From positions 35,733 through 99,732 of the forward strand of contig JAAFHY010000003.1 of assembly GCA_013298505.1 (NCBI GenBank): a stretch of DNA of 64,000 nt. The letters run 5' to 3'. The notes beneath the pieces were generated by a model. It did not search any database and had not been told where the DNA came from. It saw only the letters and a program-made list of their open reading frames with translations. A program made the position numbers and the translations under genes. Each line of letters starts with the position of its first letter. Position 1 is the stretch's first letter. This stretch comes from Cytophagales bacterium (GTDB lineage: Bacteria > Bacteroidota > Bacteroidia > Cytophagales > Cyclobacteriaceae). Below, one piece after another: positions 1 through 64,000 of the stretch.

Positions 1-1375
1 TTCCCTGATACGACCATACCGGCTCGGTATATAATCCTGCCAAAGAAGTTAAGCGAACAGGCTTCGCATCTTTTAGTTTAAAATTTAATTTGTAGAGATG
101 CCCTGCATTATTTTCCCATGTCACCCATGCTAACTGACTTCCGTCCGGACTCCAGCTAGGTTGCGCTTCGGTAAAATTATTGGAAGTTAGTTTTCGATAC
201 GTTGCTTTGGCAATATCATAAAGGTACAAACGATTAAGTGCCGTAAATGCAACTTGTTTGCCATCGGGCGAAACAGCCGCATCGCGAATTTGAGTAGCGA
301 TCATATCCTTATCGTCTCTGATGGGATATTTAAAATCGACTCGTGGCCCTACCAGAAAATCTGTCTCTATCTCAAATGGAATGTTGATTGCATTTCCTCC
401 CGCAACAGGAATGCGGAAAAATTTTCCGCCATAGGACGCCACCACTTCTTTGCTGTCGGGTGTAAAAGACATGGCAGGCAATACACCCAAGGGTGCGATT
501 GATTCTTGCTCATCGTGCTGAACGGGATAGGCCAACCATTTTTCATCGCCCGTTTTAATATCGCGAATGACCAAACCAGTTTGGTCATTGTAACGCGTTC
601 CGTACACAAGCCACTTGCCATCGGGCGATAGAGTTGGAGTGAAGGCCGATCCGTAACGCTGAGTTTTGCGATCCGTCTCACCGGTTTCGCGATCGTAGAC
701 ACCTAATTGATATTGAGGAAACTGCGCATTGTAATTCCATGCACCACTTCGCTGGGCAAACCAAACATATCGACCATCGTTTCCAAAAGCAGGTTCAATC
801 ACCTTTAGGTTATCTGGCTTACTAATTAGTTGCGCACCTGAGCCACCGTCTTTATGAAACATCCACAACTTCAAATTGCGCACACCTCTAGAGCCAACAA
901 TGTAGTTTCCATCGGGTGTCCACTCGGCCGATTGATAATGATCGGTGTTTCCTTTCGTTACTTGCAGGGAGTCTTTTTTATCAACTGTAAACCACCAGAT
1001 ATTTTCTCCACCGCTGCGATCAGATACAAAAAGTAACTTAGTGCCATCGGGGCTAAATTTTGGGTGCGAATCGAAACTCATGCCACTTGTAAACTGGGTG
1101 GACTTGCCACCTGCAATCGGCATGGTGAATATATCTCCTAAAAAATCGAAGGCAATCGTTTTGCCATCGGGGCTTACATCCAAACTCATCCATGTCCCTT
1201 CAGATGTTTTGATGGGTATTCTTCGGCTTATCTCGAGTGGAAGGTCTAATTTCTTCTTCGGCTTTTCCTTTTTAGTTGAATCTGCTTTGGCATCTTTTTT
1301 TGGCTCTTGCGCTGTGGCGAAAAAAGCAGAAAGCAATACAAACAGAAGTGTTGAATAGCTGTAAATTTTCTTCAT
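1..1375 (-). CDS. Secreted TolB-like beta-propeller (PD40 repeats) protein, probably the N-terminal half of a PD40+amidohydrolase protein; truncated by the window edge
   Basis: Hand translation from ATG 1375 is open to base 1: signal peptide MKKIYSYSTLLFVLLSAFFATAQ, then repeated SPDG motifs (SLDVSPDGKTIAF, PKFSPDGTKLLF, PTLSPDGKWLVY, PSWSPDGSQLAW). Absent from the ORF track because no stop lies in the window. Confidence 0.8.
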   Translation of the reverse strand, partial: MKKIYSYSTLLFVLLSAFFATAQEPKKDAKADSTKKEKPKKKLDLPLEISRRIPIKTSEGTWMSLDVSPDGKTIAFDFLGDIFTMPIAGGKSTQFTSGMSFDSHPKFSPDGTKLLFVSDRSGGENIWWFTVDKKDSLQVTKGNTDHYQSAEWTPDGNYIVGSRGVRNLKLWMFHKDGGSGAQLISKPDNLKVIEPAFGNDGRYVWFAQRSGAWNYNAQFPQYQLGVYDRETGETDRKTQRYGSAFTPTLSPDGKWLVYGTRYNDQTGLVIRDIKTGDEKWLAYPVQHDEQESIAPLGVLPAMSFTPDSKEVVASYGGKFFRIPVAGGNAINIPFEIETDFLVGPRVDFKYPIRDDKDMIATQIRDAAVSPDGKQVAFTALNRLYLYDIAKATYRKLTSNNFTEAQPSWSPDGSQLAWVTWENNAGHLYKLNFKLKDAKPVRLTSLAGLYTEPVWSYQG

Positions 1376-1546
1376 AGATTTTAATTTGTTTAGCAAGATA
1401 AACCGATTTCTGGTTACAAAGGATTGGCTTATTATGTAATCGGTGGCGATTGGTTATAAGAGAATGCAAACTTGATTTGGCTTAGAAGACTCACTCATGC
1501 CAAAGCCCCGATCGTATCATCGGGTTTGAATGGAAAAAAAGGGTGG

Positions 1547-2380
1547 TTATTTCAGTACACTCAAAAAAGCAGAGCCGAGATTATCAGCAATATTTTTGCG
1601 GTACTTGGCACTCTTGCGATATTCGTCTGTTAAAAATTCTTTCCACACGGCATCCCAATCGCTTTGCTTCGCCATTACAAAAGCCAATTCTTCGGGCTTG
1701 CCAAATTCGATAGCTTGTTTTTTAAGCGGCAGTTTTTTGCGATTGGCATCGACAAATTCGGTAAAATCTAAAATCGTAAACAACTTAGGGTTGGAACTCA
1801 TTTTTTTGAAAATCTCTGGCCCCGATATTCCCGAAGAAATGGAAAGCTCGGGCCAATAATCGTTTTTAATTTTGTTGGCATGTTTGATGTGCGTGCTTCC
1901 GCCAATAATTTCTATGCTATAACCACTAAACGATTTTTTAATTTGCGATAGGTCGGCAATGTTTGGTGCATCTTTGTGCGTAACCATTACCACCGAATTA
2001 GACATAAACGGAGGTGTAAATTTTAGTATTCTTTTGCGTTCTTCTGTAACAGTAACATTGGTTACACCTAGCACATTCGCATTGTTTTGCGAGGTGGCCA
2101 AGAAATTTGCAAATACAGGCTCTTTGCCGATATAGTTAATGGTAAGTTTCTTTCCGTATTTCGTTTGAACAAACGCTACAAAATCTTCTAATACATCTAC
2201 ACACAACCCCGTGGGCTTTCCATTGCTATCTTGAATAAGCCCTGCTTGTTCGTAATACACAACCGAGAGCGCACCGCCCGAAGATTTTACTTTTGCCCAG
2301 CTATCGCCCCCTTTGCCTTGAGCAAAAAGCAAAACGCTAACAAGATGCAATACAATAGATAATAGAATCTTCCTTTTCAT
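1547..2380 (-). CDS. Stand-alone substrate-binding protein (SBP family 3, amino-acid type)
   Basis: Signal peptide; PTGLCVDVLEDF and NVTVTEERKRILKFTPPF motifs typical of SBP_bac_3. Confidence 0.75.
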   Translation of the reverse strand: MKRKILLSIVLHLVSVLLFAQGKGGDSWAKVKSSGGALSVVYYEQAGLIQDSNGKPTGLCVDVLEDFVAFVQTKYGKKLTINYIGKEPVFANFLATSQNNANVLGVTNVTVTEERKRILKFTPPFMSNSVVMVTHKDAPNIADLSQIKKSFSGYSIEIIGGSTHIKHANKIKNDYWPELSISSGISGPEIFKKMSSNPKLFTILDFTEFVDANRKKLPLKKQAIEFGKPEELAFVMAKQSDWDAVWKEFLTDEYRKSAKYRKNIADNLGSAFLSVLK

Positions 2381-2464
2381 ATCCTTTCAATTTTTAGTAA
2401 TATTAATAACACCGCCCGAAAATTAATCAGGCAATTCAAGAATAATATTACACCAATGTTATTT

Positions 2465-2839
2465 TTAAGAAAGATGAGTCCGCACCAATTTTTTATCTAG
2501 CCATTGGACAACGACAATCAATAGAGCAGCTAAAGCTAAAAGACCAGGATAGCCCGCTAAGAACCGCAACGCACCCCAGCTAAGATTAAAGTCAATGAGA
2601 AAAATAGAAACGCCAGTTCCAATCAAAAAGGAAACCCAGCCCGCAGCCAACCAAAAATATTCTTTAAACAAAGATGCCGGCCGCTGCTGAAGTTTTGCCA
2701 TTACCTTATCTGCAAAACCAATTGGCAAGTGGTAAGCATCTTTTCGTAATGCACTAAATACTTTTTGGTAAGCGAGGGCATCGGCTCCTTTGGGCACTTC
2801 GCCATTTTCTATTTTTTGTTGCAGTTGTTGGTCAGTCAT
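2465..2839 (-). CDS. Small membrane protein, probable anti-sigma factor
   Basis: ATGA overlap with the ECF sigma stop; LPIGFADKVM motif then two hydrophobic helices. Confidence 0.6.
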   Translation of the reverse strand: MTDQQLQQKIENGEVPKGADALAYQKVFSALRKDAYHLPIGFADKVMAKLQQRPASLFKEYFWLAAGWVSFLIGTGVSIFLIDFNLSWGALRFLAGYPGLLALAALLIVVVQWLDKKLVRTHLS

Positions 2840-3399
2840 GGCTCTATTTCTTTACCAAGATAGTTCTTTACTTTTTCTTTTAAAATATTCCGCGCCCTAA
2901 AAAGATAGTTCTTCACGGTTCCTTCGGGCATATTCGTAATCTCTCCAATTTCTTGATAGTTCATGTGGTTGAGGTGGTACAAGGTAAGCACCGTCTTGTA
3001 TTGGGCTGGTAAGTAATCGATCATCTTCAACACCATTTCCTCCAATTGTTGGTCGCCCAACTCTTCATCTACTTTTTCGTTCGAGACAAACTCACGTTGA
3101 AATCCGTCTTCGTTGGGCAAATCGGCAAACATCATTTTTTGCTTGCGCAGATGATTAATGGCATGCCGATAGGCCACAGTTGCAATCCACGTGCTTAGTT
3201 TCGACTCAAAATTAAAACCACCAATTTTGTCGTACACTTTCAAAAATACATCTTGGCAGATTTCTTCGCGGTCCTCATCGCTTTTTATCAATCGCGCCAC
3301 CATGTGCCCCACCAACCGTTGATGTTGATGAATCAATTGCCTAAAAGCCTGCGAATCGCCTTGAATTATGCGGGAAACCAGCTCCCGATCGTCTGTCAT
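2836..3399 (-). CDS. ECF RNA polymerase sigma-70 factor
   Basis: Region 2 (EEICQDVFLKVY, KLSTWIATVAYR) and region 4 (YQEIGEITNMPEGTVKNYLFRAR); ATG at 3399 preferred over GTG 3414. Confidence 0.93.
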   Translation of the reverse strand: MTDDRELVSRIIQGDSQAFRQLIHQHQRLVGHMVARLIKSDEDREEICQDVFLKVYDKIGGFNFESKLSTWIATVAYRHAINHLRKQKMMFADLPNEDGFQREFVSNEKVDEELGDQQLEEMVLKMIDYLPAQYKTVLTLYHLNHMNYQEIGEITNMPEGTVKNYLFRARNILKEKVKNYLGKEIEP

Positions 3400-3405
3400 T
3401 AGTGG

Positions 3406-3436
3406 GTTAGACACAAGTCGAAGGTACGATGTTGCA
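3406..3436 (-). promoter_or_regulatory. Putative ECF promoter for the sigma gene (TGCAAC...GTCTAA)
   Basis: Minus strand tgcaacatcgtaccttcgacttgtgtctaac; 25/31 identical to the divergent copy at 3554-3584. Confidence 0.6.
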
Positions 3437-3553
3437 GGTAATATTTTGGGTTGTAGATTTCGATGCCGTTGGCCTCAGGCTTCATGCCACAAGCTGCAAG
3501 CTGAGCAGAATTCCTCTAAAGGACTACCTCGAAATATTTTTTTTCCGATCAAG

Positions 3554-3584
3554 TGCAACATCATGCCTTCACCTTGCGTCTCAC
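3554..3584 (+). promoter_or_regulatory. Putative ECF promoter for the DUF6249 gene (TGCAAC...CGTCT)
   Basis: tgcaacatcatgccttcaccttgcgtctcac; matches the divergent copy at 3406-3436. Confidence 0.6.
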
Positions 3585-3611
3585 GCCTCAACATCAACAA
3601 AACAAACGACT

Positions 3612-3959
3612 ATGAATACCAATGAATTATTAATGCCCGTTTCGATTTTAGGTAGCCTTGGCCTATCTATCTATTTCTTCACAAAGGTGATGACCGACTA
3701 CATTCTGAAAAAGAAAATGATTGACAAGGGTTTTGTGAACGAGGACACCCAAGCGATTTTTAAAAACTATAAGGAGGACGATAACAAGTATGCTTCTTTG
3801 AAGTGGGGCTTGATTGCATTCTTCGCGGGGCTATCGCTTATCATTATGGAGTATGTGCCAGTAAGCCCCGATTCGCCCATGCCCTATGGATTATTTGCCG
3901 TGGCGGTATCGTTCGGTTTTTTGCTTTACTATTTTTTGGTAAAGAGAGAAACTAAATAG
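3612..3959 (+). CDS. DUF6249-like small membrane protein
   Basis: ATG 3612; N-terminal TM, YASLKWGLIAFFAGL motif, C-terminal TMs; divergent from the ECF sigma. Confidence 0.65.
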   Translation: MNTNELLMPVSILGSLGLSIYFFTKVMTDYILKKKMIDKGFVNEDTQAIFKNYKEDDNKYASLKWGLIAFFAGLSLIIMEYVPVSPDSPMPYGLFAVAVSFGFLLYYFLVKRETK

Positions 3960-4005
3960 AATAACAGAACTATTTCTTATAGGTTGAGCCCATCGGCCAG
4001 GGATA

Positions 4006-4121
4006 CCTGCCTGCACTGCCGCTTCGGCAGGCAGGGAAGTGGAAAGCCCGCTAAGGGTTGGTGTATGCACGGAGCGGACTTGTAACGGATAGCCCGGTGG
4101 CCACTTCGCTTCGAGTGGCCA
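4006..4121. repeat. Structured intergenic repeat element (REP/Flavo-1-like)
   Basis: CCTGCCTGC..GGCAGGCAGG palindrome (4006-4035), two GGA[A/T]AGCCCG boxes (4041-4050, 4087-4096), perfect hairpin TGGCCACT/AGTGGCCA (4098-4121). Confidence 0.5.
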
Positions 4122-4167
4122 GGCCGCCAGGTAAAAATCAAACTAAAATTTACTAAGCCAAAAATTT

Positions 4168-6588
4168 ATGTTCCAAAATTATCTCAAGACAGCTCTTAGA
4201 AGCTTGCTGCGCCATCGTTTTTTTTCAGCTATCAATATTTTTGGCTTGGCGGTGGCGATGGCTTTGTCGATGGTTATTATCATGCTGGTGGCCGACCAAA
4301 TGACGTACGATCGGTACAACACCAAGCGCGACCGCGTCTATCGCATCAATGCAGTTCCTGAAGGCTCGGATGGAGAATCGCTCAATGAATACGCGACTAC
4401 CACATTGCCATTGAAGCAAGAACTTCTAGATAATCATACAGGTGTAGAGAAGGCCGTGCGCATTATGCGGGGCTTCGGCAACTTATGGCTGGAGATGGAA
4501 CAAAACGTGAACATCCCAATTGCAGGATATTATGCGGATGCAGAGATCTTAGATGTATTCGAATATGAATTGGAATATGGTGACTCGCGCACAGCATTGG
4601 TAGAACCCTACTCCGTAGTGCTTACTAAAAAGGCTGCTAAGAAATTATTCAAGCAGGAGAACCCCATTGGTGAAGTTTTTAAAGTAGGCGAAGAAGGGCC
4701 TTACAAAGTGACAGGTATATTAAAAGAGACGAAAAACAAATCGCACATTCCATTTGAAGCGCTAGCAAGTATCAGCTCGGTAAAAAGTTTAGAGGCTCAA
4801 AATAAGCAGGGCAAACAATTAGACAATTGGTACAATTACACAGCGGGCTGGGTGTATGTACTGCTTGAAAAAGGCAAGCAACCAAAAGACATACAAGCAG
4901 CGCTCACAAAAATTGAACAAAAGCATTTTACCACACTTCCAAACCCGGATACCCAACGAAAAGTAAAATACACGCTTCAGCAATTGATGAACATTACTCC
5001 AGGCCCTTTCCTCAACAACATGATTGGGCCATTTCTTCCTTGGATTTTTGTGTACTTCTTCATTGGCCTGGCGGGTGTGGTGATGCTTACCTCTTGTTTT
5101 AATTTTACCAATTTATCCATCGCGCGATCATTGACACGTGCCCGTGAGATTGGTGTACGCAAAGTAACGGGGGCTATGCGCAGTCAGGTATTTGTTCAGT
5201 TTTTATCAGAGTCAGTGATGGTGGCTTTGCTTGCGCTTGGATTGGCACTGGTGATGCTGGTTGCTTTAAAACCGTTGATGCTTCAATTGAGCTTAGCGCG
5301 AATGCTGCGATGGGATTTAGAAGCTAACTATGTGGTGTACGCGGTGTTTTTTGTGTTCGCTATTGCGGTGGGCATTCTTGCCGGAATTTTTCCCGCAGTA
5401 GTGCTGAGCGGTTTTCAACCAGCAAAAGTGCTGAAGGGCTTAAGCTCTATGAAACTTTTTTCTGGCATGCGCTTGCGCAAAACATTATTGGTAACGCAGT
5501 TCACGTTCTCACTCATCTTTATTCTTTCGGTTATTGTGGTATACAATCAATTGCAGTTGTTCCTCCGTGCAGATCATGGATTTAATATGGAAAAGAAAAT
5601 TGTGGTTGGGACGAGCAGCGCTTCTGCATCAGTACTAAAGACTGAGCTGTTGAAATACAGTAACATCGAAAATGTATCGGCTGTCTCGCATGTGCTGGCT
5701 GCCGGCTCTACCTATGGCGAGAGTTATAAAAAATCGCTTGAAGATAAAGAGTGGACAGATTTAAGTTACTACTCTGCCGATGAAGATTATCTCAAGAATT
5801 TGGAAGTCCCTATGGTGGCCGGAAGGTATTTTAAGGACGCAGATGGAGCATCCAACAAAAATCTGATAGTGCTTAATGAAAAAGCAGTTGAAAGTTTTCA
5901 TTTCGATTCGCCTTTAGATGCGATTGGACAAGAAATCATTATACAAAAAGATTCATCGCGCAAGCAAATCATTGGTGTGGTGAAGAATTACAATCACCAA
6001 ATGATAATGGATAAAATGGGGCCAATGGCGTTGATTCATAACCCAGAAGAATACCAACTGCTACAAATAAAGTATTCTGGCACCTATGAAGAGGCAGGCA
6101 AAAGTGTTGAAACAGCCTGGGCGCAGGTAAATCCTACCTTGAAAGTTGATTACAAAGATTTCTCTGGAGAGGTGCATAAACTCTATGATATTCTCTTTGG
6201 CGATTTGGTGGGTTTACTGGGCGTGATTTCCTTTCTCGCCATTACCATTTCTTGTTTGGGCTTGCTCGGTATGGCTACTTATTCAACTGAAACGCGTTTA
6301 AAAGAAATTTCTATTCGCAAAGTGCTGGGCAGTAGCAATGGTTCATTGATCTATTTGCTATCAAAAGGCTTCGTCAGTATTTTGCTTATCGCGATTGTAT
6401 TGGCCGTACCATCAGCGTACATCATCAACAACTTATGGCTGGAGCAATTGGCGTATCACGTTTCCGTAGATGTGTGGACTATTTTAGTTGGAGTACTCGC
6501 TTTGATTATTTTCAGTGGCTTAACGATTGGCTCGCAAACATGGAGAGCAGTGTTTGTTAATCCAGTGGATAATTTGAAGGGGGAGTAA
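4168..6588 (+). CDS. ABC transporter permease, MacB/FtsX family
   Basis: MFQNYLKTALRSL start, NFTNLSIARSLTRAREIGVRK and RLKEISIRKVLGS repeats, NPVDNLKGE end. Confidence 0.92.
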   Translation: MFQNYLKTALRSLLRHRFFSAINIFGLAVAMALSMVIIMLVADQMTYDRYNTKRDRVYRINAVPEGSDGESLNEYATTTLPLKQELLDNHTGVEKAVRIMRGFGNLWLEMEQNVNIPIAGYYADAEILDVFEYELEYGDSRTALVEPYSVVLTKKAAKKLFKQENPIGEVFKVGEEGPYKVTGILKETKNKSHIPFEALASISSVKSLEAQNKQGKQLDNWYNYTAGWVYVLLEKGKQPKDIQAALTKIEQKHFTTLPNPDTQRKVKYTLQQLMNITPGPFLNNMIGPFLPWIFVYFFIGLAGVVMLTSCFNFTNLSIARSLTRAREIGVRKVTGAMRSQVFVQFLSESVMVALLALGLALVMLVALKPLMLQLSLARMLRWDLEANYVVYAVFFVFAIAVGILAGIFPAVVLSGFQPAKVLKGLSSMKLFSGMRLRKTLLVTQFTFSLIFILSVIVVYNQLQLFLRADHGFNMEKKIVVGTSSASASVLKTELLKYSNIENVSAVSHVLAAGSTYGESYKKSLEDKEWTDLSYYSADEDYLKNLEVPMVAGRYFKDADGASNKNLIVLNEKAVESFHFDSPLDAIGQEIIIQKDSSRKQIIGVVKNYNHQMIMDKMGPMALIHNPEEYQLLQIKYSGTYEEAGKSVETAWAQVNPTLKVDYKDFSGEVHKLYDILFGDLVGLLGVISFLAITISCLGLLGMATYSTETRLKEISIRKVLGSSNGSLIYLLSKGFVSILLIAIVLAVPSAYIINNLWLEQLAYHVSVDVWTILVGVLALIIFSGLTIGSQTWRAVFVNPVDNLKGE

Positions 6589-6606
6589 AATAATTGACCT
6601 TTGTGA

Positions 6607-7257
6607 ATGATTATCTACTTCATAAGTGGCCTTGGTGCAGATGAACGAGCGTTTCAAAAATTATCACTTTCCACCGAATGGACAATCAAACATTTAAAGT
6701 GGTTAGACATTGCCCCCACTGAGACATTAGAAAGCTATGCATTAAAATTTTCTAAACTTATTGATACATCGAAAGAGTTTGTGTTGGTTGGTCTTTCATT
6801 TGGTGGTATTGTGGCCACTGAATTGAACAAAATTATTCAACCCAAAGTCACCGTTTTAATTTCAAGCATTACAACTAAGGGTGAGCTCCTGGTTATTTAT
6901 AAATTGATTGGCATTCTAAGAATAAATAAACTGGTGCCTCAGTCGATGCTCAATAGAGTATTTCCATTCACCGATTGGTACTTCGGTACAAAGGAAACAG
7001 AAGAGAGAGTTTTACTCAGGCAGATTATCCGTGACACTCCGCCTCATTTTTTAAAATGGGCTATCAACGAAATTCTTCATTGGAAAAACACCAAGAGGCC
7101 ATCCAATATTTTCCACATTCACGGAACGAAGGATAGGATTTTCCCTATAAACAATTTAAAGGTTGATTTGAAAATTAAAGACGGTGGACATTTTATGGTT
7201 TACACCAAGGCTGATGAGATTAGCAAGGCCTTGATTGAAAGATTAGGCGTTATTTAA
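6607..7257 (+). CDS. Alpha/beta hydrolase
   Basis: SGLGAD, nucleophile elbow GLSFGG, HIHGTKD and GGHF motifs. Confidence 0.85.
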   Translation: MIIYFISGLGADERAFQKLSLSTEWTIKHLKWLDIAPTETLESYALKFSKLIDTSKEFVLVGLSFGGIVATELNKIIQPKVTVLISSITTKGELLVIYKLIGILRINKLVPQSMLNRVFPFTDWYFGTKETEERVLLRQIIRDTPPHFLKWAINEILHWKNTKRPSNIFHIHGTKDRIFPINNLKVDLKIKDGGHFMVYTKADEISKALIERLGVI

Positions 7258-7271
7258 TATTGCCAAGGCAA

Positions 7272-7565
7272 CTATTTGTACTTCTTTTTTGGATTACGCT
7301 TTTGATGGTAAATAGATACAACAACTATTGTATTTATATTTTCCTCTATGGTGTAGATAATTATAAATGGATACTTTTTAATGGCAACTTCGTGGAAATT
7401 CTTATAGGCATTTCTGAATTGATGAGGTCTTTTAGTGATTTTTATTAAAGTAGCCTCTACACTTTTGATAAAATTTAAAGTTGCTAATTCACTTCTTTCT
7501 GAGTACCAATTAATTGATTCTTCATATTCTTTTTGAGCCCTTGGTTCAATTAAATAATTGTACAT
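7272..7565 (-). CDS. Type II toxin, RelE/ParE family
   Basis: IEPRAQKEYEESINWY, KYPFIIIY, VVSIYHQKRNPK; follows a small antitoxin-like ORF. Confidence 0.85.
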   Translation of the reverse strand: MYNYLIEPRAQKEYEESINWYSERSELATLNFIKSVEATLIKITKRPHQFRNAYKNFHEVAIKKYPFIIIYTIEENINTIVVVSIYHQKRNPKKKYK

Positions 7566-7592
7566 AGCACTAAGTGGGTCACAAAAATTTGA

Positions 7593-7844
7593 TTATCTGC
7601 CAAATTTGCTGCTTAGAATTTTTTTAATCCTTTTCTTACTATCCGATGGGGTGATCATTTTTGATTTCCCTGTCTTGTAATCATTGTATCGTTTGTCTAG
7701 CTCAGCCTTAACCGCTGGAGTATAAATACTTTCATTCTCTAGATCATTTTGAATAATAGTATAAAAGGCTTTTACCTTTTTTTCTTCTACGTTTTCAATG
7801 TAGTTAATCAATTTCTCTCGGATTGTGTTGACAGCAATAGACAT
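7593..7844 (-). CDS. Antitoxin / addiction-module component
   Basis: 83 aa, upstream of the RelE/ParE gene; ELDKRYNDYKTGK motif. Confidence 0.65.
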   Translation of the reverse strand: MSIAVNTIREKLINYIENVEEKKVKAFYTIIQNDLENESIYTPAVKAELDKRYNDYKTGKSKMITPSDSKKRIKKILSSKFGR

Positions 7845-7935
7845 AGCGCCTCGTTTTTTTATAAAATTAGTGAATTAGATAAATCTGTGCCCACGATTTT
7901 TCTGTCATTAAATATGGTGGCGGGTCAAAAACTAA

Positions 7936-9453
7936 TTACTTATTCAAATGCTTCAAGGTAATCACCTCTTCAGGCCTTAAAAATCTCCATTGCCCGCGGC
8001 CTAAATCTTTTTTATCAAGGCCTGCATAAACTACGCGATCGAGTTTTACTACTTCATAACCGAGCGATTCAAATATCCTCCGCACAATACGGTTCCAACC
8101 TATGTGCAATTCTATGCCAACTGTAAGTTCATCTACCATGGCCAGTTCGTCTACCATGGCTCGTCCCTCTTCGAGGTAAACACCTTCTTGTATTTTTATA
8201 AAATCGGCTTTCGTAATGGGCTTGTCGAGGGTGGCTTTATAAATTTTCTTTGCTTTGTAGGAAGGGTGTGTTAGTTTATCGGCTAGGTCGCCATCGTTGG
8301 TAAGCAGCAACAACCCAGTTGTGTTTCTATCTAATCGGCCTACTGGGTAAATGCGTTCTTTGCCTACGTTAGCAACCAAATTCATTACGGTGTTTCTCTC
8401 TTGCGGGTCATCGGTGGTGGTTATAAATCCTTTTGGCTTATTTAATAAAACGTAAACGGGCTTTTCAGCTTTGAGGCGCTTGCCTTCGTAACGAACATCG
8501 TCTGTCATTTTTACTTTGTGGCCCATTTCGGTAATAGTTGTACCGTTTACTGTAACCAGCCCCATCTTAATAAACTCATCGGCCTCGCGCCTGCTGCCAA
8601 CACCACTATTGGCCATAAACTTATTTAAGCGGATCAGCTCTCCATCGTTTGGTTGCTTCTCTTTGTAGGTGGGCCTTTCTGGAGTTGCCCCTTCTTTAAA
8701 TCCCCCAAACGGTTTGCGCTCGTCTGTCTTGGGTGATTTTTTTACTACATCGGCCTTAGAAAACTTCTTGGGCCTTTCATCGCCCGATTCAAAAGGTCGG
8801 CTGCTTCTGCGAGCGGGCTTTGTATCTTCTGCATCGCGTTTGCCGTAAGGCTTTGCTTCGTCAAATCGGCTTTTGCGTTCAGGCCGCTCATCGTCTCGTC
8901 TTTCAAATGGTTTTGAGAATTTGCGCGGCTCGCCCGAACCAAACGATGGTGGCTCTTTTCTAAACGGACGTTTTTCTCCTCCTTCTTTGGAAAACCGAGG
9001 TTTATCCGAATCAAATCTCTCTTTGCGCTCGCCAAAAGGTTTGCCTTCGTCTCTTCTTTCAAAAGGCCCTTTGGTGAATCGCTTCGGCCTCTCTGAACCT
9101 GAGTCAAATGATCTTCGCTCCCCAAATGGCTTTGAACCAGACCTATTAAACGGTCTATCGCTGCCCTCGCCTCGTTTCTCAAATGGTTTTGAAAAACGCT
9201 TGGGTCTTTCGGATGATGAATCGTCTCTACGGCCAAAGGATCTTTTTTCGCCTCCTTCAGAACCACCAAATCGGTTAGGCCTTGCATCTCCTCCCGAACG
9301 CGGCCGCTCGTCTCTTGGTCCTCCATACGACTTCTTCGGACGCTCGGAGTCAAAACGCTTCTCTTCCTTTTTGCGATGATGAAATGATTTTTCTGCGTCT
9401 GAACGTTTACCGAACGAACTGCTTTTACGTGATGATTTTTCTGAGCGTGGCAT
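7936..9453 (-). CDS. rluB: 23S rRNA pseudouridine synthase (RluB-type) with long low-complexity N-terminal extension
   Basis: S4 domain (RLNKFMANSGVGSRREAD), catalytic GRLDRNTTGLLLLTNDG; follows scpB. Confidence 0.85.
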   Translation of the reverse strand: MPRSEKSSRKSSSFGKRSDAEKSFHHRKKEEKRFDSERPKKSYGGPRDERPRSGGDARPNRFGGSEGGEKRSFGRRDDSSSERPKRFSKPFEKRGEGSDRPFNRSGSKPFGERRSFDSGSERPKRFTKGPFERRDEGKPFGERKERFDSDKPRFSKEGGEKRPFRKEPPSFGSGEPRKFSKPFERRDDERPERKSRFDEAKPYGKRDAEDTKPARRSSRPFESGDERPKKFSKADVVKKSPKTDERKPFGGFKEGATPERPTYKEKQPNDGELIRLNKFMANSGVGSRREADEFIKMGLVTVNGTTITEMGHKVKMTDDVRYEGKRLKAEKPVYVLLNKPKGFITTTDDPQERNTVMNLVANVGKERIYPVGRLDRNTTGLLLLTNDGDLADKLTHPSYKAKKIYKATLDKPITKADFIKIQEGVYLEEGRAMVDELAMVDELTVGIELHIGWNRIVRRIFESLGYEVVKLDRVVYAGLDKKDLGRGQWRFLRPEEVITLKHLNK

Positions 9454-9563
9454 AGGTCAATTAGTCAATGAGCCAATTTTGAAAATTGGTCAATAGTGGA
9501 AAAAATAATGTTCAAGTTAACGAAGTAGTAGGTAATTGGCTAATCGAATAGTTTACCGAGCGA

Positions 9564-10130
9564 TTATTGATTATCGGGTGTTTCGCCAATCGTGTTCACT
9601 TCGTTGGTAAAATCTTTGGGTGTAGGCAACTCATTAATATCGCTAATGCCGAAGTATTCCATGAATTTGGGACTGGTGCCGTATAAAATGGGTCTTCCGA
9701 TTGTTTCGGCTTTTCCTTGTATTTCTATTAGACCCTTATCCAACAGTTTTTGCATAGCGTAATCGCAGTTTACACCACGAATATTTTCTACTTCTGTTTT
9801 TGAGAGGGGCTGTTTGTAAGCAATAATAGACAATGTCTCCATGGCCGAAGTAGACAACCGTTTTTTTGATTGCTGCTTCAACATAATACCAATGCTTGCC
9901 TGATAGGCTGGCTTTGTCAAAAATTGAAATCCACCGGCTGCTTTATATAATTGAAAAGCGAACTCATCGCTCTTAAATTTTTCTTCTAAGTTCGCGATAG
10001 CACCTTCAATATCAGCTTCGGGCACATCAGCATTGAACATCTCCGATAAACATGCTTTTAAATCGGCCACTTTGGTTGCTGTGGGCGAGCAGAAGATAAG
10101 TGCCTCGATGTGGTTTTGTAGAAAGTCCAT
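9564..10130 (-). CDS. scpB: SMC-Scp complex subunit ScpB
   Basis: IEALIF, LSTSAMETLSIIAYKQP, IRGVNCD, GRPILYGTSPKFMEYFGI. Confidence 0.95.
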   Translation of the reverse strand: MDFLQNHIEALIFCSPTATKVADLKACLSEMFNADVPEADIEGAIANLEEKFKSDEFAFQLYKAAGGFQFLTKPAYQASIGIMLKQQSKKRLSTSAMETLSIIAYKQPLSKTEVENIRGVNCDYAMQKLLDKGLIEIQGKAETIGRPILYGTSPKFMEYFGISDINELPTPKDFTNEVNTIGETPDNQ

Positions 10131-10199
10131 TTGTTGATTTACGATGTTTGATTTACGCAGTAGGATGTACTTGCCTGCCAGTTGTCAATTGTCTACTGA

Positions 10200-11009
10200 T
10201 TAATCCTGCTTCATCATCTTCGCCTCAATCGACTGGGTAGTATGTGGCACGGCAATCAAGCGCTCTTTAGAAATCAATTTCCCAGTAACGGAACAAATGC
10301 CGTAGGTACCGTTTTTAATTCTGATCAAGGCGTTTTCTAAGTTCGTAATGTACTTCAACTGACGAGCAGCCAACTGGCTCAAATTTTCTTTCTCTGCTGT
10401 TTCGGCACCGTCTTCTAATACCTTGGTGTTTCCGCCAGAGGTGCTATCGGTTCCTGCATCGTTGGTGCGGGTAAGGGTGTCTTTCAAAATTTTAAATTCT
10501 TCTCTCGCCTTATTCAATTTACCGTTTATCAGCACATCAAACTCTTTCAGTTCATCTTCGCTGTAACGTGTTTTGTCATCATTAGCCGAAGGAGATTTTG
10601 CTTGCACGTGTGCGATCGGGCGCTGATTGATGATGGGGAAAATATTTAGTTGAGATGGAGATAGTTTTAATGGAGGTGCCGCTGGCTTATGTGCCTTCAC
10701 CTCATCGGGTGCGTTTATTTTCTTTTCCGCTGGTTGCTTTTTTTCAACGGGCGCCTTCTCCTTTTTTGGAGCTACTTCTTTCTTTGCTACTACTTTTTCT
10801 TTTGGTGCTGGCTTCACTTTGGCAACCACCTTTTTCACTGGTTTGGCTGGTGATTTCTTAGCAGGAGCCGATTTTTTAGCAGATGCCACCTTTTTAGGAG
10901 CAGGCTTTACTTTGGCCTTGGGGGCTTTTTTGGCCTTAGGGGCTGGCTTTGCTTTACTTACTGTCTTTTTAGCAGCCTTAGCCGCTTTTTTCTTTACTGA
11001 TTTTGCCAT
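10200..11009 (-). CDS. dksA: DksA/TraR family protein with Lys/Ala/Pro-rich N-terminus
   Basis: C-terminal LENALIRIKNGTYGICSVTGKLISKERLIAVPHTTQSIEAK; TATTTTTG promoter box upstream (11049-11056, minus). Confidence 0.8.
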   Translation of the reverse strand: MAKSVKKKAAKAAKKTVSKAKPAPKAKKAPKAKVKPAPKKVASAKKSAPAKKSPAKPVKKVVAKVKPAPKEKVVAKKEVAPKKEKAPVEKKQPAEKKINAPDEVKAHKPAAPPLKLSPSQLNIFPIINQRPIAHVQAKSPSANDDKTRYSEDELKEFDVLINGKLNKAREEFKILKDTLTRTNDAGTDSTSGGNTKVLEDGAETAEKENLSQLAARQLKYITNLENALIRIKNGTYGICSVTGKLISKERLIAVPHTTQSIEAKMMKQD

Positions 11010-11090
11010 AAGAAAGTCCTTTAATTCAAGGGTTTAAAAAAAGATGCGCAAAAATACGGGCTATGGCGTGAAACAAAAAATCTATTAGGA

Positions 11091-13673
11091 TTAATTCCCG
11101 CTGGCTACAATAATTCTTTCGCGATAGGTTTTGACTTGCCCTTTGGTATCAAAAACCTCTACCCAAACCATGTAATAGCCTGCTCGGGCTTTGGTGCTGT
11201 CATCGCGGTCGCCATCCCACCTGAAAAAGCCTTCAAAACCAATGGTTTGATTGTTGGCAATGGTTTTTGTCAGGCGGCCTTGTTGATCGAAGATTTTAAC
11301 ATTGGCCACCCATCCGCCTTGCTCGAAGCGGTAGGTGATCTTGGCAAAGTCTTGCCCTGCACGATCAATCGAAAACACTTCGGGTTCAATTTGAATCGCC
11401 CGATCGGCAAGCAGATTATCTGGCCTGGCGCTAGAATTAAAATAACCGGGTGTAGCAAACCTGACTGCCGATGCTGCCGATCTCCAATTAGATGGCTCGT
11501 TGCTATTTGCTTCTACCGATATTCGCTCTAGAGAAACGCCTTCTTTGTCTTTAAGCAGTGGAGTGTGAAGTGCTTCTTCGTACAGAAAGTAATCGATTAC
11601 TTTCTGCTTATCCGATACCAACGCTACGGTGCCTTCGTCATCATTAAAACTCGGCATGGTCAGTTCAAAAAAGTTCTTTTCAACAGATTGTGGATACTGC
11701 GATTTGAGCGTAACCGAATTTGAAGTGAACACAAGATAAGAACCGGGCTTTAACATCACGTCTCGGTCAATGACCTTTTCGTTCTTGATGACGTTGCCTT
11801 CGTAGTTGGCTACCTTAAAGCCTTTTAAGTTGATGAACTTAGTAGACCTATTATATACTTCTAAAAAATCGACACCGCCAGATCGTGGATTAAACAATAG
11901 CTCGTTCACGATTACATCTAAACTATCGGCTTCTTCAGCTAAAGCAAATTCTAACTGATTAAATTCCGCTTGAATAAAATTACCTTCACAGTCTCTAAGA
12001 TTTGCTACTTGTGCCTTGTAAAGTTGTTTGTTAATAAGCGGTTGGCCGAGTTCAATTTTTAACGCTGTCAATGCTTGATTGTTAAAGTACACTTTTGAAA
12101 TGGGGATAGTTGGCTCAACAACAATCGAGATGTTGCCTAGCGGTTTTTCAAGTTTCTCATCAAAATCTAAAATCAGTTGATTCGGTTGCGCGATTACGGA
12201 TAGTAATTTTGGGCCAGTAAGATCAGGCTTATTTGCGAAAACAGAATTTTGCTTGCCAGGGGTGCCGCCTAATAAATTTTCGGAGTCAATCCAATTGCTG
12301 GCTTCTGCGCATGTATTTTCTGTGTCGATCAACTCAAGCGACCATCCACCGCCTTGCTTGTCTTCATCTTGGTACCAACTTGATGTGTAGATTACCGAAT
12401 CGATCAGCACATTTGTTCGCAGCGATAAATAATCGCCATCATTATTTAAGGTAGGGAAATTAGCTAGGCCGATTGTCTTGCCGAGCGAAATAAATTTTGA
12501 TGCTGAGCTAGCGGAGGTAACGATACAATACTCGTTTGGCAAAATGATTTGAGTCGCAAATGTTGCGGTCGAACTTCCGTCTGAAAGTTTCCAGCCAGCT
12601 AAGTCAATCGGGTTATCACTTCTATTGAAAAGCTCTATGTATTCGGCATCGGGCAAACCGATTTGTGGCGTTGGGTCGGCAAAGATTTCTGTAATGATGA
12701 TGTCTTTTGCATTGGTTGGTGATGGGGAGAAATATAAAAATTGCCGAGAGGCATTTATCATTGCATTTCCCGCTACATCTTTCACATTAGAAATCGAAAG
12801 TATTCTTTGAATTCCATTTGGGAACGACTGCGAGAATGTAAGCCTTATTGTTTTTTGGTCGGGTTGTAGATTAGCTGTTGATGGATCCCCGATTCCTTGA
12901 TCTACACTAAAATTAGTTAGTTGTGAAGCCGAAATTGGATCAAGTGGTTCGTCAAAAAGTACATCAAGTTGCGTTGCCGATAGCACAGAAACCGAAACGA
13001 TGGCTGGTGGTTTTGTGTCTCCAATTAGTGGGCCAATATAAAAATCATCAAAAAAGTGTTTGGTTGTAAAACTCGCAGTTGATTGCGTGATCTTCATCCC
13101 AAAAAAAGAACTCGTACCAAATGAGTTATCTGATTTTGTTCCCTCGGTTATGTACGCGTTCCCAGTTCCCGAAACATCGCGTTCTAATTTCCATACATCA
13201 GTGGCATCGCGCGTTACTTTTATTTTCAATTTGTTGTTGCTCGAATTAGTAACTCCATCTACTCCATCTACCAATATAGTTGCAACTCCATTGGTGCTTT
13301 TGTACAAACTGATTTCGTCTGGTGTGCCACCTATTCTAACAAAGTAGCCATTAACCAAGACCATTGTAGCATTGCTCGACATCAAATAGACATCTACAAA
13401 ATTAAGGCTCGAAGTATTAAATTGAAGATTGACGTAAAACTCCCATTGGGCATTGAGCGATTGTGCAGATGGCGTGCTAATTGAAAACGTAGAGTTTGGT
13501 GTAGCTGAGTTAGATCGCAGTTGGCCGCTGGCTATGATCCAGTTGGCAACGTTGTCGGGTGTCCAAGTAGGGTTGAGCGTGTAATCGCCATCCGAAAAAT
13601 CGTCCGTTATCTGCGCGCCACAAACGAGTGCAGAAAAAAGTACAAGACCTATCGTGCTGAATAGCCTCATCAT
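11091..13673 (-). CDS. Secreted lamin-tail-domain protein with Ig-like domains and T9SS-type C-terminal domain
   Basis: True start MMRLF at 13673; two LTD motifs (IIITEIFADPTP...EYIELFN; VIVNELLFNP...DFLEVYN); C-terminal KIFDQQGR...RWDG...AGYY. Confidence 0.8.
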   Translation of the reverse strand: MMRLFSTIGLVLFSALVCGAQITDDFSDGDYTLNPTWTPDNVANWIIASGQLRSNSATPNSTFSISTPSAQSLNAQWEFYVNLQFNTSSLNFVDVYLMSSNATMVLVNGYFVRIGGTPDEISLYKSTNGVATILVDGVDGVTNSSNNKLKIKVTRDATDVWKLERDVSGTGNAYITEGTKSDNSFGTSSFFGMKITQSTASFTTKHFFDDFYIGPLIGDTKPPAIVSVSVLSATQLDVLFDEPLDPISASQLTNFSVDQGIGDPSTANLQPDQKTIRLTFSQSFPNGIQRILSISNVKDVAGNAMINASRQFLYFSPSPTNAKDIIITEIFADPTPQIGLPDAEYIELFNRSDNPIDLAGWKLSDGSSTATFATQIILPNEYCIVTSASSASKFISLGKTIGLANFPTLNNDGDYLSLRTNVLIDSVIYTSSWYQDEDKQGGGWSLELIDTENTCAEASNWIDSENLLGGTPGKQNSVFANKPDLTGPKLLSVIAQPNQLILDFDEKLEKPLGNISIVVEPTIPISKVYFNNQALTALKIELGQPLINKQLYKAQVANLRDCEGNFIQAEFNQLEFALAEEADSLDVIVNELLFNPRSGGVDFLEVYNRSTKFINLKGFKVANYEGNVIKNEKVIDRDVMLKPGSYLVFTSNSVTLKSQYPQSVEKNFFELTMPSFNDDEGTVALVSDKQKVIDYFLYEEALHTPLLKDKEGVSLERISVEANSNEPSNWRSAASAVRFATPGYFNSSARPDNLLADRAIQIEPEVFSIDRAGQDFAKITYRFEQGGWVANVKIFDQQGRLTKTIANNQTIGFEGFFRWDGDRDDSTKARAGYYMVWVEVFDTKGQVKTYRERIIVASGN

Positions 13674-13716
13674 CTTATCAAAAATACTATTTTTACGGTT
13701 CTTAAAAATTACAGAA

Positions 13717-14712
13717 ATGAAACTAGCAGTTGTAGGTGCCACTGGTTTAGTGGGGCAAGAAATTTTGAAAGTGCTTGAAGAGCGCGAGGTTGAATTTGAC
13801 GAATTGTATTTGGTGGCTTCGGCCAAATCGGTAGGGCAAAAAATTACGTTCAAAAAGAAGGAATATACCATCATAGGCATGGAGGCAGCGGTAGAGCTTG
13901 CGGCTGATGTTGCTATTTTCTCTGCCGGTGGAAACACCTCACTAGAGTGGGCACCAAGGTTTGCCGAAAAAGGAACAATTGTAATCGACAATTCTTCGGC
14001 CTGGCGAATGGATCCAAACAAAAAATTGGTAGTGCCCGAAATCAATGGCAATGCGATTGAGTCAACCGATAAAATTATTGCCAACCCCAATTGCTCAACT
14101 ATTCAAATGGTGCTGGCACTTGCCCCGCTTCACGCTGCCTATAAAATAAAACGCATTGTCGTTTCTACTTATCAGTCGGTAACGGGCACGGGCAAAGATG
14201 CTGTTCAACAAATGATGGAAGAGCGCAGCGGCATCACCAACGGCATCAAAGTATATCCGCACAAGATTGATATGAACGCATTGCCGCACATTGACTCATT
14301 TTTAGACAATGGCTACACCAAAGAAGAAATGAAAATGGTGAATGAAACGCGCAAGATATTGAACGATCAAACCATTGGCGTTACCAGCACCACTGTGCGC
14401 ATACCTACCATTGGCGGCCACTCAGAGGCGGTGAATGTAGAGTTCGTTCACGATTTTGATTTGAAAGAAGTACGAAGTTTGTTAGAAGCCGCACCTGGCG
14501 TAATTGTGCAAGATGATGTGAAGAACAACGTTTACCCGATGCCAATCAATTCACACGGAAGAGACGAGGTTTTTGTGGGTCGCTTGCGCAGAGATGAATC
14601 TCAAGCCAATACATTAAACCTTTGGATTGTTTCTGATAATCTTAGAAAAGGTGCCGCAACCAACGCGGTGCAGATTGCTGAGTTTTTGATGGAGAAGAGT
14701 TTGGTTTATTGA
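13717..14712 (+). CDS. asd: Aspartate-semialdehyde dehydrogenase
   Basis: AVVGATGLVG, IIANPNCSTIQM, STYQSVTGTG, DNLRKGAATNAVQIAE. Confidence 0.97.
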   Translation: MKLAVVGATGLVGQEILKVLEEREVEFDELYLVASAKSVGQKITFKKKEYTIIGMEAAVELAADVAIFSAGGNTSLEWAPRFAEKGTIVIDNSSAWRMDPNKKLVVPEINGNAIESTDKIIANPNCSTIQMVLALAPLHAAYKIKRIVVSTYQSVTGTGKDAVQQMMEERSGITNGIKVYPHKIDMNALPHIDSFLDNGYTKEEMKMVNETRKILNDQTIGVTSTTVRIPTIGGHSEAVNVEFVHDFDLKEVRSLLEAAPGVIVQDDVKNNVYPMPINSHGRDEVFVGRLRRDESQANTLNLWIVSDNLRKGAATNAVQIAEFLMEKSLVY

Positions 14713-14779
14713 AGTAGCCGTAGAGAGCTTGATGTAAAAAAAATGCAATTCCCGATGTTATTTATTTAATCGTTAAGTT

Positions 14780-15334
14780 TTAGAATATACTCGTCAAGCG
14801 ATAATAATCGCTCATCGGTATTCTAAAATTCTCTCGGTCGGCTTCACTTTTAAAAATGGAAGTATACGAGTCCTTTATTTTCACTTGAATAGAATCTTGA
14901 TGTTGAATGGCCTCATAAATTTTGCTGCCAAACTCTAACATCCGTTCTCGTCCTCTCTCTTTAAGAATAATCGTATCAATTCCTGTATATGGGCTTTTAA
15001 TAATGAGTGATAGAAACTCCTCCTCATTCAAATCTTCGCTACACTCTACCAATAGATACGCTTCATCTTTAAGCCAGTTAATTACAATTACGGGATTAAT
15101 AAAAGTTCCTTCGGTGGGGCGATTACCAAATCGGTACGCTTGCCATTTTCCATCTGGGCTTTCGCGGTCGTAGTAAATTTGTCTGACATTCCGAAAGAAC
15201 AGGCTCGCATCTGCTTCCACTTTAAATTTGAATTTATCTCGATTAACTTTTCTATCACTATCAATTTTACAGGAAACAAATAGTACTGAGATGAATAGCA
15301 CATAAAGCATCAATGTTTGATTGGGAATTCTCAT
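14780..15334 (-). CDS. Hypothetical lipoprotein
   Basis: 184-aa ORF with lipobox-like LFVSC. Confidence 0.6.
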   Translation of the reverse strand: MRIPNQTLMLYVLFISVLFVSCKIDSDRKVNRDKFKFKVEADASLFFRNVRQIYYDRESPDGKWQAYRFGNRPTEGTFINPVIVINWLKDEAYLLVECSEDLNEEEFLSLIIKSPYTGIDTIILKERGRERMLEFGSKIYEAIQHQDSIQVKIKDSYTSIFKSEADRENFRIPMSDYYRLTSIF

Positions 15335-15360
15335 GGTTTGCTGAAGCGCTAAATAGCCCT

Positions 15361-15368
15361 TAACTTTG
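15361..15368 (+). promoter_or_regulatory. Bacteroidota -7 promoter element for lemA
   Basis: TAACTTTG matches TAnnTTTG, 22 nt upstream of ATG. Confidence 0.55.
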
Positions 15369-15390
15369 TGTAAAATTAAAAAAGATAATT

Positions 15391-15975
15391 ATGGAAATTT
15401 TGAAAAAATTCTGGTGGGTGGGTGCCTTAGCCATTTTGGTTCTGTGGGCAATCAGCAAATACAATGGCATGGCCGCTAAAGATCAAGAAGTGAAAAAGAC
15501 ATGGGGCGATGTAGAGTCTGACTACCAACGCAGATCGGATCTTATACCTAACTTGGTAAACACAGTAAAAGGCTACGCTAACTTTGAGCAAGAAACGCTT
15601 ACCAAAGTTATTGAAGCTCGTGCCAGTGCCACTCAAATGAAAATAGACCCCACTAATTTAACACCAGAAAAGTTAGCTGAATTTCAGCAAGCGCAAACGG
15701 GATTGAGTTCTGCCATCGGCAGATTGTTAGTTGTTTCTGAAAACTACCCTGAGTTGAAAGCAAACCAAAACTTCCTCGATCTTCAAGCACAATTAGAAGG
15801 CACCGAAAACAGAATTTCTGTTTCGCGTAAACGCTTCAACGAAGCCGTGCAAGGATTTAACACAGCCATTGTTGGCTTCCCTGGAAACTTGATTGCCAAG
15901 ATCGGAGGCTTTACCGAAAAAGGTTTCTTCAAAGCTGCTGAGGGTGCTGATAAAGCACCAGAAGTAAAATTCTAA
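15391..15975 (+). CDS. lemA: LemA family protein
   Basis: YQRRSDLIPNLVNTVKGYA, YPELKANQNFLDLQAQLEGTENRI. Confidence 0.96.
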   Translation: MEILKKFWWVGALAILVLWAISKYNGMAAKDQEVKKTWGDVESDYQRRSDLIPNLVNTVKGYANFEQETLTKVIEARASATQMKIDPTNLTPEKLAEFQQAQTGLSSAIGRLLVVSENYPELKANQNFLDLQAQLEGTENRISVSRKRFNEAVQGFNTAIVGFPGNLIAKIGGFTEKGFFKAAEGADKAPEVKF

Positions 15976-15988
15976 TCAGACATGTTTC

Positions 15989-16026
15989 AAAAAAAGCCCT
16001 AACGAAAATTTCGCTAGGGCTTTTTT
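15989..16026. terminator. Bidirectional intrinsic terminator between lemA and pyrH
   Basis: aaaaaagccctaacgaaa..tttcgctagggctttttt hairpin with A and T tails. Confidence 0.85.
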
Positions 16027-16075
16027 AATGATTCAGAAAGTTGATAAATCCATTCTTAATTTAGCTTCCTACGGA

Positions 16076-16780
16076 TTAGCTGATCAAGGTGCCCGCTTCT
16101 TCGCCTTTTACCACCTTCATTAGATTACCTTTCTTGTTCATATCAAATACGATGATGGGTAACTTGTTTTCTTGGCAAAGCGTAAAGGCCGTCATGTCCA
16201 TAATATTAAGATTCTTTTCGTAGGCCTCTTGAAAAGAAAGGGACTTGTAGCGAACGGCATCCGAGAATTTCTCGGGATCTTTTGTATAGACTCCATCTAC
16301 GCGCGTTCCTTTTAGCACCACATCTGCTTGTATTTCTATCGCCCGCAAACTGGCGGTAGAGTCTGTAGTGAAATAGGGGTTGCCAATGCCGGCTCCAAAA
16401 ATTACAATTCGATTCTTTTCAAGATGGCGAATGGCTCTCCGCCTGATGAAAGGCTCGCACACTTGCTCCATTTTAATACCCGCCATCAATCTGGTATACA
16501 TGCCGTGACGCTCCAGCGCACTTTGCAAAGCCATGGCGTTAATCACAGTGGCCAACATGCCCATGTAGTCGCCTTGCACACGATCGATGCCCAATGCTTC
16601 AGCTTGGCCTCCTCTAAAAATATTACCACCACCAATCACAATTGCCACCTGCACTCCCGAGTCTCTTATTTCTTTGATTTCGGCCGAGTATTGCTCCAAC
16701 ACAGCTGGGTCAATGTTGCTGTTTTTAGAACCCATCAGTGCTTCACCGCTTAGTTTGAGAACGATTCGCTTGTATTTCAT
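16076..16780 (-). CDS. pyrH: UMP kinase
   Basis: [34 protein letters not shown]. Confidence 0.97.
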
Positions 16781-16854
16781 TTTTATAAGTTGGCTAAACC
16801 ACGCAAATATGCACCGATTTTCAGGATTTTCCAGAGGCTTTTTTGCATGCCTGC

Positions 16855-18480
16855 CTACTTTCTTTCTAGTTGGATAAGCTGCTCAGACCACAGCAGGTTG
16901 CCTTTTTTATTTAGCTGCTCTTTTTTTACCAGTAGGTTTTCTTTGGCACTTACATAAAAAAGGGTGTAAGCCGAGTCGAGCTTTTGTGGTTGGTAGAGTC
17001 GTTTTTCAAAGACGAAGATCGAATCGGCCGTTAGTTGTTTGCTCAGTTGCAACAAAGGTTTAATCTCTCGGATGCACAATTGATACTTGCCTTCTTCATC
17101 TTCGCCATCGCGACAAAATCCAATTTTGTTTAACTCAAATACATCGTTATTGATGATCAGTAAATTTTTTTTTCTGAAAACAGAAACAACATTGGTTGTG
17201 CTACTCATATCTACATCGCTGTCGTAGGCAGTCCAGCCACTCATTTGGCTGCCTTCAAATTTTTTGATGAGCACTTTGTATGCTGAGCGTTCGCCTTGTG
17301 CGTTCACTCGCTGGTAAGTTGCTTCTTGCATGTTTACAATGCCCTTGCTTAAGTAAATCAGCAAAAAGGGTATAAAGAAAAAAGTGAACAACAAGTACGA
17401 GAAGCCTATTAATCGGTATTTTAAAGTAAGCTGGCCAAGGCCTTGCGCTAATTTGAGAGGCAAATCTTTTACATACGGAATTGGCAAGAAGATCATCATG
17501 CCAATGAAATTGAATAAGAAATGAGCAATGGCAATGCTGATGGCAGCATTTGAATTGAACGTGGCAGCCACAAATGCAGTAATGGTAGTGCCGATGTTAG
17601 CACCCAGAATAAAGGGTACAGCTGATTTTAGCTTCACTACTTTTTTTGCCACTAAGGGCACTACCAACGAAGTGGTAACCGTACTAGACCGAATGGCCGC
17701 GGTAGTCAATAATCCCCACAAAAAAGATTTAAGCGTATTCCTGAAAAAGAAGCGTTGAAATTTTTCGGGCGACCCGAAACCAAGTAGTTGGGTAATAATC
17801 TTGCGGAAAAAAAGAATGGATCCGAAAAGAAAGATAATAGACATCAATCCTAAAATCAGGCCATTATTAATAGAAGTTTGAAATAACTCGATCAGCCATT
17901 TGAAAGCACCCCCAAGAAAAGAGAAGTCAATTGCTACATTAGTAGATGGTTCATTAAAAAAAGTGGTAGCAATGCTTTTTGCTAAGCCCGATAAAAATCC
18001 AAAATAGTATTCGAGCGGAAATAGGATAATAGTAGTAAGGATGTTGAAGAAGTCGTGATAAGTACCCGCGGCTACGGCTCTCCTAAACTCTTTCTTTTTA
18101 GTAATAAAGCCAAGAGATACGATGGTACTTGTAATGGTAGTGCCGATGTTGGCACCCATAATAATTGGAACAGCTGCTTGCAAAGAGATAGACCCTGATG
18201 CTACCAATGCTACTACCATTGTTGTGGTGGCAGAGCTGCTTTGAATGATCGCAGTGATTAGTAAGCCAATGAACAATCCAGTAAACGGGTTGGACGTAGC
18301 TAATAAGATGGCATCAGTAGCAACATTGCCCAGTTGTTGTAGAGAGGCAATCATTAAATCGAGTGAGAATAAAAAAACCAGCAGCGCCACCAGAATAAAA
18401 AACGAATTTCTGGCATAGGTTTTCCACGGACTCTGATTGGAAGAACGAAGTAGTGGATCGGGGTTGGATTTAGCCTCCAT
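16855..18480 (-). CDS. Na+/Pi cotransporter family protein with soluble C-terminal extension
   Basis: QSSSATT and two GANIGTTIT repeats. Confidence 0.88.
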
Positions 18481-18535
18481 GTATAGAGGTAAATATAGGT
18501 AGCTCGGTTGATTATAACCGACAGAATTCTACAGA

Positions 18536-19723
18536 TTATTTATTTGTTAATTCGGTAATTGCCATCCACGCCATCAGTCCGGGGGCAATGGAGAGAGCAT
18601 TTTCGTCAATGTCAAAAGTGGGTGTATGCACATACGAGGTAATTCCTTTCGCTTCGTTGCGAGTACCCAATCGATAGAAGGATGCCGGAATAATTTGAGA
18701 GTAGTAGGCAAAATCTTCTGAGCCTAACGTTAAATCAATATCTACCACATTTTCTGCGCCCACATATTCAGCAGCCGCTTGCTTAATTCGCTGTGTGAGT
18801 TGCGCATTGTTTTCGAGGTAGGGGTAGCCATGATGAATATCCACCTCACATTTCCCACCCATGCCTTCGGCAATGCCCTCAGCCATTTTCTTAATTTTCG
18901 TTAAGCCATCAGCTCGCCAGGTTTCATCTAATGCGCGAAAGGTGCCAGCAATGTTCACCTCATCGGGAATGATGTTGGTAGCACCATTGGCAGTTATTTT
19001 TCCAAATGTTAAAACCGTTGGCTGTTTGGGGCTTGCATTGCGACTGATAACTTGTTGCAAAGCGATAATGATGTGAGAGGCGATTACAACGGGATCTATC
19101 GTTAATTCCGGTGTCGCACCATGACCTCCTTTGCCAATTACCTTTAAATAAATCTCGTCACTACTTGCCATGTACTTGCCCTCTCTAAACCCAATTTTGC
19201 CAACGGGCAACAACGGAAAAACATGTTGGCCAATGATGGATGATGGCGCAGGGTTTTTAAGCACGCCTTCTTTAATCATGATCGAAGCTCCACCTGGATT
19301 TTTCTCTTCACCCGGTTGAAAGATTAATTTTATGGAGCCTTCAAATTGATCTTTGATAGTGTGTAAAATTTTTGCTGTGCCAAGTAAAGAGGATGTGTGC
19401 ACATCATGTCCGCACGCGTGCATGACTCCCGGATTGGACGATTTGTAATCAACTGTATTTTGTTCGGTAATGGGAAGTGCATCTATGTCTGCCCGAAGTG
19501 CGATCGTTTTTGTTGAGGGGTTTTTTCCTTCAATTAAAGCAACTACTCCAGTGCCTGCCATGCTCGTTGGTGTCAACCCAAAACGGATTAACTTTTCAGT
19601 AATAAACTTAGCCGTATTCACTTCTTGATACGATAGCTCGGGGTTTGCGTGAAGGTACCTTCTGAACGATACCACCTCTGCGGCATATTGATTAGAGAGC
19701 GATTTTATTTTAGCGATAAGCAT
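18536..19723 (-). CDS. M20D family amidohydrolase
   Basis: HANPELS, LRADIDALP, MHACGHDVH, QPGEE, SEDF. Confidence 0.93.
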   Translation of the reverse strand: MLIAKIKSLSNQYAAEVVSFRRYLHANPELSYQEVNTAKFITEKLIRFGLTPTSMAGTGVVALIEGKNPSTKTIALRADIDALPITEQNTVDYKSSNPGVMHACGHDVHTSSLLGTAKILHTIKDQFEGSIKLIFQPGEEKNPGGASIMIKEGVLKNPAPSSIIGQHVFPLLPVGKIGFREGKYMASSDEIYLKVIGKGGHGATPELTIDPVVIASHIIIALQQVISRNASPKQPTVLTFGKITANGATNIIPDEVNIAGTFRALDETWRADGLTKIKKMAEGIAEGMGGKCEVDIHHGYPYLENNAQLTQRIKQAAAEYVGAENVVDIDLTLGSEDFAYYSQIIPASFYRLGTRNEAKGITSYVHTPTFDIDENALSIAPGLMAWMAITELTNK

Positions 19724-19748
19724 GAAGCAAAAATAGCAAACAATATAG

Positions 19749-20318
19749 CTATTTGATCATGATTCTTTCGGGAACCAGAATGGCACTACTAAAAACACGT
19801 TTCAACCGAAGCAGATCTTTTTGTGCTTCTAGCTTCGTAAAGTATTTACCAACCGTTACTCGAAATTTGGGCTGCAAATATTGGATGGGATTCGCTTTTA
19901 GATCGGTAATCGACTCTGACATTTTTGTGGTGGCTCTCATCGCATCTTCACGTTTTTGGCCTGAGTAAATTTGGATGGTGAAGCCATCTACAAACCTTCT
20001 GGTTAAATTAAAACGATCGATGCTATCTAAGATGGCATCTACTTTTGTGTTCACGGTGTACTTTGGATCAATCGGCTCAACGTGCTGCTTTACGGCTATA
20101 GAATCCTTTATTTTTAGTTGAGTTGATTTTACTTTTGGCCTAAGTGATGAAAGATCTTCGTAGTAAGGTGTTGATTTTTGTGCTTGGCATGATGTGAGTA
20201 GCAAAAAGAATATAGAAGTCAGTATATAGAAGTCAGAATTACGTGTAATCGAAATTATATGCCGCGAATTCTCGATTCTGACTTCTAACTTCTGACTTCT
20301 AGTTTCTGTTTTTCTCAT
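19749..20318 (-). CDS. SPOR-domain lipoprotein
   Basis: Lipobox LLTSC; C-terminal GFTIQIYSG...PKFRVTVGKYFTKLEAQ; ATGA overlap with secA stop. Confidence 0.8.
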   Translation of the reverse strand: MRKTETRSQKLEVRIENSRHIISITRNSDFYILTSIFFLLLTSCQAQKSTPYYEDLSSLRPKVKSTQLKIKDSIAVKQHVEPIDPKYTVNTKVDAILDSIDRFNLTRRFVDGFTIQIYSGQKREDAMRATTKMSESITDLKANPIQYLQPKFRVTVGKYFTKLEAQKDLLRLKRVFSSAILVPERIMIK

Positions 20319-23300
20319 GGCTCAATAACAATACATCGTCCTGCCAAAATATCGTCTTCTACTTTTTTGTATTTCACATCTTTCATAACGGTACCATTTT
20401 GATATTGAACGGTAACCTTATCGTTTCTTCCGGCTAGTTTTTCTGATTTTACGGGCATTACTTTTTCTTCGCTCCGCTGTTGCTCTGGTGCCGATGTGCT
20501 ACCTTCTTGTAACAACGATTTTGATTCTTCTTTTTGCTCGCTTAGTTTTTGTTTTTTCTGAGTGCGCGCCTCGTGTACCTGATCCGAACTTTGAATAGGT
20601 ATGTCGGCTTTCATTAAAAAAGAAACGGTTTCACCATTTACTTTGGCAATAAATTTTTTAAAGGCTTCAAATCCTTCGAACTTATAAATCAAGAGCGGAT
20701 CTTTCTGCTCGTACACCGCATTTTGAACGGATTGCTTTAAGTCGTCCATATCGCGTAAGTGCTCTTTCCATTGCTGGTCGATGATGGCCAGCGTAATCAT
20801 TTTCTCCATCGACTTAACCAACTCACCATTCTTAGTATCGATGCAGCTTTTCAGGTTGGCGGCCACTTCTATTTGTTTTATCCCATCTGTAAAGGGCACG
20901 GAAATATTTTGGATCACAGCGCCTCGCGTTTTATACAAATCAGTTATAATCGACATCGACTTATCTGCTGCCAATTTATTTTTGTGATTGTATTGCTTAA
21001 GCGCTTCTTCGTAAAGATTTTCGCTGGCTACGGCTTGATCAAGCTTACTAAATTCCTCGGCAGTAAGCGTTACGTTTACTCCAAGTGTGCTGAGCACGGC
21101 AAGCTTAAACTCTTCAAAATTCCCACCTGCCTTAGCGTTGACAACTAATTCTTCGCAGGTATCGAAAAGCATGGTGAGGATATCTAATTGCAATCGCTCG
21201 CCATACAATGCATTTTTTCTTCGCTTGTAAATTACTTCGCGTTGAGAATTCATGACGTTATCGTACTCTAATAAGCGCTTGCGTATACCGAAGTTGTTTT
21301 CTTCTACTTTTTTCTGCGCGCGCTCGATCGAACTGGTAACCATCGAGTGCGATATTACTTCGCCTTCTTTTAGTCCGAGTCGATCCATAATGCGAGCAAT
21401 GCGTTCGGGCATAAACAAGCGCATCAAATTGTCTTCAAGCGAAACATAGAATTGCGAAGAGCCTGGATCGCCTTGACGGCCTGATCGCCCGCGCAACTGT
21501 CTATCTACCCTTCTTGATTCATGTCGCTCGGTACCAATGATGGCCAAGCCACCTGCTGCCCTCGATTCTGGCGTAAGTTTAATATCAGTACCTCTACCAG
21601 CCATGTTGGTGGCAATGGTAACTGTTCCTGGCTTACCAGCTTCGGCCACGATTTCCGCTTCACGCTGATGCTGTTTTGCGTTTAGCACTTGGTGTTTTAT
21701 TTTCTTCATTGTAAGCAAGCGACTTACCAATTCAGAAATCTCGACTGATGTAGTTCCTACCAATACAGGTCTTCCGGCAGTTGTCAGTTTTACAATCTCC
21801 TCTACAACTGCATTGAATTTTTCGCGCATGGTTTTAAAAACCAAGTCGTCTTGATCTTTTCTGGTGGCTGGTTTGTTGGTAGGGATAACGACCACATCGA
21901 GTTTGTAAATGTCCCAAAGCTCGCCTGCTTCTGTTTCGGCTGTTCCGGTCATACCGGCCAGTTTGTGGTACATCCTAAAATAATTTTGAAGCGTAATGGT
22001 GGCGTAGGTTTGTGTAGCGTCTTCTACCTTCACATTTTCTTTTGCTTCGATGGCTTGGTGTAGGCCATCCGAGTATCTGCGCCCGTCTAATACACGACCT
22101 GTTTGCTCATCAACAATTTTTACTTTCCCGTCTACAATAATGTATTCTGTATCGCGCTCAAAAAGCGTGTAGGCTTTTAGTAGTTGGTTAACGCTGTGAA
22201 TGCGTTGCGATTTGGTGGTGTATTCGCGAATTAATTCTTCTTTCTTTTTATAGCGTTGCTCGTCTGCCAGCGATTGATCTTTTTCAATTTTATTGAGTTC
22301 GATGCCAATCTCAGGCAAAATAAAAAACTTTGGATCTTCCCCTTCGCCTGTAATAAGATCAATACCTTTTTCAGTAAGGTCTACGCTGTTGTCTTTTTCA
22401 TCTATAATAAAATAAAGAGGCGCATCGGCCACTGGCATTTCTTTTTTATTGTCTTGCAGGTGGAAGTTTTCTGTTTTTTGAAGGATGGCTTTATTGCCCA
22501 TCTCGCTCAGCATTTTTATGAGCGGTTTGTATTTGGGCATAGCGCGGTAAGCTCGAAACAACGCTAAGCCTCCATCCTTTTCTTGGCCATCGGCAAGTTG
22601 TTTTTTCGCATCGTTTAGGTATTGGTTGATTAATTTCTTTTGCGCTTCTACTAATTTATTGATGCGCGGTTTAAGATCGTAGAATTCATGCTCATCGCCC
22701 CGAGGTACTGGCCCAGAAATAATCAAGGGTGTTCTTGCCTCGTCAATCAACACGCTATCTACTTCATCTACCATGGCGTAGTGATGCCCACGCTGCACGA
22801 GTTCTTCGGTTTCGCGCGCCATGTTATCGCGTAGGTAGTCAAAGCCAAATTCGTTGTTGGTGCCGTAGCAAATATCGGCACGGTAGGCATTTCTTCGAGC
22901 CACTGAATTAGGCTCGTGTTTGTCAATGCAATCAACACTGATTCCATGAAATTGGAAGATGGGTCCCATCCACTCGCTATCGCGCTTTGCCAGGTAATCA
23001 TTTACCGTTACGATGTGCACACCGCGCCTTGCCAATGCATTTAAAAAAGCGGGGAATGTTGCCACTAAAGTTTTTCCTTCGCCTGTTGCCATTTCTGAAA
23101 CCTTGCCTTCGTGCAGGGCAATGCCGCCAATGATTTGGACATCGTAATGCACCATGTCCCAAGTCATCAGGTTGCCAGCCGCAATCCATTGCCTATGCCA
23201 GTGTGCTTTGTCGCCATTTATTTTTACATTTTGATGTTTGGCAGCAAGTTGCCTATCAAAATCGGTAGCGGTAACTTCAAGGTATTCGTTTTCTTTAAAA

Positions 23301-23662
23301 CGCCTGGCAGTTTCGCGCACAATAGCAAAGGCGCGGGGCAACACAGTCACTAAAACTTTTTCAAGTTCTTTGTTGCGCTCTTTTTCAAGTAGATCAATCT
23401 GATTGAAAATGGCTTCTTTGCTTGATAGATCCAGATCGGGTTGATCTTTAATTTGATTATGCAAATCGGCTAACTGGCCATCAATGGTGCTTAGCTTTTG
23501 ATTTATTTCTTCTTGAATGGTTGCGGTAAGATTTCGCAGTTCATCGTGCGAGATAGTCAGTAGCTTTTCGCCTTCTTGCTTTGTCGCCTCTACCAAAGGC
23601 ATCATGCGTTTAATATCTTTTTCAGACTTGGTGCCAAATAATTTGGCGATGAGTTTTAGCAT
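20315..23662 (-). CDS. secA: Preprotein translocase ATPase SecA
   Basis: MATGEGKT, YGTNNEFGFDYLRDNM, VDEVDSVLIDEARTPLIISG, RQLRGRSGRQGDPG; ATG 23662. Confidence 0.98.
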   Translation of the reverse strand: MLKLIAKLFGTKSEKDIKRMMPLVEATKQEGEKLLTISHDELRNLTATIQEEINQKLSTIDGQLADLHNQIKDQPDLDLSSKEAIFNQIDLLEKERNKELEKVLVTVLPRAFAIVRETARRFKENEYLEVTATDFDRQLAAKHQNVKINGDKAHWHRQWIAAGNLMTWDMVHYDVQIIGGIALHEGKVSEMATGEGKTLVATFPAFLNALARRGVHIVTVNDYLAKRDSEWMGPIFQFHGISVDCIDKHEPNSVARRNAYRADICYGTNNEFGFDYLRDNMARETEELVQRGHHYAMVDEVDSVLIDEARTPLIISGPVPRGDEHEFYDLKPRINKLVEAQKKLINQYLNDAKKQLADGQEKDGGLALFRAYRAMPKYKPLIKMLSEMGNKAILQKTENFHLQDNKKEMPVADAPLYFIIDEKDNSVDLTEKGIDLITGEGEDPKFFILPEIGIELNKIEKDQSLADEQRYKKKEELIREYTTKSQRIHSVNQLLKAYTLFERDTEYIIVDGKVKIVDEQTGRVLDGRRYSDGLHQAIEAKENVKVEDATQTYATITLQNYFRMYHKLAGMTGTAETEAGELWDIYKLDVVVIPTNKPATRKDQDDLVFKTMREKFNAVVEEIVKLTTAGRPVLVGTTSVEISELVSRLLTMKKIKHQVLNAKQHQREAEIVAEAGKPGTVTIATNMAGRGTDIKLTPESRAAGGLAIIGTERHESRRVDRQLRGRSGRQGDPGSSQFYVSLEDNLMRLFMPERIARIMDRLGLKEGEVISHSMVTSSIERAQKKVEENNFGIRKRLLEYDNVMNSQREVIYKRRKNALYGERLQLDILTMLFDTCEELVVNAKAGGNFEEFKLAVLSTLGVNVTLTAEEFSKLDQAVASENLYEEALKQYNHKNKLAADKSMSIITDLYKTRGAVIQNISVPFTDGIKQIEVAANLKSCIDTKNGELVKSMEKMITLAIIDQQWKEHLRDMDDLKQSVQNAVYEQKDPLLIYKFEGFEAFKKFIAKVNGETVSFLMKADIPIQSSDQVHEARTQKKQKLSEQKEESKSLLQEGSTSAPEQQRSEEKVMPVKSEKLAGRNDKVTVQYQNGTVMKDVKYKKVEDDILAGRCIVIEP

Positions 23663-23795
23663 AAAATAGTTAGTGTGAGCCTTGAAGTGATAATAGGCTT
23701 TAGGCAAATGCAAAAGGCAAATCTGCCTCCTGCGTATTGTCTGCTGCTTAGATTAGCATTTCTCGGGTTGTAAATTTAAGAATTTCGGGGTGCAA

Positions 23796-24569
23796 TTATA
23801 GTTCCAAGATGCCCTCAAACACCTTTTTGGCAGGGCCGATCAAATAAATATCGGTAAACGAGCCATCTTGACCTGATTTGAATTCTACACTCAACTCGCC
23901 ACCTAATGTTTTGATTTTTATGGGCGAGTGGTAGGCTCGGAGCGAAGAGGCTAAGGCGGCTGCAGTAACGCCTGTTCCGCACGATAGGGTTTCATCTTCT
24001 ACGCCACGCTCGTAGGTACGCACAAAAATGGTATTGTCAGAAAGTAACTCAACAAAATTTACATTGGTGCCGTTGGGCTTAAAGGTATCGCTGTAGCGGA
24101 TTTTTTTTCCTTCAGCTACAACTGGAAAATTTTTGGTGCTTTCTACCTCTTGAATAAAATGGGGAGACCCGGTATTGATGAATACGCCTTCGTTATTTTT
24201 TTTGACCTCTTTTACATCGTGCATTTTCAGCCGAACGATGCTATTGGGTAGCAACTCACCTTCGTGGATTCCGTCATAGGCATTGAATAACGTGTGGCCA
24301 TTGATCATGCCCAGCGAAGAGGCCATCTTCACAGCTGCACGGCTTCCGTTACCACACAAACTAGGGGAGCCATCGCTATTAAAGTAGATCAAATCAAAAT
24401 CTAGTGTTGGGTGCTTTTCGATCAGTATTAGTCCGTCTGCGCCTACCCCAAATTTCCGGTCGCAGATTTTTTTTACTTGATCGGCCGAAAAAGAATACGC
24501 CCCTTTACGATTGTCGACAATCACAAAGTCGTTGCCCGTTGCTTCGTATTTTTGGAATGGGATTTTCAT
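23796..24569 (-). CDS. dapF: Diaminopimelate epimerase
   Basis: GNDF, GVGADG, CGNGSR, TGSPH, RTYERGVEDETLSCGTG. Confidence 0.96.
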   Translation of the reverse strand: MKIPFQKYEATGNDFVIVDNRKGAYSFSADQVKKICDRKFGVGADGLILIEKHPTLDFDLIYFNSDGSPSLCGNGSRAAVKMASSLGMINGHTLFNAYDGIHEGELLPNSIVRLKMHDVKEVKKNNEGVFINTGSPHFIQEVESTKNFPVVAEGKKIRYSDTFKPNGTNVNFVELLSDNTIFVRTYERGVEDETLSCGTGVTAAALASSLRAYHSPIKIKTLGGELSVEFKSGQDGSFTDIYLIGPAKKVFEGILEL

Positions 24570-24640
24570 AGTTATTAGATACTGGATTCTAGATACTCGA
24601 TAATGAGCGAATGACAAGGATCAAGTATCGAGGATCAAAA

Positions 24641-24850
24641 TTACTTCACCTCTTCATAGTCAATATACTCTCCGCCTTTAATAGTGCCTTTAGTTTCTTT
24701 TTTCGGCTTCGGCTCTTGATTGGGTTGTGGCTGCCGTGGTGGATAATTTCTATTTTGAGAAGCAGCCCCCGCCCGAAAAAACAACCCGCCTACTTTATAG
24801 AAGATGTATGCTACTAAGCCTAAAATGATAAGAAACTTCATCTGTCTCAC
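24641..24850 (-). CDS. Small membrane protein, DUF4834-like
   Basis: N-terminal TM and C-terminal GEYIDYEEVK. Confidence 0.65.
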   Translation of the reverse strand: MRQMKFLIILGLVAYIFYKVGGLFFRAGAASQNRNYPPRQPQPNQEPKPKKETKGTIKGGEYIDYEEVK

Positions 24851-24980
24851 TTTTTAATAATGGCGGTAAAGATAGTGGTTTCGATATAAATCTTGTCGGT
24901 TACACTACATCTGTATTCTAAAACAAAACCCTAGCGTGTCTATTCCGTATGCTTTTCTTTGTTTTGTAAGATTTTCTAAC

Positions 24981-26600
24981 ATGAATACATCAAAATTACC
25001 ATGGTGGACTTGGATTGCACCGCTTTTCATATTTCAGTTGGGCTTATGGGTTTCTGACTTTTTTAAGACTGGCACAGAAATATCTTTATTTTATTTACCT
25101 ATCGCTTTTGGTATTCTATTGGTGCACTGGTGGGGGCCAAGAGTTGCTCTTGGGATGTTTTTGAGTTCTCTTATCAACTCAATTTTTTGGATGCAAACCC
25201 CACTATCGGTTTTATCAATTTTTCAAATCACCCATGGGTCAGTCTGTGTTTTGTTATCGTGGTACTTGTTTCGTTTGAAGGTAAAAGATGGCAATCACAT
25301 TAACGACATCAATAAACTATATTGGTTTATTCTGTTAGGGATTTTTATTCCAGTGCTGGCTAATTCATTGTACGAAATGACACCAGTCGAAAATCAACAG
25401 ACGCGCTTTAAAATGGTAATGCTGGTTTTGCTCCCTGATTTTATAACCAATTTTGCTTTTACATTGCCTGTCCTACTCTTCGCCACTCCATTTGTATCGC
25501 GAAACGACATGACGCTTTACAAAAACGACCATATTTTTTCACTAGAAGAATTTAGAAAGAAAAGAAGTTGGGTTGAGGTAATAGCGCTAATGATTGTGTT
25601 GCTTGGTTTGAGTTTAACGGTTCGTTTCGAGCAATATTGGTACATCTATGGAGTGGTGGCGATTTATGTGGCCATTCGATTTGGCTTTGAAGGTGCCTTA
25701 GGTGCTAACTTATATATTTTCATCATCACGTATATCTTGCCTATTGGCACTTCTATGAATAGAGAGGTTTACCAAGAGGCCAATGTGCTTAATGTGCACT
25801 TGGGTATGTGCATGCTTTATCTTTCGGCTACCGTAATGGGACGCGTAATGAGCGATGTACGTAAAACGCGCAAGGAGTTGCAGCGCCACATCGAAGAGTT
25901 AGAGAAAACAAACAATCAGCTAAAACGAACCAACCAAGAACTGGATCGCTTTGTGTATAGCGTTTCGCACGATTTAAGTGCACCTTTAAAATCGGTAAAA
26001 GGATTGATTGGATTGAGTAAGTACGAAACGGATAGTAATGCATTGCATGATTACTTTGGAAAAATATTATCGAGCGTAAGCAAACTAGAAAAATTTATTT
26101 TAGAGATCCTGGATTACTCTCGCAATAATCGGATTGAAACTGTGCGCGAAAGAATAAATGTAAAGTCATTGATCGTAGAGATTTTGGAAAGTTTAGAGTA
26201 CATGGATAATCTAAAGAAAATAACAATCCATCTGCACGGCATAAAAAACGATTTTGTTTTTTCTGACCGCACAAGGCTTCGAGTGATTTTAACCAATTTG
26301 ATCGGCAACTCGATTAAGTATCACCGCTTTGTCGATAACCAACCAACTATTTCTATATCTACGCAGGTACACGAAAACAATTTTCTTCTATCGGTGGAAG
26401 ACAACGGAGAGGGAATGAATGAAACAGCGCAGAAGAGGGCTTTTGAAATGTTTTATCGTGGATCGGATAAATCAGAGGGATCTGGCTTAGGTTTATACAT
26501 TGCCAAAGAATCTGCTGGAAAAATAAAAGGATCATTAACACTGCAATCGGAAGAGGGCAAAGGCTCGTTGTTTACGTTAGTCCTTCCTATCGACAAATAA
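24981..26600 (+). CDS. MASE1-type membrane sensor histidine kinase
   Basis: Multi-TM N-terminus; HisKA FVYSVSHDLSAPL; HATPase NLIGNSIKY, DNGEGM, GSGLGL. Confidence 0.9.
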   Translation: MNTSKLPWWTWIAPLFIFQLGLWVSDFFKTGTEISLFYLPIAFGILLVHWWGPRVALGMFLSSLINSIFWMQTPLSVLSIFQITHGSVCVLLSWYLFRLKVKDGNHINDINKLYWFILLGIFIPVLANSLYEMTPVENQQTRFKMVMLVLLPDFITNFAFTLPVLLFATPFVSRNDMTLYKNDHIFSLEEFRKKRSWVEVIALMIVLLGLSLTVRFEQYWYIYGVVAIYVAIRFGFEGALGANLYIFIITYILPIGTSMNREVYQEANVLNVHLGMCMLYLSATVMGRVMSDVRKTRKELQRHIEELEKTNNQLKRTNQELDRFVYSVSHDLSAPLKSVKGLIGLSKYETDSNALHDYFGKILSSVSKLEKFILEILDYSRNNRIETVRERINVKSLIVEILESLEYMDNLKKITIHLHGIKNDFVFSDRTRLRVILTNLIGNSIKYHRFVDNQPTISISTQVHENNFLLSVEDNGEGMNETAQKRAFEMFYRGSDKSEGSGLGLYIAKESAGKIKGSLTLQSEEGKGSLFTLVLPIDK

Positions 26601-26703
26601 GCTTAGTTTCAAAAAAAGTACTTGCTTAGTGTATCCATTCCGTTAAAAGGGAGTATCGTATATAATTCTCTGTCAAGTAAATCTTAAATTGCCTTAAACC
26701 CCA

Positions 26704-29166
26704 ATGGCCATGTTTCGCAATTATATCAAAACGGCTTCTCGCAGTCTTTTTAAACAAAAAGTCTACACGATCATCAATATTGCAGGGCTTGCGGTAAGCA
26801 TTACATCGTGCTTGCTAATTGCCTTGTACGTAAAAAATGAACTTTCGTACGATCGCTTCTTTCCCAATGCAGATCGAATTTTTAAAATGTCATTAGAAAG
26901 AAAATATCCTAGTCACTCAACGTTTTATGCCTCTATCCCTCATTCTTACGCCACGGTAGTGCAACGCGATTTTCCCGAAGTAGAGAACACCATGCACATT
27001 GGCGGCTCAGGGAAAAACTCGAATATCAAGTACAAAGTAAGTGACACCGAAATCAAAACATTTGAAGAGGATTATTTTATGTTTTCTGATTCTGCTTTTT
27101 TCTCATTTTTTGATGTTGGCTTATTGAAAGGCGATAAAAAAACAGCTCTTGCATTACCAAATCAAGTGATTCTTTCTAAGACTACAGCCCATCGATACTT
27201 TGGGGAAGAAGAACCTATTGGTAAAGTTATCTCAGGAGATTTTGGCGAATTAAAAGTAACAGGTGTGTTTAACGATTTGCCATCGAATTCTCATTTGCGA
27301 TTTGATGCGATGGTTTCTTTTTCTGCTGCCGAATTTCGCAAAACAGAAAACTTTATCACGTTTGATTCTTATACCTATATCAAACTGAGGCCTGGGGCAT
27401 CAGCAAAAACATTGGAGGCAAAGTTTCCTAAAATGGTGGAGACATATGCTGCGGGTCAAATTGAGCGCGAGTTGAGGCAATCGTGGCGAGATTATAAAAA
27501 GGCCGGCAACGGGTATAGATATTTTTTGCAACCACTTACATCCATTCATTTAGATCCTACCAACTTAGAAGGCACAATCGCACCCAGTGGCAACCGAAAT
27601 CATGTATATGCTCTAATCTTTATTGCAACTCTCATTTTATTGATTGCTTGTATCAACTTTATGAATTTAGCTACCGCTCGTTCAGCCGAGCGTGCACGCG
27701 AGGTGGGGGTGCGCAAAGTGATGGGATCACTGAAGAGCCAATTAGTAACTCAATTTCTTACCGAGGCGATGCTTCTCTCATTCATTGGAACACTGCTCGC
27801 TATCTTGGGAGCTTATTTGTTATTGCCATCTTTCAATGCATTGGTTGGAAAAAATCTGCAATTTATTTTCGGAGCTAAAATTATTTTAGGGTTAATGGTT
27901 ATTGTGCTTTTAGTAGGATTGTTGGCTGGCCTTTATCCAGCATTTGTTTTGTCGAATTTCAATCCAGTAATGGTAATGAAGGGAAATTTTACAGGAAGCA
28001 CAAAAGGATCTTGGCTCCGCAATGGATTAGTTGTTTTTCAATTTATGATTTCTATTGTTCTTATTGTAAGCACCGTTATAGTTAGCAGGCAAATGGATTT
28101 CATTCAAATGAAAGACCTTGGCTTCGATAAAGAAAAAGTATTGATGATTGACCGTGCTTGGGCATTGAACAAAAATGGGGAAGTGTTTAAAGAAGAAATA
28201 AAAAAGTTGCCAGAAGTTATTGCCGTAACGGGTACTAGCTCACGCGTAGGCAATCGCGATGATGTTTTTGGGCAGATGTTTCAACCGCAGGGTACCAATG
28301 AAGTATTGACCGTTAAATCAATGGCGTTGGAAGATGACTTTGCGGAGATGATCGGCTTCAAACTAAAAGAAGGAAGATTTTTTAGCAAAGAAACTACCGA
28401 CTCCCTTCATATTCTTCTTAACGAATCGGCTATTAAGACACTCGGTTTGACCGGCCCAATCGGGAGGAAACTTTCCAACACCGATCTTTTTCAAGGAGAT
28501 TCACTGAAGTTCAAGACGCGACTCTTTACAATTATCGGGATCGTAAAAAATTTTCACTTTCAATCGTTACATGACGAGGTTACACCATTGGTCATGTTCA
28601 ATAAAGAGGTTTTTGGGCGCGATGTCAATTCAAATTATGTAGCTGTAAAACTAAAATCCAATAACGCTCAATCTGTACTGGCCACTATTGAAAGTAAGTG
28701 GAAGGAGTTAGCGCCAGAGCGGCCATTCCATTATGAATTTCTAGATGAAAATCTTCATCAGAGTTATGTGGAAGAACAACGGTCGGGAAAATTATTTTCT
28801 GTTTTTTCTGGCTTGGCCATTTTGATTGCTTGCGTGGGTTTATTTGGATTATCAGCCTACACAGCAAGCCTGCGCACCAAAGAGATTGGTATTCGCAAAG
28901 TAATGGGAGCTTCGGTAAGCAGCGTGCTTGTTTTGTTGTCGAAAGATTTTACCAAACTGGTTTTAATAGCTTTTTTATTGGCCACTCCACTAGCGTGGTG
29001 GATGATGAGCGAATGGCTAGGGGGCTTTGCTTACCGAATCGAATTGGGAATTGACTCGTTTGTTTTAGCAGGAGCGATTGCGATTTTGATCGCGTTACTT
29101 ACGGTTAGTTATCAGTCCATCAAGTCCGCTATTGCTAATCCGGTAAAATCGTTGAAGAGCGAATAA
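26704..29166 (+). CDS. ABC transporter permease, MacB/FtsX family
   Basis: FRNYIKTASRSL, INFMNLATARSAERAREVGVRK, RTKEIGIRKVMGAS, NPVKSLKSE. Confidence 0.93.
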   Translation: MAMFRNYIKTASRSLFKQKVYTIINIAGLAVSITSCLLIALYVKNELSYDRFFPNADRIFKMSLERKYPSHSTFYASIPHSYATVVQRDFPEVENTMHIGGSGKNSNIKYKVSDTEIKTFEEDYFMFSDSAFFSFFDVGLLKGDKKTALALPNQVILSKTTAHRYFGEEEPIGKVISGDFGELKVTGVFNDLPSNSHLRFDAMVSFSAAEFRKTENFITFDSYTYIKLRPGASAKTLEAKFPKMVETYAAGQIERELRQSWRDYKKAGNGYRYFLQPLTSIHLDPTNLEGTIAPSGNRNHVYALIFIATLILLIACINFMNLATARSAERAREVGVRKVMGSLKSQLVTQFLTEAMLLSFIGTLLAILGAYLLLPSFNALVGKNLQFIFGAKIILGLMVIVLLVGLLAGLYPAFVLSNFNPVMVMKGNFTGSTKGSWLRNGLVVFQFMISIVLIVSTVIVSRQMDFIQMKDLGFDKEKVLMIDRAWALNKNGEVFKEEIKKLPEVIAVTGTSSRVGNRDDVFGQMFQPQGTNEVLTVKSMALEDDFAEMIGFKLKEGRFFSKETTDSLHILLNESAIKTLGLTGPIGRKLSNTDLFQGDSLKFKTRLFTIIGIVKNFHFQSLHDEVTPLVMFNKEVFGRDVNSNYVAVKLKSNNAQSVLATIESKWKELAPERPFHYEFLDENLHQSYVEEQRSGKLFSVFSGLAILIACVGLFGLSAYTASLRTKEIGIRKVMGASVSSVLVLLSKDFTKLVLIAFLLATPLAWWMMSEWLGGFAYRIELGIDSFVLAGAIAILIALLTVSYQSIKSAIANPVKSLKSE

Positions 29167-29324
29167 ATTGGTTTCTAAGAATCCGAATACCCACTATCAT
29201 CGCGAAGCAAAGATGAGATAAGTCAAGAAAAAAGTAGTTCATGGAGATAGGTGAAGAACACCCAATATGGACAAGGAATAGAAACAACCAGCTATCTTTG
29301 GCTTAGTTGTTAAAAAAAGAATCT

Positions 29325-29653
29325 GTGAACATCTTATTCATTTGCAGTCGAAATCAATGGCGCAGCCCTACTGCCGAAACTATTTTTAAAGATAGACCTG
29401 GCATACAAGTTCGTTAGGCAGGCACAGCGAATAGCGCGCGCATTAGCGTATCCGAAAAAATGCTGCTATGGGCAGATTTAATTTTTGTGATGGAGAAAAA
29501 GCACAAAGGAATAATTACAGAGAAATTCTCATCAATTTGTTCCAAAAAAAAATGGTTGTGCTTGATATAGTTGATGAGTATCAATACTTGGATAATGAAC
29601 TAATTGAAATGTTGACGGTATCGATAGAGCCGTATTTAAAAGAATTCATTTGA
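29325..29653 (+). pseudogene. Low-molecular-weight protein tyrosine phosphatase pseudogene
   Basis: GTG 29325 gives VNILFICSRNQWRSPTAE (CX5R); in-frame TAG at 29415-29417 inside VR[S]AGT; continues WADLIFVMEKKH; frameshift near the 9-A run (~29545-29552) to VVLDIVDEYQYLDNEL; TATCTTTG at 29293-29300. Confidence 0.85.
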
Positions 29654-29788
29654 GGTCGAAGTGATGGAGACTTCCCAACCAAATTTTATAACCTTCTATC
29701 CGACAGCGCTGTTGGAGTTGACCGCATTCCAATACCAAGCATAATTGCAAAACAATCTATTAAAACAAATTAAGTCACCAAATGAAAT

Positions 29789-29971
29789 CATTAGTGTCCA
29801 GTTAAAATCAATCATTTACGCTAATCCCCATAGCTAAAATCAATGAATTTACACCGTGAAGATTTGAACTTTGGTTTTGCTCGGAGAAAAAAATTTATCG
29901 TGCATTCTGATGTATCTTAAGTGTTTTCTTTATAAAAAATTTGAAGTATTAAGTTTAACTGGACACTAATG
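29789..29971. mobile_element. 183-bp MITE (non-autonomous IS derivative)
   Basis: Perfect 18-bp TIRs CATTAGTGTCCAGTTAAA / TTTAACTGGACACTAATG; 9-bp direct repeats AAATGAAAT at 29780-29788 and 29972-29980. Confidence 0.85.
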
Positions 29972-29973
29972 AA

Positions 29974-30288
29974 ATGAAATATAAAAAATGGCTGTTAAAG
30001 TATCTGAGTCCTTTCTTACTGGTTTCCTACACCTGTTTGGGTAGAGCAGTTGCTATGATTGTAAGTGGCGATACTGGTTTTGGGCTGGTTTTTATTCAGC
30101 TCCTGCTAGTCTTAGCATTATTTTTTTTAATGGCCGATTTTTTTTTAAAAAGAATATTCAAAGAGAGCACAAGGACTGTGTTGTTGTTAGAGGCTACCAT
30201 TTCTTTGATTCTAGTTCTTGGTTCGCTATATCTTGAATTTAGAAAAAGTAAACATGAGCCGGGCATAATTAACGTAAAACCAGTTTAA
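29974..30288 (+). CDS. Hypothetical membrane protein (about 3 TM)
   Basis: 104-aa hydrophobic ORF; its ATG lies in the MITE target duplication. Confidence 0.5.
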   Translation: MKYKKWLLKYLSPFLLVSYTCLGRAVAMIVSGDTGFGLVFIQLLLVLALFFLMADFFLKRIFKESTRTVLLLEATISLILVLGSLYLEFRKSKHEPGIINVKPV

Positions 30289-30388
30289 TCCCTCTAGGCC
30301 GTGGTTCTCGTGTCTGTGCCAACCATTACCATTACCAATACTAAATTTTCAGTGAGCGTGTGCTTGGAACGCCCATTCCTGATTTATA

Positions 30389-30862
30389 TTAAGAATTAGC
30401 ACCCTCATAGTCTTGAATCATTTTTTCGGTTAGCGGTTCTGCAAATTCGTAGTAACCCGTAAACCACGATTTCAGGTTTTCTATTTCCTTTTCGTTGGTA
30501 ATTTTATAAAAGAGCTCTTCATGATCTTTGATGCCCTCGAGCGTAAAGGTACCCGAACCAATAAAGGCTATTGTTTTGCGAAAGGGCAAATCAAAAATGT
30601 ACACGTTGGCGTGAAAGATGTTTTGGGTGTAGATGTTAAGTGTGATGCGACCTTGATAGTTGCGCCAAATTCGATGCAACACTTCGCGCGCGGTAAGTCC
30701 ATTCAATCCGGTAACGATATCCATTTTAGTTTTGGTGGGAATACGGCTGCGGATGAAATCAAATCCTTCTTCTGAAATAGCAGCGGTGGCAATGTAACAG
30801 TGCTCTACCTGTTGTAAAAGTTTTTCGTTGATAAGCGGAACGGCTAGTTTTTTTATGATCAT
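30389..30862 (-). CDS. Phospholipase D-like (NgoFVII-type nuclease fold) protein with degenerate HKD motif
   Basis: IATAAIS, IFHANVYIF...AFIGSGTFT...HEE; ATG 30862, 10 nt after the greB stop. Confidence 0.7.
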   Translation of the reverse strand: MIIKKLAVPLINEKLLQQVEHCYIATAAISEEGFDFIRSRIPTKTKMDIVTGLNGLTAREVLHRIWRNYQGRITLNIYTQNIFHANVYIFDLPFRKTIAFIGSGTFTLEGIKDHEELFYKITNEKEIENLKSWFTGYYEFAEPLTEKMIQDYEGANS

Positions 30863-30872
30863 CCGAGCAATC

Positions 30873-31349
30873 TTATTTTTGGTACTCAATTTTAACAATC
30901 CTCCAAACAAAATTTCTTAAGGGTGTTTTTACTACCACCTCATCACCCACTTCTTTTTTCAGTAGTGCTTGTGCCATTGGCGAGTCCATCGAGATATAAT
31001 CTTTTGCGCCAATTAGTTCTTCACCACCTACTATTCGAAGTCGGTTCTTCAAACCACTGTTATTTTCAATTTCCACCCATGCGCCAAACATCACCTTCCC
31101 TTCTTGGTAAGGCGAGTAGTTTATCACCTTTAAATCGTCTATGCATTTGCGTAGGTACAAAATACGCTTGTCAATTTCTCGCAGGCGTTTTTTGTTGTAA
31201 TGATAGTCTGCGTTTTCAGAACGATCGCCAAGGCTTGCCGCCCAGTTAACTTTTTGTGTGGTGTCGGGGCGCTCTATACGCCACAGGTGATCAAGCTCTG
31301 CTTTCAGTTTTTCTAACCCTTCGGGCGTAATCATTAGTGTTTTCATCAT
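30873..31349 (-). CDS. greB: Transcription elongation factor GreB
   Basis: ITPEGLEKLKAELDHLWRIERP, AASLGDRSENADY, ISMDSPMAQALL. Confidence 0.92.
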   Translation of the reverse strand: MMKTLMITPEGLEKLKAELDHLWRIERPDTTQKVNWAASLGDRSENADYHYNKKRLREIDKRILYLRKCIDDLKVINYSPYQEGKVMFGAWVEIENNSGLKNRLRIVGGEELIGAKDYISMDSPMAQALLKKEVGDEVVVKTPLRNFVWRIVKIEYQK

Positions 31350-31516
31350 CGCGGCATAAAGTTGCAGAGATTCTACGAATATCTACTTACTTCTACCGAT
31401 GCAAAAAAATAAGTGAGAATGGATATGGTAAAATTCCCTCTAATGAAATTTATTTGTTGATTAAAAATACCAAACCGATTCCTCTGATATTTCCGAACAA
31501 GCTATTGAACAACAAA

Positions 31517-33538
31517 CTAAACAGTTTCTTTTACCTTTTCTTTTTCATTATTAGGCGGAGGGCTTGCTTTTGGTGTTTCGCCAATTTTGTTTTTGTTAAT
31601 TCCAAAAAGGCGATAGGCGAGTAGCTGGCCGCCCATTTTTAAATCGGTTGGTTCGAGCGTAAGCACACCTTGTTGTTTAGTGGTATCATCGGCCTTCACT
31701 TCATAATTTATTTCTACTAGCTCGCCTTTTGTTTTAAACGATAAAGCAATAGTTGGAACGTTGGCATCGGTAGTAAAATCTAAGTTTGTATTTTTTAGAT
31801 CGTTTAAAATATCCAATGGTGCGCCAGAAATATTTTGTGGCTCAATTAAATTAAACTCCATAGTAAGATCTGTAAACGGCAGCAGTTGCGGATAGATCTT
31901 ATATAGTAATTGGGTGTAGTGCTTTTTTTCTGCACCGCTACTCGCCATGGCCAGCCCTTCATACGTTCGTGCCATTAGCATGGTTTGAAAAGGATCGTTT
32001 AACTCTGGGTCGTTTAATACTTGCTGAAAATATTGAATGGCTTCTGTTTCTTTCCCTTCTGCGAGGTAAAGTTTTCCGAGGAAATACCTGAAGTATTTTT
32101 TTACCCGTGGCCGTTTATCGGTTTGCAATCTTTTTTTATAAATGTCAATAAAGTATTCGTTTCCAAACCCATCAATAACCGACCATACTTCATCAAAGCT
32201 CATTAAATTCTCGGGCGAGAAAATAGTGTATAGCACTTGCTCACGTTCGGGGTTCTCGGCAACGAGCGATGCCAGCAGCATTTTATGGTGCCGGATTTCT
32301 AGTGTGTACTTCACCCATCGGTACCAGTTCAGTGGATTTAGCCAGAAGTACCATTCGTCATGCTCAAACCAATATTCTTTTTTAAATTGCAGTTGATTGA
32401 TGTAGTTGAGCGAGGCCACCGCCAAATTGTATTGCTCTTGCCCCCACGTAGTGCCAATGTGTAGTTCTTGAAAGCGCGCTGCCTTGTTTGCTCGCTCTTG
32501 ACTTTCGGCCGTTAAGCCCTCATAATGTTGCGCCCTTGCTAACCCAATACAATGCCAACCATATCCCGGTGTGCTTCCTTGGTTTTGTAATACGTTCGTT
32601 AAAAGTGTATCGGCTTTTTGCGGTTGCCCGCGATAGGTGGCCAGCGTGCCCCGCATGTAGTAATATTCTTTGGTAGTTTTTTCGGGGCTGCTCTCGCGCT
32701 GCTCTGCCTCTTGAAAAAAGAGTTCGGCATCTTCAAACTCACCCATTGCCAACTTAAACTCTGCGTAGTTGTTGCTTGAGTAGGCTTGGTTTTGAATAAG
32801 CAGGTCATAGTAGTAGTTGGCAGAATCAATGTCCAGCAAGTAATCGTGTATCATTGCCTTGTAGTGATACGTGCTTAAGTATTGTCGATTAAGGAATTTA
32901 GGATCGTAAAGCCCATTGTTGACGGGCAAGTCGTTTTGGATTTTTTGCAAGGCAGAATCTAAGTAGCCATTGGCAGCAGCCACATTTTCTTTTACTGTAT
33001 TTTTTAAAAACGGAAATTGGCGTGAAGTATAAACGCGATTGCGGTGAAAGATCCAAGCCATGGTATTATACGAATCCATATTAATCTCTACCTGAAAGTT
33101 GCGATCACGAATATGATTGAGTACCTCCATGGCCTTATCTTGCTTTTCTACATTTTGATAACACCGGCTCAAAAAGTAGGTGATTAAACCATAATCGAAA
33201 TGGTATCGATAATTGGCACTGTACACAGCATAGTTGTTTGATCTGATTTTTAAAATGGGATCGTAGTCAAACTCAATTTTTTCGAGGGCTTTGTTCAACG
33301 GTGTGATGGCTTTGTTAAATCCGATCTCGTCATTGGCCCTAAAAAAAAGATAAGCACCCTCTAGCAGGTGGCCTAAGTAATAAGTGCTGTCCTTTCTAAT
33401 AAACCTACGTGCTTTTTCGTAGGTTTTTTCGTCCATAAAAGAGCCATCGCGCTCGCTATCCATTTGCTGGCGAATGGAATTTTGAGCGAGTAACCCAAGC
33501 TGAAGGAATACAAAAATGAATGTAAGACGAGTGTTCAT
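31517..33538 (-). CDS. Secreted TPR-like helical repeat protein
   Basis: Signal peptide MNTRLTFIFVFLQLGLLAQ; TPR-like segments (YFLGKLYLAEGKETEAIQYFQQVL; NNYAEFKLAMGEFEDAELFFQEA). Confidence 0.65.
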   Translation of the reverse strand: MNTRLTFIFVFLQLGLLAQNSIRQQMDSERDGSFMDEKTYEKARRFIRKDSTYYLGHLLEGAYLFFRANDEIGFNKAITPLNKALEKIEFDYDPILKIRSNNYAVYSANYRYHFDYGLITYFLSRCYQNVEKQDKAMEVLNHIRDRNFQVEINMDSYNTMAWIFHRNRVYTSRQFPFLKNTVKENVAAANGYLDSALQKIQNDLPVNNGLYDPKFLNRQYLSTYHYKAMIHDYLLDIDSANYYYDLLIQNQAYSSNNYAEFKLAMGEFEDAELFFQEAEQRESSPEKTTKEYYYMRGTLATYRGQPQKADTLLTNVLQNQGSTPGYGWHCIGLARAQHYEGLTAESQERANKAARFQELHIGTTWGQEQYNLAVASLNYINQLQFKKEYWFEHDEWYFWLNPLNWYRWVKYTLEIRHHKMLLASLVAENPEREQVLYTIFSPENLMSFDEVWSVIDGFGNEYFIDIYKKRLQTDKRPRVKKYFRYFLGKLYLAEGKETEAIQYFQQVLNDPELNDPFQTMLMARTYEGLAMASSGAEKKHYTQLLYKIYPQLLPFTDLTMEFNLIEPQNISGAPLDILNDLKNTNLDFTTDANVPTIALSFKTKGELVEINYEVKADDTTKQQGVLTLEPTDLKMGGQLLAYRLFGINKNKIGETPKASPPPNNEKEKVKETV

Positions 33539-33553
33539 ACCGATTGTCAAATC

Positions 33554-33862
33554 CTATTTTTTAACTCTCTTTCTCTTTAGCCAAATTTTAGGATTACGGC
33601 TAGTATGGAAAAGCGCAAAAACCTCTATTGTGCCTATATTTTTATGAACTAAAAAATGCACCAAGTAGGGGAATTTTTTAATCAGCATACACCTCACATT
33701 CTTATAACGGATTGGGTGTTGATGATAACTATTCTTTAATGAAGTAATTTGGGTAATTACCTGAGTTTGAAACCGAGCACCTAGACCAACTAGCTTCTCA
33801 TTATACCAATCAGTAGCTTTTTGAATATCATCAAGTGCCTCTGGGTCAATGATTATTTTCAT
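33554..33862 (-). CDS. Type II toxin, RelE/ParE family
   Basis: PEALDDIQKATDWYN, KFPYLVHF, VFALFHTSRNPKIW. Confidence 0.87.
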   Translation of the reverse strand: MKIIIDPEALDDIQKATDWYNEKLVGLGARFQTQVITQITSLKNSYHQHPIRYKNVRCMLIKKFPYLVHFLVHKNIGTIEVFALFHTSRNPKIWLKRKRVKK

Positions 33863-33870
33863 GGTCACTT

Positions 33871-34098
33871 CTAAGATTTCAACATCTTAACTGCATTTTC
33901 CCATGGCACCATTCTCGCAGGGTTTCCTCTCGCTTTTTTTATTCTTTGCAAAACCAATTTTTGATGTTCTTTCGGTATTTCCATTTCACCATCCCAAATG
34001 GCTTCATTCAACTTCATCTTCTCTGAAGGATTTAGTAGCTTAACAATGGAAGTAAGTTTCTTAAAATCCAAATTGATTTTTACGTCAAGTGTTTCCAT
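33871..34098 (-). CDS. Antitoxin / addiction-module protein
   Basis: 75 aa directly upstream of the toxin; IPKEHQKLVLQRI...VPWE. Confidence 0.7.
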   Translation of the reverse strand: METLDVKINLDFKKLTSIVKLLNPSEKMKLNEAIWDGEMEIPKEHQKLVLQRIKKARGNPARMVPWENAVKMLKS

Positions 34099-34197
34099 TA
34101 TTTTAATAGTTTACGTTTCAATTTTTTAATTAAGTGTTCGATCAGACGTAAATCTATCCGTTTGCTTTGGTTTTGACAACTTTTTAATAATCGTCTT

Positions 34198-35184
34198 TTA
34201 CTTCTTCATTCCGATCCCAAGCTTCGCTAACTTGTTTACTTCTAGGCTTACGATTTGTTGAAGCACTGTTTGCGCGGCTTCACGATTTCTAAAAATCAGT
34301 CGGTGATGCAATACCGGCTGCGCCAATGCACGAAGGTCGTCTTCAATTACATAATCGCGCTGATTTACCATTGCCCAAGCTTTCAAACATTTAATGAACG
34401 TAATGCCGCCACGGGTAGAGCAGCCCAGTGCAATGTCGGCATGATTGCGGGTGGCTTGTACAATCTTTACAATTCCCTTCACCAATTCAGGATGGATGTA
34501 TACCTCTTCTGCTGCTTTTTGCAATTGAATAATATCTTGATAGGCGAGCACTTGCTTCACACTATTTTTTCCGTTGTTGATGGTTTGATAATTTGAGTAA
34601 ATATCAAACTCAACCTCTTCCGATACATAGCCAAACGAAATTTTCATCGAGAAACGATCGAGCTGTGCGGTAGGCAGCGGATAGGTGCCTTCCATTTCAA
34701 TAGGGTTTTGCGTGGCAATGGTAAAGAAGAATTGATCTAATTGAAATGTATGATCGCCAGAAGAAATTTGATTTTCGGCCATGCACTCTAGTAACGCACT
34801 CTGCACTTTTGGTGATGCTCGGTTAATCTCATCGGCTAAGAGCACGTGTGTAAACAACGGGCCTTTCTTAAACACAAAATCTTTTTTTGCCTCGTCAAAA
34901 ATATACGAGCCAATCAAATCCATTGGCAGCAGATCGGGTGTAAACTGTATGCGCTTAAAGGCCACTGCACCATTAGCCGAATGGAAATCAACGGCACCTT
35001 CTGAAATGGATTGCGCTAATGTTTTTGCCAGTACCGTTTTGCCCGCACCCGGATTGTCTTCTAGCAAAATGTGACCTCGCGCAAGCAGTGCCGTAACTAC
35101 GTATTTTATTTCTTGCGGCTTGCCCCGAATGATGGTTTCGATGTTGTCGGTAAGAGATTTCAGTTTTGATGAAGTATTGCTCAT
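34198..35184 (-). CDS. MoxR family AAA+ ATPase
   Basis: LLEDNPGAGKT, RIQFTPDLLPMD, DEINRASPKVQSALLE, ATQNPIEMEGTYPLP. Confidence 0.95.
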   Translation of the reverse strand: MSNTSSKLKSLTDNIETIIRGKPQEIKYVVTALLARGHILLEDNPGAGKTVLAKTLAQSISEGAVDFHSANGAVAFKRIQFTPDLLPMDLIGSYIFDEAKKDFVFKKGPLFTHVLLADEINRASPKVQSALLECMAENQISSGDHTFQLDQFFFTIATQNPIEMEGTYPLPTAQLDRFSMKISFGYVSEEVEFDIYSNYQTINNGKNSVKQVLAYQDIIQLQKAAEEVYIHPELVKGIVKIVQATRNHADIALGCSTRGGITFIKCLKAWAMVNQRDYVIEDDLRALAQPVLHHRLIFRNREAAQTVLQQIVSLEVNKLAKLGIGMKK

Positions 35185-37868
35185 ATAGAAGTAGTTTCAG
35201 AATTAATTTCAGGTTGTTGAAAATAGCGTAAAGCACGTAAAGGGTAAAAATACACTACTATACTTTTCAAGAAGCCTTTTGTTTTACGAATAGAACCACC
35301 AATGGGTTGATTGAAGTTGGAAACGATTACTTCATCTCCCTCTTGCAAAGTGCTGTTCGAATACTTCAAGCGTAAGTACATCCTCATAAAATTGGTAAAG
35401 CCAACCGCGAGCGCTGGGTCAATGGTTTTTTCGGCATATTCCATAGGTGTTTCGGTTTCGCGCTCAAAACCAGCCATATGAAAGCGGTACAGTGCCGCCC
35501 TGTACACATGATCTGCTTTGGTAGTTGCATCTTTCGCGAATGCTATCCGCGCCAAGCGATACAACAAGTACAACAATGGCAAGAGTAAAACAAGTATCAA
35601 CAATGCAACAATGATTTTAGCTGCTACCCAGGCTATCTCTTGCCAAGTTAATTTTTTCTCTTGCGCTTTAGCCGCCTTCTTTCCCAACTCATCTTTCTTC
35701 TTCGCCTTCTCTTTTTTGTGGATGTGAATTTCATCAGCAATGATGGGAGAGGGGAATGACTGAACTTGCTGCTCAATGGGCACGCCTGCACGAGGCTGCG
35801 GAAATTTTTTCGCTTCGTCTTTGTACGACACAATAATTAACGAATCGCCCGGCTGAATGGCAGCGAACGTGGTATCTCTTTTATTGAACAACACCCGGCA
35901 TAAACTTGCATCGACTGGTCTGTTGAAAAACTTAATTAATATGTAGGGCGTATTAAAGTAAATAAGCTGATTGAAGGAAACATCCAGAGATTTTGTGGTT
36001 GCGTTTACAGACTCGGCTTTGGCATTTAATACCAACCACGGTTCAGGCGGTGGCAGGGGCGGGGTGCCATCCGGTTTGGGTGCACCTTGTTGATCTTCGT
36101 TGCCAATGGTCATATCAAAATCTAACCAACCATAGCCAGGGAAATAAACTTGCGTCCATGCGTGTGCTTGGCTTGCGTAAAACCAATACCAACCTTTGTT
36201 TTTGTCACTTCGATTTATTGTAGCAAAACCAGTTGTAAACCGAGTGGGGACACCCAATGCCCTAAGCATAAACAGAGAAGCCCCCGCATAGTAAGTACAA
36301 TAGCCAGCATGTGTTTTGAAGAGAAAGTTATAGAGCATTTTTGAACTGGGGATGTTTGGGTCATCCACAGCTCCAGCTTTTAAGGTGTATCTAAAAACAC
36401 GTTTACCATTTTCGTTTCGCTTCAAGAAAAAATCGCGCACGGCAATTACTTTGTCAACAGGTTTACTGTCTTTTGGCACAAGGCTAAAAGCTAGCTTTGA
36501 AATCGAATCGTAGATGCCTCCCGTTGGAGTTTCTGTATAGTAGTCAAGAAATTTTTTGTCGAGTTTAGTATAATTATTTATGGATCGCAGTTCGTTGTGC
36601 CGTTGCTCTTGCAAGGGCTCTAGCATAGGGTTGGCAGATACATTGTAGACGAAGTATGCATTATTTAGCTCTGAGGTGAAAGAAGTAATCTTATATCCGG
36701 ATATAAATGTTTTTTGAAAATCTTTTTCTACAGGAATAGTTTGAATGGAAAACACACTAGCCGGACCTAGCACAGAGTGCTTCCACGTGTTTTCTGAAAG
36801 ATAGACTTGTGCCTCTACTACCTTGCGGAGTTTTCTACCCAATGATTTTCGCACGATTGAGGTATCGGTATACGAATAATACATCGGTATGGTGGTAGGG
36901 TCTACTTCCATTTCATCAAACGAAGGCACGTTCACATCGCGCGTAAATGTTTCCTTTACGGGATCGTATCGAGTTAGGTAATGGTAGACAAAATACAGCG
37001 GAGCAGGAGATCCATCAGGAAAATAATTATCGAGCTTGCTGCAAAACATTAACTTGTCTGACTGGCTCATTTTTGAATTTACCCGCATGGTATCTTTCAG
37101 CCGGTAGCCATCATCGGTTTTATCCATCAACCCATCGCGGTCGTCATAATTGTCTTTATCATTTTTCGATCCGCCTTTATCTCCTTTTGCCCCTCTCGAT
37201 GCCAATTCCTTTTCAACCGCTTTCAAGTTTCCTTTCATCAAACTTTTGGTAACGATAAAAGCAAAAAGAATAAGCAGCGCAAACAGAACGATCCGTAAGG
37301 CAAACTTACCCGACTTTTTTAGCGTCACCTCAATTCGTTTTGTGAGCAATGGTGTGAGGAAGAGCATGTATAAACCATAGACTACAACGGGTGCAATTCG
37401 AGTGAGTATATAAGTAAGGCTTACGTCAATGCTATCTGAAATACTAATGAGTGTAACGGTAGCTAACACACCAAAAATGGCAGCGTAAGACCACTTCACC
37501 CGCGCCAGTAAAAAGCCAAACACCCATCCAAAAATGAATAAGGTAGAGTAAAGTTGGAAACGCGCTGTGGCATAAAATACATCAAACTCGCCCGGAAGCA
37601 TACTGATTACTTTTTCGGTAAGGATATAGGCAATCCACAAAATAATAATGGAGATTATCCAGCGCGCACCATAATAGTAAAGAGCATAGGAGATCAGCAG
37701 CCCTAATCCGAAATAAATGGATTGGCTAAGAATACCTGTGTTTAATGAGGTATAGGAGAAATTAAGGAAACGAAGGGTTATGTACCCGATCAAAATCGTT
37801 GGCACTACCACCAAAACGATTCGGATCAGCAACTGTTGAAATTTATCTATGTTAAATTGACTCCTCAT
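35181..37868 (-). CDS. Membrane-anchored transglutaminase-like protein
   Basis: N-terminal TMs; intact triad GYCTYYA...HAWTQVYFPGYGWLDFD; C-terminal TM plus DUF4129-like tail. Confidence 0.88.
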   Translation of the reverse strand: MRSQFNIDKFQQLLIRIVLVVVPTILIGYITLRFLNFSYTSLNTGILSQSIYFGLGLLISYALYYYGARWIISIIILWIAYILTEKVISMLPGEFDVFYATARFQLYSTLFIFGWVFGFLLARVKWSYAAIFGVLATVTLISISDSIDVSLTYILTRIAPVVVYGLYMLFLTPLLTKRIEVTLKKSGKFALRIVLFALLILFAFIVTKSLMKGNLKAVEKELASRGAKGDKGGSKNDKDNYDDRDGLMDKTDDGYRLKDTMRVNSKMSQSDKLMFCSKLDNYFPDGSPAPLYFVYHYLTRYDPVKETFTRDVNVPSFDEMEVDPTTIPMYYSYTDTSIVRKSLGRKLRKVVEAQVYLSENTWKHSVLGPASVFSIQTIPVEKDFQKTFISGYKITSFTSELNNAYFVYNVSANPMLEPLQEQRHNELRSINNYTKLDKKFLDYYTETPTGGIYDSISKLAFSLVPKDSKPVDKVIAVRDFFLKRNENGKRVFRYTLKAGAVDDPNIPSSKMLYNFLFKTHAGYCTYYAGASLFMLRALGVPTRFTTGFATINRSDKNKGWYWFYASQAHAWTQVYFPGYGWLDFDMTIGNEDQQGAPKPDGTPPLPPPEPWLVLNAKAESVNATTKSLDVSFNQLIYFNTPYILIKFFNRPVDASLCRVLFNKRDTTFAAIQPGDSLIIVSYKDEAKKFPQPRAGVPIEQQVQSFPSPIIADEIHIHKKEKAKKKDELGKKAAKAQEKKLTWQEIAWVAAKIIVALLILVLLLPLLYLLYRLARIAFAKDATTKADHVYRAALYRFHMAGFERETETPMEYAEKTIDPALAVGFTNFMRMYLRLKYSNSTLQEGDEVIVSNFNQPIGGSIRKTKGFLKSIVVYFYPLRALRYFQQPEINSETTSI

Positions 37869-39262
37869 TTTTCAAATTGAATGGATGACATTAACCAGCC
37901 TGCTCCGCGTTTTTTTAACATGCTATCCATTTCCTTTTCTTTTGAAACTAGATTTTTACGTAACGAAGAAAATAACCACGGTTGTTTTAATTTATCGGCA
38001 GGGTTTTCATCTGGCTTAAAAAAAACATCTTTTAGCTTAAAAAGAAAAGGCGATGGGATTGCTTCAGAAAGTTTTAATACTACAATGGGAATTGTTAGCG
38101 GCAATTTTTTTATGACAGCCTCTAATTCAGAAACGGAAATAAGAGAAGGCAAGCAAACAAAGGCGGCTTTCTTTGGATCGATGAATAGCGATGGCGGATA
38201 TTGATTTTGCCACGATGCTGCGGCAATCTGAAACAGTTCATTTTTAGTTTCAGCAACGCCACTGAGCTTTGGTATTTCTTGGTCTAGCGGCATTCGCACT
38301 TCGGTATGATTTGTTTTTAGCGATTCGAATAGGTTTCTGACTTGATCTTTGTACACGTTCAACAGCTCCTTTTCAAAGAGCCCTTCGGTAAGTTCGGCTC
38401 CAGCATAGAAGCTTGTATATAAATAGAGATGCGAAGCATAAGGGTCTTTTATTTCAGGAATACGAACAACTAGCTGTCCACTCTTTGCATAAATCTTCCA
38501 AACAATTCGGTGAATGTTATCGCCCGTTTCAAATTCTTTATAGTTTACATGCTCACCTTCCACGCGCTTTGGTATCTCAATTCGATGCTTTTGTTCTTCC
38601 GTGGCACTTGGGTCGGCCTTAATTGGTTGCTCTTTTTTTGCTAGCGGAAGTGTATACAACTGTTGCGAAATGGAAATGCGGCACGGAAGAGAAACGAGCC
38701 CGAGCATATCGTAAAATGAAATCAGCACTTTGTCAATGTCATAAACACCACGATCGTGAAGATACGAGCTTCCGTTGCCATGGATGCCGCTGCGCCACCA
38801 ATGACGGGGCTTCGGAATGTTTCCATCTAAAATAACGACTTCAGAAAATTTGCTTCCACTAAAAATCAATTGACCACGAATAGTGCCGAGCAACGGCCTC
38901 AGTACAGAGCCCAATATCTGAATTTGAAGAGGGACAAGCCCCGCCTCGGCTTTTTGACCATCACCAAATTTAACCTGAACAGAAAACGAGTTGTTTTTAA
39001 CTCCGTTCTTAAAGTAAAGCCACGTTGCCAATGCGGAGATGATGCTGATGGAAAGAATCCCGACTAAAGTCCATTGAATTAATTGCAAGAAGAGTTTCAT
39101 TACTAGCCAAAGATTCGAATCATCTTGACCGTATTCGCTTTTCAGCCACACACTTACCCCCCAAAAAACGAGTAAAGAAAACAGAAGCTGCCACCTAACG
39201 GCAATTAACCTCGACCAATACGAAGAAGTTTTTAGTAAAGTAGATAGACCGATCACGTTCAT
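37865..39262 (-). CDS. DUF58 domain membrane protein
   Basis: YKEFETGDNIHRIVWKIYAKSGQLVVR; two N-terminal TMs; ATGA-coupled to the transglutaminase gene. Confidence 0.85.
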   Translation of the reverse strand: MNVIGLSTLLKTSSYWSRLIAVRWQLLFSLLVFWGVSVWLKSEYGQDDSNLWLVMKLFLQLIQWTLVGILSISIISALATWLYFKNGVKNNSFSVQVKFGDGQKAEAGLVPLQIQILGSVLRPLLGTIRGQLIFSGSKFSEVVILDGNIPKPRHWWRSGIHGNGSSYLHDRGVYDIDKVLISFYDMLGLVSLPCRISISQQLYTLPLAKKEQPIKADPSATEEQKHRIEIPKRVEGEHVNYKEFETGDNIHRIVWKIYAKSGQLVVRIPEIKDPYASHLYLYTSFYAGAELTEGLFEKELLNVYKDQVRNLFESLKTNHTEVRMPLDQEIPKLSGVAETKNELFQIAAASWQNQYPPSLFIDPKKAAFVCLPSLISVSELEAVIKKLPLTIPIVVLKLSEAIPSPFLFKLKDVFFKPDENPADKLKQPWLFSSLRKNLVSKEKEMDSMLKKRGAGWLMSSIQFEK

Positions 39263-39400
39263 TAAATCGCAAGCTACAAGAAAACGAAAATATTTTTAAT
39301 AATAGTATTTAATGGGTGCATTCAAATTGCTAATAGAATGAGCAAGCCTTTGTTATATTTGAAATCCTTAAAGTAATTTGAGAGTAACCATACCTACTAT

Positions 39401-39856
39401 ATGCACTACACCATCCGAGAAGCAACCGAAAAAGACATCCCATCAATAATTGATTTTCAATTGAAGATGGCGTTGGAAACAGAAAACATTACACTGGAAA
39501 TCTCAACCCTCACGCAGGGCATTCATAAATTATTTAAAGACTCATCCAAAGGCAGGTACTATGTAGCGATAGAAGGTAATGAAGTGATTGGTTGCTTAAT
39601 GACAACGTACGAATGGAGCGACTGGCGATGTGGCACAGTACTTTGGATTCAATCCGTTTACGTTTCTGCAACCCACCGAGGCAAAGGTGTTTACAAAAAA
39701 TTATACGAACACATTCAGCAACTAGTAGCCACCGACCCAGACTTGCGCGGCATTCGTCTGTACGTTGACAAAACAAATACAGGCGCTCAAGAAGTTTATG
39801 AAAAACTGGGCATGAATGGTGAGCATTACCAACTATACGAGTGGATGAAAAAATAA
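39401..39856 (+). CDS. GNAT acetyltransferase
   Basis: WSDWRCG, IQSVYVSATHRGKGVY, LYVDKTN; TATATTTG upstream. Confidence 0.88.
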   Translation: MHYTIREATEKDIPSIIDFQLKMALETENITLEISTLTQGIHKLFKDSSKGRYYVAIEGNEVIGCLMTTYEWSDWRCGTVLWIQSVYVSATHRGKGVYKKLYEHIQQLVATDPDLRGIRLYVDKTNTGAQEVYEKLGMNGEHYQLYEWMKK

Positions 39857-39873
39857 TTTTGTATTTTTAATGT

Positions 39874-40410
39874 ATGGAAATTACGATTGAATCCCCACCT
39901 AGAACGATGATGGAAGTTTATGAAATGTTGCCGGAAGGCACATTAGCAGAACTCATCGACAATCAACTGTATATGTCACCAGCACCAAATACCAACCACT
40001 TTTCTACTGCGAAAAAGATATCAAAATCGTTTGACAAATTAATTGAAGACACGGGTCGAGGTTTTGTTTTTTATACTCCTTATGATGTTTTTTTAGATAA
40101 GACTCAAAACGCTGTCCAGCCAGATATATTTATTGTTCTTTCTTCCAATTCAGGTAAGATAGAGCCAGATGGTAATTTTATTGGAGTGCCCGATTTAATA
40201 GTAGAAGTACTTTCTCCTAGCAATCGAGAGTACGATATGACTAAAAAGAGAAATCTTTACGAAAAATTTGGTGTACAAGAATATTGGATTGTTGATCCTG
40301 AAACGAAGCTTGCCATGGGCTTTGCTCTTCGAGATAGATTGTATGTTAAGATTAGTGATGAAATTGGTAAAATCAATTCTCCTCTTTTGAATTCTGATTT
40401 CGGTTTTTAA
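39874..40410 (+). CDS. Uma2/DUF820 family PD-(D/E)xK protein
   Basis: ELIDNQLYMSPAP, VQPDIF, PDLIVEVLSPSN, GVQEYWIVDPE. Confidence 0.88.
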   Translation: MEITIESPPRTMMEVYEMLPEGTLAELIDNQLYMSPAPNTNHFSTAKKISKSFDKLIEDTGRGFVFYTPYDVFLDKTQNAVQPDIFIVLSSNSGKIEPDGNFIGVPDLIVEVLSPSNREYDMTKKRNLYEKFGVQEYWIVDPETKLAMGFALRDRLYVKISDEIGKINSPLLNSDFGF

Positions 40411-40518
40411 AGCCTGAAGGATATAAGGCTTGTAGCCTGAGGCCTGTAGCTTGCAGCCAAGATTTACCTTACAACTCCCCACAAAATCCTATCTTTGTCC
40501 TTTCACAGTAATCCCTCC

Positions 40519-43365
40519 ATGCCCTCTTCCTCAGTAAAAAAAATCCAAGACCTCTCGGGTCACGATTATATTGAAATCATTGGCGCTCGCGAACATAACC
40601 TAAAGAATATTAGCGTTTCGTTTCCGCGAAATAAACTTGTAGTACTCACGGGCATCAGCGGCAGCGGAAAATCTTCGTTGGCGTTTGATACCATTTATGC
40701 CGAAGGCCAACGCAGGTACATGGAAAGTTTTTCAGCCTATGCCCGCAGCTTCATCGGCAACCTGGAGCGACCTGACGTAGATAAGATCAATGGCCTCAGT
40801 CCGGTAATTTCCATCGAACAAAAAACCACTTCGCGCAACCCACGCTCTACTGTGGGCACCGTTACCGAGATTTATGATTTCATGCGCTTGCTGTATGCGC
40901 GTGCAGGTGAAGCTTTCTCATACCTTACGGGAGACAAAATGGTACGCCAAAGCGAAGAACAGATTCTCGATGCTATCATCAACAATTTTAGCGGAAAGAA
41001 ATTGGTTGTTCTTGCACCTGTTATCAAAGGGCGTAAGGGGCATTACCGCGAGTTGTTTGTGCAAATCAGAAAACAAGGCTACACCAAAGTGCGCGTAGAT
41101 GGTGAGTTGCAAGACATCACACCCAAAATGCAACTGGATCGATTTAAGATTCACGACATTGAAGTAGTCATTGATCGCATTGTACCCGATGCCAAAGATC
41201 GTTTCCGCATTGGTCAATCGGTGAACACCGCACTGAAAGAAGGAAAAGGAGTAATCATGCTCCTTCCCGAAAACGGCAAAGTGCAGCACTTCTCAAAATT
41301 TTTGATGGATCCGAAGACAGGCTTGTCATATGATGAGCCCGCACCCAATAATTTTTCATTCAACTCGCCTTATGGTGCGTGCCCTACTTGCAACGGCTTG
41401 GGTGAGATTGAAGAAATCACAGAAGAGTCGGTTATCCCCGATAAAAAGTTAAGCATCAGTCGTGGAGGTATTTTGCCCCTGGGCGAATACCGCGACATTT
41501 GGATTTTCAAAAAAATTGAAGCGATACTTAAAAGATATAAACTCACGCTCACCACACCGATTAAAGATATTCCTAAAGAAGCATTAAAAGTTTTGTTGTA
41601 TGGCGATGATGTGCCAGTGGCAGTAGCTTCGGTAAAATATCCAGGTACGGAATGGAACACCAAGTTTGAGGGCATTGTCAATTTTTTACAAAAACAAAAA
41701 GACGAAGGCAGCGATGCTATCCGCAAATGGGTAGATGATTTTACCATTACCAAAGTTTGCCCGGAGTGCCGCGGAGCGCGGTTGAAGAAAGAATCGCTTC
41801 ATTTTAAAATTGCGGACAAAAATATTGCAGAACTCGCCAACCTGAATATTTCAGATTTAAAGAAATGGTTTGACGGACTGGAATCGCGCCTCAGCGACAA
41901 GCAAAATCAAATTGCCGTAGAGGTGCTGAAAGAAATCAGAAAGCGCATTGGTTTTTTATTAGATGTAGGGTTGGATTACCTACACCTCAATCGACCGCTG
42001 CGCACCTTGAGCGGGGGAGAAGCGCAACGAATTCGATTGGCAACTCAAATCGGTACACAATTGGTAGGGGTTCTCTACATTTTAGATGAACCGAGCATTG
42101 GTTTGCATGCACGCGACAATGTGAAATTGATTAAGGCATTGAAAGATTTGCGCGACTTGGGCAATTCGGTCATTGTAGTAGAGCATGACAAAGAGATGAT
42201 GCTCGAATCGGATTACATTATTGATGTAGGCCCCGGTGCGGGGCGACATGGCGGAAACATCGTGGCAGAAGGTGACCCAGAAACCTTTTTGAAAATCGAT
42301 AGCACCACAGCCAAATACCTGAGCGGAAAAATCGGCATCAAGTATTCAAAAGAACGAAGAAAAGGTAGCGGTGAGAAATTGGAATTGATGGGCGCGACTG
42401 GAAATAATTTAAAAAATGTCGACCTGCAAATTAATTTAGGAACGCTTACGTGCATCACGGGCGTATCGGGCAGTGGAAAATCAACATTGATTCATGAAAC
42501 CCTTTTCCCAATTCTAAATCAACACTTTTTCAATTCCCGCAAGGAAGCACTGGCCTACAAAAAAATTGAGGGATTGAAGTTGATTGACAAAGTGATAGAA
42601 GTGGATCAGTCGCCCATTGGCAGAACACCGCGTTCTAACCCCGCCACGTATACTGGCGTGTTCACCGACATTCGTGATTTGTTTGCGCAAATGCCCGAAG
42701 CAAAAATCCGTGGCTACAAAACAGGTCGGTTTTCATTTAATGTAAAGGGCGGAAGATGCGAAACATGTGAAGGTGCAGGATTGCGACTGATTGAAATGGA
42801 GTTTTTGCCCGATGTGCATGTGCCATGCGAAACATGCAAGGGCAAACGTTACAATCGCGAGACATTGGAAGTTCGCTTCAAAGGTAAATCGATTTCAGAT
42901 GTGTTGGATATGACGGTGGAAGAGGCTGTTAATTTTTTTGAAAACCAACCACGTATTTTGCGGAAAATACAAACACTGAGTGAGGTTGGGCTTGGCTACA
43001 TTTCGTTGGGACAACATGCCACTACGCTTTCAGGTGGCGAAGCACAGCGTGTGAAACTCGCAACAGAACTTAGTAAGCGCGACACGGGCAAGACCTTATA
43101 CATTTTAGACGAGCCCACTACGGGCTTGCACTTTCAAGACATCAGTCATTTGCTGGATGTATTGCAGAAGTTGGTGGACAAAGGCAATACTGTGTTGGTG
43201 ATTGAGCATAACATGGATGTCATCAAATCGTCTGACTACATTGTTGACCTCGGCCCTGAAGGGGGTTCAGGCGGTGGCCGCATCATTGCCAAAGGCACAC
43301 CCGAAGAAGTATCCAAAAATCCTGCGAGTTTTACAGGGAAGTTTTTGAAGCCAGAACTGAAGTAA
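40519..43365 (+). CDS. uvrA: Excinuclease ABC subunit A
   Basis: Two ABC cassettes ([26 protein letters not shown] x2) and Zn fingers; TATCTTTG at 40490-40497. Confidence 0.98.
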
Positions 43366-43424
43366 GTTACCGCTAACATAACTCCTCTTCTTTTCGCCTT
43401 TCTAACTCTTTACATTTGCGTGTA

Positions 43425-44468
43425 ATGGTAATCAACAAACAACGTTGGTATTGGATCATGCAACTCAGCGGCTGGGCACTTTTTGCTGCCTTGCAAATTG
43501 TGGCAACTATTTTGGCCTCGGGCAAAGCAGGTGTGCACACTGAACGGATTATCTTTTTAACTTATGAATCGCTTTTTTGCTTGTTGGTATCGCATATGTT
43601 TCGTAACGCCATTATCAAATGGAAATGGTTGAACTTGGGTTTTCAAAAATTAATCCCGCGTGTGTTGGCATCGGTGTTTGTGCTTGGAGCGATTATGTAT
43701 TTGTTGCGCATACCCGTCTCGTTGCCATTGGGCTTATTCAAGAGAGAAGTGGCCTTTGACCCATTCACTTTTTTTAGCGGCATGTTCTTTTATGCCATCA
43801 TTTTCTTTCTCTGGTCAACCTTGTATTTTATTTACACATACGTGGAGCGATACAACACTTCACTCAGGTACGAAGCTTCTGTGAAAGAAATTGAGTTGCT
43901 CAATTTAAAATCCCAGCTCAACCCACATTTTATTTTCAATGCATTAAATAGCATTCGCGCCTTGGTAGATGAAAATCCACAAAAGTCCAAACAGGCAATC
44001 AACCAACTGTCTAGCATTTTGCGCAGTTCACTTACTATGGAAAAACGGGGACTCACTCGCTTTGATGATGAAATGAAAATGGTGCATGCGTACTTAGGCT
44101 TAGAAGGCATTCGCTTTGAAGAGCGACTACAGACAAAATTTGATATTCACCCCGACTCGCATGATTTTATGGTGCCACCGCTTATGATTCAAACGCTTGT
44201 AGAGAATGGTGTAAAGCATGGCATTTCTAAACTTACCAAAGGTGGGGTAATTGATGTTTCTACGAAAGTTGATGAAAATGGCTTAAAAGTATTCATCCGA
44301 AACAGTGGACATTACGTAAACGGACATGCGTTAAGCGAAGGACTAGGCTTAAGTAATACCATTCAGCGGTTAAAACTTTTATACGGAGAAAATGCCCACT
44401 TCAAAATCACCAATGAAAAAGATAATTTTGTGCTTACTGAAATTCACTTACCTTATTCGCGCAAGTAG
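43425..44468 (+). CDS. LytS/YehU-type sensor histidine kinase
   Basis: N-terminal TMs; LKSQLNPHFIFNALNSI; QTLVENGVKHGI. Confidence 0.92.
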   Translation: MVINKQRWYWIMQLSGWALFAALQIVATILASGKAGVHTERIIFLTYESLFCLLVSHMFRNAIIKWKWLNLGFQKLIPRVLASVFVLGAIMYLLRIPVSLPLGLFKREVAFDPFTFFSGMFFYAIIFFLWSTLYFIYTYVERYNTSLRYEASVKEIELLNLKSQLNPHFIFNALNSIRALVDENPQKSKQAINQLSSILRSSLTMEKRGLTRFDDEMKMVHAYLGLEGIRFEERLQTKFDIHPDSHDFMVPPLMIQTLVENGVKHGISKLTKGGVIDVSTKVDENGLKVFIRNSGHYVNGHALSEGLGLSNTIQRLKLLYGENAHFKITNEKDNFVLTEIHLPYSRK

Positions 44469-44498
44469 ATATTTTCTAATAAACCTAAATCGGACGTA

Positions 44499-45215
44499 AT
44501 GAAAGCTCTTGTAATTGACGATGAACGCCTAGCCCGCAAAGAACTTCTCACCTTATTAGAAGCTCACCCTTCCATAGAAGTAGTTGGTGAAGCTATGAAT
44601 GCCGATGAAGCCGAAAAAATGATTGAAGAGTTAAATCCCGATTTACTCTTTTTAGACATTCAAATGCCCGGCCGCACGGGCTTTCAATTATTAGAGTCGC
44701 TCGACTCTGCCCCAATGGTCGTGTTTACTACAGCGTACGATCAACATGCGTTGAAAGCATTTGAAGTTAATGCGCTAGATTATTTACTGAAGCCCATCGT
44801 TGCCGAGCGGCTTAGTGAGGCAGTTCATAAAGTAGTAGAAAAAGAGAAGGCTAAAACGGGACGAATTGGAGAGAAAAAATTAGGCTTGGAAGACCAAGTG
44901 TTTGTGAAAGATGGCGAGCGTTGTTGGTTTGTAAGTCTGGCGAACGTGCGCATGTTTGAGTCGGATGGGAACTACATTAAAGTATTCTTTGATACCAACC
45001 GCCCGATGATCCATAAATCGCTCAACGCCCTAGACGAAAAATTGGATGAGCGTACTTTTTTCAGGGCGAGCCGCAAGCACGTTGTAAATTTAAGCTGGGT
45101 AGAAGGAATTGAACCTTGGTTTAATGGAGGCTTGATGGTACGATTGCGTGGTGGCGATAAAGTAGAGGTTAGCAGAAGGCAGGCAGCCAAGTTTAAAGAT
45201 ATGATGAGTTTGTAG
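44499..45215 (+). CDS. LytTR family response regulator
   Basis: LVIDDE, LFLDIQMPG, DYLLKP; C-terminal FFRASRKHVVNL...VSRR. Confidence 0.95.
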   Translation: MKALVIDDERLARKELLTLLEAHPSIEVVGEAMNADEAEKMIEELNPDLLFLDIQMPGRTGFQLLESLDSAPMVVFTTAYDQHALKAFEVNALDYLLKPIVAERLSEAVHKVVEKEKAKTGRIGEKKLGLEDQVFVKDGERCWFVSLANVRMFESDGNYIKVFFDTNRPMIHKSLNALDEKLDERTFFRASRKHVVNLSWVEGIEPWFNGGLMVRLRGGDKVEVSRRQAAKFKDMMSL

Positions 45216-45216
45216 T

Positions 45217-45582
45217 TTATCTCAAAACCATTTCGATCAATTCTTTCTCCACGCTCCAATCTTTTGCCAGTTTAAGCATAGCCGTGGCCTCCATTTCCGT
45301 AACGTAGCCTTTTAAGTTGTTGGCTTGCCACACCATATTAATGAGCTCTATTCGCTTTACCTTAGTATAATCTCCTATAATTTCGTTCAGATAGGTTCTT
45401 GCCCTATCAAAAGAAGTAAGGTAATCCTTGGCAATAAACTCAAGCGCCCAAGCCAATGCTTCATGGGCGTTTAATCGTGAAGCGGTTTCTTCCAAATCTA
45501 TTTTTTCGGGGTCGTCCAGCCCATGGTAGTGGTAGATAACCGCCTTCAAAAGCATATAAACCTTTTTTTCTTCTTCGGTCAT
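45217..45582 (-). CDS. Conserved hypothetical protein (possibly TerB-like helical fold)
   Basis: 121-aa ORF; MVWQANNLKGYVTEMEATAMLKLAKDW. Confidence 0.55.
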   Translation of the reverse strand: MTEEEKKVYMLLKAVIYHYHGLDDPEKIDLEETASRLNAHEALAWALEFIAKDYLTSFDRARTYLNEIIGDYTKVKRIELINMVWQANNLKGYVTEMEATAMLKLAKDWSVEKELIEMVLR

Positions 45583-45623
45583 GGCAGAAAAATAGCAATT
45601 TAAAAGCGAATCAAGCGAATTCT

Positions 45624-46748
45624 CTATTCAGAAATAAACAGTTCTCCCGAAATATGATCGGCCATTAAGAGGCCTTTTCGGGTTAGAAAGTAAGTATGGT
45701 CTTTTTCGGTAACGAAACCGTTGGCGATGAACGATTGCATAATAGGCGATGTAGCCAGATCAAACTGGTAAGCACCAATTAAAAAATCGCGGTTGCAACC
45801 CCACGAAGTTCGAAGCGAGGTAAATAGGTACTCATTAATTTTATTCTCTCTGGTAAGTACCTCTACTTCGCACGAAGGTGTGCCAGCGTTTAGGGATTTT
45901 ATATAAAGGTGATTGTTACTGCAATTTGCCTGCCTGCTCGTTCCGTTAAATGAATGCGCGCTTGGGCCAACCCCTAAGTAATGCACTTGGCGCCAATAGT
46001 TACTATTGTGTTTTGATTCCCAGCCTGGCCTGCAAAAGTTAGATATCTCATATTGTTGATATCCACTTTTACTCAATGTCTCCATCAAGATTTCAAAATT
46101 AGCCGCAGAACTCTCCTCGTCAACGGCCTTTATTATTCCTTTCTTGTGTTGTTTGCCAAAAACAGTTTTATCTTCAATCGTAAGGCAATAGGCCGAAATA
46201 TGCTGGGGGTCTAATGAAATAGCCTGCTCAATAGCTTGCTTCCACTTGTCAATAGATTGATTGGGTACAGAGTACATGAGATCGATACTGATATTTTCAA
46301 AGCCTGCTTTTCTAGAATTGTCGATGCAGCTAACGGCTTCTTCGCTGTTGTGCGCCCGATTGAAGTAAGCAAGGGTAGCATCATCGAACGATTGAATGCC
46401 GATACTGAGCCGATTAAATCCCAATTGATTGAGCAATTCTAATTTAGTTTTCGATAGGTCATCGGGATTGGCTTCGATGGTAACTTCTTTTACGTTTGAT
46501 AAATCAAAATGAGCATGCAGCCCATTCAAAATAATTTCAAACTCATTAGCAGTAAGTAAAGTAGGCGTGCCTCCACCCCAATAAATAGTTTCGATAGGCT
46601 GACTCTTGAGGTAATTGGCTTGGACGGATAGCTCTTTGGCGATGGCTAGAGAAAGCTCAGTCTTTAACGCCTGATTAGTCGAAAAATGAAAATCGCAATA
46701 ATGGCAAGCTTGTTTACAAAAAGGAATGTGAAGGTAGATGCCTGCCAA
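45624..46748 (-). CDS. hemW: Radical SAM heme chaperone HemW
   Basis: IYLHIPFCKQACHYCDF, GGGTPT, YEISNF, HNSNYW. Confidence 0.93.
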   Translation of the reverse strand: MAGIYLHIPFCKQACHYCDFHFSTNQALKTELSLAIAKELSVQANYLKSQPIETIYWGGGTPTLLTANEFEIILNGLHAHFDLSNVKEVTIEANPDDLSKTKLELLNQLGFNRLSIGIQSFDDATLAYFNRAHNSEEAVSCIDNSRKAGFENISIDLMYSVPNQSIDKWKQAIEQAISLDPQHISAYCLTIEDKTVFGKQHKKGIIKAVDEESSAANFEILMETLSKSGYQQYEISNFCRPGWESKHNSNYWRQVHYLGVGPSAHSFNGTSRQANCSNNHLYIKSLNAGTPSCEVEVLTRENKINEYLFTSLRTSWGCNRDFLIGAYQFDLATSPIMQSFIANGFVTEKDHTYFLTRKGLLMADHISGELFISE

Positions 46749-46842
46749 GTTGATTTGATTTAGTATTAGATAATCGGTAAAACAAGAGATTTGATTTCGG
46801 TAATCCCATACTATTCTGATATTTTTGAGTTTCTATAATAAA

Positions 46843-47922
46843 TTGAAGAGAAAAATAATTGCGATAGTCCTCATAGCGGCTTCAATGGCCACTCGTGCAA
46901 GTGCTGGGGTCGTTGAAACAAAAGAGTTAAAATCGGCTTGGTTGGTTTATTCGGAGAACAAATACGTTCCCTATAGTAATCAATCTACCGATGCAATTTT
47001 TTTCTGGATCAACACAAAACTCAATAAGCACCAGCAATTATTGATTGACTCTCGGCACGATTACAGCCTCTTCATCAATGCCAAACTGGTGGTTCAGAAG
47101 AGGGGAAGGTTATCTCTTTCAATAGATAGTTTGTCCAAACAGTATCCATTTCAATTTTTTGTAAGTATTTACTCGGCCACGGGTGTTCATCACTTGACTA
47201 CGGAAATTACTATTGTCCCTATCGAATTTGATCCAATAGACAGAAAGGGTAGTTTTTTCTTAGACTTTTCGCTGTTGGCAACCTTGGCTTTGATTGGCGG
47301 TTTTGCTGTATTTATACAAACCAATCCTGCGTTAACCTTCGATTATCTTAATGTTAGGAAATGGTTTTCTTTTCAAGAGAAGGACGAGAGCAAATTTACG
47401 TTACGCATAGCCTCTAGCGTAAACCTACTGTTTTATCTTTTCGGTAGTTTTTTTATGAGCCTCATGTTGCTGGTTGCGTTTCATTTTGCTGACGATCACT
47501 TCTGGCTTGCTCAAGTATTCGCTATTAAGTCTACACCGCAAGCCTTTTGGCAGTGGTTTTTACTTTCGGCAATAATTGCAGGCTGCTTTGTTATTAAATT
47601 GGTTTGGCTTGCTGTGCTGGCTGCTCTATTTGGATTTAGAGATACAGTTAACTTTCAGTTTTTTAATTTCATGCGCTCGGTATTGATTGCAATTACTACC
47701 ATCGCTTTTTTGTGCCTCATTTATTACATGGTTGGTATTCAAAACAGCCACTATTTTGAGTATCTGATTTTTATACTCATTGCTATTTTTATAGTGGGTA
47801 TAGTGCTAATCTATTTTAAATTATTGAGCCGAATGCCCTTCCATTTCTTTCATTTATTTTCCTACCTTTGCGCATCCGAAATCATTCCAATAGTGGTTTT
47901 GATTCGGTTTTTTTTCTACTAG
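46843..47922 (+). CDS. DUF4271-like membrane protein
   Basis: C-terminal HLFSYLCASEIIP motif; probable TTG start at 46843 because TATTTTTG overlaps the track start 46825. Confidence 0.75.
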   Translation: MKRKIIAIVLIAASMATRASAGVVETKELKSAWLVYSENKYVPYSNQSTDAIFFWINTKLNKHQQLLIDSRHDYSLFINAKLVVQKRGRLSLSIDSLSKQYPFQFFVSIYSATGVHHLTTEITIVPIEFDPIDRKGSFFLDFSLLATLALIGGFAVFIQTNPALTFDYLNVRKWFSFQEKDESKFTLRIASSVNLLFYLFGSFFMSLMLLVAFHFADDHFWLAQVFAIKSTPQAFWQWFLLSAIIAGCFVIKLVWLAVLAALFGFRDTVNFQFFNFMRSVLIAITTIAFLCLIYYMVGIQNSHYFEYLIFILIAIFIVGIVLIYFKLLSRMPFHFFHLFSYLCASEIIPIVVLIRFFFY

Positions 47923-47944
47923 GCCCAACCCGATTAGTGCTGAT

Positions 47945-48721
47945 ATGACCGAAACTGCCACGGACAGGATGCGAAAAGTAAAGAGCATCTTAGTCACACA
48001 GGAAGCCCCAACCGATGTTAATTCCCCCTACCTGAAGTTGGCAGAGAAATTTAATCTTAAAATTGATTTTCGCCCGTTTATACAGGTAGAGCCAGTCGGA
48101 GCTAAAGAATTCAGAAAACAAAAAGTAGAAATTCTACAACACTCGGCTATCATCTTTACCAGCCGCAATGCCGTAGATCATTTCTTTGCCCTGTGCGTAG
48201 AATTGAAATTAGAAATGCCTCCCGATATGAAGTACTTCTGTATTTCAGATCAAACTTCCAACTACCTCCAGAAGTACATTGTAATACGAAAACGCAAAAT
48301 CTTCTCGGGTCTTAAGGACACCAAAGATCTACTGGAAATTATCAAAAAACACAAGAACGAGAGGTTTCTCTTCCCTTGCTCCGATATCCGCAAAAGCGAC
48401 ATCCCAGATTTTTTGAAAGAAAATGGATTCACGTTTACAGAGGCCGTAATCAATCATACTGTGGCAGCGAATCTTAGCGACTTGAAAAATGTGTACTACG
48501 ATATTTTAGCCTTCTTCAGCCCATCAGGCATAAATTCTCTATTCGTCAACTTCCCCGACTTTAAGCAAAACAACACTCGATTGGCGGCTTTTGGTCCAAC
48601 AACGGCAAAAGCAGTTGTTGAGGCGGGCCTAGTCTTAGATATTGAGGCACCCTTGCCCAATGCCCCCTCAATGACGGGCGCCCTAGAGATATATATTAAA
48701 AAGGCAAACGGAATTAAATAA
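47945..48721 (+). CDS. hemD: Uroporphyrinogen-III synthase family protein
   Basis: KSILVTQ, IIFTSRNAVDHFF, LAFFSPSGI, AFGPTT. Confidence 0.8.
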   Translation: MTETATDRMRKVKSILVTQEAPTDVNSPYLKLAEKFNLKIDFRPFIQVEPVGAKEFRKQKVEILQHSAIIFTSRNAVDHFFALCVELKLEMPPDMKYFCISDQTSNYLQKYIVIRKRKIFSGLKDTKDLLEIIKKHKNERFLFPCSDIRKSDIPDFLKENGFTFTEAVINHTVAANLSDLKNVYYDILAFFSPSGINSLFVNFPDFKQNNTRLAAFGPTTAKAVVEAGLVLDIEAPLPNAPSMTGALEIYIKKANGIK

Positions 48722-48834
48722 AGTATTCATTACTACGTTTTTAATAAGGTTGTTATTTTATTACACTTTAATTACATAGTGTTGCCCAAGTCTGTTTAAT
48801 TGCTTTATCTTTAAGTCTGTTTTGAAATCGAATT

Positions 48835-49782
48835 GTGAGAAAATTAATTCTATTAGGGATTGTAGTCGTGTTGCCTGTTGCTAAAATTTTGGCTCAGCAA
48901 GATCCTCAATTTACCCAATACATGTTCAACACTTTATATTATAACCCAGGGTTTGCTGGGGTAGAGGGTGTAACAAAACTCACGGCTATGCATCGAAGTC
49001 AGTGGCTAGGTTATTCACCAACCAGCGGAGGAGGAGGAGCCCCCACCACCCAGATAATTACATTCACTACTCCGCTTTTCAAATTGAATAGCGGCTTTGG
49101 TGCCCACATTGTCAATGATCAACTCGGCCCTCAAAATAATTTAGAAGCACAAGCTTCTTACGCCTATCATTTAGGAATAAAAGATAGCAAACTCAGTTTT
49201 GGCCTCAGGGCAGGTATTTATTCTCAAACATTTAATTTCAGTTTATATAAACCAATAGAACCGGATCCTAAACTTCCAAGTTCAGGTTCGCAATCGCAGG
49301 TTCGCCCAGATATATCCGCTGGTGTTTTCTGGAGAAAAGAAAAATATTATGTAGGCCTTAGTTTTAACCATCTAATCAATTCAACGTTTGATTTTGGCCT
49401 GAGCCAAAGAGGCAAATTAGAAACCCATGCTTATTTAACTGGAGGATATTTTTATGAAGTGAATTTTGACCTTAAGTTTCACTTCTCAGCGCTTATCCAA
49501 TCCGACCTTAATAGAACATCAGTTAATATTGGAGGCTTGGCTTACTTTAAAGATACTATGTGGGGTGGCCTCTCGTTTCGATCTTCCGAGTCGGCCACAT
49601 TAATGTTGGGATATAGCCTATTAAAGGATAAGTCGTTAAAATTGGGCTACGGTCTAGATTATATCATTCAAGATCAGGCTGCTAAAGAGCCCACTTCACA
49701 CGAATTGATGCTTAGTTACGAGTTGCCTGTAAATGCCGGAAGCGGCAAAAAAGTGGTGAGAACACCCCGCTATAGAAAGTAA
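48835..49782 (+). CDS. T9SS membrane protein PorP/SprF family
   Basis: QQDPQFTQYMFNTLYYNPGFAG, HRSQWLG, SHELMLSY. Confidence 0.93.
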   Translation: MRKLILLGIVVVLPVAKILAQQDPQFTQYMFNTLYYNPGFAGVEGVTKLTAMHRSQWLGYSPTSGGGGAPTTQIITFTTPLFKLNSGFGAHIVNDQLGPQNNLEAQASYAYHLGIKDSKLSFGLRAGIYSQTFNFSLYKPIEPDPKLPSSGSQSQVRPDISAGVFWRKEKYYVGLSFNHLINSTFDFGLSQRGKLETHAYLTGGYFYEVNFDLKFHFSALIQSDLNRTSVNIGGLAYFKDTMWGGLSFRSSESATLMLGYSLLKDKSLKLGYGLDYIIQDQAAKEPTSHELMLSYELPVNAGSGKKVVRTPRYRK

Positions 49783-49921
49783 TTAGTCAAATAATTTTGG
49801 TTTTTTTAAGAATTTGCAGAATTTGGTGGCCTAGTGTTTAAATAAAATAGGAAAAAAGAATAACTTTCGAGTCTGTTCGTTCAGAAAACGGACAACAAAG
49901 GAGTGTACTAACGTAAAAACT

Positions 49922-51046
49922 ATGAAGAAAACAGTTTCTCGGAAAGTTCTGTATTACGCATTAATCTTAACAACTTCTGCCGTGGTGGGCAGTTGCGGTC
50001 TACTAGGAATTGGAGGAAAAAAGGGAGGTGGCGATGCGCAAGGTGAAGTAGTAGGACAGTCTACTATAGAGCGCAAAGAAGGATGGTCAATGGTTATTCC
50101 TTACGGGATGGTGCCAATCCCAGCAGGAACATTCCACATGGGGCAGGCTGATGAAGATCCCGCATCTACCCAAATCAACTTTAATAAGCAGATTACGATC
50201 GGCCCATTGTTTATGGACGAGACTGAAATTACTAATGACGAGTACTTACAATTCACTTCTTTCTATACAGGTGCCGAAGGCGGAGCACAATTAACAAGTT
50301 TACCTCAGGTAAGTCAGCAAGAGTTTATGGCTAAGTATTATCCTGATACTACTGTTTGGATGAAAGACTTCACTCACCACATGGGCGATCCTTTAGTAGA
50401 TTATTATTGGCAGCACCCAGGCTATCAAGAGTACCCCGTGGTTGGTGTAAGTTGGGAAGCAGCTTCCTTTTTTGGAAAGTGGAGATCGGCATTCTTAAAC
50501 GAGTGGAGGCAAGTAAACGGTGGCCAGCCACCCATGCCATCTTTCAGATTGCCATCTGAAGCAGAGTGGGAGTATGCCGCACGCGGAGGTCGTGATATGA
50601 ATAAGTATCCTTGGGGAAATCCATACATCAGAAATTCAAAAGGTTGTATGTTGGCAAACTTTAAGCCGGGTCGTGGTAATTATTTTGATGACGGTTTCGC
50701 CTACACTTCTCCTGTCGGGATTTATTTCCCTAACGATTACGGATTAGTAGACATGTCGGGCAACGTGGCAGAGTGGTGTCTCGATGATTTTAATCCAGCT
50801 TCAGTTCCTACTGTCTGGGATTTGAACCCTCAGTTCATCGACAAAAACGCTTACGATAAAGAAGGCAACTCAAAAGAAAAGTACAACGCTCGCAAAGTAA
50901 TACGCGGTGGCTCATGGAAAGATGTCGCCTATTACTTGGAAACAGGAACTAGAACTTACGAATACAAAGATTCTACCCGTGCATATATCGGCTTCAGGTG
51001 CGCAATGACAAACTTGGGTCGCTCTGCTGGCACAGAATTTCAATAA
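49922..51046 (+). CDS. gldK: Gliding motility lipoprotein GldK
   Basis: Lipobox VVGSC; YYPDTTVW, RLPSEAEWEYAARGG, DMSGNVAEW, IGFRC (FGE-sulfatase fold). Confidence 0.92.
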   Translation: MKKTVSRKVLYYALILTTSAVVGSCGLLGIGGKKGGGDAQGEVVGQSTIERKEGWSMVIPYGMVPIPAGTFHMGQADEDPASTQINFNKQITIGPLFMDETEITNDEYLQFTSFYTGAEGGAQLTSLPQVSQQEFMAKYYPDTTVWMKDFTHHMGDPLVDYYWQHPGYQEYPVVGVSWEAASFFGKWRSAFLNEWRQVNGGQPPMPSFRLPSEAEWEYAARGGRDMNKYPWGNPYIRNSKGCMLANFKPGRGNYFDDGFAYTSPVGIYFPNDYGLVDMSGNVAEWCLDDFNPASVPTVWDLNPQFIDKNAYDKEGNSKEKYNARKVIRGGSWKDVAYYLETGTRTYEYKDSTRAYIGFRCAMTNLGRSAGTEFQ

Positions 51047-51103
51047 TCAAAAACTACCCTTATATTTATAAAAAACTCAGACTAACCTAAATCTCAAAGA
51101 ACC

Positions 51104-51925
51104 ATGGCAAAGAAAAAAGGAGGATTTGTAGACTTACTATTCACAACCATAATGCCCAAGGTATATGGTATTGGAGCAGCGGTTGTTATTGTTGGTGCAC
51201 TTTTTAAAATTCAACACTGGGAAGGAGCGAACGAAATGTTGATTTTAGGACTTGGTACCGAAGCAATCATTTTCTTTCTAAGTTCTTTTGAGCCCAAGCA
51301 TGCGGAAGCAGATTGGTCAAAGGTATACCCTGAGTTAGCTGAAGACTATGAAGGACCTGTTAGCCAAACAGCATCGAGAATTAGCAACAGACCTTCGGGT
51401 GAATCTCCTTTATTGAAGATTGATGAAATGTTGAAAACCGCTAAGGTAGATCAAAACTTGCTTGATAACCTCGGTAAAGGGTTGACAAACTTAGCTACAT
51501 CAGCTTCTCAAATGAGCAGCCTATCTAATGCAGCGGTTGCAACCAATGATTACGCAAAGAATGTTCAAGCAGCTTCTGCATCATTAACTGAAATGAATAA
51601 GTCATATGGTTCAGCAATGAAAGCAGTAGGCGCAATGGCCGATGCTTCTAAAGATACCAGCGAATATCATAAGCAAGTTCAATCGGTTACTAAGAATTTG
51701 GCCGCCCTAAATACCATTTACGAAATGGAATTGAAAGATGCCGATTCACACGTTAAGAATATGAACAAGTTCTACGAAAGTTTAACTGGTGCTATGCAAG
51801 GTCTATCTAAAGTAGGCGACAACACAGCCAAGTTTACGTCAGAATTGGGTAGCTTAACAACAAATCTTACTGCTCTTAACAAAGTGTACGGCAGCATGCT
51901 TACTGCAATGAAGGGCAGTAATTAA
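51104..51925 (+). CDS. gldL: Gliding motility / T9SS motor protein GldL
   Basis: YGIGAAVVIVGALFKIQHW, GLGTEAIIFFLSSFEP, WSKVYPEL, LNKVYGSMLTAM. Confidence 0.96.
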   Translation: MAKKKGGFVDLLFTTIMPKVYGIGAAVVIVGALFKIQHWEGANEMLILGLGTEAIIFFLSSFEPKHAEADWSKVYPELAEDYEGPVSQTASRISNRPSGESPLLKIDEMLKTAKVDQNLLDNLGKGLTNLATSASQMSSLSNAAVATNDYAKNVQAASASLTEMNKSYGSAMKAVGAMADASKDTSEYHKQVQSVTKNLAALNTIYEMELKDADSHVKNMNKFYESLTGAMQGLSKVGDNTAKFTSELGSLTTNLTALNKVYGSMLTAMKGSN

Positions 51926-51981
51926 TCGAGATTATAAATTAAAGTGTAGGATCATATTCTAACAATTTAAACTAATTAAAC

Positions 51982-53577
51982 ATGGCAGGTGGTAAGGAAA
52001 CACCCAGGCAAAAGATGATCGGTATGATGTACATGGTGTTAACAGCCCTTTTGGCTCTTAACGTTAGTAGTGCAGTACTCGAGAAATTTGCCATCATTGA
52101 CGAAACGCTTGTTGCACTTGTTAAAGATAGCGGAGAGTCGAATGATCAGATTTTAAAATCAATCGAAGGATCAAATGTAAGCAGTCCTGAAGTTGAGGAG
52201 GCAAAGACGAAGGCTAAGAAAGTTAGAGATCTTACCAAGGCAACTCTAACCTATATGGACGATATAAAGAAGAAGATGTCTACTGATAAGGAAGGACTTC
52301 CTCTTAAAGATGTTGTTCAAGATACCCATCATGCAGACGAAATGATGCTGAATGATAAGGACGGCCCAAGTATGGCAGTTGGATATGAGAAGGCTTTAAA
52401 CAAGCATGTAGCGGATTTAAATGCGATCATGAAATCTAAAAAGCCTTTTGAGGATATTACTAAAACAGCTGGTCAATATGAGAGTTTTAAGGATGCCAAA
52501 GAGGAATTGAAGAAGCAAGAGTATCCTATTTTTGCATTCCACGGTACTCCTACAATGGGTGCAATAGCTTATGTTAGTCAAATGCAGACAGAAATCTTAG
52601 AGTATGAAAGAGCTGCATTAAGTGAATTGTTAGCAGTAACTAAGGGTAAAGTTTATGAGGTAGATCAGTTGGTTCCTATGGTTAGGGCTCAATCAAACAG
52701 CTTGGTTGCAGGGGCGAGTTATGAAGGAGACCTCTTTTTAGCGGGTGCTGCTTCAGGTGGAGCTGATCCTGATATGTTTAAAGGAAATGAAAAGATGAAA
52801 CTTCAAGAAGTTGAAGTCTCTCCAGGTGTAAAGATTAAAATGGCAAGAATAAAGTTTACCGCCAGTGCTTCTAGTTATAATAAGGATGGTATTGCGGAAA
52901 TGTCATATCCCGTTAAAATTGTTATCCCAGGTCGTGATCCAATAATGCAGACTATCAAATACAATGTCATTCGGCCTGTTGCAAAATTTGAGTCGGAAGG
53001 TGCAAGCACACTTTATTTAGACTGTGGAAACGAAGTTTCTGTGAGCGTTCAGGGATTGCAAGAATCTTCTAGCATTGGTTTGAGTGTTCCTGCTGATCAA
53101 GGCAAGGTAATACAACAAGGATCAGGTAAGTTCGTTCTAATTCCAACTCGTCCGCAAATGGATGTGAGAGTAACCGTGGGCGGGGTACAAATTGACGTAA
53201 AACAATTTAAAGCGAAAGAAGTGCCAAAGCCATCTGCTAAGTTAATGGTTGGAAATGGGGATTATGACGTTAAAAAAGGTATACCTCCTGGAACTTCGAT
53301 TGTAAAATTTATACCTGATATTACTGACGATACGTTTAAGCGTCAAAATGCGAAAGACGCTAGTTATCGTATTGTTAGCATGACACTTCAAATTACTGGA
53401 AAGACACCGATAACATTAACTTCAGGAACAATCGAACTGACCAAGTACGGTCTAAGGGCTGGTGATAGTTTCTCTATCTACAATGTTCAAGTTCAGCGTT
53501 CGACTTGGGATCCAAGTGATGCGGATAACAAACCTGTTAATGCAAAATTAGAGGGCTCGTATATAATGGGCAGATAA
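51982..53577 (+). CDS. gldM: Gliding motility / T9SS protein GldM
   Basis: MAGGKETPRQKMIGMMYMVLTALLALNVS. Confidence 0.96.
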   Translation: MAGGKETPRQKMIGMMYMVLTALLALNVSSAVLEKFAIIDETLVALVKDSGESNDQILKSIEGSNVSSPEVEEAKTKAKKVRDLTKATLTYMDDIKKKMSTDKEGLPLKDVVQDTHHADEMMLNDKDGPSMAVGYEKALNKHVADLNAIMKSKKPFEDITKTAGQYESFKDAKEELKKQEYPIFAFHGTPTMGAIAYVSQMQTEILEYERAALSELLAVTKGKVYEVDQLVPMVRAQSNSLVAGASYEGDLFLAGAASGGADPDMFKGNEKMKLQEVEVSPGVKIKMARIKFTASASSYNKDGIAEMSYPVKIVIPGRDPIMQTIKYNVIRPVAKFESEGASTLYLDCGNEVSVSVQGLQESSSIGLSVPADQGKVIQQGSGKFVLIPTRPQMDVRVTVGGVQIDVKQFKAKEVPKPSAKLMVGNGDYDVKKGIPPGTSIVKFIPDITDDTFKRQNAKDASYRIVSMTLQITGKTPITLTSGTIELTKYGLRAGDSFSIYNVQVQRSTWDPSDADNKPVNAKLEGSYIMGR

Positions 53578-53581
53578 GAAT

Positions 53582-54481
53582 ATGAAAATGAGGATATCGA
53601 TTATAGTTTTTTTGTTGGTTGGCTTATTCACCAATGCGTTCTCACAACGAGACACCATTGTCAATCCTAATTCGATTGAGAAAATTCCTTTTTATGAGCA
53701 ACTTTATCGCTTCAGGGTATGGAGAAATGTTAACCTCCAAGAGAAGCAAAATGCTGCATTCAAATCTGCTAAATCGGATATTGGAGCATTTATTATTAAG
53801 TGCATTAAGAACGGAAGTTTAATTGCGTATGATGGAGATTCTGTAAAAGCTCCAAAAACACCTGACCAGGTCTTGGTTTTGAACTCCGCAGTTCAGTCTC
53901 CTCCTTACGATGCAAAGAAGAACTATGTAGCTAGTGAAGAAGCTTATTTTGAAGGTAAAAATTATTTGTCATCAAGAAATGATAACATAGGTCACTTACC
54001 AACGGATAATCAATGGTGGGAGCTATCAAGTAATCAAACTGACTTTCTTCTTCCTGCGCAAGTTAAAGAACTCCAGATTGTAGAGGATTTGATCTTTGAT
54101 AAAAGAAGGTCGCGGTTGTACTACGATATTCTCTATGTAGGTATTATAGTAGAGAAAGACGGTAATTATAATCCACAAGGCTATGTGTACTATAAAGATC
54201 TTGTAAAGTTAATCGAAAAAGCAGCTCACAGTAAGGATCTTGATGAACGTGACAAAGTTCAGTGGAGAAATCGTTACAATCCTTCAGAGAATAAAACTTT
54301 TGTGGACGCCTTTAAACTTCGTTTATTCCACGGTGTTATTGAAAAGGTAGAGAACCCTGATGATCGTACTATCCAAAACATCTACGAGTTGAACGGAAGA
54401 ACCATTGGTGAGTCTGTTTTTGCTAGATGGGAAGAAGAAATGAAGATGATGGAGAAGGAACATAACCTTTGGGAATATTAA
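53582..54481 (+). CDS. gldN: Gliding motility protein GldN, with an inserted CBM-like module
   Basis: RFRVWRNVNL, EDLIFDKRRSRLYYDI, MEKEHNLWEY; last gene of gldKLMN. Confidence 0.93.
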   Translation: MKMRISIIVFLLVGLFTNAFSQRDTIVNPNSIEKIPFYEQLYRFRVWRNVNLQEKQNAAFKSAKSDIGAFIIKCIKNGSLIAYDGDSVKAPKTPDQVLVLNSAVQSPPYDAKKNYVASEEAYFEGKNYLSSRNDNIGHLPTDNQWWELSSNQTDFLLPAQVKELQIVEDLIFDKRRSRLYYDILYVGIIVEKDGNYNPQGYVYYKDLVKLIEKAAHSKDLDERDKVQWRNRYNPSENKTFVDAFKLRLFHGVIEKVENPDDRTIQNIYELNGRTIGESVFARWEEEMKMMEKEHNLWEY

Positions 54482-54499
54482 TCTTATAGAATTTTGTTT

Positions 54500-54532
54500 A
54501 AAGGCTTCCTGATTTATCAGGAAGCCTTTTTT
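54500..54532 (+). terminator. Intrinsic terminator of the gld operon
   Basis: 14-bp stem aaaggcttcctgat/atcaggaagccttt followed by a T-run. Confidence 0.9.
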
Positions 54533-54544
54533 ATTTTGTAAACT

Positions 54545-55027
54545 ATGTTACAGATCAGGGCTGGTGTTAAAGAAGATTTGCCTCGTGTGCTAGAGTTAGT
54601 GCGCGAATTAGCTGAGTACGAAAATGCTCTAGGTGAGGTTTCTAATACAATTGAGAGGATGACGAATGATGGATTTGGCGATAAGCCAGTCTACGGTTTC
54701 TTTGTGGCAGAAATTGATGGGCGCATTTTGGGGATTTCAATCTACTATTATCGGTATTCAACGTGGAAGGGAAAGCGACTTTACTTAGAAGATATAGTGG
54801 TTACGCAAAGTGAGCGCGGTGCCGGAATTGGGAAGGCATTATTTGAACGAACTATGCAATTTTCGTTAGATGAAAGCTGCACGGGAATGATGTGGCAAGT
54901 ATTAGATTGGAATGAACCAGCAATCAATTTTTATAAAAAGTACAATGCTAAGTTGGATTCTGAATGGATTAATTGTCACTTAGACGAAACTCAGATAAGG
55001 AGTCTTCTTGAATCGAAGTCAGGTTAG
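54545..55027 (+). CDS. GNAT acetyltransferase (spermidine/spermine N-acetyltransferase-like)
   Basis: YSTWKGKRLYLEDIVV, WQVLDWNEPAINFY. Confidence 0.88.
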   Translation: MLQIRAGVKEDLPRVLELVRELAEYENALGEVSNTIERMTNDGFGDKPVYGFFVAEIDGRILGISIYYYRYSTWKGKRLYLEDIVVTQSERGAGIGKALFERTMQFSLDESCTGMMWQVLDWNEPAINFYKKYNAKLDSEWINCHLDETQIRSLLESKSG

Positions 55028-55326
55028 ATTTCCTCAAGGAGGGTGTTGAACACCACGTGCCTGTCTTTGAATTTCTGCCGATGCTCGTCAATAATGGTGT
55101 GAGTGTGCTTATCTAAGTATTCTACAATTTTTTCAATCTTATCTGAAAATAGCTGAATGCAATAAGAGACAGAACCTTCATCTTCTTGCGATACGACTTT
55201 GTATAATTTCGATTCTAGGAAAAAGCCTGTGTCCATGATCTTTGGAATATGTTGTTCCTTAATCCATTTGATCCATTCTAATTCAATCTCTTTATCAATC
55301 CCGATGGTAACATTGTATAAAAACAT
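55024..55326 (-). CDS. DUF4286 family protein
   Basis: MFLYNVTI, WIKEQHIP, YCIQ motifs. Confidence 0.75.
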   Translation of the reverse strand: MFLYNVTIGIDKEIELEWIKWIKEQHIPKIMDTGFFLESKLYKVVSQEDEGSVSYCIQLFSDKIEKIVEYLDKHTHTIIDEHRQKFKDRHVVFNTLLEEI

Positions 55327-55328
55327 GG

Positions 55329-56543
55329 CTATGCTTGATTGATATAGTCTTCTAAATAGCTAAATGTGGGAGTCAGCATTCCTTTCTCGGCCATTGTAGC
55401 GCGTTCAATAATCTCATCAACATCTTCAACGAGTAGGGGTTTTAGTATGCGATCAATTAGATCTCTACCAAACTCTTCTGAGGCGCTTCGTGGCAACTCG
55501 CAAGGCAAATTATCAACAGCCATAACAGTAATGTTTTGTTCGTTAGAGAAACGGGGCTCTATCGAATCGGTAGTGGGTTGGTAATCATACAGTGGATCAA
55601 CAATTGTGCTAGCTCTTTTTGTGCTGGGTATCGAGCCGTTTATATCGCAGGTAATATCAGCTATTAGTTTTATCTTGAATGCATTACTAAGCATATCTTC
55701 TTTTGTAAATAGCTTTGGTGCACTCGGATTCCAAAAGGCTCCAGCCAGCAACATATCAGCTTCTTTGGCAAACGGAAGAAAGTTGGATTCGTACAATTCA
55801 GGATGATTGTGAAACTCGTCACGATTAAAATGCCCACCTGTTTTTCGGTTATGATAATCGGCACTGCTAAGTTGTGTGTAAACAGGCTCGGTAAAATATT
55901 GTGAGAGAAAATCGCTAGGGTTCACTTTGCGAATCCCAGCGGTGTCTAATGTTTCCATTGCTCCTTTTCCCACTCTGCCTGCTCCGGTCAACACGATTTT
56001 TATTGGCTTTAAGTTTACCTTCCTTAATTCTAGTTTTAGGTCATTTACATCAAAGCACTCGTTGGCTCTTCGCAGCTCAAAAATATTGTGGCGTTTTCCG
56101 TATGCCCACAATCCGTTATAAGCCCCCACAATTCCTGCGTATCGGCCAAACGCTACGAGGCGATTACCTTGGTGATCTTTGAGCGTTTCGTAATCGATAA
56201 GTTGAATCTTCTTCTTGATTACTTCTTGCAGCAAGCTGCGATTATAAGGTTGCTTTTTTAGCGTGTGCGAAAAGAATAGATAGGTTTTGTTCGCTAACAG
56301 ATTGGCAATAGGAACTTCTTTGATGCCCATCAGAATATCGCATTGACTAATATCTTCCGCTATTTCAATTCCCAACTCTTGGTATTCGTTGTCTTTAAAG
56401 CACCTCACTGAACTGGGTTGCAAAATAATTTTTACATGAGTAAAGCGTTGCTGAATTTCTTCTGCTTGTAGTGGCGTAAAAGCAACTCGCTTATCGGGTG
56501 GGGTCTTGCCTTCTCGGATGAGACCTAATTTAATTTTTTGCAC
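55329..56543 (-). CDS. Saccharopine dehydrogenase-like oxidoreductase (AlaDh/PNT family)
   Basis: GLIREGKTPPDKRV, FFSHTLKKQPYN, AFGRYAGIVGAYN, ADITCD, MAVDNLPCELPRSASEEFG. Confidence 0.85.
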   Translation of the reverse strand: MQKIKLGLIREGKTPPDKRVAFTPLQAEEIQQRFTHVKIILQPSSVRCFKDNEYQELGIEIAEDISQCDILMGIKEVPIANLLANKTYLFFSHTLKKQPYNRSLLQEVIKKKIQLIDYETLKDHQGNRLVAFGRYAGIVGAYNGLWAYGKRHNIFELRRANECFDVNDLKLELRKVNLKPIKIVLTGAGRVGKGAMETLDTAGIRKVNPSDFLSQYFTEPVYTQLSSADYHNRKTGGHFNRDEFHNHPELYESNFLPFAKEADMLLAGAFWNPSAPKLFTKEDMLSNAFKIKLIADITCDINGSIPSTKRASTIVDPLYDYQPTTDSIEPRFSNEQNITVMAVDNLPCELPRSASEEFGRDLIDRILKPLLVEDVDEIIERATMAEKGMLTPTFSYLEDYINQA

Positions 56544-56558
56544 AGAGTAATGAATTAG

Positions 56559-57329
56559 CTATTCAAATAGATTTCCTAAAAGTGAGACTCCCTCTTTGGT
56601 GCTATTGTTTCCGTAAGGAGCAAGAGCCTGAATCAATTTACGAATCGGCATCGATTGTAGCCATACTTTTCCTGACCCGCGGAGTGTTGCTAAAAATATG
56701 CCTTCGCCACCAAACACCATCGATTTTAGACTACCCGATCTTTCTACATCAAAATCTATTTGAGATTCAAACGCTACTACGCAGCCAGTGTCTACACGAA
56801 GCGTTTCATTTGTTAACGTCCTTTCAATTACTGTGCCGCCCGCGTGTACAAATGCCAACCCATCGCCTTGCAGTTTCTGAAGAATAAAACCCTCTCCACC
56901 TACTAGCCCCGCACCAATTTTACGATTGAAAACGATGGAGAGCTTTGTTCCGTAGGCAGCACATAAGAATCCATCTTTTTGCACGATCAATTCATGCCCA
57001 GGGCTTTTAGCTAAATCTACTGGTATTACGGTACCTGGATAGGGTGCAGAGAATGCTACTTTAGCCTTTTTGTTTCCTCGGTTGGTGAAGTGTGTCATAA
57101 ACAACGATTCGCCAGTAAGCAAACGGCTGCCTGCCGAAAGTAGCTTATCAAACAAACCCGCATGAGGATTGGAGCCATCGCCCATTTTTGTTTCGAACAG
57201 AATGCCCTCTTCCATAAAAAGCATAGCGCCTGCTTCTGCGATTACGGTTTCGAGAGGATCTAGCTCTACTTCTACGATCTGTATACTTTCTCCTTTTATT
57301 TGATAGTCGATTACGTGCGATGTTGGCAT
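56559..57329 (-). CDS. TIGR00266/AIM24 family protein
   Basis: [35 protein letters not shown]. Confidence 0.9.
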
Positions 57330-57332
57330 ATC

Positions 57333-57548
57333 TTATTTTTTCTTTTTTAATTTTCTTAACCGTTCGGTTTCTTCTTTCTCTAGTAGTTTTTTGTCATCTA
57401 CATTTTTATCGAGAAAGGAATTTATTTTTTCAATATTCATACTTGTTTTCAATTCGCCAAATTGGTCGATTGAAACTTCAAACCCCGATAGTTCTTTATG
57501 AACCCTTGGTTTGCCTTGTTTTTTACTTGGGGTATCTTTTTTTGCCAT
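57333..57548 (-). CDS. Small conserved hypothetical protein
   Basis: ATG overlaps the gltX stop (TAATG); PRVHKELSGFEVSIDQFGE. Confidence 0.7.
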   Translation of the reverse strand: MAKKDTPSKKQGKPRVHKELSGFEVSIDQFGELKTSMNIEKINSFLDKNVDDKKLLEKEETERLRKLKKKK

Positions 57549-59086
57549 TAGTGCGTAACTGGTATTTTTAATGTTGCTAGCGCGAAGGTAATTCTCTTGG
57601 CTGTTTCTTCGGCTCCTAAAAGTTCGATTGTTACCATCAAGTCTGGCCCTGACGCGCCTCCGGTAAGACACATTCGCAATGCTTGAAGAATTTGTCCGAG
57701 TTTGATATTCAACCTTGTAGCAATTGTTTCTAATAGAACTTTAGCAGATTCTGCGGATAAGCTCGATTGCAATTTTAGTTCTTCTTTAAAAGTTGTTAGA
57801 ACCGCTACAGCATCCGCATTCCATTTTTTTAAAACGATTTGCTGATCAAACGAAAGTGGTGCATTGAAAAACAACTGACTTTGCTCGAATAATTGGTGCG
57901 GAAATGTGATTCGTTCTCGTAATGCCCAGCAAATCTTTTCTGCCTTTTGTATCGGGCACTGGATATTTTTTTCTTTTAGATCGGCCAATAAATACTCAGC
58001 TAATTCGCGATCGGATTTTCCCCTTAAATAGTATTGATTAAACCACTGTGCTTTCTGTATATCAAATTTTGCCCCTGCTTTTCCGATCCGGTCAATCGTA
58101 AATGCATCGATTAGTTGTTGCATCGAAAAAATTTCTTGTTCGGTTCCGGGATTCCATCCCAAGAAGGCAAGAAAATTGATCATTGCCTCTGGCAGATAAC
58201 CACTTTCTTTAAATCCTGTTGCCAATTCTTTCGTTGCCGGATCTATCCAATTAAGTGGAAAAATGGGGAATCCCATTCGGTCGGCATCGCGCTTGCTTAG
58301 TTTTCCGTTGCCATCGGGTTTTAGCAACAAAGGCAAGTGAGCAAACTGGGGCATCTCATTTGCCCATCCGAGGTATTGATAAAGCAACACATGCAAAGGC
58401 GCAGAAGGCAGCCACTCTTCGCCTCGAATGACGTGCGAGATTTTCATTAAGTAATCATCTACCACATTGGCCAAATGGTAGGTAGGCATTCCATCCGATT
58501 TCATTAATACCTTATCATCAATCTGTGAAGAGTTGACATTCACCTCGCCACGTATCAAATCGGCTAAACGAATTTCTTGATTAACTGGAACCAAGAGCCT
58601 GATTACATATGATTCGCCATTGTCAAGTCGTTGCTTTACATTTTCTTTGGGTAGCGTTAACGAATTTTTCATTTGCATACGCGAACCACTTCCATATTGT
58701 TGGTTTGAATCGCCTTGCGCTTTTAGCCTTTCGCGCATCGCCTCAATTTCTGGCTCGGTATCAAATGCATAATAGGCAAAGCCATCGTCTACTAATCTCT
58801 GCGCATACTGCCGATAGATCGGTTTCCTTTCAGATTGTCGGTACGGAGCGTGTGGGCCACCTTTGCCTACGCCTTCATCTATTTGTATTCCTGCCCATGC
58901 TAAAGATGCAAGGATGTATTCTTCAGCACCTGGCACATAGCGGGTTTGGTCGGTATCTTCAATTCGCAAGATCATCGTTCCATTAAACTTTCGAGCTAAA
59001 AGATAATTGTACAATGCAGTGCGCACTCCACCTATGTGAAGTGCTCCAGTAGGGCTAGGCGCAAAACGAACTCGAACTTCTTTCAT
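57548..59086 (-). CDS. gltX: Glutamate--tRNA ligase
   Basis: VRFAPSPTGALHIGG, LRIEDTD, KLSKR. Confidence 0.97.
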   Translation of the reverse strand: MKEVRVRFAPSPTGALHIGGVRTALYNYLLARKFNGTMILRIEDTDQTRYVPGAEEYILASLAWAGIQIDEGVGKGGPHAPYRQSERKPIYRQYAQRLVDDGFAYYAFDTEPEIEAMRERLKAQGDSNQQYGSGSRMQMKNSLTLPKENVKQRLDNGESYVIRLLVPVNQEIRLADLIRGEVNVNSSQIDDKVLMKSDGMPTYHLANVVDDYLMKISHVIRGEEWLPSAPLHVLLYQYLGWANEMPQFAHLPLLLKPDGNGKLSKRDADRMGFPIFPLNWIDPATKELATGFKESGYLPEAMINFLAFLGWNPGTEQEIFSMQQLIDAFTIDRIGKAGAKFDIQKAQWFNQYYLRGKSDRELAEYLLADLKEKNIQCPIQKAEKICWALRERITFPHQLFEQSQLFFNAPLSFDQQIVLKKWNADAVAVLTTFKEELKLQSSLSAESAKVLLETIATRLNIKLGQILQALRMCLTGGASGPDLMVTIELLGAEETAKRITFALATLKIPVTH

Positions 59087-59227
59087 TAATAAGTGTATGA
59101 GGGTCAAATTTACACCAAATTTTTAGGATGTATTTTCGTGTTTGTATCTTATTATTGAGATTTAGCTTTTGGACTGATAACCAATCAGCAAGTTTCTATT
59201 CTTCATGGACTTATTAACAATACTTTT

Positions 59228-60019
59228 ATGGTTACTATTCTAGGAATTCCTTTCGATGCCAACTCGTCTTTTCTGCAAGGGGGTGCACAAGCTCCTGCCA
59301 GAATACGGTTAATGGAAGCAGAAGGCTCGGCCAATTTATTTTCTGAGTTAGGTAACGAAATTAAAAATGGAGTTGCTTACCAAGACAGGGGTGATCTGTT
59401 TTTTGAGACGACAGACTCGACCAAGGCCTTTTCAATAATCAAGGATGCTATTGCGAAAGAATTAAAAACATCGACTAAGATTTTATCGCTTGGAGGAGAT
59501 CATTCCATTTCTTATCCGATCATTGATGCCTTTACGGAAAAGTATGAAAACCTAAATGTATTGCACATTGATGCGCATGGCGATTTGTATGACAATTTTG
59601 ATGACAACCCCTATTCGCACGCATCGCCTTTTGCGCGGTTGATGGAAAAAGAAAAAGTGGGCTCGCTAACTCAAGTGGGCATTCGTTGCTCTACTGCGCA
59701 CTTGCGCGAGCAAGTGAAAAGATTCAATGTAAAGGTGGTGGAGATGAAGGATTTCAATTTTGATTTTATTCAGCACTTGAAAGAACCTCTTTACATTTCG
59801 TTGGATATTGATTCACTCGATCCTGCCTTTGCGCCTGGGGTCTCGCATCATGAACCTGGTGGTTTATCTACCCGTCAATTGATTGAGATCATCCATCAAA
59901 TACAAGTTTCGATAGTAGGTGCAGATATTGTTGAATACAATCCCGTTCGGGATATCCACGACATGACAGCTATGGTCTGCTATAAACTCATGAAAGAATT
60001 GATTCATAAAATGAATTAA
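59228..60019 (+). CDS. Agmatinase/arginase family ureohydrolase
   Basis: LGGDHS, HIDAHGD, SHASPF, SLDIDSLDP, DIVEYNP. Confidence 0.9.
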   Translation: MVTILGIPFDANSSFLQGGAQAPARIRLMEAEGSANLFSELGNEIKNGVAYQDRGDLFFETTDSTKAFSIIKDAIAKELKTSTKILSLGGDHSISYPIIDAFTEKYENLNVLHIDAHGDLYDNFDDNPYSHASPFARLMEKEKVGSLTQVGIRCSTAHLREQVKRFNVKVVEMKDFNFDFIQHLKEPLYISLDIDSLDPAFAPGVSHHEPGGLSTRQLIEIIHQIQVSIVGADIVEYNPVRDIHDMTAMVCYKLMKELIHKMN

Positions 60020-60054
60020 TTCCTTATCAAATATTTGTTTGATTTTTTGAAACC

Positions 60055-60076
60055 TTAATCGTAATATTACGATTAA
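60055..60076. promoter_or_regulatory. Putative ArsR operator 1
   Basis: Perfect 22-bp palindrome TTAATCGTAATATTACGATTAA 6 nt before the arsR ATG. Confidence 0.8.
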
Positions 60077-60082
60077 TAGCGC

Positions 60083-60409
60083 ATGGGACTTACCAAGACA
60101 GAAGAATTTACCAAAACACAAAACGAAGTGGCCAATTTGGCGAAAGCCTTGGGGCATCCGGCACGCATTGCCATTTTGCAATACTTGATTAAAACCAAGT
60201 CGTGTGTATGTGGTGACATTGTAGATGAGTTGCCATTATCTCAATCAACCGTGTCGCAACATTTGAGTGAATTGAAAAAAGCGGGTTGGATAACAGGAAA
60301 CATTGAAGGGCCGAGTGTGTGCTACTGCATTGATGAAAAATCGTGGAGCAAAGCAAAAAAGACTTTGATAGGATTACTTGAAAGCTACGAAGGCACCAAT
60401 TGTTGCTGA
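60083..60409 (+). CDS. arsR: ArsR family As(III)-responsive repressor
   Basis: KALGHPARIAIL, SCVCGDIV, LSQSTVSQHL, C-terminal CC. Confidence 0.9.
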   Translation: MGLTKTEEFTKTQNEVANLAKALGHPARIAILQYLIKTKSCVCGDIVDELPLSQSTVSQHLSELKKAGWITGNIEGPSVCYCIDEKSWSKAKKTLIGLLESYEGTNCC

Positions 60410-60430
60410 ACTATTTTTTTGACCTAATCC

Positions 60431-60446
60431 ATCGCAATATTACGAT
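60431..60446. promoter_or_regulatory. Putative ArsR operator 2
   Basis: ATCGCAATATTACGAT, one mismatch to the operator 1 core, upstream of arsM. Confidence 0.7.
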
Positions 60447-60483
60447 AAGCAAAAAGTAGATTACAAACTAAAAGACAAAAATT

Positions 60484-61320
60484 ATGCAAACGAACGAAGA
60501 ACTAAAACAACTGGTCAAAGAAAAATACGGCCAAATTGCCGAGCAAAGCAAAACGGAGAATGAATCGAGTTGCTGCGGAGCAACTGGTTGCGCTACCATC
60601 GACTACACCGTGATGTCTGATGATTACACCAAACTAGAAGGGTATTTAGCCGATGCCGATTTAGGATTGGGCTGCGGACTGCCTACAGAATTTGCACAAA
60701 TCAAAGAAGGCGACACCGTTGTTGATTTAGGCTCAGGTGCGGGCAACGATGCTTTTGTAGCGCGCTCGATTGTAGGAGAGAAAGGAAAAGTAATCGGCAT
60801 TGACTTTACGGATAAAATGATTGAGAAGGCTCGTGCCAATGCCAAGAAGTTAAATTTCACGAATGTGGAATTCCGCCAAGGTGATATTGAGAACATGCCG
60901 TTGGCCGGAAACATAGCCGATGTGGTGGTGAGCAATTGTGTGTTGAACCTCGTGCCTGATAAAAAACAAGCTTTTGCAGAAACGTTTCGCGTGTTGAAGA
61001 AAGGCGGTCACTTCAGTGTATCGGATATTGTGCTCGTGGGCGATTTGCCAGAAGGCCTGCAAAAAAGTGCAGAGATGTATGCAGGTTGTGTGTCTGGTGC
61101 CATTCAAAAAGTGGAATACTTGTCGATAATTAAAGAAGCTGGATTCAATAATATTGACATCCAAAAAGAAAAGCGCATTACTTTGCCCGATGAAATTTTG
61201 AAAGAATATTTGTCGCCCAAAGCCTTGGAGGATTTCAAAACAGGTGAGTCCGGAATTTTCAGCATCACTGTATATGCAGAAAAACCTGATGCATGTTGCG
61301 GCCCGGGATGTTGTAATTAA
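60484..61320 (+). CDS. arsM: Arsenite S-adenosylmethionine methyltransferase
   Basis: LGLGCGLP, VVDLGSGAGND, ISNC-type VSNCVLNL, YAGCVSGA; Cys-rich termini. Confidence 0.92.
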   Translation: MQTNEELKQLVKEKYGQIAEQSKTENESSCCGATGCATIDYTVMSDDYTKLEGYLADADLGLGCGLPTEFAQIKEGDTVVDLGSGAGNDAFVARSIVGEKGKVIGIDFTDKMIEKARANAKKLNFTNVEFRQGDIENMPLAGNIADVVVSNCVLNLVPDKKQAFAETFRVLKKGGHFSVSDIVLVGDLPEGLQKSAEMYAGCVSGAIQKVEYLSIIKEAGFNNIDIQKEKRITLPDEILKEYLSPKALEDFKTGESGIFSITVYAEKPDACCGPGCCN

Positions 61321-61323
61321 ATC

Positions 61324-61388
61324 GACTTCGTGTCTTGGTGTCTTTGTGGCATGTAAAGTCAGGCCACCAAGACACGAAGTCACAAAGA
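61324..61388. repeat. Palindromic repeat hairpin between arsM and arsC-like gene
   Basis: Perfect 17-bp IR gacttcgtgtcttggtg (61324-61340) / caccaagacacgaagtc (61365-61381). Confidence 0.75.
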
Positions 61389-61414
61389 AATAGTAAAATA
61401 CCGAATACAATTTT

Positions 61415-62032
61415 ATGCTTAATCCTACACTTCAATCAACCATTGAAAATCTCATTCTCCAATTTGGTCAAATACCAACGGAGAGAAAAGAGTTATTGAA
61501 TGAACTAACACGATTCATTCGGCAATCGCCTAAAGGTCAATCCATCTACCTAAACTTTATCTGTACGCACAATTCACGCAGAAGCCACATCGCTCAACTT
61601 TGGGCGCAGGCTGCTGCTTATCATTTCGGTGTAAAAGATATTGTCAGCCTTTCAGGCGGCACGGAGGCGACTGCTTTCAATCCACGTGCCGTGAGGGCGA
61701 TGCAGGGTGTTGGTTTTCAAATTTCAGTAACCAAAAATGGCGACAATCCTTTGTATGAAGTGAAGTATGCCAACGATGCAGCACCCGTTGAAGCGTTTTC
61801 AAAAAAGTATGATGCCCCGTTTAACAACAACCCAGGCTTTGCAGCGATTATGACTTGCTCCCATGCCGATGAAAACTGTCCACTGGTATTGGGAGCGAAA
61901 GCCCGGATTGCTATCACTTACGATGACCCCAAAGAATTTGACGGCACTCCGATGGAATCTGCCAAGTATGCGGAACGCGTACAGCAAATCGGGCGAGAGA
62001 TGTTATTTGCCTTTTCACAAGTAAAAAAATAA
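61415..62032 (+). CDS. arsC: LMW-PTP-fold arsenate reductase-like protein
   Basis: CX5R loop CTHNSRR, SGGTEATAFN, MTCS..CP, YDDPK; inside the ars operon. Confidence 0.7.
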   Translation: MLNPTLQSTIENLILQFGQIPTERKELLNELTRFIRQSPKGQSIYLNFICTHNSRRSHIAQLWAQAAAYHFGVKDIVSLSGGTEATAFNPRAVRAMQGVGFQISVTKNGDNPLYEVKYANDAAPVEAFSKKYDAPFNNNPGFAAIMTCSHADENCPLVLGAKARIAITYDDPKEFDGTPMESAKYAERVQQIGREMLFAFSQVKK

Positions 62033-62057
62033 TTGAAGTGTACCAAAAAAATACATT

Positions 62058-62960
62058 GTGAAAAAATCAATCCTCTACATTTTCATTTTGCTGATTTCGC
62101 CATTGTTTTTATTTGCCCAAAAATCCAAAGACAAAATGCAGCGCGAACTTACTCCTGCACGTGGGCATTACGAGCAATTGCAGAAATTCAGCACGAAGCC
62201 ATCAACCATCAATGCCGAAGTTGACCAACTTACTTTTCCATACGACCCAATAGTGGGTGAACGCAGGTTGAGTATTAAGCCGAGTTATTTGCAAAACGTA
62301 AAAACGGATGATTTCAACCTTCCCGAAATGCCTACTAACAGTTCAGAGCAAACACGCATGGAATTGAATTACTTGCTAGGATTGCAAAAGCAACGTACGC
62401 CTGAAGATGTCCGCAGTAGTCTCTTCATGGCAAACGTGTATTATAATCTCCGTGTGAAGCCAACGGATTCAACCTACGTACGCTTTCGCAGAAACTTGTT
62501 TTTCATCGGTCGCTCCATCGGCACTTGGTTTCATCCAGACAGTCTTCCTAAAACAGCTAATCTCATCGCTAGCGTGTGGCAAGACGCAAATTATTTTATT
62601 TGGACACTTAAGTTTAAGTACGCTCGCGTTCGTCCTGTCAAGATTGACCCTTCTATTAAAAATCTTGAGGTGACAGATTGGGCCGCATACCCAAGTGGTC
62701 ATGCCGCCAACTCCTACATCAACGCTTACATTTATCAAGAATTAGCACCCGAGTTCACCGACTTCTTTATCAAAGATGCTTACGACATGGCGCATTCGCG
62801 CGAAATCATTGGCGTGCATTTCCCCAGCGACTCCGAGTCATCTCGAATTTTTGCGAGACAGTTCGTGAACAAATTATTTCAAAATGAAAAATTTCTAAAA
62901 GAGTTTGAGGAGGTAAAAAAAGAATGGGCAGAAAAGGCGAAAGAGAAATTTGAAAGATAG
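62058..62960 (+). CDS. Secreted PAP2-superfamily acid phosphatase / haloperoxidase-fold protein
   Basis: Signal peptide; KFKYARVRP (KX6RP), YPSGHA, SREIIGVHFPSD (SRX5HX3D). Confidence 0.85.
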   Translation: MKKSILYIFILLISPLFLFAQKSKDKMQRELTPARGHYEQLQKFSTKPSTINAEVDQLTFPYDPIVGERRLSIKPSYLQNVKTDDFNLPEMPTNSSEQTRMELNYLLGLQKQRTPEDVRSSLFMANVYYNLRVKPTDSTYVRFRRNLFFIGRSIGTWFHPDSLPKTANLIASVWQDANYFIWTLKFKYARVRPVKIDPSIKNLEVTDWAAYPSGHAANSYINAYIYQELAPEFTDFFIKDAYDMAHSREIIGVHFPSDSESSRIFARQFVNKLFQNEKFLKEFEEVKKEWAEKAKEKFER

Positions 62961-62981
62961 ATGGTAAGACATGCTCATCTA

Positions 62982-63012
62982 GTCACTTGGTTGTGCAAAA
63001 CAATCAAGTGAC
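62982..63012. terminator. Hairpin between convergent PAP2 and GNAT genes
   Basis: gtcacttggttg / caatcaagtgac stem. Confidence 0.55.
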
Positions 63013-63022
63013 CTCTTTATTA

Positions 63023-63517
63023 TTAGTCGATACCAACTAAAGAACTTCTCCTCTCTAACAGCACTGTATCACGCCACACGTTTTTCATCTTACCTATTTT
63101 CTCTCGGTAGCCTACTTTCCTAAAACCACACTGCTCATGAATCTTTAGGCTCGCTGCATTTTCTGGAAAGATACCAGCTTGCAGCGTCCATAAGTTTTCT
63201 TTCTCGCTTTCGCGGATGAGTGCTCCCAATAATTTTTTACCCACACCTTTGCCTGTCGCGTCAGGGTGTACATAAACACTTACTTCTGCCACGCCTGCAT
63301 AAACACATCTGCCAGATACGGCTGTTAAGGCTGCCCAACCAATTACATTTTCATTTTCGTCCATTGCCACTAGCCGCGCCTTTTCTAAATGTGCCTTGTC
63401 CCAACTTTCCCATGTGGGTGCAGATGTTTCAAAAGTAGCATTTCCAGTAGCGATGCCCAGTTCGTAAATCTTCTTTAATGCAGCATAGTGCGCAGGTTGA
63501 AGGGATGAGATTTTCAT
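63023..63517 (-). CDS. Phosphinothricin-acetyltransferase-like GNAT (ArsN-like)
   Basis: ATFET, AEVSVYV, QAGIFPENAASL, GFRKVG, WRDTVLLERRS. Confidence 0.85.
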   Translation of the reverse strand: MKISSLQPAHYAALKKIYELGIATGNATFETSAPTWESWDKAHLEKARLVAMDENENVIGWAALTAVSGRCVYAGVAEVSVYVHPDATGKGVGKKLLGALIRESEKENLWTLQAGIFPENAASLKIHEQCGFRKVGYREKIGKMKNVWRDTVLLERRSSLVGID

Positions 63518-63616
63518 TTCATAAAAATAATAAATCCAGTCGCACGGCCGACATCGTATATTTAATCTGTGATTAAAAATTGATTACTTTTAGCAGATAA
63601 AAAAACGAAGCCCTAC

Positions 63617-63952
63617 ATGGAACACACCTACTACAACCCCGAAGACTTAAAGAAATTTGGAAATATTCGCGAATGGGAGAAAAACTTGGCTGATAAGTTT
63701 TTCTCGTATTATGGGGATGTATTTAAAGAAGGCGACCTCACGGCCCGCGAAAAATCATTGATTGCCCTTGCTGTAGCACACACCGTGCAATGCCCCTATT
63801 GCATCGATGCCTATACGCAAGACTCACTGGAGAAAGGTGCTACCGAAAAGGCCATGATGGAAGCCATCCACGTAGCAGCCGCCATCCGCGGAGGTGCATC
63901 ATTAGTGCATGGGGTGATGATGATGAATAAAGCCAAGAAACTCTCAATGTAA
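63617..63952 (+). CDS. CMD/AhpD peroxidase-like protein of the type associated with arsenosugar radical-SAM genes
   Basis: YYNPEDLKKFG, REKSLIALAVAHTVQCPYCIDAY, AIRGGASLVHGV. Confidence 0.85.
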   Translation: MEHTYYNPEDLKKFGNIREWEKNLADKFFSYYGDVFKEGDLTAREKSLIALAVAHTVQCPYCIDAYTQDSLEKGATEKAMMEAIHVAAAIRGGASLVHGVMMMNKAKKLSM

Positions 63953-64000
63953 ATTCGTTGTTGGTTGGTCGTTAGTCGTTGTTCGCAACCTCCAACCACC

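Follow-up and report, generated by a model that had tools for sequence, protein, structure and literature searches.

MITEAba12 of Acinetobacter baumannii, together with its parent insertion sequence (IS) ISAba12, is the closest functional counterpart of the Cytophagales MITE analysed here. Like the Cytophagales element, MITEAba12 is short and non-autonomous, has terminal inverted repeats (TIRs) and a 9-bp target site duplication (TSD) in common with its parent IS, and inserts into AT-rich targets; an effect on neighbouring genes through outward-facing promoters has been proposed (PMC6382973). MITEAba12 is 113 bp long, highly conserved, and present in many copies alongside its active parent (PMC6382973). 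By contrast, members of the Cytophagales family are 180–192 bp long, occur in very few copies that are 46–83% identical to each other, and have no intact parent in the genome studied here. The MIC231 elements of Bacillus cereus, related to IS231, are also non-autonomous, trans-mobilized derivatives of an IS4-family element, with ends that begin 5'-CAT (cited in PMC2266710). However, the MICs carry passenger genes, whereas the 183-bp MITE carries none.

Direct repeats flanking IS4-family elements are approximately 8–13 bp long, as opposed to 4–6 bp in IS701, ISH3, and IS1634 (PMC2266710, Table 1), and those of the parent IS of the Cytophagales MITE measure 9 bp. Subgroup IS4Sa is characterized by ends of the form CA------T, a length of 1150–1750 bp, and direct repeats of 8–10 bp (De Palmenaer et al. 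2008, PMC2266710, Table 1). Judged from ends, size, and repeat length only, the parent IS is probably most like IS4Sa: it has 5'-CA ends, a length of 1301 bp, 9-bp repeats, and a transposase with the complete YREK signature. The ends of the T variant, CATTAGTGT..., which are carried by the MITE described here, also have the T at position 9, whereas a G is found at this position in the variant that predominates in the genus. The IS231 subgroup, with direct repeats of 10–12 bp and a length of at least 1450 bp (PMC2266710, Table 1), was rejected along with MIC231 as an assignment for the parent, because its 9-bp repeats and length of 1301 bp do not fit and only the CAT ends agree. Subgroups IS10 and IS50, the ends of which begin with CT or CW (PMC2266710, Table 1), were rejected because the ends of the parent begin with CA; the 9-bp target duplications are the only property shared with Tn10 and Tn5.

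The window is a stretch of 64,000 nucleotides (C130:35733–99732) from a genome assembly of 3.96 Mb in 206 contigs that is 98.9% complete. Positions 29789–29971 of the window are, with a probability of roughly 90%, a type I MITE derived by internal deletion from the 1301-bp IS4-family IS and probably stranded at present. The perfect 18-bp TIRs (18 of 18 positions matching) and the 9-bp duplication holding the start codon of a membrane protein gene, which an earlier note on this DNA had described, are read directly from the sequence, and all coordinates given in that note are correct. The site reads ...caccAAATGAAAT/CATTAGTGTCCAGTTAAA...TTTAACTGGACACTAATG/AAATGAAATataaaaaatgg, and without the element the joined flanks would read ...AAGTCACCAAATGAAATATAAAAAATGGCTG.... 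A repeat finder reports the exact direct repeat AAATGAAAT on both sides of the element, with a distance of 192 nt from start to start, and the TIRs as an imperfect repeat of 25 nt with 92% identity, of which the outer 18 nt are perfect. The probability that all nine flanking positions match by chance is about 5e-6 at the base composition of this region. When up to three mismatches are allowed, the TIR 18-mer matches the 64-kb window only at the two ends of the element; shuffled sequences contain a mean of 0.04 matches, and none of 100 contained two. The G+C content of the MITE is 30%, compared to 41% for the window. Its length is below the limit of approximately 300 bp for MITEs, which lack a transposase gene, and its longest internal ORFs have 30–32 codons. 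The possibility that the element is a known RNA was discarded based on scans with Rfam, which at a permissive threshold gave a single chance match outside the MITE in positions 28500–31500, and with ARAGORN, which detected neither tRNAs nor tmRNAs across the window.

Table 1 Features at the insertion site of the MITE (window coordinates).
Feature	Position	Strand	Remarks
LMW-PTP-like pseudogene	29307..29653	+	In-frame TAG at 29415–29417; frameshift in A9 run at 29545–29553
Non-coding right end of IS256-family IS	29642..29750	+	Degenerate remnant, 77% identity
TSD, left copy AAATGAAAT	29780..29788	+	Holds stranded original ATG (29782–29784); from sequence and direct repeat
Seven-codon ORF MKSLVSS*	29782..29805	+	Stranded ATG reading into left TIR
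183-bp MITE	29789..29971	+	IRL to IRR on + strand, by homology with 5' region of parent IS
IRL CATTAGTGTCCAGTTAAA	29789..29806	+	T variant, T at position 9
Conserved subterminal motif CCGTGAAGATTTGA	29854..29867	+	Family consensus GGTGACGATTTGA
IRR	29954..29971	-	Perfect reverse complement of IRL
TSD, right copy AAATGAAAT	29972..29980	+	Holds working start codon of the gene (29974–29976)
Small membrane protein gene, 104 aa	29974..30288	+	Intact ORF

The MITE belongs to a family of ten short elements of 180–192 bp, which are located at ten unrelated sites, and all ten are flanked by an exact 9-bp TSD of their own. This family bears out the interpretation of the segment as a MITE in the earlier note. 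The elements originate from genus loci with the TIRs, species-representative genomes of the order, and a metagenome contig: one is that of the window, one is a sibling in the same genome, seven are from genomes of the genus and order, and one is from the metagenome contig. The sibling (C68:8266–8445) is 72% identical to the window MITE and has its own TSD, ATTCCTGCT, and the TIR sequence CATTAGTGGCCAGTTAAA on both arms. A pattern search for the TIRs in 177 species of the genus detected the ends in 20 other genomes. Only paired matches and clustered hits at contig ends were accepted, and single exact TIR matches in unrelated phyla were not counted; by the authors' arithmetic, an 18-mer would be matched by chance about 35 times in 596 Gb. 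The copy number of the short family is low, with at most two copies found per genome and two in the genome studied here. The closest relative of the window MITE found anywhere is approximately 75% identical (L049), and pairwise identities among the nine elements that were aligned are 46–83%. A scan of metagenomes for complete MITEs added one new copy only, and a scan of the genus with a looser core pattern gave no further copies. The shared length and the similarity over the whole length of the short elements indicate that they spread as short elements and were not formed one by one.

Besides the two TIRs, the only part conserved among the nine aligned elements is an internal motif of 13 nt, GGTGACGATTTGA, positioned 65–76 nt from one end, which gives an orientation to the otherwise symmetric element. 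The copy in the window, CCGTGAAGATTTGA, contains a C-to-A change that is absent from the other aligned copies. At loci L023–L060, both arms of any given copy of the MITE or IS contain the same TIR variant, either GTGTCC/GGACAC or GTGGCC/GGCCAC, and both arms of L025 additionally have CAC...GTG. The matching of the arms reflects either separate IS lineages, each with its own MITEs, or the arms being kept alike within an element. The 9-mer targets are A/T-rich; 12 of the 14 TSDs start with A (position 1), and 12 end with T (position 9). The symmetry of this pattern recalls Tn5 and Tn10, which show symmetric target preferences.

The 18–19-nt TIRs of the MITE match the ends of an IS of 1301 bp, full-length copies of which are present at seven loci of the genus and order (L026, L027, L029, L038, L046, L056, and L094), with an exact 9-bp TSD in four of the seven. 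Two additional copies of 1301–1302 bp with these ends are found in Pyrinomonadaceae MAGs. The ends of the T variant also occur in L034, L039, L042, and on contig C151 of the genome containing the window. A single ORF of 390 residues between the ends of the IS encodes a transposase with the domains DUF4372 and DDE_Tnp_1 (Pfam DDE_Tnp_1, 3.5e-28). The transposase scores 264 bits against the NCBIfam model transpos_IS4_1, the cut-off of which is 115, and carries YKYRWKIELFFKWIK, corresponding to Y-2-R-3-E-6-K, the signature of the IS4 family. Together with the 9-bp TSDs, these properties substantiate the IS4-family assignment that had been proposed from the ends of the MITE and the length of its TSD. 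The search for other TIR copies and an autonomous parent, which the earlier note had suggested, thus returned both: a second copy in the genome and the 1301-bp IS in other species. Among plasmid records, the nearest relatives with an annotation are genes labelled only "IS4 family transposase", without a name, with 50–57% identity, and the 1301-bp IS and the MITE are a previously unnamed IS4-family pair in uncultured Cytophagales. At L056:3382–3390, in a Bacteroidetes MAG, the left flank of a full-length IS copy is AAATGAAAT and the right flank is different; the occurrence of this 9-mer may be a coincidence or reflect target preference.

The MITE encodes no transposase and retains from the IS the TIRs of about 19 nt and the 13-nt subterminal motif. 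In the IS, the motif is located 75–88 nt from the left end and precedes the transposase ATG (position 117) by approximately 30 nt. The distance of the motif sequence GGTGACGAYTTGA from the left end is 75 nt for both the IS and the MITEs of 191–192 bp, and 65–66 nt for most MITEs of 180–184 bp. Similarity between the MITEs and the IS extends up to the transposase ATG, which is ATC in the MITEs. For the window MITE, the similarity to the IS beyond the TIRs and motif is weak.

By analogy with Tn5 and Tn10 of the IS4 family, transposition would proceed by a cut-and-paste mechanism, in which a TIR-bound DDE transposase makes target cuts staggered by 9 bp. The cognate transposase, acting in trans, would have excised the MITE and pasted it into a staggered break at AAATGAAAT. 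This 9-mer would have overlapped the start codon of the 104-aa gene, and repair of the break would have duplicated it, with the right copy restoring the start codon so that the gene remained whole. The gene would thereby have been moved 192 bp further from its old upstream DNA, in agreement with the distance claimed in the earlier note and with the 192 nt between the starts of the direct repeats, and a seven-codon ORF would have remained at the old ATG. This ORF, which had also been noticed previously, reads ATG AAA TCA TTA GTG TCC AGT TAA from position 29782. The last three bases of the right TIR form another ATG that faces outward (29969–29971); it reads ATG AAA TGA and does not share the frame of the gene.

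No intact gene for a cognate transposase is present in the 206 contigs of the 98.9%-complete assembly. The only cognate match in the genome, C151:1662–1985, corresponds to residues 1–108 of 390, with 74% identity. It is part of a truncated IS (L098, C151:1662–2104) that consists of the left end CATTAGTGTCC-GTTAAAA, which is the T variant with a deletion of 1 nt, the DNA preceding the transposase gene, and codons 1–108, followed by unrelated sequence. A toxin-antitoxin-like gene pair adjoins this remnant on C151. None of the contig ends in the genome carries the TIR, and it is therefore unlikely that multi-copy parents were collapsed in the assembly. Because the only cognate IS in the genome is truncated, the MITE is most likely stranded, and it is probably immobile in this genome now. 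A second IS4-family IS, on C200, was considered as a helper and rejected, because its TIR, GCATAGCCGTCAAGCTAAG, is unrelated. This element (L111, C200:1–1553) is apparently intact, with a perfect TIR of 19 nt and a transposase of 398 residues. The earlier note had called the transposition recent. The perfect TIRs and TSD fit a fairly young insertion; however, the absence of relatives above approximately 75% identity, the 72% identity of the sibling, and the truncation of the cognate IS do not bear out this part of the claim.

The gene downstream of the MITE has an ORF without lesions, as had been stated before. Its product belongs to no Pfam family and has two or more stretches of strong hydrophobicity. 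A search of 176 other species of the genus did not detect the gene. Two metagenomic homologues of the protein have sequence identities of 69% and 61%; a pattern scan of metagenomes for additional relatives gave 575 hits, none of which was confirmed. The pairwise dN/dS of the gene and its homologues is 0.27–0.32, which shows that the gene is real and that its family is under purifying selection. None of 40 relatives could be aligned across the insertion site to provide an orthologous empty site. Because no orthologue was found, only the metagenomic homologues could be used for this comparison. In the start region of one of them (L021), cgcAAATGAAATataaaaaatgg, the 9-mer AAATGAAAT is present once, at the start codon; the start region of the other (L020) is AAATGGATT. 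On sequence evidence, L021 serves as the empty-site configuration, in a homologue with 71% nucleotide identity rather than in an allele. The prediction that a relative would contain a single copy of the 9-mer at the start codon thus holds with the same restriction.

The MITE is located in a mosaic region. The pseudogene upstream, for a protein resembling a low-molecular-weight protein tyrosine phosphatase (LMW-PTP), has an intact paralogue of 86% identity at C171:16406–16744. Both the paralogue and the pseudogene are positioned downstream of a gene for an FtsX/MacB-type permease. On C171, the phosphatase gene directly abuts a homologue of window positions 30382–30436, the 3' end of a PLD-like gene. 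This junction indicates that 745 bp at 29638–30382, including the IS256-family remnant, the MITE, and the 104-aa gene, are extra in the window. The sequence ATTTA borders the 745-bp segment at either end. The right end of the IS256-family IS contains a conserved, outward-reading sigma-70-like sequence, TTGACC-16-TATAAT/CATAAT, and the remnant in the window has TTGACC-16-CATAAT (29718–29745) facing the 104-aa gene. The MITE now separates this sequence from the ATG of the gene. The IS256-family IS, which has a Mutator-type transposase in L106, is carried by 28 of the other 176 species in the genus, and breaks the assembly at no fewer than four contig ends (C7, C200, C172, and C123), which share a terminus of 127 nt, ...AACTGACACAGTTTAATTTACAGACCC. 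Convergent with the 104-aa gene, on the minus strand at 30389–30910, is a gene for a 173-residue protein with a PLD-like/NgoFVII-type nuclease domain. Two copies of this protein are encoded on contig C80 of a relative (G020), and the region of the PLD-like gene may be variable or of a defence type.

The consequences of the insertion for the expression of the 104-aa gene can be estimated from sequence features, and the estimates overlap. There is about an even chance that the insertion is tolerated and expression is kept. It is less probable, but not improbable enough to neglect, that its effect is to silence or dampen the gene. The old promoter would now be 192 bp further away, and in a read-through RNA the 18-bp stem formed by the TIRs would extend to 2 nt from the start codon, thereby occluding the start of translation. 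As RNA, the element is predicted to fold at -47 kcal/mol (z = -5.3), and its closing stem consists of the TIRs. The decay of the neighbourhood, evident from the phosphatase pseudogene and the IS256-family remnant just upstream, and the failure to find the gene in the 176 other species also agree with a loss of expression. By contrast, the full-length ORF without lesions and a dN/dS of about 0.3 for its family speak against this reading, and if the insertion is old, the intact ORF and purifying selection argue for its continued use.

Less likely still, the MITE may be a mobile promoter or 5' leader, in which the retained region from upstream of the transposase gene drives or modulates expression of the 104-aa gene. 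According to the homology with the IS, transcription in the direction of the transposase gene would run from the window MITE into the 104-aa gene. In five of the ten family members, the start of a co-oriented gene is positioned within 49 nt of the right end of the element (3, 12, 18, 37, and 49 nt), whereas in none of the ten is a gene start located within 50 nt of the left end, and the genes adjoining family members have intact ORFs. However, the bias in orientation disappears when the limit is extended to 70 nt, where the numbers are five and approximately four, based on crude ORF calls and n = 10. Furthermore, the interior of the MITE lacks an exact Bacteroidota-type -7 box (TAnnTTTG) reading into the gene, and there is no good sigma-70 pair entirely inside the element, only a weak match of 9 out of 12 at its right edge.

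The landings at gene starts may be explained by target choice, in that A/T-rich 9-mers are typical of the A-rich stretch at start codons. In L037:1678–2280 (G144:C165), the TSD abuts the ATG of a lipoprotein gene, and the terminal ATG of the element is in frame with this gene, which gives a possible N-terminal extension of four residues, MKLT-MKKSV.... In L025, 17 nt separate the element from the start of a downstream gene, the product of which looks from its N-terminus like DNA-3-methyladenine glycosylase I (Tag). A role of the 13-nt motif as a binding site for a host regulator was rejected, because the genome contains only 14 near-matches, two of which are in the MITE and in the IS remnant. 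The broader idea that the family is an old, low-copy set of portable promoters or 5' leaders that rewire the expression of the target gene, in this case that of a small membrane protein, would follow from the retention of the transposase-upstream region with the strictly conserved 13-nt motif, the A-rich targets of the form A-N7-T, which resemble the sequences at translation starts in Bacteroidota, and the fact that all five copies near gene starts point into the gene; it is rated as a little more doubtful than a promoter or leader role at this site.

The least probable alternative, and a very improbable one, is that a full 1301-bp IS inserted at this site and was later deleted in place, with the 183-bp segment never having moved as a MITE: internal deletion derivatives of the IS do arise, such as the 819-bp L042 with its own TSD, and the genome carries a truncated cognate IS, but the ten elements at ten unrelated sites are all 180–192 bp long, they resemble each other from end to end, even in the right half, which cannot be aligned to the IS (as in the comparisons of the window MITE with the C68 sibling and L049), independent in-place deletions would not give the same length and the same junction, and the alignment suggests that one deletion breakpoint is common to all the short elements.

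The insertion of the MITE, derived from the 1301-bp IS by internal deletion, is an ordinary kind of event that changes nothing in the knowledge of MITEs; the subterminal motif and the landing beside start codons are the only points of further note. Recognition of the element is of value for annotation, as it keeps the segment from being taken for a regulatory hairpin. Because the 13-nt motif is the only conserved part besides the ends, it is a candidate for a cis-acting site in transposition or in the regulation of the transposase gene. The locus provides a clean natural case in which a TSD rebuilds a start codon, so that the gene is preserved although everything upstream of it has been exchanged.

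Follow-up and report, generated by a model that had tools for sequence, protein, structure and literature searches.

A CBM5/12-Fold Module Inserted into a Surface Loop of GldN in an Uncultured Lineage of Cytophagales

The gldKLMN Cluster and Its GldN

The window, which is the whole stretch of 64,000 nucleotides that was analysed from a Cytophagales bacterium, carried a gene cluster in the order PorP/SprF-GldK-GldL-GldM-GldN, with GldN as the last gene (Pfam analysis of the window). The loci of relatives had the same gene order. The genes of the cluster and the parts of GldN that are referred to below were as follows.

48835..49782, + strand: PorP/SprF-family outer-membrane protein, first gene of the cluster (Pfam PF11751, E 3.8e-71)
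49922..51046, + strand: GldK, a lipoprotein with an FGE-sulfatase fold and the docking partner of GldN (Pfam PF03781, E 3.4e-50)
51104..51925, + strand: GldL, motor stator (Pfam GldL_N, E 1.9e-32)
51982..53577, + strand: GldM, motor rotor (GldM_1st, 2nd and 3rd above cut-offs)
53582..54481, + strand: GldN coding sequence, 299 aa (PF19841, E 7.7e-43)
53900..54025, + strand: CBM5/12-fold module of GldN, aa 107-148 (profile homology, predicted fold, residue census)
54026..54061, + strand: poorly conserved linker from the module to strand β3, aa 149-160 (column conservation 0.48)
54062..54157, + strand: long β3-turn-β4 hairpin of the GldN core, aa 161-192 (AF2 strands 161-173 and 178-192)
54095-54112, + strand: turn FDKRRS, aa 172-177 (matches the PorN turn that plugs into PorK)

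GldN/PorN is the periplasmic subunit of the PorKN ring of the T9SS and of a gliding track, GldJKN, that has been proposed, and recent structures present it as the 'cog' or track surface that is pushed by the GldLM/PorLM motor. To our knowledge, GldN/PorN has been described as a new fold without recognisable domains.

The GldN of the window matched PF19841 with 147.2 bits (cut-off 23), aa 39-298 covering profile positions 5-228 of 228, and over the matched span it was about 36 residues longer than the profile. TIGR03523 scored 84.7 bits, marginally below its cut-off of 85.9. The protein started with an N-terminal Sec-type signal (MKMRISIIVFLLVGLFTNAFS, followed by Q), and the FDKRRS turn was invariant or nearly so in the alignment of the GldN family. 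No ORF of 80 aa or longer was found on the opposite strand over the GldN stretch. In operon position, signal peptide, Pfam match, predicted fold and the β3-β4 turn that docks into GldK/PorK, the protein was like GldN/PorN; it is a normal T9SS/gliding GldN from a gldKLMN operon in which one surface loop has been replaced. In GldM of the window, the GldN-contacting domain GldM_4th was divergent (18.6 bits vs a Pfam cut-off of 24.6).

An earlier note on this DNA had singled out a 42-residue segment between conserved GldN blocks as a chitin-binding-type module. The quoted string, PPYDAKKNYVASEEAYFEGKNYLSSRNDNIGHLPTDNQWWEL, was found at aa 107-148 of GldN, corresponding to nt 53900-54025. Its placement at 53899-54025 was correct at the end, while the start lay one base early and out of frame, the true start being 53900.

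About 20 residues upstream of the module, D-S-V at aa 85-87 (window 53834-53842) matched the Bacteroidota O-glycosylation motif D(S/T)(A/I/L/V/M/T/S/C/F/G), and this position was D-S-V or D-S-L in most of the family. Both PorK and PorN are O-glycosylated (PMC12365241).

A further gldM-gldN-acetyltransferase locus was present in the same bin (G000 contig C23, L001:1495-2388, - strand). Its GldN had 297 aa, was 79% identical to the window GldN and also contained the module. That it could be a GldN/GldO-type paralogue was rejected on the identical synteny and the 79% identity; because the synteny is identical to that of the window, this locus most likely belongs to a related strain or species that was co-binned (bin contamination 2.19%). 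The gldKLMN-acetyltransferase synteny was common to relatives with one module and relatives with two.

Homology of the Module to CBM5/12

When searched alone, the window copy gave no signal. Neither the segment nor the whole GldN had a CBM match in Pfam or NCBIfam at E<=10, and neither matched any PDB sequence, PorN included, at E<=10. Since these single-sequence searches were empty, the CBM signal was visible only through relatives and profiles. A profile search with the 42-aa segment, which had been proposed as a check of the module, was thus negative for the window copy alone (E<=10) and positive for the copies of the relatives and for the profile built from them.

The homologue search for GldN found 902 proteins, and 120 of these were listed, each at least 44% identical to the window GldN. 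Several of the 120 already carried a precomputed PF02839 match. P0017 (73% identical) scored 26.2 bits at aa 108-146, exactly the gathering score of 26.2; P0117 (350 aa) and P0120 (351 aa) had two copies each, with PF02839 scores of 35.3 and 29.7 bits; and P0004 (85% identical) matched with E 0.017. Segments from 52 non-redundant relatives, together with four repeats from the two-copy proteins, were combined into an alignment of 56 copies (A1). When these copies were scanned singly, PF02839 was matched by 26 of the 56 at E<=0.01 (best E 1.4e-8), and no Pfam family other than PF02839 was matched. The window copy lay below the PF02839 gathering score, with no match at E<=10, and the relatives alone reached it.

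The A1 profile matched only CBM5/12 carriers in the PDB. These included a Vibrio chitin deacetylase (4ny2, E 3.6e-5), the ChBD of Bacillus circulans chitinase A1 (1ED7, E 1.2e-3, residues 1-44 of 45), phage tail spike and tail fibre proteins and a DUF3472 protein; the ChBDs of Pyrococcus and Streptomyces chitinases (including 2d49) were found lower in the list. Alignment of A1 with 1ED7 by hhalign had a probability of 87% and an E-value of 4e-6, and ran end to end over 41 columns of 45 residues. The 1ED7 sequence used was identical to the PDB entry at 45/45 positions. No other PF02839 match was found in the rest of the genome at E<=0.1, hence no donor gene was found.

Chance resemblance to CBM5/12 was ruled out by the profiles of homologous segments and by the predicted fold, and the GldN segment is very probably a real CBM5/12-fold insertion. 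As judged from profiles and model, the module is a descendant of the CBM5/12 (ChtBD3) chitin-binding fold. The assignment to this family in the earlier note was therefore borne out by the PF02839 matches of 26/56 copies, the hhalign result for 1ED7 (E 4e-6) and the predicted fold. What was already known consisted of automated PF02839 matches on a few relatives in databases. No carbohydrate-binding-type domain in GldN or PorN was found described in the literature search, which agreed with the earlier statement that no sugar-binding domain was known in GldN.

Predicted Structure of GldN

AlphaFold2 was run with A2, a 60-sequence alignment of the family. The GldN model had a mean pLDDT of 81.9, with 83-90 in the module, and the strands of the module were at aa 120-123, 126-130 and 146-148. 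The core was assigned the PorN fold, an elongated antiparallel sheet with short covering helices. In the Foldseek search of the PDB, ranks 1-5 were PorN chains (E 2.5e-9 to 2.7e-7), with 9mzu_B first (2.5e-9), then 9ots_D, 9myj_A and 7pvh. From rank 6, nearly all matches were CBM5/12 carriers or the related CBM73. The CBM5 of Serratia ChiB was aligned over 52 columns with an rmsd of 2.1-2.2 A, the isolated ChiC domain of Streptomyces griseus (2D49) had a target-normalised TM of 0.78, and further matches were Vibrio deacetylases and phage tail fibres. The E-values of the CBM matches were weak (0.08-0.3; short matches), and the list was uniform. AlphaFold had been named earlier as a way to check the module, and it returned three strands at pLDDT 83-90 with Foldseek matches to CBM5/12 after those to PorN.

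Prediction of the excised module from its single sequence gave a pLDDT of 55 and only helices, and this model was set aside as uninformative. The sequence profiles agreed with the predicted structure, and the protein was therefore taken to consist of a PorN-fold core with an inserted CBM5/12-fold domain.

Insertion Site and Orientation

The window GldN was aligned with 50 GldN from across the class. The module lay between two conserved GldN blocks, in a region that varied by lineage. Most GldN had about 20 residues at the module site, and one genus of the window's own family had nothing there. Flavobacterium GldN and GldO had an unrelated charged insertion of about 38 aa in the same variable region, which gave no module-HMM match and showed no CBM5/12 similarity. 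The nearest module-free relatives and other Cytophagales had acidic low-complexity loops rich in GFGDD/GWGDD. Where canonical GldN/PorN have a short variable stretch, the window GldN thus had a folded domain of about 42 aa. In the alignment with Flavobacterium GldN and PorN, the segment and its range were those of an insertion, as had been claimed, the canonical GldN having only the short stretch of about 20 residues. It had also been said that the reading would fall if the segment had no CBM-like match or aligned with an ordinary loop of canonical GldN. The second of these was found to be true, as the site is an ordinary hypervariable loop; the first was not, as the loop holds a real folded CBM5/12-type domain.

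Acidic loops with repeated GFGDD/GWGDD units were seen in the module-free sister loci L101-L104 and L108-L112, at the equivalent of window 53870-54060. It has been proposed that conserved negatively charged cogs meet a positively charged PorM tip (PMC12365241), and the GFGDD/GWGDD loops may be relevant to these 'conserved negatively charged cogs'.

Searched against the PDB, the close-family profile A2 reached only CBM carriers, through the module, and did not reach PorN. The core of the window subclade lies on a long branch and, unlike canonical GldN/PorN, is too diverged for a match to PorN by sequence only. The broader GldN alignment A3 was aligned with Porphyromonas gingivalis PorN (chain 9mzu_B) with an E-value of 5.8e-43, and the module site corresponded to the PorN stretch preceding strand β3.

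In PorN, the β3-β4 turn F179-S184 (9mzu numbering), equivalent to P158-S161 in the mBio numbering, is among the loops that dock in PorK (PMC12365241, PMC12421860). The module joins the end of β3 opposite the FDKRRS turn, which is the GldK plug, and it should therefore project away from GldK. From the strand topology and the published PorN data, we infer that the module stands out from GldN at the end that is distal to GldK and faces the periplasm. The PorM tip has been modelled between 'cog-like projections' of the PorKN ring (PMC12365241), and the side that carries the module would be the side of these projections, which the GldM/PorM tip engages. In F. johnsoniae GldN, an 'extra loop' of about 40 aa lies close in space to the C-terminal end of the PorN core that was crystallised (PMC8861641), and PorN A241, two residues past the end of that core, cross-links to PorM S460 (PMC12421860). 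The placement of the F. johnsoniae loop and the A241-S460 cross-link fit a periplasm-facing module, with the limit that an exactly identical insertion point is not certain.

Distribution and Origin of the Module

The GTDB family of the window was surveyed with one genome per genus. GldN was found in 115 of the 120 sampled genera. Among the 29 best loci from other genomes, the module occupied the same position in 20 (module-HMM E 1e-5 to 1e-16) and was absent from 9. With genus g2 (G111 and G458) included, the module was present in at least 21 of the 120 sampled genera. Outside this family, the module HMM found no module in the 30 GldN loci of the same order or in about 45 from the remainder of the class. 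In a scan of 251 genomes of the order, strong matches to the module profile (E<=1e-10) occurred only within GldN of this family; weak matches elsewhere in the order were few and mostly in ORFs of 850-1850 aa, which were other proteins.

A maximum-likelihood tree was computed from the GldN core after the module region had been taken out. All 32 module-bearing sequences fell on one side of a supported branch (99/85), requiring one change, and this grouping was found in 100% of the bootstrap trees. One change on the tree fits one gain without any loss among the sampled sequences. On this tree the module has a single origin, within a subclade of one family of Cytophagales, and the surveys and the core tree upheld the earlier description of the module as lineage-specific. 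The window subclade was on a long branch of the core tree.

The best 80 matches among named genome records were all from uncultured MAGs, labelled Cyclobacteriaceae, Flammeovirgaceae, Cytophagales or 'uncultured Ohtaekwangia sp.'. Among these 80, 65 had one module, 6 had two in tandem, and 9 failed the module HMM; one of the 9 failures, L176, kept the W...Y.AGE.V...Y...P...W signature with expanded loops.

Tandem modules, both in the same loop, were seen in one branch (L182, L184, L186, L187, L189, L190, P0117 and P0120), in which GldN was about 350 aa long. Another branch, of which L176 is an example, had an elaborated module with expanded loops that failed the module HMM.

Conservation and the Former Binding Residues

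In the family alignment, mean column conservation was 0.67 in the module, 0.70 in the N-terminal core, 0.80 in the C-terminal core and 0.48 in the linker. About 10 module positions were at least 90% conserved, including surface-loop residues outside the fold core. Between the two GldN copies in the bin, pN was 0.225 in the module vs 0.131 elsewhere, and dN/dS was not computable because synonymous sites were saturated (pS 0.86).

A residue census was made on 138 unique module copies. The fold core was kept: it consists of an aromatic at 109, Tyr115, Tyr/Phe123, Gly125, Tyr128, Pro140 and an invariant Trp146, and Y115, Y128 and W146 were present in 132, 135 and 138 of the 138 copies, respectively. 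In CBM5, an almost universal Y/W-W pair lies 17 and 18 residues past the core Tyr and stacks on the sugar together with a third aromatic residue (PMC8449059). The equivalents of this pair in the module were Arg132-Asn133 (R in 107 copies, otherwise V, Q and others at the first position; N in 113, D in 20 and others at the second). The equivalent of ChiA1 Trp687 in the hhalign alignment was His138 (H in 79 copies, N in 31, otherwise aliphatic or polar). None of the 138 copies had an aromatic residue at the positions of R132, N133 or H138.

In the window subclade, a polar motif S-x-R-N-D-N-x-G-H-L-P-T-D, starting at S130, was strongly conserved and spanned the former binding positions. The motif differed in the deeper module-bearing genera; since the RNDN-GH loop is specific to the subclade, any specific contact may differ between lineages. 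Trp145, beside the core Trp146, was conserved in 108 of 138 copies. It might be exposed, and together with His138 it could give some sugar affinity.

By eye, the D4 domains of GldM from module-bearing and module-free genera looked alike, and only the fast-evolving subclade of the window differed. This comparison of module presence with GldM D4 gave no signal for a GldM contact, and a single gain leaves a test of co-variation between the module and GldM without statistical power.

Possible Role of the Module

All 138 copies lacked the chitin-binding surface aromatics, and the module was therefore read as a domesticated fold. From these residues it probably serves as a structural addition and does not bind chitin. 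As proposed here, domestication would have made the CBM5/12 fold into a rigid protrusion, where the sister lineages have a flexible acidic loop. The protrusion would shape or stiffen the surface against which the motor tip, an adjacent GldN or some other periplasmic partner presses, and its contacts would be made through the conserved polar loop (S-x-RNDN-x-GH-LPTD), not through CH-pi stacking on a polysaccharide. We give a role in protein contact or cog decoration about an even chance. A module that is only a tolerated passenger, a small stable fold that sits in a permissive loop as a neutral spacer without a specific partner, would agree with the range of states accepted at the site (nothing at all, Gly-rich or acidic loops, the unrelated charged stretch of Flavobacterium, and modules that are single, double or elaborated) and with the higher pN of the module (0.225 vs 0.131 elsewhere) between the two bin copies. 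However, the module was kept without loss across at least 21 sampled genera of a single clade, its roughly 10 positions with at least 90% conservation extend to surface-loop residues beyond the fold core, and the module as a whole is as conserved as the N-terminal GldN core and more conserved than the linker next to it. Such retention and conservation disfavour a neutral passenger, which is considered distinctly unlikely.

Sugar binding was weighed in two forms. The ancestral fold makes it conceivable that the module is a canonical chitin-binding CBM5/12 by which the machine senses or holds chitin, but family resemblance is the single point for this, and it is highly improbable: the stacking aromatics are absent, the genome has no other PF02839 domain, and GldN is periplasmic, so insoluble chitin is out of its reach. 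The periplasmic location follows from the signal peptide and from the position of PorN under the outer membrane (PMC12365241). Judged by its residues, the module is very probably not a crystalline-chitin binder.

The earlier note had suggested that the module touches peptidoglycan or glycosylated cargo as an anchor or track element; this idea drew no support from the analysis, and the residue census weakened it. Peptidoglycan glycan strands have a GlcNAc-containing, chitin-like backbone, and Bacteroidota attach O-glycans to periplasmic and outer-membrane proteins. A module that works as a periplasmic glycan reader would bind peptidoglycan strands or Bacteroidota O-glycans and so guide or tether the GldKN ring or track. 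In favour of this, known members of the ancestral fold bind GlcNAc polymers, and CBM5 uses polar residues beside aromatics in binding soluble chitohexaose (PMC8449059). The ligand-contact loop of ChiA1 is exactly the part that has turned into the conserved polar motif (His, Asn, Asp, Arg), the inferred periplasm-facing position points towards the peptidoglycan layer, and PorK and PorN are O-glycosylated (PMC12365241), the D-S-V motif at aa 85-87 lying just upstream of the module. On the other hand, the three canonical stacking positions are non-aromatic in 138/138 unique copies, and conservation of the polar loop does not extend to the deeper module-bearing genera. The GldKN assembly also rotates or travels in current models (PMC12635249, PMC12365241), and firm binding to static peptidoglycan would therefore act as a brake on it. 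Binding of the module to peptidoglycan or other glycans is less likely on these residues, and a working glycan reader of this kind seems rather doubtful. The narrower proposal, in which a remodelled CBM5/12 on the moving GldKN ring or track reads peptidoglycan or O-glycans through the polar, His-containing site, is judged unlikely. If a glycan reader were present, the core of the T9SS/gliding machine would have its first element for recognising carbohydrates, which might act as a guide or a clutch linking track and cell wall.

Comparison with Known Systems

With CBM5/CBM12 (1ED7, 2D49 and the CBM5 of Serratia ChiB), the module shared its length, the predicted three-strand 'ski-boot' fold, the core Tyr/Trp, Gly and Pro positions and an end-to-end profile-profile alignment. 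It differed in the residues at the Y/W-W pair and Trp687 equivalents, which were replaced by Arg-Asn and His/Asn; in being embedded in the loop of another domain instead of appended to an enzyme; and in being periplasmic, with the window copy below every Pfam threshold. The 'extra loop' of F. johnsoniae GldN (PMC8861641) is likewise a lineage-specific insertion in the same variable region between the blocks; it is charged and probably unstructured, whereas the module is a folded, recognisable domain. The CBM5/12-like modules of phage tail fibres and spikes (8fqc gp124, 8ke9/8kec and 9rkv) were among the same profile and Foldseek matches, and there too the fold is a building block of a structural protein and not of a glycoside hydrolase. 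Unlike the GldN module, those modules belong to proteins that bind receptors outside the cell, and they are unrelated to the T9SS.

The loop before strand β3 can be regarded as an evolutionary docking port of GldN. In a widespread uncultured lineage of Cytophagales, this port captured a CBM fold, which was stripped of its sugar-stacking residues and, in some members, duplicated. The module clearly illustrates how a CBM fold can be re-used within a molecular machine, and the basic model of the T9SS is unchanged by it. The natural series of GldN with no insert, an acidic loop, one module and two modules can be used for asking what role the periplasm-facing surface of GldN has. For annotation, a PF02839 match in such a GldN should not be read as chitin binding.

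Divergence Within the Cluster

In genome G443, which is of the same genus, GldK was 92% identical to the GldK of the window, GldN only about 52% and the housekeeping GltX 71%. The C-terminal domain of GldM was also strongly diverged in the window subclade. From these identities, the pair formed by the motor tip and GldN seems to evolve much faster than GldK in this subclade.

What the first reader, a model, noticed from the sequence alone, without database searches (positions are those of the whole stretch)
60083..64000. Organoarsenical (arsenosugar-type) biosynthetic locus rather than a plain ars resistance operon
Seen: arsR-arsM-arsC-like-PAP2 phosphatase, a convergent ArsN-like acetyltransferase, and a divergent CPYC-containing CMD/AhpD gene at the window edge; no acr3/arsB/arsP efflux gene in view. 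Established: ArsM methylates As(III); in Synechocystis ArsM plus the radical-SAM enzyme ArsS start arsenosugar synthesis; this CMD family (TIGR04169-type, by recall) normally lies next to arsS-type genes. Inference: arsS follows just beyond base 64000, and reduction, methylation, adenosylation, a phosphatase step and acetylation form a route to arsenosugars, arsenolipids or another organoarsenical in a heterotrophic Cytophagales bacterium. The PAP2+GNAT combination is not one I recognise from described clusters.
Basis: partly seen in the sequence, partly recalled or inferred. Interest (0 to 1): 0.75.

Follow-up and report, generated by a model that had tools for sequence, protein, structure and literature searches.

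The report
Arsenic detox operon beside arsenosugar cluster
The window ends in an ordinary arsenic-inducible detoxification operon that happens to abut the first gene of a separate, already-catalogued arsenosugar (ArsS) gene cluster; the one fresh point is a secreted acid phosphatase that regularly travels with arsenic operons.

Summary
The last one, a complete CPYC-containing CMD gene, is a firm member of the "arsenosugar biosynthesis-associated peroxidase-like" family (TIGR04169).

arsS cannot be seen, because the window stops 48 nt after the CMD stop codon. It is very probably next. ArsS lies directly downstream of CMD in 70 of 74 informative related loci. The colinear relative L006 continues CMD-ArsS-arsenosugar-type ArsM-creatininase-family-PNP. 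The window's last 48 nt align with the CMD-arsS spacer of L085.

The single-pathway reading is not supported; the evidence points to two separable modules:
- **arsR-arsM-arsC-like-PAP2 (+arsN1-like):** an ArsR-operator-controlled detoxification unit that occurs alone elsewhere (L086).
- **CMD-arsS cluster:** it carries its own dedicated ArsM, has no ArsR operator, and usually occurs without the ars block (L007 and L016 have agmatinase directly followed by CMD).

PAP2 is a signal-peptide-bearing class A acid phosphatase. Its homologues sit with ars genes in 48 of 82 independent loci and never with CMD/ArsS.

Both modules are known kinds. The ars-linked PAP2, often paired with a SigZ-like sigma factor, appears undescribed and is the modestly novel part.

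The parts
59228..60019 (+). Agmatinase gene. It is a housekeeping flank and serves as the synteny anchor.
   Evidence: TIGR01230, 195 bits against a cut-off of 174. In L007 and L016 this gene is followed directly by CMD. In L085 it lies between the ars block and CMD.
60055..60076 (.). ArsR operator O1, the perfect 22-bp palindrome TTAATCGTAATATTACGATTAA, 7 nt upstream of the arsR start codon.
   Evidence: It occurs once in the window, against 0.01 expected by chance. The 16-bp core is identical upstream of arsR in L006, L085, L086, L089, L091, L096, L108/109 and L129. Its role as an operator is inferred.
60083..60409 (+). arsR, an ArsR/SmtB-type metalloregulator with C41-V-C43.
   Evidence: NF033788 65.7 bits, above its cut-off of 55; Pfam HTH_5. 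Motif positions.
60431..60446 (.). Second operator copy O2 (ATCGCAATATTACGAT, 1 mismatch), between arsR and arsM.
   Evidence: The same O1/O2 pair flanks arsR in L006, L085, L086, L088, L089, L091, L092, L096, L108/109 and in the distant L079.
60484..61320 (+). arsM, an As(III) S-adenosylmethionine methyltransferase of the general (detoxification) type.
   Evidence: NF008823 361.4 bits against a cut-off of 263. NF038099 (arsenosugar ArsM) only 96.6 bits against a cut-off of 400. Aligns with solved ArsM 5EVJ/4FS8; query Cys64, Cys152 and Cys202 align with cysteines in 5EVJ.
61324..61381 (.). Intra-operon hairpin between arsM and the arsC-like gene: a perfect 17-bp stem with a 24-nt loop.
   Evidence: It is unique in the window. 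Function unknown; a possible attenuator or RNA-stability element.
61415..62032 (+). Divergent LMW-PTP-type arsenate reductase candidate (205 aa). It has a roughly 45-aa N-terminal extension and an internal insertion.
   Evidence: Partial arsC_pI258 hit, residues 47-107. Alignment to B. subtilis ArsC 1JL3 conserves C50-X5-R56, C148-X6-C155 and D170-D171-P172. It has the same position in L006, L085, L086, L088, L089 and L108.
62058..62960 (+). Secreted class A (PAP2) acid phosphatase, the last gene of the operon.
   Evidence: Signal peptide MKKSILYIFILLISPLFLFA|QK. Motifs K185-X6-R192-P193, P212-S-G-H215 and S247-R-X5-H254-X3-D258 are invariant in 30 homologues. AlphaFold2 model pLDDT 77.7; Foldseek top hits are acid phosphatases 7F17 (TM 0.81), PhoN and PhoC. 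It is ars-linked in 48 of 82 independent loci.
63023..63517 (-). ArsN1-like GNAT N-acetyltransferase, convergent on PAP2 and divergent from CMD.
   Evidence: NF040503 (ArsN1 family A) 138.6 bits, below its cut-off of 170; Pfam Acetyltransf_1. It recurs near PAP2 and ars genes in 11 loci.
63518..63616 (.). 99-bp divergent intergenic region between arsN and CMD. It contains no ArsR operator.
   Evidence: No match to the operator at up to 3 mismatches. It contains a small TTAATC-N3-GATTAA palindrome shared only with L006.
63617..63952 (+). Complete CMD/AhpD-type gene with C59-P-Y-C62, the first gene of the arsenosugar-type cluster.
   Evidence: TIGR04169 189.4 bits against a cut-off of 120. 8000 or more homologues exist. 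ArsS lies directly downstream in 70 of 74 informative loci.
63953..64000 (+). The first 48 nt of the CMD-arsS spacer.
   Evidence: It aligns with the L085 spacer, which ends in the ArsS start codon (ATGATTAAAAGTCTTCACG) about 40 nt further on.

Best explanation
The region holds two adjacent but separable arsenic modules.

**Module 1 (60055-63517).** This is an As(III)-inducible detoxification unit without a pump.
- ArsR (CVC site) sits on two palindromic operators flanking its own gene and is released by As(III).
- The LMW-PTP-type ArsC-like enzyme reduces arsenate.
- ArsM methylates As(III) to less retained or volatile methylarsenicals.
- The last gene exports a class A acid phosphatase to the periplasm. 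Most plausibly it frees phosphate from organic esters to offset arsenate/phosphate competition. This step is inferred.
- The convergent ArsN1-like acetyltransferase would inactivate an amino-acid-type organoarsenical such as arsinothricin.

**Module 2 (from 63617, continuing past the window).** This is the start of a catalogued arsenosugar-type cluster.
- The CPYC CMD protein is followed by the radical-SAM enzyme ArsS, which adds 5'-deoxyadenosyl to DMAs(III).
- In this clade the cluster continues with a dedicated ArsM, a creatininase-family protein and a purine-nucleoside phosphorylase. The phosphorylase is a plausible adenine-removing step.

Module 1 may feed As(III)/DMAs(III) to module 2, but it is not part of module 2.
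For: -
- Colinearity of the window (59516-63950) with L006 comes. L006 continues CMD-ArsS (TIGR04167, 450 bits)-ArsM (NF038099, 564 bits)-creatininase-PNP.
- ArsS lies directly downstream of CMD in 70 of 74 loci. The window's tail aligns with the L085 CMD-arsS spacer.
- Modularity: arsR-arsM-arsC-PAP2 occurs alone in L086. Agmatinase is followed directly by CMD in L007 and L016. The ars block lies on the other side of agmatinase in L085. Only 2 of 60 CMD loci have ars-block genes upstream, and 0 of 82 PAP2 loci have CMD/ArsS.
- The operator pair O1/O2 is conserved around arsR and is absent before CMD.
- ArsC catalytic residues come; conserved ArsM cysteines.
- ArsS chemistry (DMAs(III) to DDMAA, adenine then removed) is taken from PMC13598754 and bioRxiv 10.64898/2026.04.29.721666.
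- Low-coverage contigs in the same biofilm runs that hold the window match L006 ArsS, ArsM2 and PNP at about 80-87% identity. That equals the window's divergence from L006, which is consistent but not linked evidence.
Against: - arsS itself is not in the window, and the window's own contig could not be retrieved.
- Adjacency of the two modules recurs: in the window, L006 and L085, and independently in L079, where CMD-ArsS-two glycosyltransferases-ArsR-ArsM-Acr3 lie together. Some selected coupling therefore cannot be excluded.
- The ArsC-like and ArsN-like proteins score below the curated NCBIfam cut-offs.
- The role of PAP2 is inference only.
- Absence of the known operator does not exclude indirect co-regulation.
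- The neighbourhood counts come from tblastn at fixed thresholds. Many contigs are short and some are redundant (for example L108 and L109).
Confidence: 0.8

Rival explanations
1. One reading: all seven genes plus arsS form one biosynthetic route (reduce, methylate, adenosylate, dephosphorylate with PAP2, acetylate with the GNAT) to a new organoarsenical.
For: - Physical adjacency is conserved in the window, L006 and L085.
- An ars operon also abuts CMD-ArsS in L079.
- If the cluster-linked PNP makes an arsenoribose-1-phosphate, a phosphatase step would be needed (inference).
Against: - PAP2 carries a signal peptide and has a periplasmic class A fold.
- PAP2 homologues are ars-linked without CMD/ArsS in 82 of 82 independent loci.
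- The ArsS cluster has its own ArsM.
- There is no ArsR operator before CMD.
- The modules are found apart in L086, L007 and L016.
- The GNAT's best match is a resistance enzyme family.
Confidence: 0.1
2. The CMD gene is an orphan here: no arsS follows, and the locus is only a plain ars operon next to an unrelated redox gene.
For: Four of 74 informative CMD loci lack ArsS within 1.5 kb downstream (L019, L024, L029, L070). The window ends before the question can be settled.
Against: - All close relatives (CMD 88% identity or more) with downstream sequence have ArsS.
- The window's tail aligns with a CMD-arsS spacer.
- The colinear relative L006 has ArsS.
Confidence: 0.05
3. An arsinothricin-type antibiotic production and self-resistance island (ArsM plus ArsN1).
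For: An ArsN1-like GNAT is present. ArsM has a weak hit to the arsinothricin-type ArsM model (141.6 bits).
Against: - No ArsL-type radical SAM gene is present in the window.
- The arsinothricin ArsM model is far below its cut-off of 500.
- ArsN1-like genes are common resistance passengers in ars operons (PMC6205960).
Confidence: 0.03

Closest known systems
Synechocystis sp. PCC 6803 arsM-arsS arsenosugar pathway, and the NCBIfam arsenosugar set (TIGR04167 ArsS, TIGR04169 peroxidase-like, NF038099 ArsM, TIGR04282/TIGR04283 glycosyltransferases)
   Same: - The CMD gene passes TIGR04169.
- Syntenic relatives carry ArsS (TIGR04167) and an NF038099 ArsM directly downstream.
- The expected chemistry is DMAs(III) plus a 5'-deoxyadenosyl radical giving DDMAA.
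   Different: - The host is a heterotrophic Cytophagales bacterium, not a cyanobacterium.
- Only the CMD gene lies in the window.
- In this clade no TIGR04282/04283 glycosyltransferases lie within 10 kb. A purine-nucleoside phosphorylase and often a creatininase-family gene follow instead.
- The product is unknown.
Canonical ArsR-controlled ars resistance operons (arsR-arsC-acr3/arsB, with arsM, arsN and other passengers)
   Same: - A CVC-type ArsR with palindromic operators.
- A general-type ArsM.
- A thioredoxin-type ArsC-like reductase.
- An ArsN-like GNAT.
   Different: - No Acr3 or MIP gene anywhere in the 64-kb window; ArsB, ArsP and ArsK were not queried.
- The operon ends in a secreted PAP2 acid phosphatase. 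This gene is not among the ars genes reviewed in PMC6205960, where 'phosphatase' occurs 0 times.
Class A non-specific acid phosphatases (PhoN, PhoC, P. aeruginosa acid phosphatase 7F17)
   Same: All three PAP2 motifs, a signal peptide, and the fold (TM 0.81 to 7F17).
   Different: - About 90 extra N-terminal residues.
- 28% identity or less to solved enzymes.
- Embedded in ArsR-operator-controlled operons, and often preceded by a SigZ-like ECF sigma factor with a Cys-rich tail.
ArsN1 arsinothricin N-acetyltransferase (NF040503)
   Same: It is the best-matching family and aligns over the full length, residues 11-156.
   Different: The score of 138.6 bits is below the curated cut-off of 170. The substrate is untested.

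Membership tests
Arsenosugar biosynthesis cluster (ArsS system) | CMD/AhpD-type protein of family TIGR04169 with a CxxC motif | tested here: met
   189.4 bits against a cut-off of 120; C59-P-Y-C62.
Arsenosugar biosynthesis cluster (ArsS system) | Radical-SAM ArsS (TIGR04167, Radical_SAM + DUF3641) encoded in the cluster | not testable with these tools
   The window ends 48 nt after the CMD stop codon, and its own contig was not retrievable. Indirect evidence: ArsS follows CMD in 70 of 74 related loci; L006 ArsS scores 450 bits; the window's tail aligns with a CMD-arsS spacer.
Arsenosugar biosynthesis cluster (ArsS system) | Dedicated arsenosugar-type ArsM (NF038099) | tested here: not met
   The window's ArsM scores 96.6 bits against a cut-off of 400 and is the NF008823 type. 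L006 and L085 carry a separate NF038099 ArsM downstream of ArsS; for the window this region lies outside the sequence.
Arsenosugar biosynthesis cluster (ArsS system) | TIGR04282/TIGR04283 arsenosugar glycosyltransferases nearby | tested here: not met
   No tblastn hit in the window or in the 10-kb flanks of the closest relatives L001-L011 and L085. Such hits are present next to CMD-ArsS in 41 and 23 more distant loci respectively.
Arsenosugar biosynthesis cluster (ArsS system) | Production of DDMAA or arsenosugars | not testable with these tools
   This requires arsenic speciation in a culture or a heterologous host.
ArsR-regulated ars detoxification operon | ArsR/SmtB repressor with an As(III)-binding cysteine site and a cognate palindromic operator | tested here: met
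   NF033788 65.7 bits, above its cut-off of 55; C41-V-C43. The O1/O2 palindromes are conserved across many loci. Binding itself was not tested.
ArsR-regulated ars detoxification operon | As(III) methyltransferase with conserved cysteines | tested here: met
   NF008823 361 bits against a cut-off of 263. Cys64, Cys152 and Cys202 align with cysteines of solved ArsM 5EVJ.
ArsR-regulated ars detoxification operon | Arsenate reductase | tested here: inconclusive
   The catalytic CX5R loop, the Cys148/Cys155 pair and DDP are conserved against 1JL3. However, the protein scores 49.7 bits against a cut-off of 174 and has no Pfam LMWPc hit.
ArsR-regulated ars detoxification operon | Arsenite or methylarsenite efflux permease (Acr3, ArsB, ArsP, ArsK) | tested here: not met
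   No Acr3 or MIP homologue anywhere in the 64-kb window. ArsB, ArsP and ArsK were not queried. Related ars-PAP2 loci sometimes do carry Acr3 (L089, L108, L123).
Class A acid phosphatase (PAP2 superfamily) | KX6RP, PSGH and SRX5HX3D motifs, a secreted soluble protein, and the class A fold | tested here: met
   The motifs are invariant. A signal peptide is visible by inspection. Foldseek gives TM 0.81 to 7F17. Pfam PAP2 scores 24.1 bits, slightly under the gathering score of 27.2.
ArsN1 arsinothricin N-acetyltransferase | Score above the NF040503/NF040504 cut-off | tested here: not met
   138.6 bits against 170, and 78.7 bits against 210. It is a relative of the family, not a certified member.

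The most novel reading that the evidence does not exclude
The ars-linked PAP2 family is a new, ArsR-regulated arsenic-resistance determinant. In the window it is the last gene of the operon. In 34 other loci it is paired with a SigZ-like ECF sigma factor that carries a Cys-rich tail. Under this reading it is a periplasmic enzyme that either counters arsenate by liberating phosphate or acts directly on arsenate/arsenosugar-phosphate esters. In this Cytophagales clade it would have been drawn next to a glycosyltransferase-less, PNP-containing variant of the ArsS cluster that makes a non-classical organoarsenical.
Probability: 0.4. Interest if true: 0.55.

Novelty: new variant of a known kind. 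Interest (0 to 1): 0.4.

Why it matters
The headline claim, a new organoarsenical pathway, reduces to two known modules lying side by side. The arsenosugar part would be labelled automatically by current NCBI family models.

Two things remain worth a specialist's attention.

No paper in the searchable library discusses arsS in this phylum. The clade around this window replaces the glycosyltransferases with a nucleoside phosphorylase, which offers a testable candidate for the unassigned adenine-removal step after DDMAA.

Second, a secreted class A acid phosphatase is a regular member of ArsR-operator-controlled operons. It is not in the reviewed catalogue of ars genes. If confirmed, it would link phosphate scavenging to arsenic defence.

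Tried and rejected
- **Retrieving the window's own contig.** Exact-protein look-ups for CMD and for the window's PAP2 gene call (P0121, on a 111,094-nt contig) returned nothing. What lies past base 64000 could therefore not be read.
- **SRA contigs.** The organism is present at only about 2-3x in four biofilm metagenome runs, as fragments of 150-800 nt. None usefully extends the window. Laying the same runs on L006 ArsS/ArsM2/PNP gave fragments of matching depth and divergence, but without physical linkage.
- **L005.** This locus has the closest CMD (98% identity) but is not syntenic upstream, so it could not be used to extend the window.
- **ArsR operator before CMD.** None was found at up to 3 mismatches, so co-regulation by this site is rejected.
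- **Glycosyltransferases, Acr3, MIP, ArsO, ArsS.** None was found elsewhere in the window.
- **Arsinothricin biosynthesis.** Rejected: there is no ArsL, and the arsinothricin-type ArsM model scores far below its cut-off.
- **Vanadium haloperoxidase reading of PAP2.** Rejected as the primary fold match, with E-values of 0.02 or worse and TM at or below 0.46, compared with class A phosphatases at 7e-8.
- **Composition.** The profile shows no G+C anomaly that would mark the ars block as a recent import.
- **Literature.** Searches for PAP2 or acid phosphatase in ars operons, and for arsS in Bacteroidota, found nothing relevant.

Full report
**Observation**

The ORF map of 59-64 kb shows seven genes:
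- agmatinase, 59228-60019 (+)
- arsR, 60083-60409 (+)
- arsM, 60484-61320 (+)
- a 205-aa LMW-PTP-like gene, 61415-62032 (+)
- a 300-aa PAP2 gene, 62058-62960 (+)
- a GNAT, 63023-63517 (-)
- a 111-aa CMD gene, 63617-63952 (+)

The window ends 48 nt after the CMD stop codon. Profile searches gave the following.
- ArsR: NF033788 65.7 bits, above its cut-off of 55.
- ArsM: NF008823 361 bits, above 263. It scores only 96.6 bits against the arsenosugar-ArsM model NF038099, whose cut-off is 400.
- ArsC-like: a partial arsC_pI258 hit only, and no Pfam hit.
- PAP2: Pfam 24.1 bits, just under the gathering score.
- GNAT: closest to ArsN1 family A, at 138.6 bits against 170.
- CMD: TIGR04169, 'arsenosugar biosynthesis-associated peroxidase-like protein', 189.4 bits against 120.

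The CMD gene is complete rather than truncated.

**Residue-level checks**

- ArsR has C41-V-C43.
- ArsM aligns with solved ArsM structures, and Cys64, Cys152 and Cys202 align with cysteines of 5EVJ.
- The ArsC-like protein aligns in two blocks with B. subtilis ArsC 1JL3. It keeps C50-X5-R56, C148-X6-C155 and DDP. It is therefore a plausible thioredoxin-type arsenate reductase with an N-terminal extension and an insertion.
- The PAP2 protein begins with a typical signal peptide (MKKSILYIFILLISPLFLFA|QK). It keeps KX6RP, PSGH and SRX5HX3D, all invariant across 30 homologues.
- An AlphaFold2 model of PAP2 (pLDDT 77.7) matches periplasmic class A acid phosphatases: 7F17 at TM 0.81, then PhoN and PhoC. 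It does not match vanadium haloperoxidases or membrane lipid phosphatases comparably.

**Does arsS follow?**

The window's own contig could not be fetched. I therefore used relatives.

The three closest CMD proteins on long metagenomic contigs (92-93% identity) are each followed at once by a Radical_SAM+DUF3641 gene. A scan of representative genomes returned 80 CMD loci. Across all 85 CMD loci, 70 of the 74 with at least 1.5 kb downstream have ArsS directly downstream on the same strand.

One locus, L006 (a Cyclobacteriaceae MAG), is colinear with the window from agmatinase to CMD at about 72-83% nucleotide identity. It continues as follows:
- ArsS (TIGR04167, 450 bits)
- arsenosugar-type ArsM (NF038099, 564 bits)
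- a creatininase-family protein
- a purine-nucleoside phosphorylase

The window's final 48 nt align with the CMD-arsS spacer of L085. That spacer ends in the conserved ArsS start about 40 nt further on.

Low-coverage contigs from the same biofilm runs that hold the window match L006's ArsS, ArsM2 and PNP at the divergence expected for this organism. They are not physically linked to the window. I put the probability that arsS follows at about 0.95.

**One pathway or two modules?**

Comparative evidence separates the modules.
- L007 and L016 have agmatinase directly followed by CMD-ArsS, with no ars block.
- L085 has the ars block on the other side of agmatinase.
- L086 has arsR-arsM-arsC-like-PAP2 alone between gldD and ileS, with no GNAT and no CMD/ArsS.
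- L087 has PAP2 beside a divergent arsR-glyoxalase-GNAT-LMWPc operon.
- Of 60 CMD loci with at least 4 kb upstream, only L006 and L085 carry ars-block genes there.

An independent metagenome scan with PAP2 gave 80 further loci. None has CMD or ArsS. Of the 82 independent PAP2 loci counted, 48 have ars genes (17 of the 22 with at least 3 kb on both sides).

Clustering of all neighbours within 6 kb of PAP2 gave these counts, in loci:

| Neighbour family | Loci |
|---|---|
| SigZ-like ECF sigma factor with a Cys-rich C-terminus | 38 |
| LMWPc ArsC | 32 |
| ArsR | 28 |
| ArsM | 24 |
| ArsN-like GNAT | 11 |
| ArsO | 9 |
| MIP | 5 |
| Acr3 | 4 |

PAP2 is thus a regular passenger of ars resistance operons. 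It is not a companion of ArsS.

**Regulation**

A perfect 22-bp palindrome, TTAATCGTAATATTACGATTAA, lies 7 nt upstream of arsR (60055-60076). It occurs once in the window, against 0.01 expected by chance. A one-mismatch copy lies between arsR and arsM (60431-60446). The same pair flanks arsR in L006, L085, L086 and many PAP2 loci, and even in the Chitinophagales locus L079.

In eight loci the motif sits just upstream of the SigZ-like gene that precedes PAP2; six of these (L093, L098, L105, L106, L113, L122) have no arsR nearby. This ties PAP2 to the ArsR regulon. No copy (up to 3 mismatches) lies in the 99-bp arsN-CMD intergenic region or anywhere else in the window. That the motif is the operator is an inference from position and conservation.

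**Mechanism**

Shown by sequence: an ArsR-type switch, a general ArsM, a reductase-like LMW-PTP, a secreted class A phosphatase and an ArsN1-like GNAT. Neither Acr3 nor MIP is present in 64 kb; other pump families (ArsB, ArsP, ArsK) were not queried.

Inferred: As(III) releases ArsR. Arsenate is reduced and As(III) is methylated, so detoxification proceeds by methylation and volatilisation rather than by an Acr3-type pump. PAP2 in the periplasm liberates phosphate, which competes with arsenate for uptake. The GNAT acetylates an arsinothricin-like toxin.

For module 2, the published chemistry is that ArsS adds 5'-deoxyadenosyl to DMAs(III) to give DDMAA, after which the adenine is removed. The recurrent PNP next to ArsS is found in 21 of 61 loci with at least 5 kb downstream, in both orientations. 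By analogy with MTA phosphorylase it is a natural candidate for the adenine-removal step; this is inference. Module 1 can supply As(III)/DMAs(III), but the ArsS cluster has its own ArsM.

**Comparison and novelty**

Both modules are known kinds, and NCBI's family models would name CMD and ArsS automatically.

Differences from the described systems:
- the host phylum
- the lack of TIGR04282/04283 glycosyltransferases near ArsS in this clade, whereas they flank ArsS in 41 and 23 more distant loci
- an ars operon that ends in a secreted PAP2 phosphatase, with no Acr3 in view

The 2018 review of ars genes does not mention any phosphatase. Literature searches found no PAP2-ars link and no discussion of arsS in Bacteroidota.

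The adjacency of ars operon and ArsS cluster recurs: in the window, L006 and L085, and independently in L079 with arsR-arsM-acr3. This is consistent with arsenic genes clustering into islands, and it leaves room for substrate channelling. It does not make PAP2 or the GNAT pathway enzymes.

**Verdict**

The arsS prediction is very likely right. The integrated 'new organoarsenical route' is not supported. Interest is moderate to low for the headline claim, with a modestly novel side finding in the ars-linked PAP2/SigZ pair.

Noticed in passing
window 62058-62960; loci L086-L167: Homologues of the PAP2 gene (45-85% identity) are embedded in ars operons in many metagenomic contigs. In 34 loci a SigZ-like ECF sigma factor with a Cys-rich C-terminal tail (...CEDRVPCSCPENI) lies immediately upstream. 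In 8 of 31 informative cases the ArsR-type operator lies within 200 nt upstream of that sigma gene. The window lacks the sigma gene.
   Followed up: partly
L005:1879-1894 (Ohtaekwangia MAG): An exact copy of the 16-bp ArsR operator core sits just upstream of a TonB-dependent receptor gene (2022-4841), which is followed by a 587-aa secreted protein. This is about 8 kb upstream of CMD-ArsS. Similar receptor/beta-helix pairs precede the cluster in L001 and L004, and a TonB-dependent OMP lies inside the cluster in L085. This hints at an arsenic-regulated outer-membrane transporter.
   Followed up: no
window 61324-61381: A perfect 17-bp inverted repeat with a 24-nt loop lies between arsM and the arsC-like gene. 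It is unique in the window. It could be an intra-operon attenuator, an RNA stabiliser or a small inserted element.
   Followed up: partly
L001-L009, L085 versus L012-L083: There are two flavours of CMD-ArsS cluster. The window's clade has PNP, with or without a creatininase-family gene and the arsenosugar ArsM, and no glycosyltransferases within 10 kb. Many other Bacteroidota have TIGR04282 (CofC-like) and TIGR04283 (GT2) genes next to ArsS. A route of PNP, then nucleotidyltransferase, then GT2 would make a coherent path from DDMAA to glycosides.
   Followed up: partly
L079:466-7000 (Chitinophagales MAG): The order is CMD-ArsS-TIGR04282 GT-(reverse) TIGR04283 GT-ArsR-ArsM-Acr3-metallophosphoesterase-rhodanese. 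Here an arsenosugar cluster is fused to a pump-containing ars operon, with the same operator pair around arsR.
   Followed up: partly
L019, L024, L029, L070: Four CMD (TIGR04169-like) loci, two of them from Bdellovibrionales MAGs, have no ArsS within 1.5 kb downstream. They may be orphan or differently organised copies.
   Followed up: no
window 63560-63590 and L006 4410-4440: A small palindrome, TTAATC-N3-GATTAA, lies in the arsN-CMD divergent intergenic region. It reuses the outer half-sites of the ArsR operator with a 3-bp spacer instead of a 10-bp one. It is shared only with L006, so its conservation is uninformative.
   Followed up: no
window 60000-64000: The sequence is present at about 2-3x word depth in Logan contigs of four biofilm-metagenome runs from one 2020 study, and faintly in a 2024 riverine metagenome. 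The source is therefore an uncultured freshwater or biofilm Cytophagales population.
   Followed up: partly
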